DNA from: Alphaproteobacteria bacterium | GTDB lineage: Bacteria > Pseudomonadota > Alphaproteobacteria > SHVV01 | Assembly: GCA_965261735.1 (NCBI GenBank) | Contig: OZ253470.1 | Coordinates: forward strand, 4,064,001-4,128,000 | Reading direction: 5' to 3' | Length of the DNA stretch: 64,000 nt | In this document: positions 1-64,000 of the stretch, piece after piece | How positions within the stretch are numbered: the stretch's first letter is position 1 | Layout of the letters: every line of letters begins with the position of its first letter | Position numbers and translations under genes: made by a program | Notes under the pieces: model-generated | Told to the model about the DNA's origin: nothing | The model's input: the letters and a program-made list of their open reading frames with translations, nothing else | Databases searched by the model: none

Positions 1-114
1 CTGCTCGCCGACCGCGCCCTATCGCGCCTCCTCAAGAAGGACTGGCCGCAAACCCTGGAGGAGCTCGAGGAAACCCGAGATGCGGTCCGCGCGGTGAATC
101 GGGGCGGCCCTTGA
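1..114 (+). CDS. 3' end of an unidentified CDS, truncated by the window edge
   Basis: Open frame LLADRALSRLLKKDWPQTLEELEETRDAVRAVNRGGP* with GC3-rich codons; TGA at 112-114. Confidence 0.5.
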   Translation: MLADRALSRLLKKDWPQTLEELEETRDAVRAVNRGGP

Positions 115-160
115 GCGACGAAATAGGACGGGCCATGTCGGCCGTGGGCGGGTAGGGCGG

Positions 161-2713
161 ATGCCGCGCAAGTCATCTCGCGCCGAGGGGGGTATCCGCA
201 GAGTAGCGAGCGTGAACGAGCTCGCGCCCTATCGTGCCAAGCGCGACTTCCGCCGCACGCCCGAGCCGGAAGGAGCGGCCGCGACCAGGACCGGCGCGCG
301 ATTCGTCGTGCACAAGCATGCGGCAACACGGCTCCACTATGACCTGCGCCTCGAGATCGGCGGGGTACTCAAGAGCTGGGCGGTGACGAAGGGGCCGAGC
401 CTCGATCCCAAGGTCAAACGGCTCGCGGTTCACGTCGAGGACCATCCCCTCAGCTATACCGAGTTCGAGGGCTGGATCCCCAAGGGCCAGTATGGCGGCG
501 GCGCCATGATCGTGTGGGACCGCGGCACGTGGGTCCCGCTCGGCGACCTCGAGAACGATTACCAGCGGGGCGAGCTCAAGTTCCGGCTCGATGGTGAAAA
601 GCTGCAGGGCGGCTGGGCTCTCGTGCGCCTCAAGGGCACGAGCAACGTCGACAAGGGCTGGCTGCTGATCAAGGAGCGCGACATCTTCGCGGCGCCGAGC
701 GCGCAAGCCGACGTTACCGGAGAGGCGCCACTGAGCGTCCTCTCCGGGCTGTCGACCGAGGCTATCGAGGCCGAGCACGCCGATGATGGCCGCGAGCGCA
801 AGCCGCTCGCGCGCAAGCGCCGCAGGAAGCAGCACCCGGAGCGCCTGGTGGGCGCCAAGCGGGCGGTGCAACCCGAGGTGCCGGCGCCTCTGCTAGCCTC
901 CCTCGCGGACGAGCCGCCCGCGGGCACGGGATGGATTCACGAAATCAAGTTCGACGGCTACCGCACGCTCTGCCGGCTGGCCGACGGCGAGGCGCGGCTC
1001 CTCACGCGCAACGGTCACGACTGGACCGACCGCTACGGGCCGGTGGCCGAGTCGTTCGCGGCGCTCCCCTGCCGGCAGGCCACGATCGATGGGGAACTCT
1101 GCGTCCAGAACGCCAAGGGCGTGACCAGCTTCTCCGACCTGCGCGAGGCGCTGTCCGAGGGCGCCACCGAAAGGCTCGTCTTCTTCGCCTTCGATCTGCT
1201 CTATCTCGACGGCTTCGACCTCACGCGAACGCCGCTTTCGGCCCGGAAGTCGACTCTGCGCGTCCTGATCGAAAGCGTCGTCGGGGATCGCTCGCCGATC
1301 CAGTACAGCGACCACGTGGCCGGCGACGGTGCCGCCTTCCTCGCCGAGGCGGCGCGGCTGTCGCTCGAGGGGATCATATCGAAGCGCGAGGACAGCGCGT
1401 ACGCGGCGGGACGGTCGAGCTCCTGGCTCAAGGCCAAGTGCGTTGCCGCCGAGCGGTTTCTCGTCGTGGGCTACACGCGCTCGGCTGCCGCCGGAGGCCT
1501 AGGCGCGCTGCTCGCGGCCGAGCCGGTCGGAGACGGGCTTGCCTACGTCGGCAAGATCGGCACCGGCTATTCGACCGGCGAGATGGAGCGCCTTCTCGCG
1601 GCGCTAGAGCCGCTACGCCGCGACGATCCCGTGTTCACGCTGGTTGATCCGCCAGGCGAGAAGGCGGTGTGGGTCGAGCCCCAGCTCCTCGTCGAGGTTC
1701 AATATCGCGCTCGCACCAGAGAGGGGCGGCTGCGAGGCGCGGTGTACAAGGGGCTGCGCTCCGACACGAGCGCGCCCGCCGTCGCGCGCAAGGGCTACGT
1801 CAGCGATGCCGACCTCGCGAGCATCTGGGTCACCAATCCGGACCGGCGCATGTTCGGCAAAGGGGGGCCGACGAAGCTCGATCTCGCCCTCTACTACGCC
1901 CAGGTCACCGACTGGATCGTCCCGGAGATGGTGAGCCGCCCGGTGACGCTCGTGCGCTGCCCGACGGGCAAGGCCGATGACGTGTTCTATCAGCGTCACG
2001 CCATGCCCGGGATGCCGCAGGGCGTGCGCGAGATAGCGCTGCGCGAGGAGGGCTCCAAGGAGCGCGCCGATTACATCTACATCGAGGACGGCAAGGGACT
2101 GCTGTCGCTGTCCCAATTCGGGGTCATCGAATTCCATCCCTGGGGCTGTCGTGTTGACAAACCGGAGTGGCCCGACCGCTTGATCTTCGACCTCGATCCC
2201 GACGAGGCCCTGGAATGGCGAGAAGTCGCGGACGCGGCGCATCATATCCGCGACGAGGTCGCGGCGCTCGGCCTGGTGGCCTTCGTCCGCACCACGGGCG
2301 GCAAGGGCCTGCACGTGGTCGTGCCGGTCGAGCGCCGGACCGCATGGCCGGCGTTCAAGGGCTTCGCTCAGGCCTTCGTGCTCAAGCTCGCCGCGCAGTC
2401 GCCGAACCGCTACACGGCGTCGATGAGTAAGAAGTCGCGCCAGCGGCGGATCTTTATCGACTACCTGCGCAACGGCCGCGGGGCCACGGCGGCGGCCTCC
2501 TACTCGCTTCGTGCCCGCACCGGCTTTCCCGTCGCGACGCCGGTCGACTGGGCCGAACTCTCGGATATCGACGACCCGGCGGAGTTCAACTACGCGAGCG
2601 TGCCGGACCGGCTCGCGTCGCTCGCCGTCGACCCCTGGCGGGCGCTCGAGGGCTCGGCCCGGCGCCTGACCCGAGCAATGGAGGAAAAATTGGGGATTCA
2701 CAAACCACTGTGA
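161..2713 (+). CDS. ligD: DNA ligase D (phosphoesterase-ligase-polymerase); true start may be GTG at 212
   Basis: PE motif HAATRLHYDLRLE..SWAV; ligase motifs EIKFDGYR and EGIISKR; primase-polymerase motifs DRLIFDLDP, TTGGKGLHV and IFIDYLRN. Confidence 0.97.
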   Translation: MPRKSSRAEGGIRRVASVNELAPYRAKRDFRRTPEPEGAAATRTGARFVVHKHAATRLHYDLRLEIGGVLKSWAVTKGPSLDPKVKRLAVHVEDHPLSYTEFEGWIPKGQYGGGAMIVWDRGTWVPLGDLENDYQRGELKFRLDGEKLQGGWALVRLKGTSNVDKGWLLIKERDIFAAPSAQADVTGEAPLSVLSGLSTEAIEAEHADDGRERKPLARKRRRKQHPERLVGAKRAVQPEVPAPLLASLADEPPAGTGWIHEIKFDGYRTLCRLADGEARLLTRNGHDWTDRYGPVAESFAALPCRQATIDGELCVQNAKGVTSFSDLREALSEGATERLVFFAFDLLYLDGFDLTRTPLSARKSTLRVLIESVVGDRSPIQYSDHVAGDGAAFLAEAARLSLEGIISKREDSAYAAGRSSSWLKAKCVAAERFLVVGYTRSAAAGGLGALLAAEPVGDGLAYVGKIGTGYSTGEMERLLAALEPLRRDDPVFTLVDPPGEKAVWVEPQLLVEVQYRARTREGRLRGAVYKGLRSDTSAPAVARKGYVSDADLASIWVTNPDRRMFGKGGPTKLDLALYYAQVTDWIVPEMVSRPVTLVRCPTGKADDVFYQRHAMPGMPQGVREIALREEGSKERADYIYIEDGKGLLSLSQFGVIEFHPWGCRVDKPEWPDRLIFDLDPDEALEWREVADAAHHIRDEVAALGLVAFVRTTGGKGLHVVVPVERRTAWPAFKGFAQAFVLKLAAQSPNRYTASMSKKSRQRRIFIDYLRNGRGATAAASYSLRARTGFPVATPVDWAELSDIDDPAEFNYASVPDRLASLAVDPWRALEGSARRLTRAMEEKLGIHKPL

Positions 2714-2734
2714 ACCGATGTAAGACTGTTTGTT
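2711..2734 (+). promoter_or_regulatory. Possible sigma-EcfG (general stress) promoter upstream of ku
   Basis: TGAAC-N16-GTT in the AT-rich ligD-ku spacer, resembling the GGAAC-N16/17-CGTT consensus; imperfect match. Confidence 0.35.
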
Positions 2735-2761
2735 GAACATTGACTGTCGGAGGATCGGCGT

Positions 2762-3613
2762 ATGGCTCCGCGTGCCAGCTGGAAGGGTTACCTGAAAATC
2801 TCGCTCGTATCCTGTCCGGTGCGCCTCTACACCGCGACCAGCTCGGGCAACCGCATTGCGTTCCACATGCTGCACAAGGACACGCACAACCGCGTGCAGA
2901 TGAAGCCGCACGATCCCGAGCTCGGCGTGGTCGAGCGCTCCGACCTCGTGAAGGGCTACGAGTTCGAAAAGGACCGCTACGTCGTGGTCAGCGACGAGGA
3001 CCTCGACGCGATCCAGATCGAATCGAGCAAGACGATCTCGATCGAGCGCTTCGTCGATGCCGCCGAGATCGATTCCATGTATCTCGATTCGGCTTACTAC
3101 GTAGCCCCCGCCGGGCCGGTTGCTGAGGAGACCTACCGGGTCGTCCAGGAGGCGATGCGCCAAAAGAACAAGGCGGCCGTGGCCCGTGTCGTACTGTTCG
3201 GCCGCGAGCGCCTCGTTGCGCTGACAGTGCGCGACAAGGGCCTCGTCCTGACCACCCTGCGTAGCGCGGCGGAGGTCCGCGGACACGAGGAGGTCTTCAG
3301 CGAGGTCGGTAGCGGCAAGATCGACAAGGATGCGCTCGAGCTGGCGGCGCACCTGATCTCGCAGAACGAGGGCCAGTTCGAGGCGTCGGAGTTCGAGGAC
3401 CGCTACCAGACGGCGCTGCTCGATGTCGTGAAGGCGAAGCTCAAGGGCGCGACGCCGGTGATCGCCAAGGCACCGGAGCGGGGCCAGGTCATCAACCTGA
3501 TGGATGCCCTGAAGCGGAGCCTGTCGGACGCCAAGAAGCCCCCGGCCGAGAGCAAGAGCCGGGCGCCCGCGAAGAAGGCCGCCGGCAAGGGCCGCAAGCG
3601 GGCTACGGGCTGA
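2762..3613 (+). CDS. ku: Ku protein (NHEJ DNA end-binding)
   Basis: MAPRASWKGYLKISLVSCPVRLY N-terminus; LVKGYE; VINLMDALKRSL; basic C-terminal tail; GGAGG RBS. Confidence 0.97.
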   Translation: MAPRASWKGYLKISLVSCPVRLYTATSSGNRIAFHMLHKDTHNRVQMKPHDPELGVVERSDLVKGYEFEKDRYVVVSDEDLDAIQIESSKTISIERFVDAAEIDSMYLDSAYYVAPAGPVAEETYRVVQEAMRQKNKAAVARVVLFGRERLVALTVRDKGLVLTTLRSAAEVRGHEEVFSEVGSGKIDKDALELAAHLISQNEGQFEASEFEDRYQTALLDVVKAKLKGATPVIAKAPERGQVINLMDALKRSLSDAKKPPAESKSRAPAKKAAGKGRKRATG

Positions 3614-3632
3614 GCCGACGCGGGATCGCGCC

Positions 3633-4736
3633 ATGGGTAGAGGCACACTCGCCGGCAAGGTCGTCGTTTTCATAGGGCGCCTCGATGCGATGTCGCAGCG
3701 TGGCGCCGCCGCCCATGTGACGAGCGCCGGCGGCGTCGTGCGGCGCGGGTTGTCGCGCGCCACGACCCATGTGGTCGTCGGCCACGCGGCCCACACACTG
3801 ATCGAGGACGGCGTCCTATCGAGGCGACTCGAGCGAGCGCGACGGCACAGCGCGCTGTGCCTGAGCGAAACCGCCTTTTTGCGAATGATCGGGGCGGCGA
3901 GCGACGAGTCGGCGGGCCCACGGTCGTTCACCCTCCAAACCCTGGCCGCGCAAGCCGGCATCTCGTCGGAAACCGCTGAGCTTCTGGCGCTGTTCGACAT
4001 CATCGATCCGCGCGACGACAAGGTCTCCTTCGCCGACCTCGTCGCCGCCAAGGAGGTGGCGCGGCTGCTCGGCGACGAGATGTCGCTGGCCGAGATCGTG
4101 GCTAGCGCCGCGCGCATACGTGGGCACGGCGCGTTCGCTGCGCCGCTCGCGCGGGCCAGGCTGGAGCGAACCGGCGAGGGCGTCATGGGCATACGGGTCG
4201 GTGGGGTCGTCGCCGACCTCGACGGTCAAATGCCGCTGCTGCTGGGAAATCCGGGGAACCCCACCGTCCAGGAGCTTTACGAGGCCGCCGAGGCCGCGGA
4301 GGAGGCGGGTGATGAGGATGCCGCAGAGCAGGCCTATCGTCGCTGCCTCGACCTCGACCCGCGCGAGCCGACCGCGGCCTTCAACCTAGGCAACATCTAT
4401 CGCAACGGAGGCCGCATCACACAGGCCCGGCTATGCCTGCACTTTGCGGTCGTGATCGATCCCGGCTTCGCCGAGGCCTGGTACAACCTCGCGAGCCTGG
4501 AAGACGAGGCGGGGAACATTGCTGAGGCCAGGGCGCACCTCGAGAAGGCGGTCGCCGCGGACGCGACGTACGCGGACGCGCTCTACAACCTCGCAAATTT
4601 GTGCTTTCGCGAGGGCGCCTACGCTGAGGCGGTTAACTATTGGCAGCGCTACCTGAGCGTCGATTCCGAGAGCGCCTGGAGCCAAAAGGCGCGCGACGGC
4701 CTCGCCCTGTGCCGGCGCCAATTGCAGGGCGCCTGA
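3633..4736 (+). CDS. BRCT + MerR-like HTH + TPR protein
   Basis: N-terminal LAGKVVVFIGRL..AGG..THVVVG..LSETAF resembles the LigA-type BRCT domain; central HTH-like segment; C-terminal TPRs (AAFNLGNIY, EAWYNLA, DALYNLA). Confidence 0.85.
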   Translation: MGRGTLAGKVVVFIGRLDAMSQRGAAAHVTSAGGVVRRGLSRATTHVVVGHAAHTLIEDGVLSRRLERARRHSALCLSETAFLRMIGAASDESAGPRSFTLQTLAAQAGISSETAELLALFDIIDPRDDKVSFADLVAAKEVARLLGDEMSLAEIVASAARIRGHGAFAAPLARARLERTGEGVMGIRVGGVVADLDGQMPLLLGNPGNPTVQELYEAAEAAEEAGDEDAAEQAYRRCLDLDPREPTAAFNLGNIYRNGGRITQARLCLHFAVVIDPGFAEAWYNLASLEDEAGNIAEARAHLEKAVAADATYADALYNLANLCFREGAYAEAVNYWQRYLSVDSESAWSQKARDGLALCRRQLQGA

Positions 4737-4760
4737 GCATCATGCGATCGGGAGGGTTCG

Positions 4761-5480
4761 GTGGCGGTTGAGCTCCGCGCCGGTGCGAGCGGCTACGCCT
4801 ACAAGGCCTGGAAGGGCAGCTTCTACCCCGAGAAGATTCCCGATGCGGACCTTCTCGCGTTCTACGCCGAGCGACTGCCGGCGGTCGAGATCAACAACAC
4901 CTTCTACCGGCTACCCAAGGCGTCAGTGCTCGCCGGCTGGGCCGAGCAGACCCCGGCGAGCTTCCGGTTCGCGATCAAGGCCTCGCAGCGCATCACGCAT
5001 AGGAGCCGGCTTAAGGACTGCGCCGACACCGTCGCCTACCTGTTCGAGTGTATCGCGGAACTCGGCGACAAGGCGGGCCCGGTGCTATTCCAACTGCCGC
5101 CCAACCTCAAGAAGGACCTGGCGCGGCTTAATGATTTTCTCGCTATCCTGCCCGCGGATCGGCGCGCGACCTTCGAGTTCCGCCACCCGAGCTGGTTCGA
5201 GGACGACGTGTTCGAGGCGCTTCGCGCCCATGGCGTGGCGCTGTGCCTCGCCGAGGCCGCCGACGAGGACAAGAACGCGCCTGTCTTGGCCACCGCCGAC
5301 TGGGGCTACCTGCGCATGCGTCGCGACGACTACGAGGACAAGGACCTGCGCGCCTGGGCCGAGCGCGTGGCCGCGCAGCCATGGACCGACGCGTACGTCT
5401 TCTTCAAGCACGAGGACGAGGGGGCGGCGCCTCGCCTGGCGGCAACGTTCACGCAATTCATGAGTGATCTCCAGGGCTGA
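4761..5480 (+). CDS. DUF72 (YecE-family) TIM-barrel protein
   Basis: GASGYAYKAWKGSFYP, VEINNTFYRLP, FQLPP, FEFRHPSW, YVFFKHE; GTG start with GGAGG RBS. Confidence 0.93.
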   Translation: MAVELRAGASGYAYKAWKGSFYPEKIPDADLLAFYAERLPAVEINNTFYRLPKASVLAGWAEQTPASFRFAIKASQRITHRSRLKDCADTVAYLFECIAELGDKAGPVLFQLPPNLKKDLARLNDFLAILPADRRATFEFRHPSWFEDDVFEALRAHGVALCLAEAADEDKNAPVLATADWGYLRMRRDDYEDKDLRAWAERVAAQPWTDAYVFFKHEDEGAAPRLAATFTQFMSDLQG

Positions 5481-5590
5481 CCCGGCGCCTCGCCTACCTG
5501 AGCTTCCCAACAACGCCTGCGCCACACTGGACCCGCGGCGCCGGCCGCCGTAGAAAGAGACAGCACTGCTTGCCCGCCCGGGAGGGATCC

Positions 5591-6418
5591 ATGCGCGTTT
5601 CTTTTATCGACGTCGGCGGCGTCCGCACCCGCTACTACCATGAGGGCGCCGGCCCGCCGCTCATCCTGGTCCATGGTGCTGGCGCCTCGGCTGACACGTG
5701 GGTGCGCAATATCGACGCGCTCGGCGAGAAATTCGCGATCTACGCACCCGACCTGATCGGCCACGGCTTCACCGACTCCGTCGCGTTGGCCGGCAGGGCG
5801 CCGCAGGCGGAACAGGTCAAGCATTTGTGCCGCTTCGTCGATGCGCTCGGGCTCGATCGCTATCGCCTCGCCGGCAGTTCGTTCGGCGCCCTGATCGTCG
5901 GGCTCTGGTTCTTCGCGCGCCCCGAGCAAATCGCCAAACTGGTGCTCATCGGCTCGGCGTCGACCTTCCATCACACGGAGGAAATGAAGAAGTCCCTCGG
6001 CGGATCGTTCGCCAATCAGATCGCGGCGCTCACCAACCCGACCCGCGAGCTGGTGCGCAAGCGCAACGTCGGATCGAACTTCGACAAATCCGAGACCTTC
6101 GAGGAGATCATCCTCAATCAGCTGACCTACTTCGCGCTGCCGGACCGCAAGGCGGCCTACGAGGAGATGCACGCGGGTCTGGCCGCGAGCGCCGACTCCG
6201 CCGAATATCGCATCATCAATCGGCTCGAGGAGATCAAGCTGCCGACACTGATCATCACCGGCCGCGACGATCCGCGAGCAAAGTGGGAGCGCGCGGTGGA
6301 GGGCCAGAAGCGCATGCCCGACGCCGAGATACACATCTTCGATAAGTGCGGCCACAAGCCCTTCGTCGAGCACGCGGCCCGGTTCAACGAGCTCGTGACG
6401 GAGTTTCTCAGCCGGTGA
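5591..6418 (+). CDS. Alpha/beta hydrolase (meta-cleavage-product hydrolase-like)
   Basis: LILVHG, APDLIGHG, nucleophile elbow GSSFG, C-terminal CGH. Confidence 0.88.
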   Translation: MRVSFIDVGGVRTRYYHEGAGPPLILVHGAGASADTWVRNIDALGEKFAIYAPDLIGHGFTDSVALAGRAPQAEQVKHLCRFVDALGLDRYRLAGSSFGALIVGLWFFARPEQIAKLVLIGSASTFHHTEEMKKSLGGSFANQIAALTNPTRELVRKRNVGSNFDKSETFEEIILNQLTYFALPDRKAAYEEMHAGLAASADSAEYRIINRLEEIKLPTLIITGRDDPRAKWERAVEGQKRMPDAEIHIFDKCGHKPFVEHAARFNELVTEFLSR

Positions 6419-6451
6419 AGAGGCACCAGGGCATGGGCGCGAGCTAGCCCG

Positions 6452-7597
6452 ATGGAGAAGCGGATCCTCGTTGCCGATGATCCAGTGCCGGGCTTCCCGG
6501 GCTTGGTCCAAGCAGGGCCGTTCCTGTTCACGGCCGGTTGCGATGGCCACCGCGACCTGGAAACGGGCGCGATCGTACCGGCGCTCGCCGACGCCGCGGA
6601 GGCGCAGTGCGAGAACTCCTATGGCAAGGTGTGTGCGCTCCTCGCCCGCGGCGGTGCCGGGGCCGATGCCGTGGTACGTCTCGACCATTACGTGAGCAGC
6701 CAGGAGTGGCTGCTGCGCCGCGGCCCCATTCGCGCCCGCATCTTCGGAGCCCCGGCGCCGCTGGCGAGCACCGGCGTGGCCGCCAAGATGGCCGGCATCA
6801 ACATGCTGACCACGGCGGCGATTGCGGTCACGAACAGCGACGACAAGCGCGTCCTGGTGCCGGGCGAGCCCTACGGCATGGGCCGCATCTCTTCCGTCGT
6901 CGCAGCCGGCCCCTTTCTGTTTCTCTCCGGCATTCGCGCAACGCTGCACCCGCGGCCCGAGGTGCCTGTGCCGGAGGAGACGCCCGAGGCCTTCGGCGCT
7001 CAAACCCGGCTCAGCTACCGCATTATCGCCGAGATCCTGGCGGAAGTGGGCGCCGAACCGGCGCACATCATCCGGCTCGAGCGCTACATTCGTGACCGAG
7101 CGTGCATCGGGGAGGAGGAGGAAGCGTGCCGCGACGTCCTTGGCGCGGTGTCGTGCGCGAGCACCACGATCGCCCTGCCGCTCGGCATGCGCGGGGAGGT
7201 CGAGATCACGACGCTCGCCGCGGCACCCGGCACGGACAAGGAGATCCTCGGCGATGAAGGCGACCCTACGGTCATTCGCTGTGGCGGCTTCGTTTTCGTC
7301 GGCGCGTGCTTCGGCATGGCGGCGCACACAGGCGGCCCTCCGTGGACCGAGCTAGCTAGCAACACGGAAGCGCAGGTCGAGAATGCGCTCGCAGTTCTAA
7401 AGGCGCGCCTCGAGGGTGCAGGTAGCGGCCTCGATCGGGTCGTCCGGCTCGACGCCTACCTGCGTGACCCCAACGTTGCCGAGCGGTTCTATACCCTGCT
7501 GCGGCACGCCTTTGGCGCGCATGCCCCCGTCGTCGTCCTCGCCGGCGCCGAGCTCGAAGGTATCGGCGAAGTGATGCTGAACGCCATTGCCTGCTAG
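6452..7597 (+). CDS. Three-domain Rid (YjgF/YER057c/UK114) family protein
   Basis: Three units of about 125 aa, each with a GPFLF/GGFVF strand and a V(V/I)RL segment. Confidence 0.75.
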   Translation: MEKRILVADDPVPGFPGLVQAGPFLFTAGCDGHRDLETGAIVPALADAAEAQCENSYGKVCALLARGGAGADAVVRLDHYVSSQEWLLRRGPIRARIFGAPAPLASTGVAAKMAGINMLTTAAIAVTNSDDKRVLVPGEPYGMGRISSVVAAGPFLFLSGIRATLHPRPEVPVPEETPEAFGAQTRLSYRIIAEILAEVGAEPAHIIRLERYIRDRACIGEEEEACRDVLGAVSCASTTIALPLGMRGEVEITTLAAAPGTDKEILGDEGDPTVIRCGGFVFVGACFGMAAHTGGPPWTELASNTEAQVENALAVLKARLEGAGSGLDRVVRLDAYLRDPNVAERFYTLLRHAFGAHAPVVVLAGAELEGIGEVMLNAIAC

Positions 7598-7640
7598 CAT
7601 AGCTCCGCGACGCTATTCTCGACCCGCGAGGTCCCAACGG

Positions 7641-8639
7641 ATGAACGATCAAGCCACCAAGCCTGAAGCCGTGCGTTACGCTCCGAGGCGCCTTGGCCAC
7701 ATCAACCTGTTCATCGGCGAACTCGCCCGCTCGCTCGATTTCTACACCAAGGTGTGTGGCTTGGAGATCACGGCCCTGGAGCCTCAGATCGGCGCCGGCT
7801 TCCTGTCGAACGGCAACACCCATCACGACATCGGTATGGTCGAGGTCAAGGACTACGCGGAACGCGCACGCAAACGCACGGGTGAGCCGCAGGACAAGGG
7901 CTACCAGCCCGGGCTCAATCATTTCGGCTGGGAGATGGAGAACGAGGCCGAGCTCGTGGCCGCCCATTTCCGCGCGGTGGCGGCGGGAATCACGCCGCGC
8001 ATAACCGACCAGGGCACGAGCCGTAGCAATTACATCTACGATGACGACGGCACGCTCCATCAGTTCTACGCCGATCAGATCAAGGACTGGCGGACGGTCT
8101 TCACGGGCGGACAGACCGAGCTTCACGCCAATCCGCCCTGGGTACCGGGGGCGGAGGAGCCCAGCACCGACGCGCGCTACGATCCCGACCCGGAGATCCG
8201 GCGCGTCAGCGATGCGCCCCTGCACCCGATCCGGGTGACACATGGCGTCCTCGTCTCGCCCGATTTCGCCAACAGCCTGCGCTTCTACACCGAGACAGCC
8301 GGATTCCGGCCGGTCCATACGGCCCAGGGCGCCAGCTTTGCCTACCTGTCGGGCGTGGCTTCGGCGTACGATATCATCCTGTTCGCGGCCGGTGGCGACC
8401 GGGAGCCCGGCTTCCATCGTATCGCCTTCGAGGTCGATGGCGCCGACGATCTCGGGGTTGCGGCCGACGATCTGCGCGCGCTCGGGGTCGAGGTAATTCG
8501 CGAGTACGACACCGCGCACAAGCGGAGCCTCGTGATCGCCGATCCGGACGGAACGAAGCTCGAGTTCTTCATACGCCGCGACGGATCGTTCGCCGCGGTC
8601 GCCGCTGCCGCCGGCGAGGAGCAGCTTCTGCTCGCCTGA
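7641..8639 (+). CDS. Two-domain VOC / extradiol dioxygenase-like protein
   Basis: RRLGHINL, NTHHDIG, GLNHFGWE, DPDGTKLEFF. Confidence 0.85.
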   Translation: MNDQATKPEAVRYAPRRLGHINLFIGELARSLDFYTKVCGLEITALEPQIGAGFLSNGNTHHDIGMVEVKDYAERARKRTGEPQDKGYQPGLNHFGWEMENEAELVAAHFRAVAAGITPRITDQGTSRSNYIYDDDGTLHQFYADQIKDWRTVFTGGQTELHANPPWVPGAEEPSTDARYDPDPEIRRVSDAPLHPIRVTHGVLVSPDFANSLRFYTETAGFRPVHTAQGASFAYLSGVASAYDIILFAAGGDREPGFHRIAFEVDGADDLGVAADDLRALGVEVIREYDTAHKRSLVIADPDGTKLEFFIRRDGSFAAVAAAAGEEQLLLA

Positions 8640-8694
8640 GTCGGATCGGCGCGATCCGTCCAATAACAAGAATGCGTGACCGGGAGGAGGGACC

Positions 8695-10098
8695 ATGTCC
8701 GACGATATCGCTTACATGCCTGTGACCGAGCTCGTGGAGCGCTTTCGCGCCAAGAGCCTGTCGCCCGTCGAGGCGACGCGTGCGGCGTTCGATCGCATCG
8801 CGGCGCACGACGGCAAGACCAATGCCTATTGCCACCTCGACGAGGCCGGCGCCCTCAAGAGCGCCGCCGAGTCCGAGGCGCGCTGGGCCAAGGGTGCGCC
8901 GGTGGGCCGCCTCGACGGTGTGCCGCTGTCGGTTAAGGACACGCTCCATGCGAAGGGCATGCCGACGCGCTGGGGCTCAAAGACGACGAGCGATGCGCCG
9001 GAGCCCGAGGACACTTCCCCGGTGGCCAGCGTCCGCCGCCACGGCGCCGTGATACTCGGCAAGACCACTTGCCCCGAGTTCGCGCTCGGGCCGGTTACGA
9101 TCAGTCCACTGACCGGCATCACGCGCAATCCGTGGGACCTCGACAAAACATCCGGCGGCTCGAGCGGCGGTGCCTGTGCCGCAGTTGCCGCCGGCCTCGG
9201 CAATGCGGCGCTCGGCTCCGATGCGGGCGGCTCGATCCGTGTACCGTCCGCCCTGTGCGGCGTGGTCGGGCTCAAGGCGACGTGGGAGCTGGTCCCGTCC
9301 TACCCTTCCGCCGTCAACCCGAGCATCTCGTGCCTCGGGCCGATCACGCGCACGGTCGCCGACGCGGCCCTGCTGCTCACTGTGATGTGCGAGCCCGATT
9401 GGCGCGACTGGCAGGCGATGCGCTACGACGGCACGGACTACGCGGCGGCCCTTGCGGGCGGGGTGAAGGGGATGAAGATCGCGTTCAGCCCGACCTTTCG
9501 CTTTGCCGAGAAGGTCGATTCCGAGGTCACGGCGCTGGTCGCGGCGGCGGCCCGCGCGTTTGCCGATCTCGGCGCCACCGTCGAGGAAGCCGACCCTGGC
9601 TTCGATGATCCCATCGACATTCTGCTCACATGCATCTTTCCGAACGTGGCGCGCCGGTTTCGCGATGCGACCCCGGAGCAGCTCGAGACGGTCAACGCCA
9701 ACATCCGCCAGGCCATCGAACGCGGAAAGAAGATAGAACTGGCGAACTACATCGAGGCGCAGGAGCGCCGCGCCGAGCTCGGCAAGCACCTCCAGCATTT
9801 TCACGAGACCTACGACCTGCTGCTCACGCCCACGGTCGCGGTCCCGGCGTTCTCGGCCGAGCGCTGGGTGCCCGAGGAGTTCGAGGATCACGAGAACGCG
9901 CGCGCGTGGATCCCGTTCTGCAACCCCTTCAACCTGAGCGGCCAACCGGCGATCTCGGTGCCGTGCGGCTTTACCGCCGCGGGACTTCCGGTGGGTCTAC
10001 AAGTCGTCGGCCCCCGCTTCGGCGATGCGGCGGTCTTACGCGCCGCGCACGCCTACGAGGCGGTCAACCCCGTGTCGGATCGCCGACCGTCCCTATGA
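8695..10098 (+). CDS. Amidase-signature family amidase
   Basis: SVKD, GGSSGG and DAGGSIRVP (K-cisS-S triad); PFNLSGQPAISVP. Confidence 0.95.
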   Translation: MSDDIAYMPVTELVERFRAKSLSPVEATRAAFDRIAAHDGKTNAYCHLDEAGALKSAAESEARWAKGAPVGRLDGVPLSVKDTLHAKGMPTRWGSKTTSDAPEPEDTSPVASVRRHGAVILGKTTCPEFALGPVTISPLTGITRNPWDLDKTSGGSSGGACAAVAAGLGNAALGSDAGGSIRVPSALCGVVGLKATWELVPSYPSAVNPSISCLGPITRTVADAALLLTVMCEPDWRDWQAMRYDGTDYAAALAGGVKGMKIAFSPTFRFAEKVDSEVTALVAAAARAFADLGATVEEADPGFDDPIDILLTCIFPNVARRFRDATPEQLETVNANIRQAIERGKKIELANYIEAQERRAELGKHLQHFHETYDLLLTPTVAVPAFSAERWVPEEFEDHENARAWIPFCNPFNLSGQPAISVPCGFTAAGLPVGLQVVGPRFGDAAVLRAAHAYEAVNPVSDRRPSL

Positions 10099-10135
10099 GC
10101 CGACTCGTCCGCGCGTCCATAATGAGGGGCCGAGA

Positions 10136-11125
10136 ATGACGGTTGAGGACGTTACCTTCTACAGCGAAGGCACCAAGATGTGGGGCCGCCTCCACTTACC
10201 CGACGACCGGCGGCCCGACGCCCGCCATGCCTGCGTCATCAATCTCGCGGGCTTCGCCGGGACCTACGAGTACAAGGGCACCTCGGGCGATCTCGGTGCC
10301 CGCCTCGCACGCGCCGGCTACGCCGGCTTCGGATTCGACTATCGCGGCTTTGGCCGCAGCGAGGGCAAGCATCGGCTCGTGCACCCGCTCATGCAGGTGC
10401 GTGACGTGCGCAACGCCATCTCGTACTTGCAAACCCGGCCCGAGGTCGATGGCGGACGTATCGCGCTGTGGGGCCGCAGCTTCGGCGCCGCGATCGCGGC
10501 CTACACCGGACTGATCGACGAGCGCGTGGGCGCGGTCGTCGCCTATGCCGGCATCGGTGACGGCTATCGTTGGCTGCGCAACCTCATTCCCTTGCCGGAC
10601 TGGCAGGACCTGATGAAGGAGGCGGCCGAGGACCGCGAGCGGCGCGCGAGCACCAACGCGGCGCCGCAGGCGGTCTCGTCGTGGCAGCTCGTGCGCAAGC
10701 GCCAGGCCGATTACCTCGCCGATAGCGTCGACGAGGAAACCAAGGGCAATATCGGCGGCGAGATACTCCTTCAGTCTGCCGAAGCCGTGGCGGAGTTCGC
10801 GCCCGAGTCGGTGTTGCACCGGATGGCGCCGCGCCCGATTCTATTCATCCACGCCGAGTCCGATTCGTCGGTTCCGGCCAGCGAATCGGTCAGTATGTAC
10901 GAGCGTTGCGGCGAGCCGAAGGCGCTGTGGCTGCTACCCGAGTCCTATTCCAAGGGCCACTACGGGCTCTTTCAGGGCCAGAACGTCGATTCGGATGAGA
11001 CACCGTGGGCTCGGTTCACACGGCCCATCATCGGCTGGCTCCACGAGCACTTTCCCGTCGACCTACCGGATCGCTCGGTTCCGGGCGTGGTGCGAGGGTC
11101 TTTCTCGGGCGCCGGACCGCGCTAA
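10136..11125 (+). CDS. Alpha/beta hydrolase (FrsA/peptidase S15-like)
   Basis: FDYRGFGRSEG, QVRDVRNAISYL, GRSFG elbow. Confidence 0.88.
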   Translation: MTVEDVTFYSEGTKMWGRLHLPDDRRPDARHACVINLAGFAGTYEYKGTSGDLGARLARAGYAGFGFDYRGFGRSEGKHRLVHPLMQVRDVRNAISYLQTRPEVDGGRIALWGRSFGAAIAAYTGLIDERVGAVVAYAGIGDGYRWLRNLIPLPDWQDLMKEAAEDRERRASTNAAPQAVSSWQLVRKRQADYLADSVDEETKGNIGGEILLQSAEAVAEFAPESVLHRMAPRPILFIHAESDSSVPASESVSMYERCGEPKALWLLPESYSKGHYGLFQGQNVDSDETPWARFTRPIIGWLHEHFPVDLPDRSVPGVVRGSFSGAGPR

Positions 11126-11140
11126 GCGCCGGCCGCTCGC

Positions 11141-12400
11141 CTACCTGACCGCGTCGTCGGGTTCCATCTCCATGAGTTCGGCGTAGTAGGACCAAAAGCC
11201 GCGGATCGGGATATCGCTCGTCTTGAAGGTTACGTGGTCGGGGATGGCGCCCGCTCCGCCCATCTCGATGACCGACACCGCGTCCTTGTCGGATCGGGTC
11301 GAGCGATGGGCGATCTCCACGGCCTCGCCGTCCTCCATCGAGATCAGCCCCGCGGGCCCCACGAGGTTCGACTGCAACAGGCGATGGTGTGTCATCGCCT
11401 CGTCGTCGCTCTCGTAGCCGAAGATCGTAAAAACGAGCTCGAAGGAGTCCGTCCCCTTGGGGCGTATCTGCCGTGTTGCCAGGCTGTTGTCGATCTGCTG
11501 GACACAGGCGTTGGGAAACACCGAGCAGATCGAGATGGTGACGCCGTCGTCGTACTCCGGATGGTAGTGCACCATCCCTGGCTCGCGCAGCGTGAGTATG
11601 CCCTCGCGCACTTTCTCCTCCTTGTAGGCCTTGTGGGCCTCCTCGTCCGAGTCCGTGCCCTGCTTGCTGTAGGAGATGCTGTGGCGATGGCGCGGGTCCA
11701 TCCTGGCGCCGCCTTCCTGGGTAATGCGGGCAATCGCGAAGGTGGTCTGGAACTCGTGCAGCAGGCTGCCGTGGTATTGGTCGCGCAGGTTCTCGTTGTA
11801 GAACTTCCAGTTGCCGTGGATGCGCTGCCGCTGGTAGCCGAGCACGCGCACCGGGCTGTGGAAGACCCGCGCGAGATGGGCGGCATGGGTTGGCCCGAGA
11901 TAGTCGATCAACGGCTCGACGTCGTTGGCGAAGGTCGCGAACAGCACACCGCAATAGCTCTCGACGCGGAGCTTCTCGAGGCCGTGGGCGCCCTGGTCGA
12001 AATCGGGGCTGAGCCCGCCCTTGCCGCCAACCCCGCGCTTGAAGGGAATGCCGATGAGGTTGCCCCGCCGGTCGTAGCACCAGCGGTGGTAGATGCAGGT
12101 GTGATCGGCGCTATTCCCGTAGAGCTCGCGGCACACGGTGGCGCCGCGATGGGCGCAGCGATTGACGAAGGCGTAGACCTGGCCGTCGTCGTCGCGGTTG
12201 TAGACCACGGGCGTATCGCCAAGCCAGGTAGTGCGGAAGTCGCCCGGGTTTGGCACCTCGGCCTCGAGGCCGAGGAAGAGCCACACGGGCCCGCGGAAGA
12301 TGCGCTCCATCTCGCGCGCGTAGATATCCGCGTCGTGGTAGAGCGAGTAGGGGACGCGCGAGTAATCTTTGCGCGGCCAGGCGAACTCTCTTGCGTCCAT
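11141..12400 (-). CDS. Rieske aromatic ring-hydroxylating oxygenase alpha subunit (salicylate/anthranilate-type)
   Basis: NRCAHRG..CIYH Rieske motif; DQYHGSLLH and EDGE mononuclear iron site. Confidence 0.93.
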   Translation of the reverse strand: MDAREFAWPRKDYSRVPYSLYHDADIYAREMERIFRGPVWLFLGLEAEVPNPGDFRTTWLGDTPVVYNRDDDGQVYAFVNRCAHRGATVCRELYGNSADHTCIYHRWCYDRRGNLIGIPFKRGVGGKGGLSPDFDQGAHGLEKLRVESYCGVLFATFANDVEPLIDYLGPTHAAHLARVFHSPVRVLGYQRQRIHGNWKFYNENLRDQYHGSLLHEFQTTFAIARITQEGGARMDPRHRHSISYSKQGTDSDEEAHKAYKEEKVREGILTLREPGMVHYHPEYDDGVTISICSVFPNACVQQIDNSLATRQIRPKGTDSFELVFTIFGYESDDEAMTHHRLLQSNLVGPAGLISMEDGEAVEIAHRSTRSDKDAVSVIEMGGAGAIPDHVTFKTSDIPIRGFWSYYAELMEMEPDDAVR

Positions 12401-12614
12401 CGTTTGCTCCGTCCGCGGTCACGCGGGGTCGCCTACCGCCACCAGCAGGATAGGCCGGCAAAGCGACGATCTGTCAAGGCGTGAGGCGCCTGGCCTGGGC
12501 GCCTTGGGCGCTTGTGCGCGGGCATCATTTCTGATGTGATCGCCGCGATCGAAAAAGAGGGGCGGGGCGGCCGAGACGCCGTTGCCAACAAGAACAACTC
12601 GCAGGGAGGAGCGC

Positions 12615-13820
12615 ATGGCCGCGCCACGCCAAGAGATTCGGCTCGAGGACAAGCTGCCCGAGCCCATCAGCCACTACACGGACGCCGTGCGCTGCGGCGA
12701 CTTCCTGTTCATGTCCGGCGCCGGCCCGTTCGACAAGGACCTGAAACTCATTGGCCAGGGCGACGTCGCGGCTCAGGCGCGGGCGACCTGCGAGAACATC
12801 GAGAAGATGCTCGACGCCGCCGGGATGTCGTTCCAGGACATCGCCTACTTCAAGATCCTGCTCGATAACGTGCGCGACCAGGACAAGATCAATCCGGTGC
12901 GCCAGACCTTCTTCGGCGATGCGCGGCCGACAGGCGTACTCGTCGGCGTCCAAGAGCTCGCGCTTCCGGGCATGATGATCGAGATCGAGGCTGTCGCCTA
13001 CAAGCCGAGCGGCGGCGCGCCGGCGCGCCAGGAGATCGTCGTCGACGGGCTCGCTCCGCCCCGTCACCATGAGACCCACGTCGTCAAATGTGGCGACTTC
13101 GCTTTCTTCTCGCTGATGGGGCCGCTCGATGCCAACGGCAATGCCGCGCACGTCGGTGATCCGCTGGCCCAGGCCGAGGTCTCGCACCAGAACATGCAGC
13201 GCATGGCCGAGGCCGCCGGCATGGACTTATCCGACGTTGCCAAGGTGACGGTGTGGATCGAGAAGGTCGCGGACCGCCAGCTCCTCAACCCGGCGCGGGC
13301 GAAGTATTTCGGAAAAGGGCGACCGACCAGCGCCATGATCGGCACCAAAGAGCTTGCCGTTCCGGGTCTTCACCACGCCATCGAATGCATTGCCTACAAG
13401 GCGAGCCCCGGGAATGCGCCGCGCAAGGAATGGGTGGTGGAAAACTACCGCGAGCCGATCAGCCACTACACCGATGCCGTGCAGTGCGGCGACATCCTCT
13501 TCGTCTCCGGTGCCGGCGGGATCAACAAGGACCTGAGCGTGGTCGGCGAGCGCGACTGCGAGATGCAGGCCGAGAAGACCTTCGAAAACATCGGACGCAT
13601 GCTCGATGCGGCCGGGTTCACCTTCGACGAGGTCGTCAAGGTCAGCGTCTACCACACGCACGTGTTGGAGCGGACGATGATCAATCCGGTGCGCAAGAAG
13701 GTTTTCCCCAACACCCTGCCGGCGAGCACGCTATTCGGCATCAAGGAGCTGGCCCTCGAGCCACTACGGCTGGAGATCGAATCTGTTGCCTACCGGGCCG
13801 GTGCCGGCAAGGCGGCGTAG
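12615..13820 (+). CDS. Three-domain Rid family protein
   Basis: Three tandem Rid units (EPISHYTDAV twice; IEIEAVAY / IECIAY / LEIESVAY); GGAGGA RBS. Confidence 0.88.
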   Translation: MAAPRQEIRLEDKLPEPISHYTDAVRCGDFLFMSGAGPFDKDLKLIGQGDVAAQARATCENIEKMLDAAGMSFQDIAYFKILLDNVRDQDKINPVRQTFFGDARPTGVLVGVQELALPGMMIEIEAVAYKPSGGAPARQEIVVDGLAPPRHHETHVVKCGDFAFFSLMGPLDANGNAAHVGDPLAQAEVSHQNMQRMAEAAGMDLSDVAKVTVWIEKVADRQLLNPARAKYFGKGRPTSAMIGTKELAVPGLHHAIECIAYKASPGNAPRKEWVVENYREPISHYTDAVQCGDILFVSGAGGINKDLSVVGERDCEMQAEKTFENIGRMLDAAGFTFDEVVKVSVYHTHVLERTMINPVRKKVFPNTLPASTLFGIKELALEPLRLEIESVAYRAGAGKAA

Positions 13821-13899
13821 CTGACGGGCGCCGCTGCCGCCCGCACCCGGCCGACATCAGGCTGGGGCGCGGCCGCCGCGCCCGTTTTCGCGAACCGCC

Positions 13900-14781
13900 A
13901 TGTCTTTGGCTGAGCACGCGTCGCGGATCAACGCGCCGGGGCGTGCGATCGCTTACGCGCTGCTCTCCAGCTTCCTGCTGACCAGCAACGACGCCGTCGT
14001 CAAGTGGATATCTGGCGACCTCGCCGTCGGCGAGATCATCTTCCTACGCGGCGCGGTCTCGATCGTGGCGATCTTGGCCTATGCCGCGCGCCACGGCGGC
14101 TTCGCGGCCCTCAGGGTGAGCAACTGGCGCGGCCAGACGGTTCGCGGCGCGTGCATGGTCGGCGGCACCTTCTTGTTCGTTACCGCGCTCGGCAGGATGC
14201 CGCTCGCCGACGTGATCACGCTGGTTTTCATCGCCCCCATCCTCATTGCCGCGGTATCGCCATTCGCGCTCGGCGAGCCCGTCGGCTGGCGCCGCTGGTC
14301 TGCCATCGTCTGTGGATTTGTCGGCGTGATCGTGATGCTGCGGCCCGGCGCGGAGTTCTATTGGGCCGCCCTGTTGCCGCTCGCCGCGGCCTCGTTGGGG
14401 GCGACGCGAGACATCGTCACCCGCCGCATCAACCTCACCGAATCCTCGCTCGCGATGCTCTTTTACACCACGGTCATGGAGACGCTGGCTGGCCTCGCGA
14501 CCGCACCGTTCGGCTGGCAGATGCCTTCGGTCGGCACCCTCCTGCTCGTTGCCGCCACGGCGCTGCTGTTCGCGACCTCGCAGTTTCTCAACATCGAGTC
14601 GCTGCGTTTCGCGCAAGTCGTCGCCATCGCCCCCTTCCGCTACGCGCATCTGATTTGGGCGGTCGGCTTCGGTTATCTGCTCTGGGGCGACATCCCCGAC
14701 GGCTGGACCATGAGCGGGGCGACGATCATCGTCGCCAGCGGCCTGTTCATTTTCTACCGCGAAACCCGCCGTCAGGCGTAA
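13900..14781 (+). CDS. DMT/EamA family transporter
   Basis: About 10 hydrophobic helices; LGEPVGWRRW; APFRY. Confidence 0.92.
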   Translation: MSLAEHASRINAPGRAIAYALLSSFLLTSNDAVVKWISGDLAVGEIIFLRGAVSIVAILAYAARHGGFAALRVSNWRGQTVRGACMVGGTFLFVTALGRMPLADVITLVFIAPILIAAVSPFALGEPVGWRRWSAIVCGFVGVIVMLRPGAEFYWAALLPLAAASLGATRDIVTRRINLTESSLAMLFYTTVMETLAGLATAPFGWQMPSVGTLLLVAATALLFATSQFLNIESLRFAQVVAIAPFRYAHLIWAVGFGYLLWGDIPDGWTMSGATIIVASGLFIFYRETRRQA

Positions 14782-14796
14782 GGGCGGGGTGGTGCC

Positions 14797-15744
14797 CTAG
14801 GTCCCGCCCTCGACCACCGGGTTGACCAACTCGCCGAGGCCGCTGCCGGTGATGGTCACGGTGTCGCCCGGCTTGAGGTACTTGGGCGGATCGTGGAAGG
14901 CGCCGACGCCGGCGGGAGTCCCGGTATAGATCGCGTCGCCCGGGTCGAGCGTCACGAACTGGGCCACATAGGCGACGATTTGGGCGACGTCAAACAGCAG
15001 GTTCCGCGTATTGTCCTCCTGGCGCAGCTCGTCGTTGACCCAGCATTTGAGATCGATCTCGGGTGGTGCCGAGAATTCGTCGGCGGTCACGACGTAGGGG
15101 CCGAGGCAGGCGCAGGAATCGAAGCTCTTGGCGAGCGACGTCTGCGCGAGGTCGTTGTCGAGCTGTAGCTCACGCGCGCTGACGTCGTTGCCGAGGGCGT
15201 AGCCGGCGACGCAATCGAGGCCGTCCGCACGGGCGATACCCTTGGCCTTCTTGCCGATGATGATCACCAGCTCGGCCTCGTAGTCGAGCTTGGCCGTAGC
15301 GCCGCGAACGATTGCTTCGCCGGGTCCGATGACCGACTGCGCCAGCTTGAAGAACATGCGCGGCTCTTCGGATTTCTGAACCGCGGCCTCGTCGGCATGC
15401 GGGGCGTAGTTGCGCCGCACACCGAAAATCTTATGCGGGCGAAGGGGCGCGAGCAGTTGCACCGTATCCAACGCCGCCACCAGGGGGCGTTCGTCGGACT
15501 GGGTCGAGCGCGCGTTTGCCGCATGGACCATGGCCTCACGGGCCGCCTCCTCGCTCACCGGCGCGGCTTGAAGGAAGGCGACGAGATCGGGCGGCAGGAT
15601 GGCCTGAGCCAGTCGTTCGGCCGCGAACACACCGCGTGCCGCGAGTACGCCGGCATAGGCGGCGGCAAGATCGACCACATGACTATCGTCGAGCAGGGCG
15701 CCGAGCCGTGCCTCGCCGTTGCGGCGGTATGCCAGGTATCTCAT
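14797..15744 (-). CDS. Fumarylacetoacetate hydrolase family protein
   Basis: LDYEAEL, NDVSARELQ, AKSFD, TGTPAGVG. Confidence 0.93.
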   Translation of the reverse strand: MRYLAYRRNGEARLGALLDDSHVVDLAAAYAGVLAARGVFAAERLAQAILPPDLVAFLQAAPVSEEAAREAMVHAANARSTQSDERPLVAALDTVQLLAPLRPHKIFGVRRNYAPHADEAAVQKSEEPRMFFKLAQSVIGPGEAIVRGATAKLDYEAELVIIIGKKAKGIARADGLDCVAGYALGNDVSARELQLDNDLAQTSLAKSFDSCACLGPYVVTADEFSAPPEIDLKCWVNDELRQEDNTRNLLFDVAQIVAYVAQFVTLDPGDAIYTGTPAGVGAFHDPPKYLKPGDTVTITGSGLGELVNPVVEGGT

Positions 15745-15861
15745 GTTCCCCCAACCATTGGCTGGCGCGAAGATGCGACGATATCGCGCGCGCCCGCCGC
15801 GGTCCATAAGCCCGCGATAACGGCACGCTTCGAATGCGCCTGCGGGCGGGCGCCGAGGGTG

Positions 15862-17016
15862 CTAGTGGATTGATCGGAACGAAAGAGTCCGATTTGAGAT
15901 TCCGTATTGTGCGGTGTCATGCGAGTCTGTGCTATGCGCACCGGCATCCATTTTACTGTCACGTCTGGCGACCGTCAGCGATTGCAAGCTATCGTCGCGG
16001 ACCCGAAGAGCTCGCAGAAACATGTCTGGCGGGCGCGGATCATCCTGAAGAGCGACGAGGGGCTCGGGAACTCGTCGATCATGGCCGAGACCGGCAAGTC
16101 CAAGACCTGTGTCTGGCGCTGGCAGGAGCGGTTCATGCACGAGGGTGTCAACGGCTTGCTTCGCGACAGGTCCCGTCCGCCTGGCAAAGCGCCGATCCCG
16201 CCGGAGCGCGTCGCCGAGATCGTCCGCCTGACCCAGCAAGCGCCGCCGCACGAGGCGACCCACTGGACGCTGCGCGCGATGGCGAAGGTTGCTGGCGTCG
16301 CGGCGTCGACGGTCCAAGCGATCTGGAAGGCCCATGGCCTCAGCCCGCACCGCTGGCGGCACTTCAAGCTCTCCAATGATCCCGCCTTCGCCGAGAAGCT
16401 CACAGATATCGTCGGCTTGTATGTCGATCCGCCGGCCCATGCCGTGGTGCTGTCGGTTGATGAGAAATCACAGATCCAGGCGCTCGACCGCACCCAACCC
16501 GGCTTGCCGATGAAGAAGGGCCGCGCCGGTACGATGACCTATGATTACAAACGGCATGGCACGACGACGCTGTTCGCCGCGCTCAACGTGCTGGACGGTA
16601 CGGTCATCGCACAGAACATGCAGCGCCACCGCCATCAGGAGTTCATCCGCTTCCTCAACCGCATCGAGCGCGAGGTGCCGACGGACAAGGCCGTCCACGT
16701 CATCCTCGACAACTACGCCGCGCACAAGAAGGACAAGGTCCGCGCCTGGCTCGCCCGCCATCCACGCTGGACCTTCCACTTCACGCCAACCTCGTGCTCG
16801 TGGCTCAATGCCGTCGAGGGCTTCTTCGCCAAACTAACGCGGCGCAGGCTCAAATACGGCGTCTTCCAATCCGTCGTCGACCTTCAGGCCGCCATCAACC
16901 GATTTGTCCGCGAATACAATGACGCAAACCCAAAACCCTTCATCTGGAAAGCCGACCCCGATCATATCATCGCCGCACGAAACAGAGGGTTCCAAACGTT
17001 GGAATCAATCCACTAG
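15862..17016 (+). mobile_element. IS630-family insertion sequence, copy 1 (coordinates include both flanking CTAG)
   Basis: Terminal IRs CTAGTGGATTGATcggAACG and CGTTggaATCAATCCACTAG; near-identical inverted copy at 52032-53186. Confidence 0.96.
15934..17016 (+). CDS. IS630 transposase
   Basis: DDE motifs SVDEKSQIQ, ILDNYAAHK and SWLNAVE; stop codon lies in the terminal CTAG. Confidence 0.96.
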   Translation: MRTGIHFTVTSGDRQRLQAIVADPKSSQKHVWRARIILKSDEGLGNSSIMAETGKSKTCVWRWQERFMHEGVNGLLRDRSRPPGKAPIPPERVAEIVRLTQQAPPHEATHWTLRAMAKVAGVAASTVQAIWKAHGLSPHRWRHFKLSNDPAFAEKLTDIVGLYVDPPAHAVVLSVDEKSQIQALDRTQPGLPMKKGRAGTMTYDYKRHGTTTLFAALNVLDGTVIAQNMQRHRHQEFIRFLNRIEREVPTDKAVHVILDNYAAHKKDKVRAWLARHPRWTFHFTPTSCSWLNAVEGFFAKLTRRRLKYGVFQSVVDLQAAINRFVREYNDANPKPFIWKADPDHIIAARNRGFQTLESIH

Positions 17017-18078
17017 TTAGTCGAGCCGCGTCATGACCTCTTGGCTGAACTTGTTGACCATCCGAAGGCGCTCCTGGTGCGTGGCCGCCGTCGGGTCGCT
17101 CGTCTGCCCGTAGAGGAACAGGATCCATTGGGTCAGGCCCTCGGTCCGCGCGAGCTCGTTCATGCGCTCGGCGACGCCCTCCGAGGTCCCGAGCAGGCGC
17201 GGCGAACGCGACATCAGCCAGTCGTAGAGGCCGAGCTCCTTGGCGCGGTCGACGAGCTGGGCTTCACGGTTCTTGCCTCGGTAGACGACCTTGAGATTGT
17301 GCTGGTCGGCATTGAGCTGCTTGACCTTCTCCTTGTAGTCCTCGGGAATGCCCTTACCCTCGAGGCTGCCCATCGTGAGCCAGCGCGGCATCCAGCCGAG
17401 ACTGCGCTTGGCCGCGGCGTCATAGCTTTCGTCGAACACGAGCGGTGCGTTCCACCAGACATCGAAGGTCGCCGGGTCCTTGCCGACGGCCCGCCGCCCC
17501 TCGTCGATGATGCGCCGAACGTCGGCCAGGTCCTCGGGTGCAAAGCCCATATGCACCACGGCGCCATCAGCGATCTCGGCCGCCAAGCGCAGAACCTTCG
17601 GGCCCGAGCACATCAGGTAGGTCGGCAGGTCGAACGGCTCGAAGCGCCATGCGGGCTTGAAGGTATGGCCGTCCCAGGTGATGTCCTCGCCCCGACAGAG
17701 GCGTTTGACGGCAACAGTGTAGTCGCGCAGGAGTTGTAGCTTGGCCGGGCTGCGCGCCATCGACCAAATCGCCGAATCGCCGGTGGCAATCCCGAACATC
17801 ATGCGCCCGGGTGCGAGCTCGTTGAGTGCCACGAAGGCGCCGGCCATGACCGTCGGGTGGCGGGTGATCGGGTTGGTGGCATAGCTCATGATCCGGGCCC
17901 TGGACGTCGATAGGGCGATGGCCGTGAGGCACACCACCATCTCGCGCACCAGGTTCTGCGAATCGGCCGGCCCGAGCACGTCGAGGCCCGCGTCCTCGCA
18001 GGCCTTCCACACCTCGATACCCTCCCGCACCGTATCGTGGGGCGGCATGTAGCTCAACTGCCATGCATGCTCAGCCAT
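17017..18078 (-). CDS. LLM-class flavin-dependent oxidoreductase
   Basis: DSQNL, TNPITRHP, GIATGDS, GPKVLRLAAEIADG; GGAGGA RBS; IS630 inserted directly after the stop codon. Confidence 0.9.
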   Translation of the reverse strand: MAEHAWQLSYMPPHDTVREGIEVWKACEDAGLDVLGPADSQNLVREMVVCLTAIALSTSRARIMSYATNPITRHPTVMAGAFVALNELAPGRMMFGIATGDSAIWSMARSPAKLQLLRDYTVAVKRLCRGEDITWDGHTFKPAWRFEPFDLPTYLMCSGPKVLRLAAEIADGAVVHMGFAPEDLADVRRIIDEGRRAVGKDPATFDVWWNAPLVFDESYDAAAKRSLGWMPRWLTMGSLEGKGIPEDYKEKVKQLNADQHNLKVVYRGKNREAQLVDRAKELGLYDWLMSRSPRLLGTSEGVAERMNELARTEGLTQWILFLYGQTSDPTAATHQERLRMVNKFSQEVMTRLD

Positions 18079-18116
18079 GTCGGTCCTCCCTGCGGCATCG
18101 GTCTGGCGAATGCCGG

Positions 18117-18153
18117 AAAAAAAGGGCGGGACCGCCTCAATACGGTCCCGCCC
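18117..18153 (-). terminator. Rho-independent terminator
   Basis: 11-bp perfect stem GGGCGGGACCG/CGGTCCCGCCC followed by T7 on the minus strand. Confidence 0.85.
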
Positions 18154-18170
18154 GTCAAGACTCTCGAAGA

Positions 18171-18410
18171 CTACTGCACCATGTAGACGCCCTCGAAGTC
18201 GTCCTTGTTGCCGAGGGCGTTGGTGATCACGTTTTTGAACTTGGTGTTGATGAAGTGGGGCTGCTGGACCTCCAGAAACCACACGAAGGCCACGTCATCG
18301 ACGAGCGTCTTCTGCAGTTCGCTGTAGATCTGGGCGCGTTTCTTGGGATCCATCTCCACGGCACCGCGGGCGAACAGGTCGTCCACCTTGGGGTTGGAGT
18401 AGCCCGTTGC
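18171..18410 (-). pseudogene. 3' remnant of a family-5 ABC substrate-binding protein
   Basis: GYSNPKVDDLFARGAVEMDPKKRAQIYSELQKTLVDD is a typical SBP5 C-terminus; the N-terminal part is absent. Confidence 0.8.
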
Positions 18411-18648
18411 CAACGCCCTTCCAGACATCGACACGGAATGCGTGCAGGGGGCACTGGACCTCGGTGCCGTCGAACTCGCCTTCACCCAGTGATCCACCGG
18501 CATGCGAGCAACGATTGTTGATCGCCGCGCAATGCTCGCCAACTCGGAACACGGCAACCCTCAAACGTTCATTAACGTCGATGATTTTCGCGCCGTTGTC
18601 CGGGATATCGCTCAGTAGCATTCGCAGAGCATGGCGAACGGCGCTGTT
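18404..18648 (-). pseudogene. Rieske ferredoxin fragment
   Basis: NRCSHAGGSL..VQCPLHAF motif; C-terminus replaced by the SBP remnant. Confidence 0.8.
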
Positions 18649-19443
18649 TGGCGCCAAGCAAGCGGTGAGCGGATCCGGCTATTTCATGGGCGAGTTCGCT
18701 GGACTGGAGATTACGATCAAGGACTCCAAGCGATTTGCCGATGAACCCGGCAATTGGGCCTATTTCAGCTTTGGTCACTCCTATCCGCTGGCCGACAGTG
18801 CCAAAGCGTTCCCGACCGGGGCATGTAACACCTGCCACGAGAATAGCGCTGCGGACGACTTCGTATTCACTCAGTACTATCCGGTTCTTCGAGCCGCCAA
18901 GGCACCGCGGAGTGGTCGCGTCATGACCAGTGAATCCGAGGATTTTTAGGAGATCGAGACGGCGATGAGGAGCGCGACCGGTAACGCATTCAAGGCGACC
19001 GCCGACACACCGAGCATCGACAGTGTGGTGCCAACCGATCAACCGGAGCTGTTCAGGTATTTGCGGGAAGGATCCTACAAGAACTTCGCAGCCAAGGAAT
19101 CGGCGCTGCACGCCTCGGCCGGGCCGCACACGAAGGTCGGCCTGCCGGTTCGGGTTTTCCTGGACCCCAAGATGGCTGAGTCGCTCCGGGCGGGCAACGA
19201 CTCCCACCCGGCCGGCACGGGCATCGTCAAGGAGTGTACGATGCTGATGGAAAGCTGCAAGGCTGGGCGGTATCGGTGAAGACCGGCACCGACAGCAACG
19301 GCGGCAAGGGCTGGTTCTGGTACGAGGTGACCAGCACGACCGATGGGTCCAAGCCGGTGGCCACCGGGAACGGGGTGCCGCTCTGTCTCGGATGTCACGC
19401 AGCCGGAAACGACTTCGTGCTGAGCAAGTTCCCGCTCAGATAG
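18649..19443 (+). pseudogene. Two-domain cytochrome P460-family pseudogene
   Basis: GYFMGEF..GNWAYFSF..CNTCH and KE(M)Y..GWFWY..CLGCH; 5' end missing, in-frame TAG at 18947-18949, frameshift near 19234. Confidence 0.8.
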
Positions 19444-19565
19444 CCGGTCCTCGCGCGAGAGATCCGCGCTAAAGAATCTACGGACCACCGCCGCTGGGCC
19501 CGGCGTTGACACGTTAGCCGGCGCGGTGGGCCGCACGTCCCAGGTCCGGCCCGGGAGCCAGATCA

Positions 19566-19597
19566 CAGGGGGTTGCGCCGAACGGTGCGACCCCCTG
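19566..19597. terminator. Hairpin between convergent genes
   Basis: CAGGGGGTTGCGCCG-AA-CGGTGCGACCCCCTG long stem with two G-U pairs. Confidence 0.55.
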
Positions 19598-19641
19598 ATT
19601 ATTGCCGCGCCGGTGAGCCGCTGCCACCTACATGAATCAGC

Positions 19642-20706
19642 TTAGAGCAGCTGATGGTGCGACCCCTTCGATACCGGTGCCATGTCGGTGATGATTTCCG
19701 ACCAATGTTGGCCGCCATCCTCGCTGGCCCACACCTCACCGGTGTTCGTCGCGGCGAAGAGCGAAAACGAATCACCCCAATCCTCTAGCGTCAACGCCTG
19801 GATGGACGTCTTGAGCCGGTTCGGAAGTCCATCGCGCAGGGTCGTCCAGGTCCGCCCCCCATCGACGGTCTTCGAGATGCGCGATCCAGCCGTTCCGAGC
19901 TCGTGCCAGGAGCCCGGGCCGGTCGCTGCCGCAGCGACGAAAACATTCTCGGTATGGCGCGGGTGAATGACCAGGCAATCGGGGTAGCCGCCGATCTCGT
20001 GATCCGACGTGGTGCGATGCTCCCATGTCGTGCCCCCGTCTTGCGTGACATAAGCGCCGACACCGCTGGTCAGATAAATCTGGTCCGGGTTCGAGGGATC
20101 AAGGGCCGTGCGGTGCACGTCATCGTCCATGCCCCGAATCACCGTGAATGTCTCGCCGCCATCCTCACTCTTCAACAATCCGCCCTGTTCGATCGCGACG
20201 AACAGCGTGTTGGGGTCGTTGGGGTGGAAGCTGATATGCTTCGTGTGGGCGCGGTGGGGCGGCCCAGGGAAGGTCCACGCCGACATGTCGACCGAGCGCA
20301 GCGCCGCGAGCTCCGACCAGGTGCGTCCCACGTCGTCGCTGTAGAACAAGTGAGCCGGCTCGGTGCCGGCGTAGATTCGTGCGCCGCCGTTGCGCCGTGC
20401 CGACGCAAGGCAGTAGATGTCGGGCTCCGTGAGACCATCGTCGCGGCGCTCCCAACTGCGCCCGCCGTCCGCACTGGCGTAGACGGAGTCCCCATTCGCA
20501 CCGGCGAATATCACGCCGCTCACGGGCTCCATGATCAGCGCGTGGACGTGCTTGTCGGTCAACCAGCGGTCGGCGATTCGCCACCCCGCGCCGCCCGCAT
20601 CGCGCTTGATACAAACCACGCCCTCGATCGTGCCCACAAGAACCTCGTCAGCCGGTGCAGCGGACGTGAAGACCGTGTCTCCGCCATGGGAAAGCGCTAT
20701 CGCCAT
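19642..20706 (-). CDS. BNR/Asp-box beta-propeller protein
   Basis: Repeated S.DGG.TW motifs; YAGTEPAHLF. Confidence 0.88.
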   Translation of the reverse strand: MAIALSHGGDTVFTSAAPADEVLVGTIEGVVCIKRDAGGAGWRIADRWLTDKHVHALIMEPVSGVIFAGANGDSVYASADGGRSWERRDDGLTEPDIYCLASARRNGGARIYAGTEPAHLFYSDDVGRTWSELAALRSVDMSAWTFPGPPHRAHTKHISFHPNDPNTLFVAIEQGGLLKSEDGGETFTVIRGMDDDVHRTALDPSNPDQIYLTSGVGAYVTQDGGTTWEHRTTSDHEIGGYPDCLVIHPRHTENVFVAAAATGPGSWHELGTAGSRISKTVDGGRTWTTLRDGLPNRLKTSIQALTLEDWGDSFSLFAATNTGEVWASEDGGQHWSEIITDMAPVSKGSHHQLL

Positions 20707-20930
20707 CGGACTCCCTTTCCATATCCGTTGGAGACCATCTTGAACGAGTGTCGGCACGAGACATAGGCAATTTCAATGACGACGCGATCGAGAGCCCGCG
20801 GACGGAGCGATCAGGCCCGAGGCCTGCCTACGCTGCTCGCGGCCGGTTCGACGACGGGCGTGGCCGCAGGCACGGGCCTTGACGCGGCCTTGACCTTGAA
20901 TTCCGTTCACACCTGCCGCACGCTCGGAGA

Positions 20931-21272
20931 ATGCCAAAGCGCAAGATCACGCTGCCGCCGTTTGCCGCGTTGCGAGCGTTTCATGCTGCGGCCACGCATG
21001 ATCGAATATCGCGATGCCGCTGAGAGCCTCGGCTTGACGGAATCGGCGATCAGTCACCAGGTGCGGCGGCTCGAGGAATTCCTCGGTACGGCATTGATCG
21101 ACCGCGCGGGCAAGCGCCCCAGACTGACCGATACCGGCCGCCGCTACCTCGAGCAGATCGAACCCGCGATACACCAGACCCAAAGGGCAACCGAAGCCCT
21201 ACTGCCGGCGGGCGGCCGCAGCATCGTACGCCTCACGCTGCCGCCCTCGCTCGCCGCCACATGGCTGATCCG
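20931..21272 (+). pseudogene. LysR (GcvA-like) regulator, 5' fragment with a frameshift
   Basis: MPKRKITLPPFAALRAFHAAA, then a +1 shift near 21005 into AAESLGLTESAISHQVRRLEEFLG; truncated after LAATWLI. Confidence 0.8.
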
Positions 21273-21475
21273 ACACGCCCTATCAGGCCAACCGTACGCT
21301 TGGGGTTTTGTCCAAGATGTTCAATCTGGCGGAGCTGTGGGATCTCCGCCCCGACGGCTCGAACCCGTGCCGGCATGTGAAGCGATTCCGAGAGGAGAAG
21401 CGCGAGCGGTTTCTATCGGATGTCGAGTATCAACGTCTGGGCGCAGCCCTGAAAGATATCGAGGTGGACGGTTCG
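21271..21475 (+). pseudogene. Tyrosine integrase internal fragment
   Basis: TPYQANRTLGVLSKMFNLAELWDLRPDGSNPCRHVKRFREEKRERFLS. Confidence 0.82.
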
Positions 21476-21494
21476 CTGCGGTTGCGGCTCGGCA

Positions 21495-22691
21495 TCACGC
21501 CCGCGGCGCGCGTATTCCCGGAGTCAGCAGTAGAGCCAGGATTGCCATCCCAAGCAGAAGCTGCAGCATCGGCTGGTAGTTGCCGTAGCTATCGAACACG
21601 ACGCCGCCGGCATAAGCGCCCAGTCCGCCGAAGCCGTTGTGAACCATGGTGATGATGCCGTTGATGGTGCCCAGATGGGCGGTCCCGAAATGCTCGCGCG
21701 TATACACCGCCGAAAGCGGCGCGGTCATCCAAAACGTCAGGCCGTAGAGCAGCGCGAATGCGGCAATCGCGATCGGTTCATTGCTGACAACGACCATCGC
21801 GAAGATCGCGCTTCGCAGGGCAAAGCAAATTGCGGTCGGCATGATCGGGCCGAGCCGATCCGACAGATAGCCCGAACCGACCACCCCCGCCACCCCGAAC
21901 AGCCCCATGAACGCGAACAAATTACGCGCGAGCAGCGAACCGACGCCGTGGTCGCGCACGAACTCGACGACATGCAGGGCCACGAAGTGATCCTGGAACC
22001 CGCAAATTCCGTAGATCGCAACCAGCAGCCAAAACGGTCGCGAGCGCACGATCGAGCGCAACGGCAAGGCATCGGTCGCTGTCAATTGGCCGGTGACCGT
22101 GCTGCGTTGAGCAGCGCCGTGATCGCGCGGCGCCACGGCGAAGAACGTCATCGGCAGGACCAGGATCGCGCCGGCAATGCCGAGCGCTACGAAAGAGCCG
22201 CGCCAACCCCAGTCTTCGATCCGTGCCGTCAGGGCGAGAACGATGAGCAATTGACCAATTCCCGATCCCGATACCGCGACGCCGTTGGCCAAGCCCATGC
22301 GATCGGGAAACGAGCGGCTGATCATGACGCCGATTGCCGGGACCGAGGTGCAGGCGGTTGCGGCGCCGAACCCAACCCCGTACAGCACCACCGCCTGGAG
22401 GGGCGTTTCGATGAGGCCCATCATGCCAACGCTCAGGCAAGCGACAAGCGTCGAAACGGCCAGCATCAGGCGGGCGTCGTACCGGTCGACGAGGCGACCC
22501 GCGAACGGGAGCGCCAGAGACGACACCACAAGGAACACGAGCGTGATGAAGGAGAGCGTCCCGCGGCCCCATTGGAGGTCATCGGTCATCGGACCGAGCG
22601 TCAGACCCATCACGAATCGTGTGCCGCCGTTGAACAGCAACAGCACGAAGCCGGCGGCAAGCACGAACAGGGCGACGTCGAATCGCTTCAC
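21495..22691 (-). CDS. MFS transporter (OFA/MCT-like)
   Basis: About 12 TM segments; GRLVDRYDAR and GYLSDRLG loop motifs; likely GTG start at 22691. Confidence 0.9.
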   Translation of the reverse strand: MKRFDVALFVLAAGFVLLLFNGGTRFVMGLTLGPMTDDLQWGRGTLSFITLVFLVVSSLALPFAGRLVDRYDARLMLAVSTLVACLSVGMMGLIETPLQAVVLYGVGFGAATACTSVPAIGVMISRSFPDRMGLANGVAVSGSGIGQLLIVLALTARIEDWGWRGSFVALGIAGAILVLPMTFFAVAPRDHGAAQRSTVTGQLTATDALPLRSIVRSRPFWLLVAIYGICGFQDHFVALHVVEFVRDHGVGSLLARNLFAFMGLFGVAGVVGSGYLSDRLGPIMPTAICFALRSAIFAMVVVSNEPIAIAAFALLYGLTFWMTAPLSAVYTREHFGTAHLGTINGIITMVHNGFGGLGAYAGGVVFDSYGNYQPMLQLLLGMAILALLLTPGIRAPRA

Positions 22692-22855
22692 TTCGGTCCG
22701 ATAATGATCGTTGGATAGCGCAAGGCGGGCGGAGGTATTGTGAGACGTCACGCACGCCACGGCAACGCTCGACTCGAGCGGGCAGCCGGCGCGCGACAAA
22801 CCGCATCGCCGCGAACATGCGAGCTCGGTATTGCCGCCCGCGACGCACGCCCCGC

Positions 22856-22884
22856 TGGTTCATCCCCGCGCGTGCGGGGAACGC
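22856..22884 (-). CRISPR. Solitary type I-E CRISPR repeat (no array, no cas genes in the window)
   Basis: Minus strand GCGTTCCCCGCACGCGCGGGGATGAACCA: 29 nt, 7-bp stem TCCCCGC/GCGGGGA, 4-nt loop. Confidence 0.75.
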
Positions 22885-23204
22885 GGCGTCGATCAGGACG
22901 GCGAGACGAGGCGCACCGTGCTGAGGGGATGGAAGCTCAGAAATCACGCCCTGGCGCTGTGGTTCATCTGGTGGGAGTCATGTATCGGCACACGAAGCGA
23001 CTCTCCCTTCGCATGGTCCCGGAAGCAGGTTGTGGATGTCCGCTATCCGGCAGCCTTTCAACAGTGACAGGCCAAGCGGCCGGCAATCCGGTCGACCGCC
23101 GGAACGACAATCCGCCCCAGAACTGTGCTCAGGCGTCTAACTCACTCGCCGTTTTACACCTGCCCTTGGACGGCGACGCCCATGCCGCTATTCCGCAGCC
23201 TCCG

Positions 23205-23392
23205 GCAGACGTCGACACCGCGCTCGAACATAAGATCTTCGACCTGTCGCAGCGGCAACGGGTAGCGGACATACATCATCACCGCGAGGCGGATGACCTC
23301 TGGCGAACTGTTGAAATAGCGGAAGGGATTTCGCATCTGGCAAAACTATGGATGCCCCATCTGCACATCAATCCATTTTTTCTGACAACACC
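23205..23392 (-). mobile_element. IS6-family left-end fragment
   Basis: MRNPFRYFNSSPEVIRLAVMMYVRYPLPLRQVEDLMFERGVDVC, then truncated; putative IR GGTGTTGTCAGAAAAA ending at 23392. Confidence 0.8.
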
Positions 23393-23524
23393 CTGCTGGT
23401 TGCTGCACGCGCCGTATCGCCCCCCAGCCGGCGCTTGCCGGCCTCCAGGAACTCTTTGGACCAGCTGCAATAAAGGATCTCTGACGGGGGACAGTCGGAA
23501 AAGGGGATTGGCGACAACCGCGTT

Positions 23525-24084
23525 CCTGCTTATCCGTGACACTCCGCCTTAGGACGCGTATGTTCTCAATATGTTCCGCACGCGGAGGTCACGGCTATAT
23601 GGGGTTCAAGGTTGCATCGCGCGTGCGTGGTTTGACCGACGAAGTGTTTCGCGAGGCCTTCGGCACCGAGGAGCAGTGCCGCGCGGCGCTGGTCCGGCTG
23701 CGCTGGCCGGACGGGTTTGTCTGCCCCTCCTGCGACCATCGCGGGCATTGTCTGCTGGCCGGCCGGGGTCTCTATCAATGCAACCGCTGCAAGACGCAGA
23801 CATCGCCCACAGCGGGCACGATCTGCCACGCGACCAAGCTGTCGCTGAAGATCTGGTTCGCAGCCATCCATCTGGTCGTGACGTCGAAGAACGGCATCTC
23901 GTCGGTGGAACTCGGCCGCCGTCTCGGGGTCAAACAGCCGACGGCCTGGACTGTGAAGCACAAGATCATGGCGGTGATGGCCCGGCGCGAGGAGGAGACG
24001 CCGCTCTCGGGGTGGGTGGAGATGGACGACGCCTATCTCGGCGGGGTGCGCTCCGGCGGCAAGCGGGGCCGTGGCGCGGCGGGC
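23525..24084 (+). mobile_element. IS1595-family element, 3'-truncated (transposase ATG at 23599)
   Basis: Zn ribbon RWPDGFVCPSC..YQCNRC, KNGISSVEL and VEMDDAYLGG; ends after KRGRGAAG; putative left IR CCTGCTTATCCGTGACACTCCGCC. Confidence 0.85.
23562..23576 (+). promoter_or_regulatory. Alphaproteobacterial LexA (SOS) box
   Basis: GTTC-TCAATAT-GTTC, an exact GTTC-N7-GTTC match, 22 nt upstream of the transposase ATG. Confidence 0.7.
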
Positions 24085-24219
24085 GTCACTTTCGTATATA
24101 AGCCCCATTAGAAACAAGGGCCAGCCCAGCGCCCGGATGCCGAGGTTGACAGGGCGGGGGTCGGGCCCCGAGACTCCGGCCGCGTTGGGTACACGCCAAT
24201 CTCCGCTCTCGGGGGCGCT

Positions 24220-25221
24220 ATGCGATATCGGCGGCTTGGCCGCAGTGGGCTTCGGGTTTCGGAGCTCTGTCTCGGCACCATGACGCTCGGCGGCATGGTG
24301 GGCGAGAAGGAAAGCCTGCGCCAGCTCGATCGCGCCTTCGACGGCGGCATCAACTTTTTCGACACGGCCGAGCAATACGCGTCCCCGCCGACCGCCAAGT
24401 CCTATGGCCGATCGGAAAAAATCATCGGCAAGTGGCTCGCCACCAAGCCACGCGATGCGGTCGTCGTCGCCACCAAGATCACGGGCCCGAGCGTCGCCGG
24501 CGGCCACGCAATGCCGCACATCCGCCACGGCCAGACGGCTTTCGACCTGCACCACCTGACGGCCGCGGTCGAGGGCTCACTCAAGCGGCTCGGCACCGAC
24601 ACCATCGATCTTTTCCAGACCCACTGGCCCGATCGCGAAATCCCTTTCACTGATCAGTTGGAGGCGATGGAGCGGCTGATCGAGGCGGGCAAGGTGCGCT
24701 ACTATGGCGTCAGCCACGAAACCCCCTGGGGGCTGACCCGGCTGGCCGCGCTGGCTGAGAGCCATGGCTTGCCCCGCGTCGTCAGCGCGCAAAACCTGTA
24801 CAATCTGCTGGAGCGCCAGTTCGAGGGCGGCATGGCGGAGGTTTGCGAGCGCGAGAACATCGGGGGCATGGCTTTCTCCGTGCTGGCGATGGGTGTCCTT
24901 ACCGGGAAATACTCGGGTGGCGCCCTGCCCAAGGGCTCCCGGCTCGAGCAGCACGGCGTGTACCGCGACTGGGGCTACACGGCGCCGCGCATGCTAGCCG
25001 CGGCCGATCGCTACGCGGACGTGGCCAAGTCGGTGGGGCTCGCGCCCGCGAGCCTCGCGATCGCGTGGATTCTGAGCCGCCCGTTCGTAACCGCCGCGCT
25101 GTCGAGCTGCACGCGCATGGAGCAGCTCGATGCGCTGCTCACGGTTCCCGACGCCGCGCTGGACGAAGACACCCTAGCCCGAATCGGCGCCATTCACGCC
25201 GAGACGGGCAGTTTCGGCTAG
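24220..25221 (+). CDS. Aldo/keto reductase (Tas-like)
   Basis: LGRSGLRVSELCLGTMT, FFDTAEQY, ATK, HWPDR, QNLYNLL. Confidence 0.94.
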   Translation: MRYRRLGRSGLRVSELCLGTMTLGGMVGEKESLRQLDRAFDGGINFFDTAEQYASPPTAKSYGRSEKIIGKWLATKPRDAVVVATKITGPSVAGGHAMPHIRHGQTAFDLHHLTAAVEGSLKRLGTDTIDLFQTHWPDREIPFTDQLEAMERLIEAGKVRYYGVSHETPWGLTRLAALAESHGLPRVVSAQNLYNLLERQFEGGMAEVCERENIGGMAFSVLAMGVLTGKYSGGALPKGSRLEQHGVYRDWGYTAPRMLAAADRYADVAKSVGLAPASLAIAWILSRPFVTAALSSCTRMEQLDALLTVPDAALDEDTLARIGAIHAETGSFG

Positions 25222-25268
25222 CCGCCGAGGGGCGACAATCGGCTTCGCCCACAGCGAGGAGTGCCGCG

Positions 25269-26513
25269 ATGGTCGAGTGGAATGAACTGAGCTGGCCCGC
25301 GCCCGACTTCAGCCGCGTGCCTTACGCGGTGTTCGGCGATCAGGACATTTTCGAGCGCGAGCAGGAGCGAATTTTTCGTGGCCCGGTGTGGTGCTACCTC
25401 GCGCTCGAAGCCGAGGTACCTCGGCCGGGCGACTTCAAGTCCGTCTTTGTCGGCGACCGCTCGGTCGTGGTCAACCGCGACGCGGACGGTAGCTTGCACG
25501 CCTTCCTCAACCGCTGCGCGCATCGCGGCTCGACGGTGGTGCGCGAGCTTCAGGGCAACCGCCAAAGCCACACCTGCATCTACCACCACTGGTGCTACGA
25601 CCTCGCCGGCAATCTCATCGGCGTGCCCTTCCAGCGCGGCATCGACGGCAAGGGCGGCATGCCGGCAAGCTTCGAGCGCGCGGCGCACGGCCTCAAGACG
25701 CTCAGGGTCGGGAGTTATCGCGGCGTGATCTTTGGCTCTTTCGACCCCAATATCGAGCCCCTCGAGGATTTCCTCGGGGCCTCCATGCGCGCCTTCCTCG
25801 ACACCCTGTTCGCGCGGCCCATCGAGATCCTCGGCTATCTGCGCCAGCGCATGCCGTCGAACTGGAAGCTCTATTTCGAGAACCTGACCGATCCCTATCA
25901 CGCCGGCCTGCTACATCAATTCCAGGCGACCTTTGGCCTGTTCAGGCAAACGCAGGCCGGCGGCACGGTCATGGACCAACACCGGCGCCATCAGATCCAG
26001 TATGCCTTCTACGATAGCGACGACCCCGACCACGCGGAGGCCGAGTACGAGGGCACCGGCGTCTTCGATCGCACCCTGAGCCTCAAGGACCCCACGATCG
26101 TCGAGTTCCGCGACGAGGAGGGCCAAGGGCGGGCCATCGACATGATGTCGGTGTTTCCGAGCGTCCTGTTCCAGCGCCTGTCCAACACCCTGGCGACGCG
26201 GCAAGTCCGGCCGCGCAATCCGGACGAATTCGATCTCTACTGGACCTACTTCGGTTACGCGGATGACGATCCCGAGCTCCGGCGCATGCGGAACCGCCAG
26301 GTCAACCTGGTCGGGCCGGGCGGCCTCATCTCCATGGAGGACGGCGAATCGGGGGTGGGGATTCAGCGCGCCATCCGACGCGAGCGCAACGATCACTCGG
26401 TGATCGAGATGGGCGGCATCGGCGCCGTCGAGGAACAGGACCATCTCGTGACGGAGGTTCCGGTGCGCGGCTTTTGGCGCAACTACCACCTGTTGATGAA
26501 CGGCGACGGCTGA
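25269..26513 (+). CDS. Rieske oxygenase alpha subunit, paralog of 11141-12400
   Basis: NRCAHRG..CIYH; DPYHAGLLH; NLVGPGGLISMEDGE. Confidence 0.93.
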   Translation: MVEWNELSWPAPDFSRVPYAVFGDQDIFEREQERIFRGPVWCYLALEAEVPRPGDFKSVFVGDRSVVVNRDADGSLHAFLNRCAHRGSTVVRELQGNRQSHTCIYHHWCYDLAGNLIGVPFQRGIDGKGGMPASFERAAHGLKTLRVGSYRGVIFGSFDPNIEPLEDFLGASMRAFLDTLFARPIEILGYLRQRMPSNWKLYFENLTDPYHAGLLHQFQATFGLFRQTQAGGTVMDQHRRHQIQYAFYDSDDPDHAEAEYEGTGVFDRTLSLKDPTIVEFRDEEGQGRAIDMMSVFPSVLFQRLSNTLATRQVRPRNPDEFDLYWTYFGYADDDPELRRMRNRQVNLVGPGGLISMEDGESGVGIQRAIRRERNDHSVIEMGGIGAVEEQDHLVTEVPVRGFWRNYHLLMNGDG

Positions 26514-26640
26514 GTAGCCGCGGGGGCCCGCGTTCCGCGGCCGGTGGGGCGATGGGAACGGCGTTGCGACGTGCTAGGATGGCGTCCCGCAGCCAGCGGC
26601 CCGATTTGACTTCGATCTCATCAGACCAAGGAGGATACCG

Positions 26641-27042
26641 ATGGCAAAGATCGTGATTAATCCGACAACCCTGGCCGAACCCGTCGGCCATTTCGACCGC
26701 GGGGTCAAGATCGGAGACTACCTCCATATTTCGGGAACCTCCGCGCTGACCAACGTGTCCGGCGCGATGGCCGATCGCAAGCTCGCGCCGACCATCGAGG
26801 AGCAAACGCGCCTCACCTTCGAAAACATCAAGAAGGTGTGCGAGGCGGCCGGCTGTTCGCTCGACGATGTCTTCGAGATTCGCTTCTTCATCAAGCGGCG
26901 CGAGGACTTCGGGGTCGTCGATGCCATGGCCCGCGAGTACCTCCCCAAGCGGGGATTCATAGCGCATGGCTATCAGGGGGAGCTGCTACACCCCGACATG
27001 CTGATCGAGATCGAAGCCAAGGCCTACGTTCCCTCGTCGTGA
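26641..27042 (+). CDS. Single-domain Rid family protein
   Basis: GDYLHISGTSA, IEEQTR, LIEIEAKAY; AAGGAGG RBS. Confidence 0.88.
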   Translation: MAKIVINPTTLAEPVGHFDRGVKIGDYLHISGTSALTNVSGAMADRKLAPTIEEQTRLTFENIKKVCEAAGCSLDDVFEIRFFIKRREDFGVVDAMAREYLPKRGFIAHGYQGELLHPDMLIEIEAKAYVPSS

Positions 27043-27117
27043 TGACACACCGCGACCGCACGGGTGCCGGCGCCTCGGCGCGGCACCCCGCCGCGGCGCC
27101 AACGAGGATATATTCCC

Positions 27118-27969
27118 ATGCGTCTCGCCACACTCGTTGCGCCTGACCGCAAAGCGTACCTCGTCCGCCTGAGGAAGGGCATCGCCACACCCATCGGCCG
27201 CGCGTTCGAGCGCCCCGGCGTCGATCCGCTGCGCGAGCTCCTGGTGAGCGGGCGCAATCCTGCTCGGGTACGGCCGGTCGCGGAGGCGTTTCCAGCCGCG
27301 CGGGCGCGCTACCACGCGCCAGTGACCGCACCCTCGAAAGTCATCGCCATCGGCCTCAACTACAAGAAGCACCAGGAGGAATCCGGCCTGCCGGTGCCCA
27401 AGGCGCCGCAATCCTTCTGCAAGTACACCACCGCGCTGATCGGCCACAACCGGCCCATCATCTATCGGCGACGGGATTCGAGGCGCGTCGACTACGAGGT
27501 CGAGCTCGCCTTCGTCATCGGGCGGCGCGCGCGCGACGTGAAGCAGGCAAAGGCGCTCGACTACGTCTACGGCTACACCGTGTGCAACGACGTGTCGGCG
27601 CGCGACCACCAGTTTGCCGAAGGCCAAGTCGGCCGCGCCAAGAGCTTCGATACCTTCTGCCCACTCGGGCCCACCATCGTCACCCGCGATGAGATACCCG
27701 ATCCTCAGGCGCTGGGTATTCGCTGCCGCGTCAATGGCAAGACCATGCAGGAGGAGAACACCGCCGACATGATCTATTCGTGCGCGGACATCATCGCCTA
27801 CCTATCGCGATTCTTGACGCTCGAGCCCGGCGATGTGATCTCGACGGGAACTCCCTCGGGCGTTGGATTCGCGCGCGAGCCGCCTGTCTTTCTCCTTGAC
27901 GGCGCGGTCGTGGAGGTCGAGGTCGACGGTGTCGGCACCCTGCGCAACCCGGTGAAGGTGGTCAAATAG
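27118..27969 (+). CDS. Fumarylacetoacetate hydrolase family protein
   Basis: IGLNY, DYEVEL, NDVSARD, KSFDTFCPLGP, TGTPSGVG. Confidence 0.94.
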   Translation: MRLATLVAPDRKAYLVRLRKGIATPIGRAFERPGVDPLRELLVSGRNPARVRPVAEAFPAARARYHAPVTAPSKVIAIGLNYKKHQEESGLPVPKAPQSFCKYTTALIGHNRPIIYRRRDSRRVDYEVELAFVIGRRARDVKQAKALDYVYGYTVCNDVSARDHQFAEGQVGRAKSFDTFCPLGPTIVTRDEIPDPQALGIRCRVNGKTMQEENTADMIYSCADIIAYLSRFLTLEPGDVISTGTPSGVGFAREPPVFLLDGAVVEVEVDGVGTLRNPVKVVK

Positions 27970-27970
27970 G

Positions 27971-27991
27971 CCGAGCGCACACCTCGCTCGG
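27971..27991 (+). terminator. Hairpin after the FAH gene
   Basis: CCGAGCG-N7-CGCTCGG; no U-tract. Confidence 0.35.
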
Positions 27992-28004
27992 TCACGGGCC
28001 GGGA

Positions 28005-28018
28005 TTGACCAGGGTTAA
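28005..28018 (+). promoter_or_regulatory. FixK/FNR-like box
   Basis: TTGAC-CAGG-GTTAA, one mismatch to TTGAC-N4-GTCAA, 55 nt upstream of the HPF-CSD gene. Confidence 0.5.
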
Positions 28019-28073
28019 GGCGTGGACTCGCTGCACCTGCTTCTTGGGGCTCAGCATGACGTGAGGACCAGCG

Positions 28074-28631
28074 ATGCAAATGCCGCTTGAAATCAGTTAC
28101 CACAATATGGATCGCTCAGACGCGGTCGACGCGCGGGTGCGGCAGCGAGCGGACAAGCTCGAGCAGTTCCACCGCGGCATCACGAGCTGCCACGTCGCGG
28201 TCACTGCGCCGCACCACACCCATCGCAAGGGCAACGCCCACCATGTCCGCATCGTCGTGCGGGTGCCGGGCAGCGAAATCGCCGTGAGTCGGGACCCCGG
28301 CGATCCCCATGCCCACGAAGATGTTAACGTCGCCGTTCGCGATGCCTTCGACGCCATGGAGCGTCGTCTCGAGGAACATGCGCGTAAGCGACGCGGCGAG
28401 GGCAAACACCACGAGCTCGTGCTCGAGGGCGAGGTGGTCGGCTATTTCGCCGACGAGGGCTACGGCTTCATCGCGACCAACGATGGCCGCGAGGTCTATT
28501 TCAGCCGGAATGCCGTCGACGGCGACGCTTTCGACGATCTCGACGTGGGCCACCGGGTTCGCCTCATGGCGATCGATGAAGACGCCCAAAAGGGCCCCAC
28601 GGCCAAGACGGTGCTGCCCGTCACCGACTAG
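28074..28631 (+). CDS. HPF/RaiA-like domain fused to a cold-shock domain
   Basis: PLEISYHNMDRSDAV..VAVRDAFDA plus GYGFIAT..EVYF. Confidence 0.9.
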   Translation: MQMPLEISYHNMDRSDAVDARVRQRADKLEQFHRGITSCHVAVTAPHHTHRKGNAHHVRIVVRVPGSEIAVSRDPGDPHAHEDVNVAVRDAFDAMERRLEEHARKRRGEGKHHELVLEGEVVGYFADEGYGFIATNDGREVYFSRNAVDGDAFDDLDVGHRVRLMAIDEDAQKGPTAKTVLPVTD

Positions 28632-28664
28632 CGGAGGACGGCGCGCCGGACTTGACGGCCGCGG

Positions 28665-28809
28665 GCGCTGTCGGGATGGGCGCGGCGGCTCCGCTCGTGG
28701 GTCGGGGTGGGCCACGACGCCGACGCCTATTTCGGCAACGACGGGGCCGGGTCACGCGGTCAAGAACGCCCTTGCACTCTCGCGAATGGTGGAGCGGGCG
28801 CGCTCCTGA
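28665..28809 (+). pseudogene. 3' remnant of a second DUF72-family gene
   Basis: ALSGWARRLRSW..HDADAYFGNDGA, a frameshift, then GHAVKNALAL; resembles the DUF72 C-terminal YF.ND..GHA..NA motif. Confidence 0.6.
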
Positions 28810-28908
28810 AAGAACCTTGACTTTGCAGCGCAAACCCGGCAATCCACAGCCGATGAAATCCTTTGAACGGGCCGCGGCGGCGGTCTGAGCATTCTTGTCG
28901 GTGGTCGT

Positions 28909-30498
28909 GTGAGTTCCGGCGAGGGTAGCGGCAGGGCTTCGCGCGTCGCCGTCATCGGCTGTGGCGCGTGGGGGCAAAACCTCGTTCGCAATTTCAGTGC
29001 GCTCGACGCGTTGGCGGCCATCAACGATCGCGACGCGGCGGCGGCCTTGCGCCTGGGCGAGCAATTCGGCGTTGCCGTCCGGTCCCTGCCCGAGATCCTG
29101 GCTGACGACGCGATTGCTGGCGTCGTCGTCGCCGCACCGGCGGCGAACCACGCGATGCTGGTGGGCGAGGCCCTGGCCGCGGGTAAACACGTCTTCGTTG
29201 AAAAGCCGCTCGCACTTACGACCACAGATGGCGAAGACCTGTGCGCGCGTGCCGAGGCGGCCGGTCGCGTCCTCATGGTCGGCCACCTCCTCCAGTATCA
29301 CCCCGCGTTCCTGCGGCTGAAGGCACTGGTCAGCGAAGGGGCGCTCGGCCGGCTGCAGTACATCTACTCGCACCGCCTCAACCTCGGCAAGATGCGACGC
29401 GAGGAGAACATCCTGTGGAGCTTCGCGCCCCACGACATATCGATGATCCTGTCGCTCGTCGGGGCCGAGCCCGAGACGGTCACGGCCACCGGAAGCTGCT
29501 ACCTCCACAAGACCATTGCCGACGTGACGACGACCCACCTGTCGTTTCCCGGCGGTGAGAGCGCGCACGTGTTCGTCTCCTGGCTGCACCCGTTCAAGGA
29601 GCAGATGCTGGTGGTCGTCGGTGATGGCGGCATGGCGGTCTTCGATGACCTCGAGCCGTGGGAGCGCAAGCTCGTCGTCTACCCTCACCGTGTCGAATGG
29701 AAGGACGGCGTCCCGGTGGCGGCCAAGGCGGACGGCAAGCCGGTGGCGCTCGAGGCCGGCGAGCCGCTCGAGCAAGAGTGCCGACACTTCCTCGCCTGCA
29801 TGGCGGGCGACGAGGTCTGTCGCACGGACGGCGCCGAGGCATTGCGCGTCCTGCGCGTTCTCGAGGCGGCGCAGGTATCGATGGCGTCACCCCCCCCGGC
29901 CTCGGCGGCGGCGGGGCGCCGCGGTGTCCTTATCCATGATACCGCGCGCGTCGACGAGCCCAGCTCGATCGGCGAGGCGACACGGATCTGGCATTTCAGT
30001 CACATCATCGAGGGGAGCCGCATCGGCGCCCGATGCCGCATCGGCCAAAACGTGATGATCGGGCCCGACGTCACCGTGGGCGACGACTGCGCTATCCAGA
30101 ACAATGTGAGCTTGTACAAGGGCGTTACCCTCGAGGACGGGGTGTTTTGCGGCCCCAGTGCGGTGTTTACCAACGTACTGACGCCGCGGGCCGAGATCGA
30201 TCGTAAGGACGAGTTCATGCCGACCGTGGTCCGCCGCGGCGCGACGATCGGGGCCAACGCCACGGTCGTCTGTGGGGTCGAGCTCGGCGCCTACTGCCTG
30301 ATCGCTGCCGGCGCCGTGGTCACCCGCGACGTGCCGCCATTCGCGCTCGTCGCCGGCGTACCGGCGCGGCGAATCGGCTGGGTGGGCCATGCCGGGGAGC
30401 GGCTCGATGCGGCCCTCGTGTGCCCGCGGTCGGGGCGGCGCTACGCGGAAACCGGCCCGGATCGGCTGGAAGAAGTGATCGAAAGCGCCGCGCAATGA
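28909..30498 (+). CDS. Fused Gfo/Idh/MocA dehydrogenase and hexapeptide N-acetyltransferase (WbpB-WbpD-like)
   Basis: [21 protein letters not shown]; C-terminal [29 protein letters not shown]. Confidence 0.9.
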
Positions 30499-31655
30499 CG
30501 CTCCCGGCCCAAGACGTGCCGCTCGTGGACGGGCAACCCGGGCCCATCGAGTTCGGTGGCCTCAAGCCACAGCGCGAACGGCTGCGCTCGCGGATCGATG
30601 CGGCCATTCAGCAGGTGCAGGCGCACGGCCGCTTTATCATGGGGCCTGAGGTTGCCGAGCTCGAGAGCCGGCTCGCGGCGCGCGTCGGGGTGGGGCACGC
30701 CGTGTCTTGCGCGAGCGGCACTGATGCCTTGCTGCTCGCGCTTCTCGCGGGCGGAATCGGCCCAGGCGATGCCGTGTTCGTTCCCGCCTTCACGTTCGTC
30801 GCGACCGCGGAGGTCGTGGCGCTCGTCGGCGCGACGCCCGTGTTCGTCGATGTGACCGCGGGTGATTTCCTAATCGGGGCGGAGAGCTTGGCCGCCGCCA
30901 TCGATCAGGCGAGGGCCAACGGCTTGCGCCCAGGCGCGGTGATCGCCGTGGACCTGTTCGGGCAGCCGGCCGACTATCAGGCGATCGCGCCTATAGCGGC
31001 GGCAGCGGATGCCTGGATACTGGCGGATGCGGCGCAAAGCCTCGGCGCGAGCCGCGACGGCCGGCCCGTGGGCGCACTGGCACCCATGACCGCGACGAGC
31101 TTTTTTCCGGCGAAGCCACTGGGCTGCTACGGCGATGGCGGCGCGCTGTTCACCGACGATGCGGAGACGGCGGCCACACTGAGATCGCTCCGCGTTCACG
31201 GCCAGGGCGAGCACAAATACGACGCCCGGCGCATCGGCATGAACGGTCGCCTGGACACGCTTCAGGCCGCCATATTACTTGCCAAGCTAACGGTCTTCGA
31301 CGATGAAATCGAGGCGCGGCGCCGGGTCGCGGCGCGCTACGATGAAGAGCTCGGCGGTCTCGTCGAGTGCCCGATCATCGCCCCGGGCGCCGACTCCGTG
31401 TGGGCGCAATATACAATTCGAGTGCCTGAGCGCGACCGCCTGGCCGCGCGACTCAAGGCCGAGGGCATCCCGACCGCCATCTACTACCCGAAAGCGCTAC
31501 ACCAACAGGCCGCATACCGGGACTGCCCGACGGCGCCGGGCGGCCTCCCGGTCAGCGAACGCCTCGCGACCGAGGTCCTGAGCCTGCCGCTCCATCCCTA
31601 CCTCGAGGCGCCGGCGCAGGCGCGCATCGTCGAGGCGGTGCGCGCTTCGCTGTAA
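30495..31655 (+). CDS. DegT/DnrJ aminotransferase (WbpE-like)
   Basis: [25 protein letters not shown]; ATGA overlap with the upstream gene. Confidence 0.93.
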
Positions 31656-31676
31656 GCAGCCGCGCACCCGGACAGG

Positions 31677-32666
31677 ATGGACATTCGCGGCAAGCGGTTC
31701 GTAGTGATCGGCGGGGCCGGACTCATCGGCTCGCATACCGTCGACCAATTGACACGCGAGGACGTGGGCGAAATCGTGATCTACGACAACTTCACGCGGG
31801 GCGATCACGACAATATCGAGCAAGCGCTGCGCGACCCCCGGGTTTCGGTCTATCCGGTCGGTGGCGACATATGCCAGACCGACATCCTCAACGCCGCGCT
31901 CAAGGGCGCAGACGGCGTCTTCCACTTCGCGGCATTATGGCTGCTGCAGTGCCAGGATTTCCCGCGCGCGGCCTTCGACGTCAACGTCCGCGGCACCTAC
32001 AACGTGCTCGAGGCGTGCGTCGCGCAGGGTGTGCAGCGCCTAATCTACTCCTCGTCGGCCTCGGTCTACGGCGATGCGGTCGAGGAGCCGATGACCGAGG
32101 ACCACCCCTTCACCAACACCAATTTTTATGGGGCCACCAAGATCGCCGGTGAGGCGATGGCGCGCGCCACCCATCACCGCTACGGCCTGCCCTATGTGGG
32201 CTTGCGCTACATGAACGTCTACGGGCCGCGCCAGGATTATCGCGGGGCCTACATCACCGTGATCATGAAGATGCTCGATTCCGTCGACCGCGACGAGCCG
32301 CTCGTCGTCTATGGCGACGGCCGCCAGGCCTACGACTTCGTAGCGGTGGGCGATTGCGCGGCGGCCAACCTGTGCGCCATGAAAGCCGAGGTCAACGACC
32401 GCTTCTACAACGTCGGCACCGGAAAGCGTACGTCGATCCGCGAAATCGCCGACCTGATCGTGGGCCTCACGGGCGGTAATCGCGGCATCGTCTACGAGCC
32501 GGCAGGGCCGACGTTCGTGAAGAACCGGGTCGGAAGCACCGCGCGGGCCGAGGCGGAGATCGATTTCTCCGCGACGGTCGACCTCGTGCAGGGCTTGCAG
32601 GACCTCATCGACTGGCGAGGCGCGCACAAGGGGGAGCTCGCCCGTCGGCGGGCGGCGGCATCGTAG
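31677..32666 (+). CDS. NAD-dependent epimerase/dehydratase
   Basis: GGAGLIG, SSSASVYG, YGATK. Confidence 0.94.
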   Translation: MDIRGKRFVVIGGAGLIGSHTVDQLTREDVGEIVIYDNFTRGDHDNIEQALRDPRVSVYPVGGDICQTDILNAALKGADGVFHFAALWLLQCQDFPRAAFDVNVRGTYNVLEACVAQGVQRLIYSSSASVYGDAVEEPMTEDHPFTNTNFYGATKIAGEAMARATHHRYGLPYVGLRYMNVYGPRQDYRGAYITVIMKMLDSVDRDEPLVVYGDGRQAYDFVAVGDCAAANLCAMKAEVNDRFYNVGTGKRTSIREIADLIVGLTGGNRGIVYEPAGPTFVKNRVGSTARAEAEIDFSATVDLVQGLQDLIDWRGAHKGELARRRAAAS

Positions 32667-32668
32667 GC

Positions 32669-33811
32669 GCTGAGCGTACCATCGCCATCGCGGCGCCCAG
32701 CGTCGGTGACGAAGAGTGGCATGCGGTCCGCGAACCCCTCGCGTCGGGCTGGCTCACGCAGGGACCCAAGGTGGCGGCCTTCGAGGAAGCCTTTGCCGCG
32801 CGCCACGGCGTTGCCCATGCGCTCGCCGTCACCTCCTGTACGGCCGGGCTCCACCTCGGGCTCGCCGCCCTCGGCGTCGGCCCGGGCGACGAGGTGATCG
32901 TGCCCGCGTTCACTTGGGTGGCGACCGCCAACGCCGTTCTCTACTGCGGCGCGACGCCTGTGTTCGCCGACGTCGACCGCACGACCTTCAACATCGAGGC
33001 CTCGGCCGTTGCGGGCACGGTGAGCCCGCGCACCCGGGCGATCGTTCCGGTCCATCTCTTCGGGCTCTGCGCCGACATCGACGCCATCCGCGCTGCGCTG
33101 CCCGATGGGGTCGCTATCGTCGAGGACGCGGCCTGTGCCGCCGGCGCGCGCGCGGGCCAGGCGGCGGCCGGGAGCCTCGGCGCCGCCGCCGCATTCTCGT
33201 TTCACCCGCGCAAATCGATCACCACCGGCGAGGGCGGCATGGTGACGACGAACGACGCTGACGTCGCGGCGCGGGTGCGCCGCCTGCGTGACCACGGGAC
33301 ATCGATCTCCGACGCCGCGCGCCACGAAGGACCTCGACCCTACCTCATGCCCGATGTCGACGAGCTCGGCTTCAACTACCGCATGACGGATGTGCAGGCG
33401 GCGATCGGGCTCGTCCAGCTCGGCAAGCTCGACCGCTTCATCGCCGAGCGCCAGCGCTGGGCCGAGTTCTATGAGGCCGAGCTAGCGGGTGTCGAATGGC
33501 TGCGCACGCCGCAGCCCCCAGCCGACGGCCAGCACGCCTGGCAGGCTTATGTGACCTACGTCGATCCGGCTACAGCGCCGCTGGCGCGCAACGAGGTCAT
33601 GGACCGCCTACAGGCCCGCGGCATCGCCACCCGGCCGGGCACCCACGCGGTTCACATGCTGGGCTATTATCGCGACCGGTTCGGACTCGCGTCCCAGGCC
33701 TATCCGGCGGCCCGCGACTGCGAGCACAATTCGATGGCCATTCCGCTCCACAATCGCATGAGCGCCGAGGACTACGCTTATGTCGTCGACTGCATCAGAC
33801 AAATCGCCTGA
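32669..33811 (+). CDS. DegT/perosamine-synthase-like aminotransferase (start codon unclear)
   Basis: SGWLTQGPKV, SFHPRKSITTGEGG, GFNYRMTD; homology extends about 34 codons upstream of the first GTG (32771). Confidence 0.85.
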   Translation, partial: AERTIAIAAPSVGDEEWHAVREPLASGWLTQGPKVAAFEEAFAARHGVAHALAVTSCTAGLHLGLAALGVGPGDEVIVPAFTWVATANAVLYCGATPVFADVDRTTFNIEASAVAGTVSPRTRAIVPVHLFGLCADIDAIRAALPDGVAIVEDAACAAGARAGQAAAGSLGAAAAFSFHPRKSITTGEGGMVTTNDADVAARVRRLRDHGTSISDAARHEGPRPYLMPDVDELGFNYRMTDVQAAIGLVQLGKLDRFIAERQRWAEFYEAELAGVEWLRTPQPPADGQHAWQAYVTYVDPATAPLARNEVMDRLQARGIATRPGTHAVHMLGYYRDRFGLASQAYPAARDCEHNSMAIPLHNRMSAEDYAYVVDCIRQIA

Positions 33812-34832
33812 GCGCGGCATCGCGGGTACGCCGCCCTGGTTGGCGACGTTGCTCGGGATCGACGCACCCACGGAGGACGAGACGGTAAGCCTTGCCGGAC
33901 GCGCGTTCGTCCAGCGCGACGGTATGTTGCGCAGCTGCGAACTGGCGTCGTCGACCCAGCAGCAGACGGCCGATGCCTTCGCCATGAAGTGGCACCGGCG
34001 CGACACCTTCGAGTCGGCGGCCTCGCTCGCGCGGGCGCGCGCGTGGCTGGTGGCACGCTACGGCGACATGGGCGAGGCTGTGTGACTCCGTGAGCCCGGC
34101 GAGCCGCCCCTGCTACTCGACGCCGGCTGTGGCGCCGCCATGTCCGCGATCGAGCTGTTCGGCGACCTGCTCCAACGGGTTCGCTACCTGGGTGTCGACA
34201 TCTCCGGCGCGGTCGACGTGGCCCGCACGCGCGTCGGCGAGCGCGTGAACGACGCCGCCTTCATGCAGGCGGACATCGCCAACTTGCCGCTGCCCGAACA
34301 ATCCGTGGACGTTATTTTCTCCGAGGGCGTCCTTCATCACGCCGATTCGCCGGCCGACGCCTTTGCGGCCCTGGCGCGGCTGCTCAAGCCCGGCGGGCGC
34401 TTCATGCTTTACGTCTATCGGCGCAAGGGCCCGATCCGCGAGTTCAGCGACGACTATGTTCGTGAGCGGCTCCAAGGCATGACCCCCGAGGAGGCGTGGC
34501 AGGCCCTCATGCCCCTGTCGCGGCTGGGCCAGGCGCTCGGCGACCTCGATGTCGATGTCGTGGTCCCGGAGGCGATCGATCTGCTCGGTATCCCGGCCGG
34601 CAGGACAAGCGTACAGCGCCTCTTTTATTGGCATGTTTTCAAGGCCTTTCACGATCCCGCTCTGACGTTGGACGAACTCAACCACATCAACTACGACTGG
34701 TACGCGCCGAAGAACGCACACCGCCAGACCCCCGAACAGGTGCGCGCGTGGTGCGCGGACTCGAACCTGGAGGTCGAGCGCGAGGTCGTCGAGAGCGCCG
34801 GCATCACCATCATCGCCTGCAAGCGCGCCTGA
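33780..34832 (+). pseudogene. Class I SAM methyltransferase interrupted by an in-frame TGA at 34083-34085
   Basis: ORFs 33780-34085 and 34140-34832 share one frame; LLDAGCG lies just after the stop; FSEGVLHH, DWYAP. Confidence 0.8.
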
Positions 34833-34837
34833 GCCGG

Positions 34838-36730
34838 ATGTGCGGCGTCGCCGGCTTGCTCAACCTCGACGGCGCGCCGGCTGCGCCGGTGATCGTGCGA
34901 CGCATGACCGCGGCTCTCGCGCATCGCGGCCCGGACGGCGAGGGGTTTTACACCGAGGGTTCGTTCGGCCTCGGCCACAGGCGCCTTGCGATCATCGATC
35001 TTACGGCCGCCGGCCACCAGCCGATGCAGACGCCGGACGGCCGTTACGTCCTCAGCTACAACGGTGAGGTCTACAATTTTCAGGGCCTGCGACTGGAGCT
35101 GGAGGCGCGCGGCCACACCTTCCGCTCGCGCACCGACGCCGAGGTCGTGCTTCACGCCCTCGCCGAGTGGGGCCAGGCGGCGCTCGCGCGCTTCAACGGC
35201 ATGTTCGCGTTCGCGCTATGGGACAACGAGACGCGCGAACTCCTGCTCGCGCGCGACCGCTATGGGATCAAGCCGTTGTACTACAGTCAGGTCGGTGCGG
35301 CGTTTCTGTTCGCCTCCGAGATCAAGGCCATGCTCGCCCACCCCGCGTTTGCGCCAGCGATCGATCCGAAGGCGTTGCTCGAATACTTCACCTTCCAGAA
35401 CTTCTTCGACGACCGCACCCTCTTCGACGGCGTGCGCCTGCTGCCGGCCGGATGCCTACTCAGGCTTCGCGCCGGTGCCGAGCCGCGCATCGAGCGCCAC
35501 TGGGATTTCGACTTCGCCGAGCCCGAAAACGCGGCCGCGACGGCCGACTACGATGACGAACTCGATCACTTGTTCCGGCAAGCCGTGGCCCGGCAGCTGA
35601 TTAGCGACGTGCCCGTGAGCAGCTATCTCTCGGGCGGCATGGATTCGGGCTCGATCACGGCCCACGCCGCAGAGGCGATCCCCTATCTCCGGACCTTCAC
35701 GGTCGGCTTCGATCTACACTCGGCCTCGGGCCTGGAGCTCGCGTTCGACGAGCGCGCCCGCGCCGAGCACATGTCGTATCTGTTCAAGACCGAGCACTAC
35801 GAGATGGTTCTCAAGGCCGGCGACATGGAGCGGGCCATGCCCAAGCTCGTGTGGCACCTCGAGGAGCCGCGGGTCGGCCAGAGCTATCCCAATTTCTACG
35901 CCGCGCAGCTCGCCGGCCGCTTCGGCAAGGTGGTCCTCGCCGGTACTGGCGGCGACGAGCTGTTTGGCGGCTATCCGTGGCGCTACTATCGCGCCGTCGT
36001 CAACGACGATTTCGAGAACTATGTCGACAAGTACTACGCCTTCTGGCAGCGCCTCATCGCCAACAGCACCGTCAGCCAAGTGTTTCAGCCGATCCGCGAC
36101 GAGGTTGCGGACGTATGGACGCGGGACATCTTCCGCGACGTCTTTTCGCACCACCACGCGGCGCTGACCAGGCCCGAGGACTACATCAACCATTCGCTCT
36201 ATTTCGAGGCCAAGACGTTCCTGCATGGCCTGCTAGTGGTCGAGGACAAGCTCTCGATGGCGCATGGGCTGGAAACGCGGGTGCCCTTCCTCGACAATGA
36301 TCTCGTTGACTTCGCCCAGCGCGTCCCGGTGGGCCTGAAGCTCGGCAATCTCGGCGAGGTGGTGCGGCTCAACGAGAACGAACCTGGCCACAAGACGCGC
36401 AAGTTCTTCGAGCGCACGCGCGACGGCAAGTTGATCCTGCGCCGCGCCATGGCGCGCAACATCCCCGAGGAGGTGACGCAGCGAGAAAAGCAGGGCTTCT
36501 CCGCGCCCGATGCCTCATGGTTTCGCGGCGAGAGCATCGACTACGTCCGTGCGATGCTGTTCGACGACCGCGCGATGCTGTTCGATTTCCTCGACCGCAA
36601 GACCGTACGCGCGCTGGTCGAGGACCATCTGAGCGGACGCGAGAACCGGCGCCTGTTCCTGTGGTCGCTGCTCTATCTCGAGGTGTGGTGCCGGACGTTC
36701 CTCGCCGGCCAGGGGAGGGACGTGGCATGA
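34838..36730 (+). CDS. asnB: Asparagine synthase-type glutamine amidotransferase (glycan amidation)
   Basis: MCGVAG, HRGPD, GHRRLAIIDL, SGGMDS, GGDELFGGY. Confidence 0.93.
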   Translation: MCGVAGLLNLDGAPAAPVIVRRMTAALAHRGPDGEGFYTEGSFGLGHRRLAIIDLTAAGHQPMQTPDGRYVLSYNGEVYNFQGLRLELEARGHTFRSRTDAEVVLHALAEWGQAALARFNGMFAFALWDNETRELLLARDRYGIKPLYYSQVGAAFLFASEIKAMLAHPAFAPAIDPKALLEYFTFQNFFDDRTLFDGVRLLPAGCLLRLRAGAEPRIERHWDFDFAEPENAAATADYDDELDHLFRQAVARQLISDVPVSSYLSGGMDSGSITAHAAEAIPYLRTFTVGFDLHSASGLELAFDERARAEHMSYLFKTEHYEMVLKAGDMERAMPKLVWHLEEPRVGQSYPNFYAAQLAGRFGKVVLAGTGGDELFGGYPWRYYRAVVNDDFENYVDKYYAFWQRLIANSTVSQVFQPIRDEVADVWTRDIFRDVFSHHHAALTRPEDYINHSLYFEAKTFLHGLLVVEDKLSMAHGLETRVPFLDNDLVDFAQRVPVGLKLGNLGEVVRLNENEPGHKTRKFFERTRDGKLILRRAMARNIPEEVTQREKQGFSAPDASWFRGESIDYVRAMLFDDRAMLFDFLDRKTVRALVEDHLSGRENRRLFLWSLLYLEVWCRTFLAGQGRDVA

Positions 36731-37284
36731 CCGTGGACGAGCTGGCCGATTTGCTGCGCGCCCTGCACGCGCGCCAGGATGGCTTGAACGCCAAGCGCTT
36801 CGACCGCCACCTGCCCTTCGCCGACGGCCTCTTCGACCGCTGGGAGCGGGCGCGCGCCCTCGGCTTTGGCGAGGACGCCAGCATCTACGACAGCAGCCTC
36901 GTGTATGGCTCGGTCAGCGTCGGGGAGGGGACCTGGATTGGGCCGTATACCCTGCTCGACGGGAGCGGCGGCGGCCTCGCCATCGGCGCCTTCTGCTCGA
37001 TCTCCGCCGGCGTTCAGATCTACACCCATGACACCGTCAGACGGGCGCTTTCGGGCGGGCGCGAAGAGCGCCGCGCGGCCCCCGTTCAGGTCGGTGACTG
37101 TACCTATATCGGCAGCCAATCGATCGTTGGTGCCGGCAGCGACATCGGGGATCATTGCGTGGTTGCCGCGAACAGCTTCGTCAATGGCCCGGTTTCGCCG
37201 TCGACGATCGTCGGTGGCTCGCCGGCCCGCCCCTTGGGCCGGGTCATGATCGACGGCGAACGGATCGAGCTGGTATATGACTGA
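36727..37284 (+). CDS. Hexapeptide-repeat acyltransferase
   Basis: LDGSGGGLAIG..SISAGVQIYTH; GSPAR. Confidence 0.88.
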   Translation: MTVDELADLLRALHARQDGLNAKRFDRHLPFADGLFDRWERARALGFGEDASIYDSSLVYGSVSVGEGTWIGPYTLLDGSGGGLAIGAFCSISAGVQIYTHDTVRRALSGGREERRAAPVQVGDCTYIGSQSIVGAGSDIGDHCVVAANSFVNGPVSPSTIVGGSPARPLGRVMIDGERIELVYD

Positions 37285-38707
37285 AGCCGTCAGGAACCTG
37301 CGGCGGGGGACACGCGCGCGCATGGCTTCAACAAATACCGCGCAAACCGCCAGTCGCGCCTTTCAAATAGTTTGTAAGATTGTCGACATTGTTGCGTCCC
37401 TGCTGCTCGGCATTCTGTTCATGATCGTCTACGCGGTGCTGTTCGTGACGGTGCGGCAGCGCAACGCGTCGCCGAAGCAGACTCTCGTGTGCCTGACCTG
37501 CATCGATGCCGCCACCTTCATCTCGAGAAGCTCTCGCGACTACGCCAATTCCTACTATCGCAAGCCACTCACCGACTACAGCGTCGGCCTCTTCGTGGGC
37601 GCCGAGAGGAGCCGCGTAGTGCGGCTGAACCGGCGCGTCGTCGGCTTGGACATCAGGGGGTTGCCGACGGGGAACCTCGCGCGGTATCTGCCCTTCTTCA
37701 ACAAGCTCCTGAGGGAGATGGTGGCCCTGCCGATCGCGCTGCGCATGCTGCGGCGCCTTCGCCCTGCGATCCTCGAGATCATCGTGCCTGGCCCCGACGC
37801 GTTTCGCGGTCTCCTGCTGCGCGGGCTCTTCCGCGCGAAGCTAATGGCGCGCGCGCAGGGCAATCTCGATATCATCAACTTCCTGCGCGGGCACGCGAGC
37901 ATCGTGCGCTCCAGCAACAGGCTGATCCGGGTTCCGGCGGTCGTCCTCGACAAGATCTTCTATCAGCTCTTCTATCGCGTCTGCGATCTGGTCGTGGGCT
38001 ACAACGCCAACAACCTGGAAAACGCGATCGCCAATGGCGCGCACCCCCGCAAGTCGCGGCTGACGAGAATCAAGATCGACCCCAAGGTCCTCAGCGCGGC
38101 ACCTATTGCGCGCGCCAAACTGGCCGACTTTCCCGAGCAGGGTAGGGTTCTGCTGCTGTGGTCCCGGCTGAGCTCCGAAAAGGGGCTCGTGGAGGCGGTC
38201 GACGGTGTCGCCAAGGTTCTCGCCCGCAACCAGGACACGTCCATGGTGATCGTCGGCGACGGCCCCTTCAGGCCCGAGGTCGAGGCGGCGGTCCGGCGCA
38301 CCGGCCTCGAGGGCCGCTTCGTCGTGGCGGGCTGGCGCGACCACCGCTACATCGCCTCGGCGGCGCGGCATGCGGACGTCGCGATCATTCCTTATGGCGG
38401 GGCGGCGCTCGTCGAGGCGGCGATGCTCGAGCGGCCCATCGTCGCCTTCGACATCGAATGGCACCGCGAGCTGATCCGTCCGGGCGAGACCGGTTATCTG
38501 GCGGATTTCCCCGATTCCGAGCATCTCGCGGCCAAGATCGGCGAGGCCCTCGATGATCCGGCCGGCGCCCGGCGTCTCGCCCGCGCCTGCCGCAAGCTGG
38601 CGAAGCGGATGTTCGACGAGTCGGCGATCGTCGCCCACGAAACGCGTTTGATGGCACAGCTTCTGGAATTGCCGACGCCCGAAGGCCCGCCTGGCGGCGC
38701 CGCCTGA
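37277..38707 (+). CDS. Glycosyltransferase family 4-like, with an N-terminal TM segment
   Basis: RLSSEKG, IVGDGP, LVEAAMLERPIVA, GETGYL. Confidence 0.85.
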   Translation: MTEAVRNLRRGTRARMASTNTAQTASRAFQIVCKIVDIVASLLLGILFMIVYAVLFVTVRQRNASPKQTLVCLTCIDAATFISRSSRDYANSYYRKPLTDYSVGLFVGAERSRVVRLNRRVVGLDIRGLPTGNLARYLPFFNKLLREMVALPIALRMLRRLRPAILEIIVPGPDAFRGLLLRGLFRAKLMARAQGNLDIINFLRGHASIVRSSNRLIRVPAVVLDKIFYQLFYRVCDLVVGYNANNLENAIANGAHPRKSRLTRIKIDPKVLSAAPIARAKLADFPEQGRVLLLWSRLSSEKGLVEAVDGVAKVLARNQDTSMVIVGDGPFRPEVEAAVRRTGLEGRFVVAGWRDHRYIASAARHADVAIIPYGGAALVEAAMLERPIVAFDIEWHRELIRPGETGYLADFPDSEHLAAKIGEALDDPAGARRLARACRKLAKRMFDESAIVAHETRLMAQLLELPTPEGPPGGAA

Positions 38708-38709
38708 CG

Positions 38710-40437
38710 ATGCCGAGTACGCTTTCGGTCTATCGCCACGCCGTATCCGCGCGGCTGCCCTATTTCACTCTGATCGTCCTATTGGCTGGTGTGTCGACCC
38801 TGCTCGAGGGCGGTGCGCTGATACTCCTCATTCCACTCATCCAGCTCAGCATGTCGGGAACGTTTGGCGCCGACACGAACCTGGCCGTCCGGGTTTTCGT
38901 CGCCGTCCTCACGGAGTTCCGCGTCCCGCTGACGATTCCGGCTCTGCTCGCGGCGTTCGCCGGGTTCACGGTCACATCGGTGGTGCTGACCTGGGTCGCC
39001 AACACAGCCATCCATAGGCTGATCGCCGCCACCGATGCGCACATGCGACGGACGCTATTCTCGGCGACGATGGGCATGGACTGGCCGGCTCTCGCCCGCG
39101 AAAAGATCGGCGATCTCGTCAAGGCGCTCAACAGCGACCCGGTTCAGGCCGGGATCGGCTTGTTCAACCTGATGATGGCGACGACGGCGGCGATTTCAGG
39201 CCTCGTGTACATCATCCTCGCACTGCTGCTGTCTTGGCCTCTCGCGGCGCTCACCGGCGCCTTTGGGCTCATCGTCTACCCGGTCTATATCGCGCAGATC
39301 CGGCGCGGCCGAAGAGCCAGTACCGAGACCAGCAACATCGAGGCGCGGGTGATCGGCGACAGCACGGAATTACTGAGCAACGCCAAACTGTTGTTCAGTC
39401 AGGGCCTGCGAGACTTGGTGGCGCGGCGCTTCCACGAGCGCGTGGCGGCTTACCAGCGCTCCCGTTTCAGGCAGGACGTGCAGGTCGAGCATTCGCGCCT
39501 CGCCTTCGAGCTCATGGCCATTCTCTTCGTCGTCGGCTTCCTCTTCCTCGTGCTCAAGGTCTTCGACCTGCCGATCAGCACCGGGCTCGTCTTTCTCGCC
39601 GTGTTCTATCGTCTGGCGCCGAAGATGGTGACCCTTCAGGGCTGCCTCTTCCGCGCCAGCAACCACGGCGTATGGGTGCGCAACTGGATCGAGCGCACGG
39701 CCGCCTACGAGGCCGCGGCGGCACGGCCTTGGGGTACGCGCGACCCCGTCTTCGACACCGCTCTCGAGCTCAGGTCGGTGAGCTTCCGCTATCCCACGCG
39801 TCGCCTCCTCGCCGTCCACGAGGTAACCCTTCGTCTCGCGCCCGGCGAGGCCATTGCCATTGTCGGGCCGTCCGGCCATGGCAAGAGCACGCTCGTCGAT
39901 CTCGTGACAGGTCTGCTGGTGCCCGATACGGGGGAGCTACGGCTCGACGGCGTCGCGTTCCCCGACCTCGACATAGCGCGCTGGCAAGCAAACATCGGCC
40001 TCGTGCTCCAGGAAGCACCGATGTTCCACGGCACTGTGGGTGAAAACATCGCGCTCTTTAGCGATCGCCCGCTCGACATGCCGCGCGCCCGCGAGGCGGC
40101 GGCTCAGGCCGATGCCCTCGCCTTCGTCGACGCGCTGCCCGACGGTTTCGACACGGTCATCGGTGAGCGCGGCGTTCAACTCTCGGGCGGGCAGCGCCAG
40201 CGCATCGCCCTGGCGCGCGCCCTCTACCGCCGGCCGCGCCTGCTGATCCTCGACGAGGCGACGAGTGCGCTCGACGCCGATACCGCGCGCCGCGTCGTCG
40301 CCAGCCTGCGTGCCCTCAAGGGCGACACGGCTATCGTCGTTGCGAGCCATGACGAGACCTTGCTCGCGCTTGCCGATCGCAGGTATCGGATGCGGGCGGG
40401 GCAGCTCGTAGACATGGACGCCCTGGCTGCATCGTGA
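38710..40437 (+). CDS. ABC exporter (PglK/MsbA-like flippase)
   Basis: TM domain plus GPSGHGKS, LSGGQRQR, ILDEATS. Confidence 0.92.
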   Translation: MPSTLSVYRHAVSARLPYFTLIVLLAGVSTLLEGGALILLIPLIQLSMSGTFGADTNLAVRVFVAVLTEFRVPLTIPALLAAFAGFTVTSVVLTWVANTAIHRLIAATDAHMRRTLFSATMGMDWPALAREKIGDLVKALNSDPVQAGIGLFNLMMATTAAISGLVYIILALLLSWPLAALTGAFGLIVYPVYIAQIRRGRRASTETSNIEARVIGDSTELLSNAKLLFSQGLRDLVARRFHERVAAYQRSRFRQDVQVEHSRLAFELMAILFVVGFLFLVLKVFDLPISTGLVFLAVFYRLAPKMVTLQGCLFRASNHGVWVRNWIERTAAYEAAAARPWGTRDPVFDTALELRSVSFRYPTRRLLAVHEVTLRLAPGEAIAIVGPSGHGKSTLVDLVTGLLVPDTGELRLDGVAFPDLDIARWQANIGLVLQEAPMFHGTVGENIALFSDRPLDMPRAREAAAQADALAFVDALPDGFDTVIGERGVQLSGGQRQRIALARALYRRPRLLILDEATSALDADTARRVVASLRALKGDTAIVVASHDETLLALADRRYRMRAGQLVDMDALAAS

Positions 40438-41642
40438 GGGCGGCAGGGCTAGCGGGCCGCCTGCACTCGGGCCACGTTCTCGGCGCCGCGGCGTTCGCGT
40501 TCGTCCCCTTGGCGGTGATCTCGCCCAAGGGCGAGGTCGTGCTGCTGGCGCTGGCCGCGGTGCCGCTACTGGTGCATGCGGCGACGGCGCGCTCATTGAA
40601 GGCGACGCTGCGCACGCCGCTGGCCGCCATCCTTGCCGCGCTGCTGGCGTGGAGCCTGGCGAGCGCCGCCTGGTCGATCGCCCCACTCGAATCCCTAAAC
40701 CTGTGGAAATCGCTGGTGATGATCGCGCTCGCCGCTGTGATTTTCATCACCGCGGCCCGCGCGCTGTCGGCCGAGCGCGCGGGCGCCTTCGAGACGATGG
40801 CGCCGGCCGGCCTGTTTCTCGGTCTCGCGCTGCTCGCGCTCGAGCTCGTAGGCGACCTGGTTCTCAGCCGGGCGGTGCGCGGCCTCGCGTCGGGAGATCC
40901 AGCGCTTCTGCCGGCCATCCTCAATGCCGGTATCAGCGTCGCGGTTCTTTTTCTGTGGCCGGCGCTCCTGATGCTCTGGCGGCGTGGGTGGCGATGGGTT
41001 TGCCTCGCCACCGTACTCGCCACCGTGTCGGTGGTCCTGTCTGGCGAGAGTGCGGCGGCGCAGCTCGTTCTCGTCTTGAGCGGCCTCGTTTTCGCGGTCG
41101 TTCTGTGGGCTGGCTCGCGCGCGACCTGGGTCCTGGCCGTGGTGGTCGCTGTAGGCGTCGCTACGGTCCCCCTGCTGCCCCAAACCGTTCTTGCAACAGG
41201 GCGCGTGCTCGCGGCCTTTCCGGACCTCGGGGCGTCGGGCATCCATCGTCTCGTCGTTTGGGACTTCGCGGCACGGCGCATCGCGGAGCGGCCGCTGACG
41301 GGCTGGGGGTTGCACGCCTCACGGTTGGTGCCTGTGGGACCTGAGTTGCTCAGGGAGCACGCCGAGCTCATGCCCCTTCATCCTCACAGCGCGCCGCTCC
41401 AGGCCTGGCTCGAGCTCGGCTTCCCCGGCGCCGCCGCTTTCGCGGCGCTCGTCGTGTTGGCGCTGGCCGGCGCGGCCCGGCTCGACCGAGTCGCGCAGGC
41501 GACCGCGGCCGCAGTCACCGCCGCGGCGCTCGGGTTTGCGTCGCTGTCATTCGGGATGTGGCAAAATTGGTGGTTGGCCACCCTCGTGCTCGCGGCCGCC
41601 TTCACCGCTGCGGCGACTGTAAGTGATCGCGCCGCGCGCTGA
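40434..41642 (+). CDS. O-antigen ligase/Wzy_C family protein
   Basis: Multi-TM; HRLVVW, RPLTGWG, HPHSAPLQAWLELG. Confidence 0.88.
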   Translation: MRAAGLAGRLHSGHVLGAAAFAFVPLAVISPKGEVVLLALAAVPLLVHAATARSLKATLRTPLAAILAALLAWSLASAAWSIAPLESLNLWKSLVMIALAAVIFITAARALSAERAGAFETMAPAGLFLGLALLALELVGDLVLSRAVRGLASGDPALLPAILNAGISVAVLFLWPALLMLWRRGWRWVCLATVLATVSVVLSGESAAAQLVLVLSGLVFAVVLWAGSRATWVLAVVVAVGVATVPLLPQTVLATGRVLAAFPDLGASGIHRLVVWDFAARRIAERPLTGWGLHASRLVPVGPELLREHAELMPLHPHSAPLQAWLELGFPGAAAFAALVVLALAGAARLDRVAQATAAAVTAAALGFASLSFGMWQNWWLATLVLAAAFTAAATVSDRAAR

Positions 41643-41658
41643 TCCCCAGGGCCGACGG

Positions 41659-42822
41659 CTAGGCGTAGTTCGCGCCGTTCAGAGCCGTCCACACCAGATT
41701 GTCGAAATGGTGGACCGCGTGCTCGCTGCGCCACGAGTGCTCGGCATCGACCATCAGCCGCCCATGGCGAAAGCCGCGCGAGCGCAGGCCGCGCTGCACG
41801 CTCTCGACAACGCCGATGTCCTGCGGCTGCACGACGTCTCGGAAGTTGTCCATCATCGCGACGTCGAGCGCGCTCGGCGGGACGGTGAGGCAGAGGTTGT
41901 CGATGTGTTCCACCGTGTGCGCCGGCGAGTGCGGGATGACGTGAAAGACCTGGAAGTTACTGTCGCCCTGGTGGGCCATGAACATGGTATTGGGCCACAA
42001 CCACCAAAGATAGACGTCCTGGAGGACGTCGTCGGGCGTGAAATCGTAGGGCAGGTTTTCCTTCTTGCGCGAGATGACGTCGGCGTTGCCGCGCACGACA
42101 TGGGTCGAGTAGAACGCGTGTTCCGTGGTCTCGAAGCTCGGCTCCATATATGAGTCCGCGGTGCCCATGACCCCGGGATGGACGGGCGGGCAGTGGTAGC
42201 ACTCGACGTAGTTGTCGACGACGAGCTTCCAGTTGCCGCCGACCTTGAAGGGGTCGCGACGCGCGAGTTTCAGGTCGTCGAAGTGGGGCACGGCGTCGCG
42301 GAACTCCTCGACCAGGCCGTGCGCCTGCTCGCTGAGCGATGGTGCGTCGTTGTCGAGGTTGACGAACACCATGTGGGCGAGCGTCTCGACGCGGACCTCG
42401 CTGAGGCAAAAGTCGTTGGCGTCGAAGTTGGCCACGGCATCGGCGTTGGCGGCCGCCTTGAGGTTACCCTCGGTATCGAAGGACCAGGCATGGTAGGGGC
42501 AGGTGATCACGCGCTTTCGCCCTTTGCCGGTGACGAGCTCATGGCCACGATGGCTGCACACATTGTAGAAGCCGCGCAGCTCGCCCACTCGCCCGCGCAC
42601 GACGAACACGCCTTGGTCGAGGATGCGGGTCGCGATGTAGTCGCCGTGCTCGACAAGGTCGTCGAGGTAGCCCGCGAACTGCCAGGACTTGTAGAAGATC
42701 TCGTCCTTCTCGCGGGCGAACACGCCTTCGTCACTGTAGTAGTGGGCCGGCAGCGTTGCCGAGCTCTCGGCCTCCGCGCGGAAAGTGTCGGGACCTGACG
42801 AGAGAGAATCACGTGCCGGCAT
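41659..42822 (-). CDS. Rieske oxygenase alpha subunit (choline/carnitine monooxygenase-like)
   Basis: NVCSHRG..CPYHAW; NWK..DNYVECYHC..VH; QDIGVVESVQRG. Confidence 0.9.
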   Translation of the reverse strand: MPARDSLSSGPDTFRAEAESSATLPAHYYSDEGVFAREKDEIFYKSWQFAGYLDDLVEHGDYIATRILDQGVFVVRGRVGELRGFYNVCSHRGHELVTGKGRKRVITCPYHAWSFDTEGNLKAAANADAVANFDANDFCLSEVRVETLAHMVFVNLDNDAPSLSEQAHGLVEEFRDAVPHFDDLKLARRDPFKVGGNWKLVVDNYVECYHCPPVHPGVMGTADSYMEPSFETTEHAFYSTHVVRGNADVISRKKENLPYDFTPDDVLQDVYLWWLWPNTMFMAHQGDSNFQVFHVIPHSPAHTVEHIDNLCLTVPPSALDVAMMDNFRDVVQPQDIGVVESVQRGLRSRGFRHGRLMVDAEHSWRSEHAVHHFDNLVWTALNGANYA

Positions 42823-42905
42823 CGATGCGCCTCGTACGTTCGCCGGCCACCTCGGGTAGGCCGTATCGACCACCATGACTCACGACGGATGATGCGGTCA
42901 ACGCG

Positions 42906-43721
42906 CTAAAGCGTGGCTCCCGGCGCGGCCAGCGCGTGGGTGACGAGCTCGCGGGTCACGAAATCGAACGCATCGTCGACCGAGTCCGTGCGATAGACGA
43001 GGTTCAGGTCCTCGGCGTTGATGTGGCCGTACTTCACGAGGGCGTCGAACTTGACCACCTCGTCCCAGTACTCGGTGCCGAACAGCACGATCGGCAGGTG
43101 TTTGCGTATCTTTTGGGTCTGCAGGAGCGTGAGGAGTTCGAACAGCTCGTCCAACGTGCCGTACCCGCCGGGGAACACCAACACGGCCTTGGCCAGGTAG
43201 GAGAACCAGAACTTGCGCATGAAGAAGTAGTGGAAGTGAAAGCCGAGTTCGCGCGTGACGAAGTCGTTGCGAAACTCCTCGAACGCGATGGCGATGGTCA
43301 GGCCGACGCTAACCCCTTTGGCCTCCGAGGCGCCGCGGTTGGCGGCTTCCATGATGCCGGGTCCGCCGCCCGTGCACACGACAAAGCGCCGATATTCGGC
43401 GCCGAGCCCCTTGGACCACTCGGTGAGGCGGCGGGCGAGCTCGCGCGCCGCCTCGTAGTAGGCCGACATCTCAAGTCTCATGCGCGCCCGTTCCACGTCG
43501 CCGTCGCCCTTCGCCGCCGCGGCCACCTCAGCTTCCGCCTGGGTGCGCGACGCGATCCGCGCCGAGCCCATGAACACGATCGTGTCGTCCACCTTGTGAT
43601 GGGCGAAGCGGCTCAGCGGCTCCAGGTACTCCGACAGAATGCGCAAGGACCGCGCATCGCGGCTGTCGAGGAAATCGGGGTCCTTGTAGGCGTGCGTCGG
43701 CGGGCGTGGCTTACGGGACAT
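42906..43721 (-). CDS. LOG family protein
   Basis: TGGGPGIMEAANRGA, FFMRK, PGGYGTLDE. Confidence 0.93.
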   Translation of the reverse strand: MSRKPRPPTHAYKDPDFLDSRDARSLRILSEYLEPLSRFAHHKVDDTIVFMGSARIASRTQAEAEVAAAAKGDGDVERARMRLEMSAYYEAARELARRLTEWSKGLGAEYRRFVVCTGGGPGIMEAANRGASEAKGVSVGLTIAIAFEEFRNDFVTRELGFHFHYFFMRKFWFSYLAKAVLVFPGGYGTLDELFELLTLLQTQKIRKHLPIVLFGTEYWDEVVKFDALVKYGHINAEDLNLVYRTDSVDDAFDFVTRELVTHALAAPGATL

Positions 43722-43901
43722 GGGCGCTCCGTGTTTTGCGGACTGGGCTGGTTACACCGTATCCAGGCCCCGACGCGCAAGCCCAATGTTGATCGCGGCC
43801 GGCTTTTCTTCCTTTGCCCGCGACGGGTTTGGCGGGGGCGTGGCGTGTATAGGTGGAAAGCCTCCGACCGCCCGCGTGGCCCGATCAAGGAGACCGCCCC
43901 A

Positions 43902-44393
43902 ATGTTCGTTCCCAAGCAACTCGGCCTACAATCCGTGCTCGCCGTCGCCGTCGGCGCGCTCGTCGCCTTGAGCGCCGCCGAGGCGCTCGCACAAGCGGCC
44001 GGCGCGGCTGCTGCGCCTGCCGAGCGGCGTACGGCTCAGGCCCGGACCGATCACGCCGCGCGCCAGGCCGAGCGCTTTATGCAATTGTTCGATACCGACC
44101 GCGATGGCGCCGTCAGCGTCGAGGAGATTCTGGCCGAGCAGGGCCGCTTGTTCGTTGCCTCCGACGTCGACGGCGACGGCAAGCTCTCGACCGACGAGTT
44201 CCAGCGTCGCGGCCACTTGTTTCTCCGCCTCGGAAGCACCACCCTGTTCGATATGCTCGACGCCGATGGTAGCCGTGAGCTCACGAAGGAGGAGATCGAC
44301 GCGCCCTCGAGTCGCTGGTTTTCTCGTTACGACGCCGACGGCAATGGTACGATGAGCTCGGATGAGATTCGCGCCGGCCGAACGCGGCGGTGA
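43902..44393 (+). CDS. Secreted four-EF-hand protein
   Basis: AAGGAGA RBS; signal peptide ending ALA; loops DTDRDGAVSVEE, DVDGDGKLSTDE, DADGSRELTKEE, DADGNGTMSSDE. Confidence 0.88.
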   Translation: MFVPKQLGLQSVLAVAVGALVALSAAEALAQAAGAAAAPAERRTAQARTDHAARQAERFMQLFDTDRDGAVSVEEILAEQGRLFVASDVDGDGKLSTDEFQRRGHLFLRLGSTTLFDMLDADGSRELTKEEIDAPSSRWFSRYDADGNGTMSSDEIRAGRTRR

Positions 44394-44429
44394 GCCCAGG
44401 CCGCTTGGCGCGGGACGGGTTCGGGGCGC

Positions 44430-45032
44430 GTGCCCATGGGGTCATCGGAGGCGAACGACTGCGAGGACGCAAACGCTGACGATCTCGACGATGTTCTGGT
44501 CCGCCGTATCGCGCTCGGCGACGGCACGGCTTGGCCAGTGCTGTTGAAGCGGCATTTGTCGCCGGTTATGGGATACGCCTGGTACGTGCTGCAGGATCAC
44601 GCCGCCGCAGAGGACGTGGCGCAGGAGACCTTCGTGCGCTTGCTCGGCAAAGTCGATAGCTGGCGCGCGGGTGGCCCCAAGCTGAGGACGTGGCTGTATC
44701 GAGTCGCAATGAACCTGTGCATCGATCGCCGCCGGGCGCGGCGTGAAGTCGCGCTCGACGAAACGATCGCGCCGCCCGATTCCGTCACCGACGGCAGGTC
44801 GCTGGAGCGTCGTACGGAGTTGACGGCAAAGGTCGGGAGCGCCCTAGCGCGGTTGCCGGAACGCCAGGCGCTGGCGCTCACCCTGGTTCACTACCAGGGA
44901 TTCACCCAGGATGAGGCGGCCCGCGTGCTCGAGGTCAGCGTTGCCGCGCTCGAATCGCTCCTGGCGCGCGGCCGGCGTACACTAAGGCGCGAGCTCGCAC
45001 CGATTGCGGCCGACCTGCTGGAGGAAGGGTAA
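44430..45032 (+). CDS. ECF RNA polymerase sigma factor
   Basis: AEDVAQETF, TWLYRVAMNLCID, EAARVL..ESLLARGRR. Confidence 0.93.
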   Translation: MPMGSSEANDCEDANADDLDDVLVRRIALGDGTAWPVLLKRHLSPVMGYAWYVLQDHAAAEDVAQETFVRLLGKVDSWRAGGPKLRTWLYRVAMNLCIDRRRARREVALDETIAPPDSVTDGRSLERRTELTAKVGSALARLPERQALALTLVHYQGFTQDEAARVLEVSVAALESLLARGRRTLRRELAPIAADLLEEG

Positions 45033-45532
45033 TGGCGGACCAAAAACACTCGCGGGCGGGCGCCGAACGGGCCATGACCCGCGAGCGCCTCCAGGCGCTA
45101 CTCGAGGCCTATGGTGCCGCGCTGGACCGGTGGCCGTCCGCCGAGCGCGGCGCCGCCGAGGCGCTGCTGGCACGCTCCGAGAGCGCCCGTGCGGCAAAGG
45201 CCGAAACGGGCCGGCTCGACGAACTTCTCGATCGGCTTCAGCCTCCGGCGCCGTCGCCCGCGCTGGCCGCGCGACTGGTGGCCCTGCGCGTTGCGCGCGC
45301 GCCTCGGCCCGCGCCGATTGCCGCCCTTCCGGCCCTAATGCGGCGACCCAAGGCCGTCGCACAGCTGTCACGGCCCGCGCTGTTTGTCGCCGCTAGCCTC
45401 CTTGGGCTCGCGGTCGGAATCGCGATGACGGTGATCGATGCGCAAGCGCCGCGGGGGGCGGCCGTCGACGTCACCGATTTCGCAGTCGGATCGACATCGG
45501 TCCAGATGGTTGGATTGTGGGGAGACGACTGA
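45032..45532 (+). CDS. Putative single-TM anti-sigma factor
   Basis: Overlaps the sigma stop codon (TAATG); LLEAYGA..RWP..ER; one TM segment. Confidence 0.7.
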   Translation: MADQKHSRAGAERAMTRERLQALLEAYGAALDRWPSAERGAAEALLARSESARAAKAETGRLDELLDRLQPPAPSPALAARLVALRVARAPRPAPIAALPALMRRPKAVAQLSRPALFVAASLLGLAVGIAMTVIDAQAPRGAAVDVTDFAVGSTSVQMVGLWGDD

Positions 45533-46050
45533 TGGCGCTTCGAAGGCCGCACCAGTGGGCTCTCTGGCCGACCATGTCGGTTGCCCTCAACCTCTTTCTC
45601 GGTGGCGTACTGCTCGGCTACTGGCTGAGCAACGATCCGCCGCTCCAGGCATGGCCGCGCGGCGCGGGCATCGCCGCCCCCGGCTTTAGTGTGGCGGGAA
45701 TCCTCTTTGCCGTGCCCGAGGCCGCGCGCGAGGAGGCCGAGCGCATGTTGAGCGCCCGAGCGGGCGACATCGAGCGCGGTATCCGCTCGTTGCGGGAGGC
45801 ACAGGCCGGGGTTGTCGCGGCGATGGCACGCGAGCCTCACGATCCGGCGGGCGTGCAATCGGCCCTCCAGCAACTGCGGGCACGAAGCGGTGCTCTTCAG
45901 GCGGTCTTGCACCAGGCGCTCTCCGACATCGCCGGTGAGCTCGCCGGCGACGAGCGCGAACGGTTGGCGCGTGCGATCTTCGAGGGCGCCTTGCGTGGCA
46001 TCCCCTTGGCGTATCTCGAGTGGGCGCGCGCCGGCGGGCCTCTAACATGA
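45532..46050 (+). CDS. Periplasmic heavy-metal sensor-like protein (Spy/CpxP/ZraP fold)
   Basis: SVALNLFLGG anchor; helical body ending in L...ER. Confidence 0.72.
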   Translation: MALRRPHQWALWPTMSVALNLFLGGVLLGYWLSNDPPLQAWPRGAGIAAPGFSVAGILFAVPEAAREEAERMLSARAGDIERGIRSLREAQAGVVAAMAREPHDPAGVQSALQQLRARSGALQAVLHQALSDIAGELAGDERERLARAIFEGALRGIPLAYLEWARAGGPLT

Positions 46051-46060
46051 GCGAAGTCCG

Positions 46061-47683
46061 GTGAAGCGGACGGCCCTTTACGCGGCTGGCGCCGCCGCGC
46101 TCATCGTCGCCGGCGGCGTCCTGGTGTTCGCAGGCTCCGATGAGGAGGCGGTCACCTACCGCTTCGCCGTCGTGGAGCGCGGCGACATCGTGAGCGCCAT
46201 TTCGACGTCGGGCACCTTGGGCGCGCTCGTCACGGTCGAGGTCGGATCGCAGGTATCGGGCCAAGTTGCCGAATTGCACGCCGACTACAACACCGCGGTG
46301 AGCGAGGGGCAGCTGATCGCCCGCATCGATCCGCGAACCTTCGAGTCGCTCGTCCGCCAGGCCGAGGCCGAGCTCGCGATCGCGCGCGCCGGCCTCGCGG
46401 TTCAACGCGCCGCCCATGTCCGTGCCACGGCCGACGTCGCGAGCGCGGCAGCCTCGCTGCGTGTCGCCGGCGCCAACGCGGAGGATGCGCTGGCGACAAA
46501 AGCGGAGGCCGACCGCGAACTTCAAAGCAAGAGCGACCTGGTAAGTCGAGGTGTCGCCGCGACCCGCGACCTCGACAGGGCACGCGCCGATGCCGATGGC
46601 GCGGCCGCGAAGGTCCGCGCGGCCCAAGCCCAGATTGCCGTGCAAACGGCGGGCCTGCAGGCCGTTAAGGCAGCCGCCATGATGGCGGCGGCCCAGGTGG
46701 AGAACGCGCAAGCCCAGGTGCAGCATCGCAACGCGGCGCTCGATAAGGCCCGCGTCGATCTCGATCGCACCGCCATCCGCGCTCCGTTCGATGGCGTGGT
46801 GATCGACCGCGAGGTGAGCCTCGGCCAAACTGTGGCCGCGAGTCTCAACGCGCCGGTCCTGTTCACGATCGCCCAAGACCTGCGCCAGATGCAGGTTGAG
46901 GCCTCGGTCGACGAGGCCGACATCGGCCGTGTGCGCCCCGGCCAGCCGGTAAAATTCACCGTCGATGCCTATCCCGGCCGGAGCTTCGGCGGGCGCGTCG
47001 AGCAGGTGCGACAAAAGCCGCAGGTGGTGCAAAACGTCGTCACCTATACGGTGATTGTCTCCGCCGCCAATCCCGATTTCGCCCTACTTCCCGGCATGAC
47101 CGCCAACGTCGAGGTCGTCCTCGAGCGGCGTGCAGACGCGCTAAAGGTACCGAACGCGGCGCTCCGCTTTCGGCCGGCGAGCGAGCGATCGCCGGCCGGC
47201 GGGGAGGCCGTACAGGTGGCCGTCGCGGCGGCTCCCGCGGGGAGCGGCGGGCCCCTGGGGGCGCTGTCGGCACTCGACCTCGACGACGGCCAGCGTCGCC
47301 AAGTCCAGGCCTTGACCTCGGAGTTGCGCGAGCGCGCCCGATCGCTGCGCGCCGAGGGCGTGCCGGCGAGCGAAATCCGCGAGACGTTGCGGGGCGAGCG
47401 AGGGCAGCTGGTGGAGCGCCTGCGATCCATCCTCACGACCGATCAGTTCGCGCGCTTCGAGGCGGCGAACGCCGCCCGGAGGGGCGGCGAAGGGGTCTCG
47501 TCGGGGCGCGTGTGGACCGTGCAAGGCAACGGCGCGCCGGTCGCCGTGGCGATCCGCTACGGCGCGACCGATGGTAGTCATACCGAGATCGTGTCGGGGG
47601 AACTCGCGGCAGGCCAGCGCATCATCGTCGGCGCGAGCCGCCCGCCGGCGCAGCGCCGTGGACTTCCCGCGTTCCGGTTCTAG
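46061..47683 (+). CDS. MacA-like periplasmic adaptor
   Basis: VEVGSQVSG, GQTVAASL, VDEADIG, LPGMTA. Confidence 0.92.
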   Translation: MKRTALYAAGAAALIVAGGVLVFAGSDEEAVTYRFAVVERGDIVSAISTSGTLGALVTVEVGSQVSGQVAELHADYNTAVSEGQLIARIDPRTFESLVRQAEAELAIARAGLAVQRAAHVRATADVASAAASLRVAGANAEDALATKAEADRELQSKSDLVSRGVAATRDLDRARADADGAAAKVRAAQAQIAVQTAGLQAVKAAAMMAAAQVENAQAQVQHRNAALDKARVDLDRTAIRAPFDGVVIDREVSLGQTVAASLNAPVLFTIAQDLRQMQVEASVDEADIGRVRPGQPVKFTVDAYPGRSFGGRVEQVRQKPQVVQNVVTYTVIVSAANPDFALLPGMTANVEVVLERRADALKVPNAALRFRPASERSPAGGEAVQVAVAAAPAGSGGPLGALSALDLDDGQRRQVQALTSELRERARSLRAEGVPASEIRETLRGERGQLVERLRSILTTDQFARFEAANAARRGGEGVSSGRVWTVQGNGAPVAVAIRYGATDGSHTEIVSGELAAGQRIIVGASRPPAQRRGLPAFRF

Positions 47684-47685
47684 GT

Positions 47686-48429
47686 ATGGCCGAACCGCTC
47701 ATCAGGACACTCGGCCTGGCGCGTGACTACAAGCTCGGGGACACCGTCGTTCGTGCCCTCGATGACGTTTCTATCGACGTCGAGCGCGGTGACTTCGTAG
47801 CGGTCATGGGCCCCTCGGGCTCCGGCAAATCGACCTTCATGAACCTCATCGGCTGCCTCGACCGCCCGACCGCGGGCCGCTACGTCCTCGACTCGGACGA
47901 TACCTCGACGCTGGAAGCCGCCGCGCTCGCCGCCATCCGCAACCGCAAGCTCGGCTTCGTCTTTCAGTCCTTCAACCTGTTGCCGCGTACCAGCGCGCTG
48001 GAGAACGTGGCTCTGCCGCTCACGTACGCCGGTACGCCCACCGCGTTGCGCCGCACCCGCGCCATCTCCAAGCTCGAGGCCGTCGGGCTTGGCACGCGCG
48101 TGCAGCACCAGCCCTCGCAGCTCTCGGGCGGCGAACAGCAACGAGTTGCCATAGCTCGCGCCCTCGTCAACGAACCTCTGCTGGTGCTCGCCGACGAGCC
48201 GACGGGCGCCCTCGACACGCAGACCGGAACCGAAATCATGAACCTGCTCGCGGAACTGAACGTGGGCGGCATCACGGTCATCGTCGTCACCCACGAGGCC
48301 TCTGTCGCGGCCCACGCGCGGCGCGTCATTCACTTCCGCGACGGCCGTGTGGTCGCCGACGAGGCGGCCGGCGGAACTGGGGCCGCGCGCGATGGCGCCT
48401 ACCCTGCATCGGTAGGGGTAGCCCGGTGA
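47686..48429 (+). CDS. MacB-type ABC ATPase
   Basis: [26 protein letters not shown]. Confidence 0.94.
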
Positions 48430-49658
48430 GCCTGTCGGCGATGGTGCTTACCGCCCTCGGGGCGCTGCGCGTGAACGCGATGCGCAGCGCGCTCGCCATG
48501 CTCGGCATTATCATCGGCGTCGCCGCGGTCATCACCATGGTCGCCATCGGCGCCGGCGCGCAGGACCGTGTCGCCGCGCAGATCCAGAGCCTGGGCGCCA
48601 ACCTCATCATCGTCTTCAACGGCTCGGTGACATCGGGCGGAGCCCGCCTAGGGCGCGGGTCGGCGCCCCGGCTTACGGAGGGCGACGCTCAGGCGCTGGA
48701 GCAGGAGATCGCCGGCATCGAAGCGGTCGCGCCGACGCTGCGTGGCAACGTCCAGTTCGTGGCCGGCAATCTCAACTGGTCGGCGACCACGCAGGGCACG
48801 ACGCCGGGGTATCTGGTGGCCCGCGACTGGGACCTTGTGGCCGGCCGCGTGTTCACGGGCGAGGAAGCCCGCGGCGCCGCTAAGGTCGTCGTGATCGGGC
48901 AAACGGTGGTCGAGAACCTGTTCGCCGACGCCGACCCGATCGGCGCGACGGTGCGCCTCAGGAAGGTCCCGTTCACGGTCATCGGGGTGCTCGCGCGCAA
49001 AGGCCAGAATTCGTGGGGTCAGGATCAGGACGACTTCGCGATCATCCCGCTCTCGACCGCCCGTAAGCGCGTCATCGGCGCTTATCGTGGTCAGCCCGAC
49101 ACGGTGAGGTCGATCCTGGTCAAGGTATTTAACGCCGATCTCATGGCCGAGACGGAAAAGGAGATCGCCGGGTTGTTGCGTCAGCGCCATCGGATTCGGC
49201 CTGGGCAACCCGACGATTTCGTTGTCCGCAATCTCTCGGAACTAATGGCGGCGCGCGAGGCGTCGCAGCGCATCTTGGCGCTGCTGCTGGCCGCGGTGGC
49301 ATCGGTGTCGCTGGTCGTCGGCGGCATCGGCATCATGAACATCATGCTCGTCTCGGTGACGGAACGCACCCGCGAGATCGGCCTGCGGATGGCGGTGGGC
49401 GCGCGGCCGCGGGACATCCTGCGGCAATTCCTCATCGAGGCGGCGACGCTGTCTCTGATTGGCGGTTTGATCGGCGTTGCGCTCGGGCTCGCGGGCTCGG
49501 GGGCTATCGCCAAGCTCGCCGGATGGCCGGCCCTGGTGCAGCCCTCGGCGCTGGCACTGGCGTTCTTTTTCGCTGGAGGAGTCGGTGTCTTCTTCGGCTA
49601 CTACCCGGCGCGCAAGGCTGCCCGCCTCAACCCCATCGAAGCCCTGCGCTACGAATAG
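48426..49658 (+). CDS. MacB/FtsX-type ABC permease
   Basis: GGIGIMNIMLVSVTERTREIG; PIEALRYE. Confidence 0.95.
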   Translation: MSLSAMVLTALGALRVNAMRSALAMLGIIIGVAAVITMVAIGAGAQDRVAAQIQSLGANLIIVFNGSVTSGGARLGRGSAPRLTEGDAQALEQEIAGIEAVAPTLRGNVQFVAGNLNWSATTQGTTPGYLVARDWDLVAGRVFTGEEARGAAKVVVIGQTVVENLFADADPIGATVRLRKVPFTVIGVLARKGQNSWGQDQDDFAIIPLSTARKRVIGAYRGQPDTVRSILVKVFNADLMAETEKEIAGLLRQRHRIRPGQPDDFVVRNLSELMAAREASQRILALLLAAVASVSLVVGGIGIMNIMLVSVTERTREIGLRMAVGARPRDILRQFLIEAATLSLIGGLIGVALGLAGSGAIAKLAGWPALVQPSALALAFFFAGGVGVFFGYYPARKAARLNPIEALRYE

Positions 49659-49664
49659 GCACCC

Positions 49665-51080
49665 CTAGAGCGAGTTGAGAAAAGCGATCAGCGCGGCGCG
49701 CGCGGACGCCTCGAGGCCTGAAAAGCTCATCCTCGCCGCCTCGGCCTCGCCGCCATGCCACAGGATCGCCTCGCTCAAATTCCGCGCGCGCCCGTCGTGC
49801 AGGAAGAACGTGTGGCCGTTGACCGCGCCCACGAGTCCGATACCCCACAACGGCGGGGTGCGCCACTCGCGCCCGTTGGCCTCGAAGTCGGGGCGGCCGT
49901 CGGCAAGGCCATCGCCCATGTCGTGGAGCAGCAGGTCGGTGAACGGATGGATCGTCTGGCTCGCCAACTCCGGGAGTGCCGCGTCGGCACCCGTGGCCAG
50001 CGTCGGTACATGGCAGGCGGTGCAACCCGCCTCGAGAAAGAATTGCTCGCCACGGCGCACGTCGGGGTCGTCGACGTTGCGCCGAAGGGGCACTGCCAGT
50101 GTTCGCGTGTACAGAGTCAGCTGGTCGAGCGTGGCGTCGTCCATTTCCGGGCTGCCGCCGGTGGGGGCGGCGCGGCAATCGCCCTGCGCAGCCGGGCAGT
50201 TCTCGCCCGGAAAGAGCGAGGTGGTGATTCCCATGTCGCCCAGCGCCGCCGCCGCATTCTGATCCTCGAGCGTCGCGACGTTGGCCTTCCACCCGAAGCG
50301 GCCGAGCGCGAATGCCTCGCGACGAGCGCTCCACACCCGGTTGACGCGTCCGGAGATTCCGTCGCCGTCCGCGTCGCCGGGATCGGCGAGGGCGCGCATG
50401 AGACGCTCGGGAACCGCCTCGATGAGGCCGAGCCCAATCATCGCGGGCGCCACGCGGGCCGATGCCATGACGTCCGCCGGCAACGACCCGAAGGCAAGAT
50501 CGGCGAACACCACACGCGGCCTGCGCAAGTTGAAGGACTCCCCGTCCGCAAGGCGTCCCGCCATCTCATCGTAGACGATCACCGCTCGCCCTTCCGGCCT
50601 CACCCCCAGGATGGCGCGATCGTTGAGCTGGTCGCCGTAGCCCGGCACCGGCTGGGGACCTCCGTGTGGGCTAGTCCCGCCGGCACTCAGGCGCACCAGC
50701 ATGGATCGCATGCGCGCATCGGTAGTGGCCGGCGGCCGGCCGCGGCCGTCGTGCTCGTGGCACGTCTTGCACGCGGCCTGGTTGAACGTGGGGCCGAGGC
50801 CGTCGAAGGCGTTGCGCGCCGAGGGCGCAATGACCCAGTTGGTGTTGAATACCCGGTTGCCGAACCGGAAGGCCGCTTGGTGGTCAGGTCGCAGGTTGGC
50901 GGCGGGATGGGTGAACGCCATGTTCCCGCTCGCCGCTACGCTCGTGCTGCCACCAAGTGCGGCGCCGACGGGTATCTCGGCGCCCGCGTGCGGCGTCACG
51001 ACTCCGGCGAGCCCGAGCACCACCGCAACGATCATCGCGCGCGCGAGCGCACCCGCCAGGCGCGCGGCTGGATCAGCCAT
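49665..51080 (-). CDS. Di-heme oxidoreductase (DHOR) family, exported
   Basis: CKTCH and CTACH heme motifs; GRFGWKA, DLLLHDMG, WRTPPLWG, HDGRAR; start uncertain (51080 or 51035). Confidence 0.9.
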   Translation of the reverse strand: MADPAARLAGALARAMIVAVVLGLAGVVTPHAGAEIPVGAALGGSTSVAASGNMAFTHPAANLRPDHQAAFRFGNRVFNTNWVIAPSARNAFDGLGPTFNQAACKTCHEHDGRGRPPATTDARMRSMLVRLSAGGTSPHGGPQPVPGYGDQLNDRAILGVRPEGRAVIVYDEMAGRLADGESFNLRRPRVVFADLAFGSLPADVMASARVAPAMIGLGLIEAVPERLMRALADPGDADGDGISGRVNRVWSARREAFALGRFGWKANVATLEDQNAAAALGDMGITTSLFPGENCPAAQGDCRAAPTGGSPEMDDATLDQLTLYTRTLAVPLRRNVDDPDVRRGEQFFLEAGCTACHVPTLATGADAALPELASQTIHPFTDLLLHDMGDGLADGRPDFEANGREWRTPPLWGIGLVGAVNGHTFFLHDGRARNLSEAILWHGGEAEAARMSFSGLEASARAALIAFLNSL

Positions 51081-51092
51081 GACGCCGGACCC

Positions 51093-51098
51093 TATAAT
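51093..51098 (+). promoter_or_regulatory. Consensus -10 box, possibly a leaderless otsB promoter
   Basis: TATAAT followed 7 nt later by the in-frame ATG at 51106; no SD sequence. Confidence 0.45.
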
Positions 51099-51105
51099 CG
51101 AGCGA

Positions 51106-51987
51106 ATGAAAGCGGCACGCCCGCGCCGGCCCGCTCGGCCTTCGCCCCCACCTTCCGTTGCCGAAGCTGCGCGCGACGAGTTGTCCGCGCCCGATCTTCC
51201 CTCCGCGCTTGAGCGCTTCGACGACATCGCCTCGCGGGCACAGGCGAAGACCGTGGTTGTCTTCCTCGACTACGACGGCACCCTGGCGCCGATTGCCGAT
51301 CGCCCCGAGCTCGCTCGTTTGGCGCCGGACATGCGGGCCACAGTCGAGGAGCTGGCCAAGCACTGTACCGTGGCCGTCGTCAGCGGCCGCGATCTCGCCG
51401 ACATCCGCAAGCTCATTCGTATCGACGGCTTGTTCTATGCCGGCGGCCACGGCTTCGACATCGCCGATCCGGTAGCGCGTAAGAGCGCCGCGCGGCGCCG
51501 GCTTACCTACGCCCCCATATTGCGCCGCGCCGCCCGCGACTTGCGCTCGCGCTTGCGCCTCGTCGAGGGCGCCCTGATCGAAGCCAAGAAGTTCTCGGTG
51601 GCCGTGCACTATCGCCTGACCCCCGGTTCGGCGGGTGCTCTCGTTGAGGCGGCGGTCGACGAGGTCCTCGAGCGCCACCCGGAACTGCGCAAACGGCACG
51701 GCAAGAAGGTACTCGAGCTGCAGCCCGCCATCGACTGGGACAAGGGCAAGGCGACCCTGTGGATGCTCGAAGCCTTCGCACTCGGTGGCGACGACGTCCT
51801 TCCCTTCTTCATCGGCGACGACGTGACCGACGAAGACGCATTCGCGGCGCTGGCGGGGCACGGCGTCGGCGTTGCGGTCGGCTTCCGGCTGCACCCCACG
51901 GCCGCCTCGTACACGCTGGCCGATCCCAGTGAGGTCAAGATCTTCCTCCAAAAGCTGACACAGGTCGTCAGCGGACGCGGTGACTGA
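51106..51987 (+). CDS. otsB: Trehalose-6-phosphate phosphatase
   Basis: [28 protein letters not shown]. Confidence 0.92.
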
Positions 51988-52031
51988 CGGGGGCACTTGG
52001 TCCTCGGCGCCCGGCGCTCCAGAGTGTCATG

Positions 52032-53114
52032 CTAGTGGATTGATTCCAACGTTTGGAACCCTCTGTTTCGTGCGGCGATGATATGATCGGGGTCGGCTTT
52101 CCAGATGAAGGGTTTTGGGTTTGCGTCATTGTATTCGCGGACAAATCGGTTGATGGCGTCCTGAAGGTCGACGACGGATTGGAAGACGCCGTATTTGAGC
52201 CTGCGCCGCGTTAGTTTGGCGAAGAAGCCCTCGACGGCATTGAGCCACGAGCACGAGGTTGGCGTGAAGTGGAAGGTCCAGCGTGGATGGCGGGCGAGCC
52301 AGGCGCGGACCTTGTCCTTCTTGTGCGCGGCGTAGTTGTCGAGGATGACGTGGACGGCCTTGTCCGTCGGCACCTCGCGCTCGATGCGGTTGAGGAAGCG
52401 GATGAACTCCTGATGGCGGTGGCGCTGCATGTTCTGTGCGATGACCGTACCGTCCAGCACGTTGAGCGCGGCGAACAGCGTCGTCGTGCCATGCCGTTTG
52501 TAATCATAGGTCATCGTACCGGCGCGGCCCTTCTTCATCGGCAAGCCGGGTTGGGTGCGGTCGAGCGCCTGGATCTGTGATTTCTCATCAACCGACAGCA
52601 CCACGGCATGGGCCGGCGGATCGACATACAAGCCGACGATATCTGTGAGCTTCTCGGCGAAGGCGGGATCATTGGAGAGCTTGAAGTGCCGCCAGCGGTG
52701 CGGGCTGAGGCCATGGGCCTTCCAGATCGCTTGGACCGTCGACGCCGCGACGCCAGCAACCTTCGCCATCGCGCGCAGCGTCCAGTGGGTCGCCTCGTGC
52801 GGCGGCGCTTGCTGGGTCAGGCGGACGATCTCGGCGACGCGCTCCGGCGGGATCGGCGCTTTGCCAGGCGGACGGGACCTGTCGCGAAGCAAGCCGTTGA
52901 CACCCTCGTGCATGAACCGCTCCTGCCAGCGCCAGACACAGGTCTTGGACTTGCCGGTCTCGGCCATGATCGACGAGTTCCCGAGCCCCTCGTCGCTCTT
53001 CAGGATGATCCGCGCCCGCCAGACATGTTTCTGCGAGCTCTTCGGGTCCGCGACGATAGCTTGCAATCGCTGACGGTCGCCAGACGTGACAGTAAAATGG
53101 ATGCCGGTGCGCAT
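52032..53114 (-). CDS. IS630 transposase
   Basis: Protein identical to copy 1 except A>D (LQDAINRF). Confidence 0.96.
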   Translation of the reverse strand: MRTGIHFTVTSGDRQRLQAIVADPKSSQKHVWRARIILKSDEGLGNSSIMAETGKSKTCVWRWQERFMHEGVNGLLRDRSRPPGKAPIPPERVAEIVRLTQQAPPHEATHWTLRAMAKVAGVAASTVQAIWKAHGLSPHRWRHFKLSNDPAFAEKLTDIVGLYVDPPAHAVVLSVDEKSQIQALDRTQPGLPMKKGRAGTMTYDYKRHGTTTLFAALNVLDGTVIAQNMQRHRHQEFIRFLNRIEREVPTDKAVHVILDNYAAHKKDKVRAWLARHPRWTFHFTPTSCSWLNAVEGFFAKLTRRRLKYGVFQSVVDLQDAINRFVREYNDANPKPFIWKADPDHIIAARNRGFQTLESIH

Positions 53115-53186
53115 AGCACAGACTCGCATGACACCGCACAATACGGAATCTCAAATCGGACTCTTTCGTTCCGATCAATCCACTAG
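52032..53186 (-). mobile_element. IS630-family insertion sequence, copy 2 (inverted)
   Basis: Same 1155-bp CTAG-to-CTAG span as copy 1; target site CATG-CTAG-CATG. Confidence 0.96.
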
Positions 53187-53244
53187 CATGCGCCCTCCAT
53201 TGACACGGCTCGCGTTGCGCGTGGGGCGCCACGCGTGAGGGTTG

Positions 53245-54117
53245 ATGCAAGTCCCGCGAATGCTCCTTAACTTGGATCATGAGGCCGGGTGCGCCGCAAA
53301 GGCGTCGTCGCGTCGAGCGCGGCTTGGGTCTCTCGCCGCGTTGATCTTCGCGGCCTGCCTGGCCTCTCCCGCCGCGGCGATCGACCTCGACCTTGTCCCC
53401 ATAGCGCGGGATGCGTTCACGATGGGCGACGCCGCCGGCGACGCTAATGAAGCGCCCCATCGCGTTACGGTGATGCCCTTCCGCCTCATGCGCAACGAGG
53501 TGACGAACCGCCTGTTCGCGGCCTTCGTCGCGGCCACGGGCCATCGCACTCACGCCGAGCGAGGTGGCTCCGGCTATGTCTGGGACGGGCGTTGGCGGCA
53601 GGCGGCGGCGAACTGGCGGCGCCCGGACGGCGCCTTGTCGATCGACGGCCTCGACGACCACCCGGTGGTCCAGGTCTCGGCCCGAGATGCCTCGGCGTTC
53701 TGCCGCTGGCAGGGCCTGCGACTACCGACGGAGGAGGAGTGGGAGTTCGCGGCCCGCGGGCCGCGAAGCCTGCGCTACCCCTGGGGTGATGAGCGGCCGA
53801 CGAATGCGACGGTCCGCCGCGCCAACTTCGGAACGATACCCTGCTGCGCGCCCGACGCGTCGGACGGCTTTGCCCGCACCGCCCCGATCGGCCGCTACCC
53901 CCGGGGCGCCTCGCCCTTCGGCCTCCTCGACATGGCGGGCAATGTCTGGGAGTGGACGGCGAGTCGATTCGCCGATAACCCCGGTCTCGTCGTGCTGAAG
54001 GGCGGCGGTTGGGGTAACAACCCCTATTGCCTGCGTGCCGCCTACCGCCACGGCAATCCGCCGGACATCGGCCTCGATATGGTCGGCTTCCGCTGCGCCG
54101 GGGATGCGCTGCCCTAG
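53245..54117 (+). CDS. SUMF1/formylglycine-generating enzyme domain protein, exported
   Basis: EVTN, HPVVQVS, RLPTEEEWEFAARG, DMAGNVWEW, GFRC; signal peptide. Confidence 0.92.
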   Translation: MQVPRMLLNLDHEAGCAAKASSRRARLGSLAALIFAACLASPAAAIDLDLVPIARDAFTMGDAAGDANEAPHRVTVMPFRLMRNEVTNRLFAAFVAATGHRTHAERGGSGYVWDGRWRQAAANWRRPDGALSIDGLDDHPVVQVSARDASAFCRWQGLRLPTEEEWEFAARGPRSLRYPWGDERPTNATVRRANFGTIPCCAPDASDGFARTAPIGRYPRGASPFGLLDMAGNVWEWTASRFADNPGLVVLKGGGWGNNPYCLRAAYRHGNPPDIGLDMVGFRCAGDALP

Positions 54118-54142
54118 TCGTGGGCGCACCGATCGAGCCGTA

Positions 54143-55786
54143 TCACAGCGCCGATCTCGCCGCCCACCAGGCCCGCCACGCCGCCAGATCGTAGCCGAAG
54201 CGTTGGCCGGTGATGGCGGTCAACGCGCCGATCCGATCACCGTCGAGCCATCCCGGATCGCCGGGCCGCCCAAGCGTCGAGACGAGCGGTTGAAGCGTCG
54301 CGTCGTCGCTCTGGCCCAGGCGGGCTGCCGCCCACATGGCCATGGGCCCGGCCTCGAGATACTTTTCGGCCCGGTTCGCCGGTAGCGTCCACGGCGCCGC
54401 CAGCCATTCCGGCGCCACCCGTCCGTGGCCGTTGAAGGCCAAGGACCACAGCAGGTACCAGCTCTTGAAGGTTGTCGCCGTCACGCGCAGAGCCCCGCCG
54501 AACAACGCGATCGGGGTCTCATCCGGCGGCGCTTGGAGCCGCGTTGCGAGGGCGGTGCCCGCCGCGCGGCTGCCGTGCCGGGCGAGCGGTCGGAGCGCGC
54601 GGCGTAGTGCGTCGCCGTGGCCCGTGAGCGATCCCTCTAGAGCCCGGTCGAGCGCGGCAAGGGCGGGGTCGATTTCGGCGAGCGGGTGCCACGGCGAGGG
54701 CAGGGCCGGCGGTGCAACCGGCGGACCTGCTGGGGCCGGAGCACTCGGACCCCAGAGGGCGCCGCCATCGGGCCCGATAGTGCCGACATAGACGCGGCCC
54801 CCATGTATGGCGACGTCCGCCGGCTCGGCGCTCGTAAAGGCGAACTCCTGGCCCCAGTCGAGGCCGTTCGCGCTCGACCACAGGGTGCCGCCACCGCGGC
54901 GGTTGGTGATCGCGTAGAGGCGCTCGGGCGCGGCCGCGAACCCGCGCACCCGCAGGCCGTCAAAAGCGGCAATCGGCTCCGCCGCTTTTCCGTTTGTCCG
55001 CCATACCCTGCTGCCGCCGGCGGTGTGGTTGATGCCGTAGAGCCGGTCGCGATAAGGCGTCACTCCGGTCGTCGCGCGCCCCGGCGGCCAGGCTTCGATC
55101 GGGGCGGCGCCCTCCGCCGACAATCGGAACAGCTTGACGCCTTCCTCTCGCCACGCGGTGAGGGCCGCGAACACCTCGTCGCCGAGCCGCGCCAACTCGG
55201 TGAAGCGGTTCACCGTCCGGGGCGGCGAGGGGTATTCGTACAGGAGGCGCCAGCTGTGGCCGCCATCGTCCGAGCGCTGAAGGCCGCCGCGCCAGGCCGA
55301 GGTCGCCGCGAACAGTGTGCCACGATGGCCGAGCATCGCGTGGATGTGAAAGACTTGCCGCTCGGGTAGGAGATGCCAGGCCCAATCCCGCCCGTCGGTG
55401 ACCATGAACTCGCCACGCCCGGCGGACGATCGGGCGTCCTCGAACGGCCAGTACAGGAGCCCCTCGGCGACCGCCGGAAGCCCGGCGTTCTGGCTGAACA
55501 GGTGGGCCTCGTAGCGCGCCCGGCCGGTCCGCGGATCATAAGAGTAGACGTCTGCGGAGTTGTGGTTGACGAACAGTTCCGCGTTGACGAACCACAGCCG
55601 CTCGCCGTAGCCGACCAGCCCGGAGACCGCGGTCCATGGGCCGGGCCTCGCGAGCACCACCAGTTCCTCGGCGCGGCTGCCGAGTGCGCCTGCGAGCGAG
55701 CAAGCCAAAAGGACACAGGCAAAGAGGAGGCGCTTGGGCACGGCGGAGGGGCCTCGCGATGGGTACGGCGCGAGCGACGATATCAC
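54143..55786 (-). CDS. Secreted hypothetical protein (beta-propeller plus helical C-terminus)
   Basis: Signal-peptide-like N-terminus; SDDGGHSW and SANGLDW Asp-box motifs; C-terminal [17 protein letters not shown]. Confidence 0.7.
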
Positions 55787-55914
55787 TGGCTTTGGGGCGC
55801 GGAGTCGCAGCGTCTGCGCGCGGGCGCATCACAATCGCGCGAGAGACGTGTTACCATGGCGGCTTGCGGCCCGGCGGGTGCGTCGGGCCGAATCGTTTCG
55901 CCCGGATGCTCTGC

Positions 55915-56853
55915 ATGAAAACGAAGGTCGCGATCATCGGCTCGGGCAATATCGGGACCGACCTGATGATCAAGATCATGCGGACCTCGGAGTCGCTCGA
56001 GGTAGCGGCTCTGATCGGCATCGATCCGCAATCCGATGGCCTCGCGATGGCGGGCCGCCTCGGCGTCGCGACCATCCACGACGGCATCGAGGGGGCCCTC
56101 GCGCTGCCCGAGTTTGGCGAGGCCCGGATCGTTTTCGATGCGACCTCGGCCAAGGCCCATTCCCACCACGACGAGGTATGCCGCCGCCTCGGCAAGCAGA
56201 TGATCGACCTAACACCGGCGGCGGTCGGCCCCTACGTCGTGCCTGTGGTCAACATGACCGAGCATTTCGGCACCGCGAACCTCAATATGGTGAGCTGCGG
56301 GGGTCAGGCGACGATACCGATGGTGGCGGCGGTGGGCCGGGTTGCCGACCGCGTGCCCTATGCCGAGATCGTCTCCTCGATCTCCTCGCGCTCGGCCGGC
56401 CCGGGCACCCGCGCCAACATCGACGAGTTCACCGAGACCACCGCGCGCGGGATCGAGACGGTCGGCGGCAGCGAACGCGGTAAGGCGATCATCATCCTCA
56501 ACCCGGCCGATCCGCCCCTCGTCATGCGCAACACGGTGTTCACGCTGAGCGAAGGGGCGGAGCCCGATGCCATCGAGGAGTCGGTGGAGCGCATGGTCGA
56601 GGAGGTTCAGAGCTACGTCCCGCGCTACCGGCTGAAGCAGAAGGTCCAGTTCGAGCGCGTTGGCGACAATCAGCCGCTGCAGATCCCGGGCCTCGGCGAG
56701 TTCACCGGCGTCAAGTCCTCGATCTTTCTCGAGGTCGAGGGCGCCGGCCACTACCTGCCGAGCTGGGCGGGCAATCTCGACATCATGACCTCGGCGGCGC
56801 TCAAAACGGCGGAGCGCTACGTCGAGATGAAGCTCGCCGAGAGTCCATCATGA
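55915..56853 (+). CDS. dmpF: Acetaldehyde dehydrogenase (acylating)
   Basis: [36 protein letters not shown]. Confidence 0.96.
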
Positions 56854-57872
56854 CCGGGAAGCTCTATATCCAGGACGTGACCCTGCGCGATGGCATGCAC
56901 GCCATCCGCCACCGCTACGACCTCGATCGCGTCGTCGCCATCGCCGAGGCGCTCGACGAGGCGCGCGTCGATGCCATCGAAATCTCTCACGGCGACGGTC
57001 TAGCGGGCGCGAGCTTCAACTATGGATTCGGCAACCACACCGACCGCGAATGGATTGGCGCGGTAGCCGACGCGGTCAGCCGCGCGCGGATCGCCGTACT
57101 GCTGCTGCCGGGAATTGGCACGGTCGAGGACCTCGAGGCCGCCTACGAAGTCGGTGCCCGCTCCGTGCGTATCGCGACCCACTGCACCGAGGCCGACATC
57201 TCGAAGCAACATATCGAAGCGGCGCGCGGCCTGGGCATGGATACGGTGGGCTTCCTCATGATGGCGCACATGATCGAGGCGGAGGAGCTGGCTGCGCAGG
57301 CAAGGCTGATGGAGTCCTATGGCGCCCACTGCGTCTATATCGTCGATTCCGCCGGCGCCCTCATGATGGAGGGAACTTCTAGTAGAATAAAAGCGTTGCG
57401 TGACGCACTTAAACCGGAGACTGAAGTTGGTATCCACTGCCACCACAACCTCTCCCTCGGTATCGCCAACTCGCTCGCCGGCATCGAGCAGGGTGCAACG
57501 CGCGTCGACGCCTCGCTCACCGGCATGGGTGCCGGCGCCGGGAATGCGCCGCTCGAGATCCTGATTGCCGTGCTCGACCGACTTGGGCTCAACCCAGGTT
57601 GTGATCTGTTCAAGCTGATGGACGCGGCCGAGACGCTGGTGCGGCCTCTGCAGGACCGGCCAGTGCGGGTCGATCGCGAGTCGCTCTCGCTCGGCTACGC
57701 CGGCGTGTATTCGAGCTTTCTGCGCCATGCCGAGACAGCGTCCAAGACCTACGGCGTCGATACCCGCGACATTCTCGTCGAGCTCGGCCGGCGGCGCATG
57801 GTGGGCGGCCAGGAGGACATGATCGTTGACGTGGCCCTCGACCTGGCTAACCAGGGCAAGGCCGGCGGGTAA
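56850..57872 (+). CDS. dmpG: 4-hydroxy-2-oxovalerate aldolase
   Basis: [33 protein letters not shown]. Confidence 0.96.
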
Positions 57873-57888
57873 GGGCGCGCCAAGCACG

Positions 57889-58599
57889 ATGCCCGTGACC
57901 CGCCGCACGCCAGATCCGTGGTTCGAGAAGGGACTCCGGCGCGAGGACATCACCGAGGAGCGCTTTGCGAGGATCGCCGCGGAGGCGGCGCGCGTCGGCG
58001 GCTTCACGGCGCTCGACTTCGAGACCCGGGAGGCGAGCCGGCGGGCCGTTCTGGCACAGACCCAGCCGGGCGATGACGTGTGGGTCTTCGCGTACGGCTC
58101 ACTGATGTGGAACCCGGCTTTCCACTGCCGGGAGCGGCGCGCCGGCCGCATTTACGGCTATCACCGGAGCTTCTGCTTATGGACCCCCCTGGGACGCGGC
58201 TCGCCCGACTGCCCGGGCCTGGTGCTCGGGCTCGATCGCGGCGGCTCGTGTCACGGCGTGGCCCTGCGCATCGCGGCCAGCGAGGTCGAGAGTGAGACCC
58301 AGATCATATGGCGGCGCGAAATGCTCGCCGGCACCTACACGCCGCGCTGGGTGAACGTCAGCACCGGGTCGAGGGGGCTGCGCGCCATCGCCTTCGTCAT
58401 CAATCCCTCGCACCCGCGATACGGCCGCAAGCTCACGCTCGAAACCACGGTGCGCGCCATCGCCGAGGCCGAGGGCCAACTCGGCCGCTGCTGCGACTAC
58501 TTGTTCAGCACCGTCCGCCATCTCGACGAGCTCGATATCCGTGACGGGCCGATGCACCGTCTGCGCGACCTCGTCGAGGCGCACGTACCGGAGCGCTAG
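57889..58599 (+). CDS. ChaC-family gamma-glutamylcyclotransferase
   Basis: WVFAYGSLMWNP, RGSPDCPGLVLGL, WRREM. Confidence 0.92.
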   Translation: MPVTRRTPDPWFEKGLRREDITEERFARIAAEAARVGGFTALDFETREASRRAVLAQTQPGDDVWVFAYGSLMWNPAFHCRERRAGRIYGYHRSFCLWTPLGRGSPDCPGLVLGLDRGGSCHGVALRIAASEVESETQIIWRREMLAGTYTPRWVNVSTGSRGLRAIAFVINPSHPRYGRKLTLETTVRAIAEAEGQLGRCCDYLFSTVRHLDELDIRDGPMHRLRDLVEAHVPER

Positions 58600-58644
58600 G
58601 CGTGAGCCGCGGCGGGGAAGGGCGTGCGCACCGCCCTTGCCCGT

Positions 58645-59469
58645 CTAGTGGGACATCAGGATCGGACAGGTCATGTGGTGGAGGAGGTGGCGCGTGACGC
58701 CGCCGAGCATGAACTCGCGAAAGCGCGAGTGGCCATAGGCGCCCATCACCACGAGGTCGATACCGAACTCATGGGCTGAGTTGAGGAGCGCATCTCCGAC
58801 CTCGATGTCGCGAACGATCGTGCTCTGGGCTTCGACGCGAGCGCCGTGGCGGGCCAGATGCGTCGCTATCGCGGCCCCTGGGATGGGCTCAGCGCCCGGC
58901 GGGTTCACGGTATAGACCACGACCTGGTCCGCCCGCTCGAGGATGGGCAGCGCATCGTGGGCCGCGCGCGCCGCCTCCCGCGTTCCGTTCCACGCCAGCA
59001 TGACACGGCGACCAACGGCCTCGAAGGTACCGACGTAGGGGACGATCAGGATGGGCCGGCCGGACACGAGGGCGACCTCCTCCGGCATGTCGATGACTTC
59101 GCGCTCGTCGCCCCCGCCGCGACCGCGCTGCCCAAGCACGACGAGGTCCGCGCAGTGAAACTGGTGCGCCGGAACGCGCCAGTCGGAGCGTTCCTCGACA
59201 CGCCATTCCGAGGCCAGTCCGTACTTCTGCGCTGCCTCCTCGAAGGCCGCCTTCATCTCATCCGCTTCCGCGCGCGCTTGATCGATCTGCGGCTGAATGA
59301 TGTCGCTACCGGCGTAGATGCCGGGATAGCTCGGGATGTAGGGTGGCGCGATGAAGTAAATGGCCGTGAGGTGCGCCTCGTGGGCCTGAGCTAGGAGGCA
59401 CGCGACATCCGTGCGCTCGCTCGAGCGCTCGCCGGGACCGAGATGAAGCAGGATATCCTTGATCGCCAT
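58645..59469 (-). CDS. Universal stress protein (tandem domains)
   Basis: IKDILLHL, ADLVVLG, AWNGTREAARA, MGAYGHSR..LGGVT. Confidence 0.94.
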   Translation of the reverse strand: MAIKDILLHLGPGERSSERTDVACLLAQAHEAHLTAIYFIAPPYIPSYPGIYAGSDIIQPQIDQARAEADEMKAAFEEAAQKYGLASEWRVEERSDWRVPAHQFHCADLVVLGQRGRGGGDEREVIDMPEEVALVSGRPILIVPYVGTFEAVGRRVMLAWNGTREAARAAHDALPILERADQVVVYTVNPPGAEPIPGAAIATHLARHGARVEAQSTIVRDIEVGDALLNSAHEFGIDLVVMGAYGHSRFREFMLGGVTRHLLHHMTCPILMSH

Positions 59470-59535
59470 GCGTGCTCTCCTTTGACGGATTACCATCGCC
59501 GATAGCCCGTTCTAACCCGTTGAGGCGACTGCGCT

Positions 59536-59549
59536 TTGATCTGGATCAA
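59536..59549. promoter_or_regulatory. FNR/FixK box
   Basis: TTGAT-CTGG-ATCAA, a perfect consensus match, upstream of the USP gene. Confidence 0.85.
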
Positions 59550-59764
59550 TCGCCCCGGCGGCGCCCGCGGTCGCTGGCCACTTAACGGCGAGGGTGTTAT
59601 GAGTGGCTGCCCCGAGGGGCTCGCCGTCCTGTCTGCTCCCTTGCAGGCCCGGCGCGCGGTCGCGCCCCCAAGGCGATATTCATGACCGCTACGGAGGTTC
59701 GCTTCATGGCCGCCATCGGGCGACGTGCCGCTTGGTCGGTGGCGGCTTCACGCGACCCCGCGCG

Positions 59765-60667
59765 ATGAGCGGTACGGCGCCGCACAGAGGCGCCGGCGAC
59801 GCGAGCAGCTCCGCGGGCCGCGGAATCCTGCTCATGATGGCGAGCAGCTTCTTCCTGATCAGCAACGACGCCACGCTGAAGTGGGTTTCCACGGACCTTC
59901 CGGTCGGCCAGATGCTCTTCATTCGGGGCTGCGTGACGCTGGCGATTGTCATTTTTTTCGTGTGGCGGGCCGGTGGGATCATCGCGTTGCGCGTCGTCTA
60001 TCCGCGCGCCCAGGCGGCGCGCGCCGGGCTCGTCGTGCTGGGTACGTTCCTGTTCATCAACGCGCTTCGCCTGATGCCCCTCGCGGATGCCGCCTCGCTC
60101 GGTTCCGTCGGCCCCATCATGATCGCGGCGCTGGCCCCGTTCATGCTTGGCGAGCAGGTCGGGTGGCGGCGATGGAGCGCCGTTGTCGTGGGGTTCCTGG
60201 GCGTCGTCATCATGCTGCGGCCGACCGGCGAGGGGTTGTATTGGGCGGCGCTGCTGCCGGTCGCCGCGGCCTCGACCGGGGCCGTGCGCGACATCATCAC
60301 GCGCCGTATCATCCGGGCGGAATCGTCGATCGCGACGCTCTTCTACACCACGGTCGCCGTGACCGCCGGTGGCCTGGCCACGGCCCCCTTTGGTTGGCAG
60401 ACACCGCGTGCCGGCGATCTCGCGCTGCTGCTCATGACCGGCGTCATGCTCTCCGGCGCTCATTACCTCCAGATCGAGGCCTATCGTCACGCCGAGGCGG
60501 CGACCATCGCGCCGTTCCGCTACACCTCGCTGGTCTGGGCCACACTATTAGGCTTCCTCCTGTGGGGCGATGTGCCGGAATCCTGGACGGTCGCGGGCGC
60601 CGCCCTCGTCGTCGGCAGCGGCCTCTACATCTTCCATCGCGAAACCGTGCGCGCACGCATGTCCTGA
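59765..60667 (+). CDS. DMT/EamA transporter, paralog of 13900-14781
   Basis: NDATLKW, LGEQVGWRRWSA, RDIITRRI, APFRY. Confidence 0.92.
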   Translation: MSGTAPHRGAGDASSSAGRGILLMMASSFFLISNDATLKWVSTDLPVGQMLFIRGCVTLAIVIFFVWRAGGIIALRVVYPRAQAARAGLVVLGTFLFINALRLMPLADAASLGSVGPIMIAALAPFMLGEQVGWRRWSAVVVGFLGVVIMLRPTGEGLYWAALLPVAAASTGAVRDIITRRIIRAESSIATLFYTTVAVTAGGLATAPFGWQTPRAGDLALLLMTGVMLSGAHYLQIEAYRHAEAATIAPFRYTSLVWATLLGFLLWGDVPESWTVAGAALVVGSGLYIFHRETVRARMS

Positions 60668-60677
60668 GCCGTTCGCG

Positions 60678-61616
60678 TCAGCCCGGCGCGAGGCAGCCCG
60701 CCAAGGACTCGGCAAGATTTCGCATGAGCGCGAAATAGGCGTCGGGTCCGGGCTCGAGGTTCACGCCGAGCGGGTCGAGGATGCCGGAACGGGCCGCGCT
60801 GCCGGCGACCAGCACCGGCAGCAGAGTTGGCGCGCTCGACGGTCCGCCGAAGACGCATGTGGTGCCCGATTCGAGGATAAGGCGTCGCAGGTCGCGCAGG
60901 CTTCGCGCCCCGGGTTGGGCGGCGGGATTGGCGGCGAGGGCCGCTACCGGCGCGATCGCGAAGCGCACTTCGAAATATTGATAGGCGTCGTGAAGAACCA
61001 CGTAGGGGCGGCCGCGCGACGGCCCGAGCCGCGCTTGCAGTTCCGTCGTCAGGTCATCGAGTCGTCGTTCGAGCCGTTGCGCGTTGGCCTTGTACTGCTG
61101 GGCGTTCACCACATCGACTTCGCTCAGGACCTGGGAAGCGTGGCGCGCCATGTGCCGGGCGTTCTCAGGGTCGAGCCAGACATGGGCATCGAGGCCGCGC
61201 GCGTCGGGACCGGCGGGCTCGTGTGCGACCGTGGGTCCGCGCACGAGTCCGCCGCGCCGCGCGAGCCTCCTGACGCCCGGTACAGCGGCGAGCGCGACGA
61301 CGCGCGTTGCAGGGCCGAGGGCGGCGAGTGGCTTGGCGAGGAAGGTCTCGAGCTCTTCGCCGATCCAAAAGATCACATCGGCGGACTGAATGGCCTTGGC
61401 ATCGGAGGGGCGGAGCGACATTTCGTGCGGTGACGCGGCGCCCCGGACGAGCAGGTGCGGCTCGCCAACCCCCTCCATGATGGCGGCGACCAAGGCGTGC
61501 ACCGGCGTGATCGTGACGACGACGCCAGGGGCTCCCGCCGCCGCCCCGAAGGGAAGGCAGAAGGCGGCGATCGCAGCCACGATCGCCGAGGCCGGCGTAT
61601 TGCTACCGTATCGCAT
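60678..61616 (-). CDS. znuA: Zinc ABC transporter substrate-binding protein
   Basis: SPHE, DAHVWLDP, HDAYQYF, LDPLG; divergent from zur across a Zur box. Confidence 0.9.
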   Translation of the reverse strand: MRYGSNTPASAIVAAIAAFCLPFGAAAGAPGVVVTITPVHALVAAIMEGVGEPHLLVRGAASPHEMSLRPSDAKAIQSADVIFWIGEELETFLAKPLAALGPATRVVALAAVPGVRRLARRGGLVRGPTVAHEPAGPDARGLDAHVWLDPENARHMARHASQVLSEVDVVNAQQYKANAQRLERRLDDLTTELQARLGPSRGRPYVVLHDAYQYFEVRFAIAPVAALAANPAAQPGARSLRDLRRLILESGTTCVFGGPSSAPTLLPVLVAGSAARSGILDPLGVNLEPGPDAYFALMRNLAESLAGCLAPG

Positions 61617-61649
61617 CGCGTTGACGTTCCGCACTAGGCGAGCTGAATA

Positions 61650-61670
61650 ATATGATATAATATAACATAT
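61650..61670. promoter_or_regulatory. Zur box
   Basis: ATATGATATAATATAACATAT, a near-palindrome matching TGTTATANTATAACA with one mismatch. Confidence 0.88.
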
Positions 61671-61754
61671 CGTCGGCGAAGGATCGTGTAGTCGGACTCT
61701 TCTGTCGTTCTTCGCGACGGTGGTTGCTGGCGCACGAAGGGAAGCGCTCTGGCG

Positions 61755-62273
61755 ATGCCCACCGACACCTCGGTCCTCGTCGCGTTCAAGCCGCAGGCGC
61801 ACGATCACGGCCGCTGCGTGCGCGACTCGCTGGCGGCGGCGGCGGAGGTCTGCGCCGCTCGCGGCCTCCGTTTCACGGCGTTGCGTCGGCGCGTCCTCGA
61901 GCTCGTGCTCGGCGGGCACGAGCCGGTGCGGGCGTACGATGTGCTCGACCAGCTGGGGAGCGAGCGCCGGCGCGCCGCCCCGCCCACGGTCTACCGCGCT
62001 CTCGAGTTCCTCCTCGCCAACGGATTGATTCATCGTATCGAGTCGTTGAGCGCTTATGTTGGGTGCGGCGAGCCACGGGTCCCGCACACCGGGCAATTCC
62101 TGATCTGCGGGGTCTGCGGCTCGGCGGCGGAACTCGGCGACCTCGACATCGCCGGCCTTGTCGTTAGCAAGGCGAAGCGACTGGGCTTTCGCGTCCAGCG
62201 CCAATCCATCGAGGCCATGGGCGTTTGCCGCGCATGCGCCTCGCGTGCCCGGCGCGCGGGCCACGGAAAATAG
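61755..62273 (+). CDS. zur: Zinc uptake regulator (Fur family)
   Basis: HDHGRC, PPTVYRALEFL, HRIES, CGVC and CRAC. Confidence 0.92.
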   Translation: MPTDTSVLVAFKPQAHDHGRCVRDSLAAAAEVCAARGLRFTALRRRVLELVLGGHEPVRAYDVLDQLGSERRRAAPPTVYRALEFLLANGLIHRIESLSAYVGCGEPRVPHTGQFLICGVCGSAAELGDLDIAGLVVSKAKRLGFRVQRQSIEAMGVCRACASRARRAGHGK

Positions 62274-62277
62274 GTCC

Positions 62278-63063
62278 ATGGCGGCGGACCCCCTGGTCGC
62301 GGCCACCGGCGTTTCGGTCCGCGTCGGCGGGCGGGCAGTGCTGGATCGCGTCGACCTCGACGTCTCGCGCGGTGAAATCGTCACCCTGATCGGCCCCAAC
62401 GGCTCCGGCAAAACGACATTGGTCCGGGCGCTCCTCGGCCTCCTTGGGCCCGACGCCGGCACAGTCAGCCGCGCACCGCATCTGCGCATCGGCTACGTAC
62501 CGCAACACTTCAGCGTCGACAGTGCGCTACCCCTCACGGTCGGCCGTTTCCTGACGCTGTCGGCCAGGGCCAAACCTCGCCGCCTTGCCGAGGCGCTCGA
62601 CGATGTCGGTGCTCCGGGCCTGTTGGAGAGTCCCGTGGACGGCATATCGGGGGGCGAGCTGCGGCGCGTGCTGCTCGCCCGCGCGCTGCTCGCCGACCCC
62701 GATCTGCTCGTCCTCGATGAGCCGAGCGCCGGGGTCGACGTCGCCGGCCAAGTGGGCCTCTACGCACTCATCCGGGAGTTGCGCGAGAGGCGCCACTGCG
62801 CCGTGCTCCTGGTTTCACACGATCTGCATCTGGTCATGGCCGCGACCGACCGGGTCTTTTGCCTCAACCGTCACGTGTGCTGCACCGGCGCGCCCGAATC
62901 GGTGCGCCGCCATCCCGAGTTCATCGCGCTGTTTGGGCCCGAATGGGGCGAGCTCATGGCGCCGTATGCCCACCGCCACGATCATCACCACGCCCTGTCG
63001 GGCGAGCCGATACCGGAGGGCGGCGCGGGCGCCGCATCGACCGCCAACGCCGAGCCGTCGTAA
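62278..63063 (+). CDS. znuC: Zinc ABC transporter ATPase
   Basis: GPNGSGKTT, SHDLHLVMAATD, CLNRHVCC, HRHDHHH. Confidence 0.93.
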   Translation: MAADPLVAATGVSVRVGGRAVLDRVDLDVSRGEIVTLIGPNGSGKTTLVRALLGLLGPDAGTVSRAPHLRIGYVPQHFSVDSALPLTVGRFLTLSARAKPRRLAEALDDVGAPGLLESPVDGISGGELRRVLLARALLADPDLLVLDEPSAGVDVAGQVGLYALIRELRERRHCAVLLVSHDLHLVMAATDRVFCLNRHVCCTGAPESVRRHPEFIALFGPEWGELMAPYAHRHDHHHALSGEPIPEGGAGAASTANAEPS

Positions 63064-63068
63064 GCGCC

Positions 63069-63872
63069 GTGCTCGACGATTTCGTCATACGCGCGCTCGT
63101 TGCCGGCGTTGGCGTCGCCTTTGTGGCGGGGCCCATGGGCTGCTTCCTGGTCTGGCGGCGTATGACCTTTTTCGGCGCCGCGTTGGCTCACTCGGTACTG
63201 CTCGGCATCGCCCTCGGCCTGCTCATGACGATCAACGTCAACCTTGCCGTGGCCGCGGTCTGCGGCCTCGTCGCGCTGATGCTCGTCGGGCTGGAACGCC
63301 GAGCGAGGCTGCCCACCGACACCCTTCTCGGCATCATCGCGCATTCGATGCTCGCGGTCGGCCTCGTCGCGATTTCGCTGATGGAGCCGGTACGCGTCGA
63401 TCTCGTCGCGCTCCTCTTCGGCGACATTCTTGCGGTCACGGCGGGCGATCTCGCGCTCATCTACGCCGGCGGGGCGGCGGTCGTCGTCGTCCTCCTCGCC
63501 ATCTGGCGGCCCCTGCTGTCACTGACCGTGCACGAGGAGCTGGCCCGCGTCGATGGCGTTGCGGTGGCGCGGACGAAGCTCCTGTTCACGCTGCTCATCG
63601 CAGTCACCATCGCGGTCGCGATGAAGCTTGTCGGCATCCTGCTCATCATCTCGATGCTGGTTGTTCCGGCGGCTGCGGCGCGGCGCGTGGCGGCCACACC
63701 GGAGGCGATGGCACTTATGGCCGCGGCCATCGGTTGCGCTGCCGTTGGTGGCGGTGTCGGCGCCTCGTTGGCCTGGGATACGCCCGCCGGACCCTCGATC
63801 GTCGTGGCGGCGACGGCGATGTTCGTGGCGGCGCTGATGGTACCGGCGCGGGGCGGCCCCGCTAGCCCTTGA
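63069..63872 (+). CDS. znuB: Zinc ABC transporter permease
   Basis: [28 protein letters not shown]. Confidence 0.93.
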
Positions 63873-64000
63873 CGCAAACGAGCGGCACCACCTTGGCTAC
63901 CTTGCGCGCGAGCCCAGCCGCGGCGGTGACATCGACCACGGCGCTTACGTCCTTATAGGCGCCGGGAGCCTCCTCGGCGACGCCGCGTTGGCTCGGGCTG
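63862..64000 (-). CDS. rtcB: RtcB RNA ligase, 3' end (partial; not in the ORF track)
   Basis: Minus-strand translation [33 protein letters not shown]. Confidence 0.88.

Follow-up and report, generated by a model that had tools for sequence, protein, structure and literature searches.

In the textbook view, bacterial NHEJ is a system of two proteins, Ku and LigD. The described two-component systems, including those of Mycobacterium, Bacillus subtilis, Pseudomonas aeruginosa, and Sinorhizobium meliloti (Ku2/LigD2), resemble the locus analyzed here in their ligD-ku operon, three-domain LigD, and homodimer-type Ku. Eukaryotic Ku recruitment involves the C-terminal peptide of Ku80, with DNA-PKcs, and the Ku-binding motifs of APLF, XLF, and PAXX. 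The BRCT subtype of LigA and RFC1 binds DNA, and that of RFC1 binds 5'-phosphorylated ends. The MerR-type helix-turn-helix (HTH) is classically a transcription-factor domain, and classical MerR proteins carry it at the N-terminus, followed by a dimerization coiled coil and an effector-binding C-terminus.

Layout of the locus and domains of its third gene

The window, which is the whole stretch of alphaproteobacterial DNA that was analyzed (64,000 nt of contig OZ253470.1), contained the following features in its first part:

1..114, + strand: 3' end of a gene for an Fpg/Nei-family DNA glycosylase (Fapy_DNA_glyco 57 bits, H2TH 55 bits, zf-FPG 27 bits)
161..2713, + strand: ligD, with 3'-phosphoesterase, ATP-dependent ligase, and primase-polymerase domains
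2714..2761, + strand: ligD-ku spacer, AT-rich against 65-70% GC around it
2762..3613, + strand: ku, 283 aa (TIGR02772)
3533..3553, + strand: Ku tail motif KKPPAES (residues 258-264), directly after the conserved C-terminal helix; candidate BTPR docking site
3633..4736, + strand: gene 3, "BTPR", 367 aa, with BRCT, MerR-like winged HTH, a linker with invariant D-G-Q, and four TPRs
3633..3905, + strand: LigA/RFC1-type BRCT of BTPR (residues ~1-91), from the family profile against solved BRCTs
3924..4112, + strand: MerR-type winged helix-turn-helix of BTPR (residues 98-160), from hhalign
4221..4229, + strand: D197-G198-Q199 of BTPR, invariant in a 26-sequence family alignment
4269..4673, + strand: four tetratricopeptide repeats of BTPR (residues ~213-347), from Pfam TPR matches, followed by a conserved C-terminal helix
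4761..5480, + strand: gene for a DUF72 TIM-barrel protein, 239 aa (PF01904), with a GTG start and GGGAGGG before it

A preliminary description of this DNA had reported four co-oriented genes at positions 161 to 5480, and their gaps of 48, 19, and 24 nt were reproduced from the ORF coordinates. Curated and Pfam model scores agreed with its naming of genes 1, 2, and 4 as LigD, Ku, and DUF72. LigD scored 957 bits with NF004628 (cut-off 895) and 642 bits with TIGR02776, and the domains of all three activities were present in one protein (LigD_N 149 bits, DNA_ligase_A_M 87 bits, DNA_ligase_A_C, and LigD_Prim-Pol 300 bits). Ku matched TIGR02772 at model positions 1-259 (286.4 bits against a cut-off of 150), contained the conserved helix ..NLMDALKRSL, and was the sole Ku of the 5.03-Mb source genome. 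Gene 4 matched DUF72 (PF01904) with 217.5 bits at profile positions 1-216 of 217, and TM1631 (PDB 1vpq) with an E value of 6.7e-14. A fifth co-oriented gene, outside the view of the preliminary description, encoded the Fpg/Nei-family protein (308 aa); it started 812 nt ahead of the window and ended at position 114, 46 nt before ligD on the same strand. Homologs of this gene at E<1e-8 were found in 0 of 96 related loci, and it is a local neighbor without conservation at these loci.

The domains that had been proposed for gene 3 were recovered with different methods. The TPRs were clear from Pfam, with TPR_2 (64.8 bits), TPR_1 (63.5 bits), and TPR_17 (58.5 bits) over threshold at residues 213-347. 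The BRCT domain of the window protein remained under the Pfam cut-off (PF00533, 19.0-19.7 bits against 21.3) and was supported by the family: a profile of 25 BTPR N-termini matched the LigA BRCT 2owo (E 7.6e-8), as well as 1l7b and the RFC1 BRCTs 2ebu and 2k6g (E ~2e-6, best 1.7e-6), 13 of 25 family members had a Pfam BRCT match, and the family profile also picked up the LigA BRCT of the source genome itself. The MerR-like HTH was supported by hhalign, which aligned it with 29 MerR_1 domains over 63 columns (probability 90.3%, E 1.5e-6), while three other segments of the same protein, used as controls, reached 0.2-0.6%. Pfam MerR_1 matched 4 of 25 members (best E 2e-4), the window protein had no Pfam MerR match at E<=1, and a profile search with the family against solved MerR chains returned none at E<=10. 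The HTH was found at residues 98-160, between the BRCT and the TPRs, and not at the N-terminus as in the classical MerR layout.

A search of a 1.84-billion-protein library yielded 768 clusters of BTPR matches with a limit of E<=1e-3, and 261 with E<=1e-10. The architecture was uniform, with the best matches mostly 355-380 aa in length and a middle domain at ~95-215; shorter matches were probably fragments. G198 and Q199 were also invariant in a 25-locus N-terminal alignment. Source databases label the family only as "tetratricopeptide repeat protein," "PilF," or "TolA-binding protein," and a full-text literature search for the family found no paper. Judged by these homologies, the combination of LigA/RFC1-type BRCT, MerR-type winged HTH, and TPRs would fit a role at DNA ends.

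Association of BTPR with ku and with a Ku tail motif

The main locus set comprised the best 80 of 308 species-level BTPR loci, 75 of which had at least 1000 nt of upstream sequence. Among these 75 assessable loci, a co-oriented ku was located within 500 nt upstream of BTPR in 63, a ku was 500-2000 nt away in five, and no ku was found within 8 kb in seven. Of 400 evenly sampled Alphaproteobacteria, 15 had BTPR, at 16 loci, with ku directly upstream at 15 of these loci, and in a second sample ku was directly upstream in all eight genomes of one further genus. A second BTPR copy without ku beside it was present in one case (L091). The preliminary description had proposed counting how often ku, ligD, or DUF72 lies near homologs of gene 3, and for ku the enrichment was clear (63/75, 15/16, and 8/8), in counts that overstate independence because the genomes are related. 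The tie to ligD was looser than that to ku: among the best 80 of 308 loci, ligD was present within 8 kb of BTPR in 45 and absent within that distance in 35, and its position varied (directly before ku in 20, directly after BTPR in six, and further off in others). The adjacency of ku and BTPR thus survives rearrangement of ligD, and BTPR identity drops to 31-35% across the same 80 loci.

Ku was present in 57 of the 400 sampled Alphaproteobacteria, including all 15 genomes with BTPR. BTPR genomes without an adjacent ku had one Ku elsewhere in 5 of 5 tested. On the other hand, 42 of the 57 Ku-bearing genomes lacked BTPR, so Ku in general can function without it. In a quick tree of Ku sequences (112 rows), the label "adjacent" had to change nine times, eight of them forced by well-supported branches, which indicates that BTPR-adjacent Kus do not form a single clade. 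The BTPR gene is a conserved partner of ku in many alphaproteobacteria.

A short motif at the beginning of the basic C-terminal extension of Ku was associated with BTPR. The strict form, [KR]-P-[PRA]-A-x-[ST], was found in 58 of 68 distinct BTPR-adjacent Kus and a looser pattern in 65, so that ten lacked the strict and three the loose form. A set of 38 Kus without BTPR next to them, all but one from genomes without a BTPR match (37 of 38), contained the strict motif in no case and the loose one in a single protein. The motif was first defined by inspecting BTPR-adjacent Kus, and the next comparisons came later. Once fixed, it was present in all five of the distant Kus that came from genomes with BTPR and, on pSymB of S. 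meliloti, in Ku2 and in the first Ku of the ku3-ku4 pair. Four unlinked Kus (L127, L130, and L134, and by eye L132) resemble this first Ku after the helix, yet do not have the motif; all four come from genomes without a BTPR match, and three belong to one clade of the Ku tree. These comparisons suggest that the tail motif tracks the presence of BTPR in the genome, even when the genes are far apart.

The S. meliloti homolog of BTPR is SMb20687, which lies directly after ku2; in strain 1021, the ku2 stop and the BTPR start overlap (TGATG). A study on S. meliloti describes Ku2/LigD2 as the experimentally main NHEJ pathway of this species, and reports that ectopic ku2 alone restored repair to near wild-type in a ku2 deletion (PMC6379672). 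No obvious polar defect was therefore seen, a result that is silent on SMb20687 itself.

Taken together, we consider the conserved unit to be ku and BTPR, often with ligD beside them, and BTPR to be a putative accessory factor of Ku-dependent end joining, with a probability of roughly 60%.

Regulation, DUF72, and inherited gene order

The strongest alternative is a role for BTPR as a dedicated regulator of the transcription of ku and, at loci where ligD is adjacent, of ligD as well, with its HTH on an operator and the BRCT and TPRs as sensor or partner modules; we regard this as unlikely. The MerR-type winged HTH, seen by hhalign and as MerR_1 in 4 of 25 members, would suit such a role, regulator genes often sit beside their targets, and the S. 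meliloti study describes a stress-induced promoter of ku2 itself (PMC6379672). The AT-rich ligD-ku spacer could likewise hold a promoter and is a possible internal promoter by its composition, although scanning detected neither a sigma-70-like site nor an exact EcfG box in it. However, BTPR is located downstream of ku on the same strand, with a 19-nt gap or an overlapping stop and start, and is not divergent, and its HTH is internal and not N-terminal. Visual inspection of the 110 nt that precede ku, in the window and 49 loci (50 sequences), revealed no conserved non-coding operator. A regulator would furthermore leave unexplained why a motif in the tail of the Ku protein tracks BTPR. The sole conserved DNA box upstream of ku was coding sequence for the LigD C-terminus in a sub-clade, and not an operator. 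As to transcription at the locus, metatranscriptome contigs (at least 99% identity) covered ku and BTPR in part, and the gap between the two genes as far as the start of BTPR, at low depth and with possible DNA carry-over.

It is somewhat less likely still that ligD, ku, BTPR, DUF72, and Fpg/Nei form one module for "dirty" breaks, in which DUF72 would be the end-processing nuclease. The genes are separated by gaps of 46, 48, 19, and 24 nt, no terminator-like site was predicted between the co-oriented genes, and DUF72 is possibly co-transcribed with the genes upstream of it in the window. A computational study predicts that DUF72 (TM1631) is a DNA-repair enzyme similar to endonuclease IV (PMC3828134), and another reports that DUF72 is enriched in the vicinity of polB2 damage-response genes and that it is related to UV-damage endonuclease (PMC11791011). 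In other lineages (S. meliloti, L065, and L070), BTPR is followed at a distance of 0.65 kb by xth (exonuclease III), which encodes a different AP/3'-end enzyme. DUF72 itself was found 327 nt upstream of ku in one locus (L072), and three Reyranella loci had it 0.9-2.1 kb downstream of ligD. Nevertheless, among the best 80 of 308 loci, DUF72 was within 8 kb of BTPR in six and adjacent in none; of the 57 genomes with Ku, 43 also contained DUF72, and a single one had it within 10 kb of a Ku. In a relative from the same family (G323), DUF72 and ku were on different contigs, and Fpg/Nei was found in none of the 96 related loci. The neighborhood count therefore failed for DUF72, and the proposal that it is the end-processing enzyme of the module found no support as a general feature. 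The broader idea of an uncharacterized NHEJ accessory module was partly supported: for gene 3 with ku, by adjacency and co-occurrence, and not for DUF72. The DUF72 adjacency, seemingly the most intriguing aspect of the locus, is a local arrangement: DUF72, like the Fpg/Nei gene before ligD, is a lineage-specific DNA-repair neighbor, and both may be co-expressed with the module but lie outside it.

That the adjacency is merely inherited synteny, with BTPR acting in an unrelated process, is very improbable: the family names in databases are generic, TPR proteins act in many processes, and most loci come from related alphaproteobacterial lineages, but the adjacency is kept where BTPR identity is as low as 31% and where ligD has been rearranged, involves several Ku clades, accompanies complete co-occurrence with Ku in the genomes checked (with Ku only in 57/400), and extends to a tail motif that tracks BTPR even when the genes are far apart.

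Putative role of BTPR and comparison with known systems

As a putative accessory factor of end joining, BTPR probably helps Ku to repair broken DNA. From the observed gene order, domain homologies, adjacency and genome co-occurrence with ku, and co-occurrence of motif and BTPR, we infer the following route. BTPR would bind Ku through its TPR domain, the candidate reader, docking on [KR]-P-[PRA]-A-x-[ST] where the basic C-terminal extension of Ku begins. Its LigA/RFC1-type BRCT and MerR-type winged helix would contact DNA at the end bound by Ku or close to it, and BTPR could thereby affect repair by stabilizing or bridging the end or handing it over to LigD. The earlier proposal of a scaffold that recruits Ku and LigD is plausible, and the Ku tail motif that tracks BTPR speaks in its favor.

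A conserved third gene would revise the two-protein picture, with BTPR in about a quarter of the Ku-bearing Alphaproteobacteria sampled (15/57). The motif matching BTPR sits in a region of Ku described as having no sequence conservation, and would give a handle on the working of the Ku C-terminal extension. Since SMb20687 follows ku2, S. meliloti offers a system in which end joining can already be assayed quantitatively and mutants of ku and ligD are available (PMC6379672).

Compared with two-component NHEJ, the systems described here have a third conserved gene after ku and a conserved motif in the extended C-terminus of Ku, a region discussed by McGovern et al. The BRCTs of LigA and RFC1 are the best solved matches of the BTPR N-terminus; in BTPR, however, the domain is N-terminal in a non-enzymatic protein. 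Where the T-G motif would have its Thr, BTPR has a hydrophobic residue, with the invariant G15 and near-invariant R16 after it, and there is an insertion of ~9 residues relative to LigA. BTPR shares with MerR regulators the winged HTH that aligns over 63 columns, whereas its HTH is internal and followed by a linker and TPRs, and its gene is downstream in the operon. Gene 4 resembles TM1631/DUF72 by sequence, and its association with NHEJ genes is confined to the source genome and a few others. The eukaryotic Ku tails and motifs are similar in the proposed logic, namely that, at DNA ends, a short linear motif would connect Ku with a partner of the helical-repeat or scaffold type, but there is no sequence homology, the motif is on the bacterial Ku, and the putative reader is a TPR protein. 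We tentatively suggest, as a possibility that falls somewhat short of even odds, that a subset of bacterial NHEJ, including Ku2/LigD2 of S. meliloti, is a three-component machine in which a BRCT-wHTH-TPR protein would read the Ku tail motif and bind the DNA end, as a counterpart of eukaryotic recruitment by Ku tails and motifs, and would tune end bridging, end choice, or fidelity.

Gene run and domain architecture of BTPR

The ORF coordinates confirmed the four co-oriented genes that the preliminary description had read as an NHEJ operon, with intergenic gaps of 48, 19, and 24 nt. The ku gene is the sole Ku of the 5.03-Mb single-contig genome, and the closest solved relative of the fourth gene product was TM1631 (1vpq, E 6.7e-14). 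An Fpg/Nei-family DNA glycosylase of 308 aa was encoded on the same strand, with 46 nt between its end at window position 114 and ligD, and with this gene the co-oriented DNA-repair run comprised five genes.

Features of the gene run (window positions)
1-114 (start 812 nt before the window; L178:6188-7114), same strand as ligD: Fpg/Nei gene
161-2713, co-oriented: ligD (gene 1), complete, with phosphoesterase, ligase, and primase-polymerase domains
2762-3613, co-oriented: ku (gene 2), bacterial Ku
3633-4736, co-oriented: gene 3, encoding BTPR (BRCT, MerR-like HTH, and TPR), 367 aa
4761-5480, co-oriented: DUF72 (gene 4), full-length, 217.5 bits
5570-6418, same strand: alpha/beta hydrolase (Abhydrolase_1), 89 nt after DUF72

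None of the five repair-run proteins matched a PADLOC defence family, and gene 3 had no specific family in NCBIfam. Several TPRs had been ascribed to gene 3 from its sequence, and four strong repeats were found at residues ~213-347. The BRCT domain and MerR-like HTH, ascribed at the same time, were weak in the single protein and were upheld at the family level. Window BTPR alone scored 19-19.7 bits for BRCT, under the cut-off of 21.3, and its middle domain gave no match to Pfam MerR; among 25 family members, BRCT was matched in 13 and MerR_1 in four. A profile built from the 25 N-termini matched BRCT structures of LigA (2owo, E 7.6e-8; 1l7b) and of RFC1 (2ebu, 2k6g; E ~2e-6). Profile-profile comparison of the middle domain, using 29 domains from the window genome and related genomes, matched MerR_1 with 90.3% probability (E 1.5e-6, 63 columns), and control segments from the BRCT, linker, and TPR parts of BTPR gave 0.2-0.6%. 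An invariant D-G-Q sits between the HTH and the TPRs.

The BTPR family is uniform in length, with more than 200 full-length relatives at 40-53% identity that carry database names such as "tetratricopeptide repeat protein" and nothing more specific. A middle-part query against 1.84 billion representatives returned 768 clusters at E<=1e-3, of which 261 reached E<=1e-10; the best matches were mostly 355-380 aa, and the shorter ones are probably fragments. In the ESM Atlas, automatic naming gave BRCT/MerR HTH/TPR for clusters from Planctomycetota and Acidobacteriota; the ku linkage described here is claimed for Alphaproteobacteria. A second, more divergent copy occurred in one genome (L091, G167:C11:133845-134420); it has 31% identity and an open frame of 546 aa, and neither ku nor ligD was present in the surrounding ~7 kb. 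Within the literature searched, the gene 3 family was found undescribed: full-text searches on bacterial BRCT, MerR, and TPR proteins and on the gene neighbourhoods of bacterial NHEJ, with subscription journals outside their coverage, yielded no paper on the family, and the available portions of PMC9226535 and PMC7719229 did not mention such a third gene.

Genes linked to BTPR in related genomes

Gene 3 is a real, conserved partner of Ku, as its placement beside ku in the preliminary description had implied. Scanning a single genome for each species gave 308 BTPR loci; the best 80, all but a few of them labelled Alphaproteobacteria, were retained. Among the 75 of these best 80 loci with upstream sequence of 1000 nt or more, a co-oriented ku lay at most 500 nt upstream of BTPR in 63 and 500-2000 nt upstream in five; seven had no ku within 8 kb, one of which had ligD directly upstream. 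Because the best 80 are a selected set, the test was repeated on 400 evenly drawn Alphaproteobacteria, in which full N-terminal BTPR matches (E<1e-27) marked 16 loci, spread over 15 genomes; the remaining ~345 N-terminal matches were LigA BRCT domains. The ku gene was directly upstream of BTPR at 15/16 loci, and all 15 BTPR genomes fell within the 57 of 400 that contained Ku (the unpublished genomes G240 and G040 entered these counts solely as negatives). One further genus came from a phylum-level sample, with ku directly upstream of BTPR in 8/8 genomes; this sample says little on other classes since all rows listed were of the same class. Five genomes in which BTPR did not adjoin ku were checked, and each had one Ku elsewhere.

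Loci without an adjacent ku clustered in a Geminicoccaceae-like group, in which an unannotated ORF of ~440-460 aa lay just upstream of BTPR on the opposite strand. This ORF had no Pfam family and gave a weak coiled-coil-like match; it was located between BTPR and ku, or else ku was ~120 kb off or on another contig.

Features in related loci
L018:6324-7703, minus strand: example of the Geminicoccaceae-like ORF, found in L014-L021, L024, and L029
L146:8082-9503 (S. meliloti pSymB), BTPR strand: Abhydrolase_11 gene, then xth

The other two members of the proposed four-gene unit fared less well. ligD was a looser neighbour, occurring within 8 kb of BTPR in 45 of the best 80 of 308 loci at variable positions (20 loci with ligD before ku, six with it immediately after BTPR, and the others with it further off). 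DUF72, which had been put forward as a possible end-processing enzyme of the unit, was within 8 kb in 6 of the same 80 loci and adjacent in none. It was present in 43 of the 57 Ku-bearing genomes (68 matches), lying within 10 kb of a Ku in one alone (G171), and in a same-family relative (G323) ligD-ku-BTPR and DUF72 were on separate contigs. DUF72 is an incidental neighbour. No Fpg/Nei gene was found beside the module in 96 related loci, and DUF72 and Fpg/Nei were regarded as local additions because both are absent from the neighbourhood of most related loci.

In the available portions of two reports, the prediction for DUF72 was a repair enzyme resembling endonuclease IV or UVDE (PMC3828134, PMC11791011). 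The exonuclease III gene xth was located on the same strand 3' of BTPR, after an Abhydrolase_11 gene, in Sinorhizobium and in L065 and L070, two loci labelled Mesorhizobium and Devosia. It is possible, as a lead rather than a finding, that lineages place differing abasic-site or 3'-end enzymes by the module, with xth as the example in S. meliloti, L065, and L070 and with DUF72 and Fpg/Nei in the window genome. Abhydrolase_11 relatives were found near the 3' side of BTPR in 16/96 loci; 11 of these had the gene on the opposite strand, no more than ~1 kb downstream. All-ORF clustering of neighbours in 81 loci (the 80 plus the window) gave no cluster present in more than 21/81 loci, apart from the LigD/Ku/BTPR cluster and ORFs overlapping those genes, and its resolution was limited, since spurious long ORFs of high GC fused clusters.

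The Ku tail motif and the proposed role of BTPR

Alignment of BTPR-adjacent Kus revealed conserved K259, A262, S264, and R267 in an otherwise variable basic tail. The strict motif, [KR]-P-[PRA]-A-x-[ST] at most 30 residues past the conserved C-terminal helix of Ku, was present in 58/68 distinct BTPR-adjacent Kus, and a looser pattern in 65/68. Among 38 Kus not adjacent to BTPR, which came from the 400 sampled genomes (37 of them from genomes without a BTPR match), the strict motif was found in none and the loose pattern in one. The count left out four rows in which the helix was missed by the pattern; in L018, L019, and L024, which were among them and have BTPR 1.7-1.8 kb downstream, the motif was visible by eye. 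Two Kus that were classed apart, L113 at a contig end and L067 with BTPR ~1 kb downstream, both contained it. A prospective test was run because the motif had been chosen after the data were seen, and the motif was present in 5/5 Kus located far from BTPR within BTPR-bearing genomes (QKPPAKS, RKPPAQS, LKPPAPS, LKPPAAS, and LKPPAMS). The motif lies at the start of the extended Ku C-terminus; in the available portion of an earlier study, the minimal C-terminus binds LigD and the extended C-termini showed no significant similarity to one another (McGovern et al., 2016; PMC4889933). On a quick maximum-likelihood tree of 112 Kus, BTPR-adjacent Kus fell into several clades, interleaved with non-adjacent ones, and the "adjacent" label required nine changes, eight of them being forced by well-supported branches.

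With gene order, domain homologies, co-occurrence with Ku, and a motif that tracks BTPR all observed, the best-supported reading of BTPR is that of an accessory factor of Ku-dependent end joining. TPR domains bind short linear peptides, and LigA/RFC1-type BRCT domains bind DNA and 5'-phosphate ends. By analogy, the TPRs of BTPR may read the Ku tail motif, the BRCT domain and winged helix may bind DNA at the break, and BTPR would thereby affect end bridging or the hand-over to LigD. A single prediction run for a complex of a Ku dimer with BTPR scored 0.31 against a mark of 0.32, which weighs neither for nor against binding.

The main rival explanation is that BTPR is a dedicated MerR-type regulator of ku. 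A regulator is made less likely by four features: the HTH is internal in BTPR, the gene is downstream of ku in the putative operon, inspection by eye of the 110 nt before ku in 50 sequences (49 loci and the window) revealed no conserved operator, and the motif that tracks BTPR is a protein-level one in Ku. BTPR could be both an accessory factor of NHEJ and a regulator.

An exact EcfG-type box (GGAAC-N15-18-CGTT) was not found around the putative operon or over the 7.2 kb preceding it, nor was a sigma-70-like promoter found in window 1-6500. The AT-rich ligD-ku spacer of the window contained an imperfect version (TGAAC-N15-TGTT), and one relative (L002/L081) carried a perfect box, GGAAC-N15-CGTT, between ligD and ku, ~40-65 nt upstream of ku. 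Such a box before ku would be consistent with the stress regulation that has been reported for S. meliloti ku. Metatranscriptome data (two runs of one study) contained a small number of contigs, near-identical and of low depth, that covered parts of ku, the gap between ku and BTPR, and BTPR; these may reflect separate transcripts or DNA carry-over. A DNA box upstream of ku, GGGATT[AC]ACAA, was conserved and had no second copy in the window genome; it was rejected as an operator since it encodes the LigD C-terminal peptide, which was itself rejected as a general TPR ligand because it is confined to one sub-clade.

Feature at the end of ligD
Window 2681-2713; same place in L002, L003, L012, L084-L086, and L088: LigD C-terminal peptide [KR]K[LFV]x[IV][NH]K

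The homolog in Sinorhizobium meliloti

A BTPR homolog of ~36% identity was encoded by 87 megaplasmids of Sinorhizobium, Ensifer, and Pararhizobium. The gene order on pSymB of S. meliloti 1021 was ligD, ku, and BTPR, and the start of BTPR overlapped the stop of ku (TGATG). pSymB contained three Kus: two side by side, at 1337161 and 1338054, and one linked to BTPR, at 1489836. The supplement of Dupuy et al. (PMC6379672) lists ku3-ku4 as SMb21406-21407, at 1337132, and ligD2 and ku2 as SMb20685 and SMb20686, and draws an unnamed SMb20687 next to ku2. The homolog was assigned to SMb20687 because of this position. No discussion of SMb20687 was found in the available text and supplement of that study (PMC6379672), and a full-text literature search, with subscription journals outside its coverage, gave no paper on it. 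In strain RCAM1115, ligD2 (L146:3563-6018) was split into two overlapping frames, a phosphoesterase part followed by a ligase-polymerase part, through either a frameshift or a sequencing error; in strain 1021 (L147) it is one ORF.

Of the three pSymB Kus, Ku2 had the tail motif; in the ku3-ku4 pair, the first member had it and the second did not. Four unlinked Kus that resemble the first ku3-ku4 Ku past the helix, from genomes without a BTPR match, had no motif, and three of the four share one clade of the Ku tree. As a conserved Ku partner, gene 3 is worth experiments. Its S. meliloti homolog stands next to ku2, and Ku2/LigD2 is, in the available part of the work of Dupuy et al., the main NHEJ pathway in S. 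meliloti (PMC6379672).
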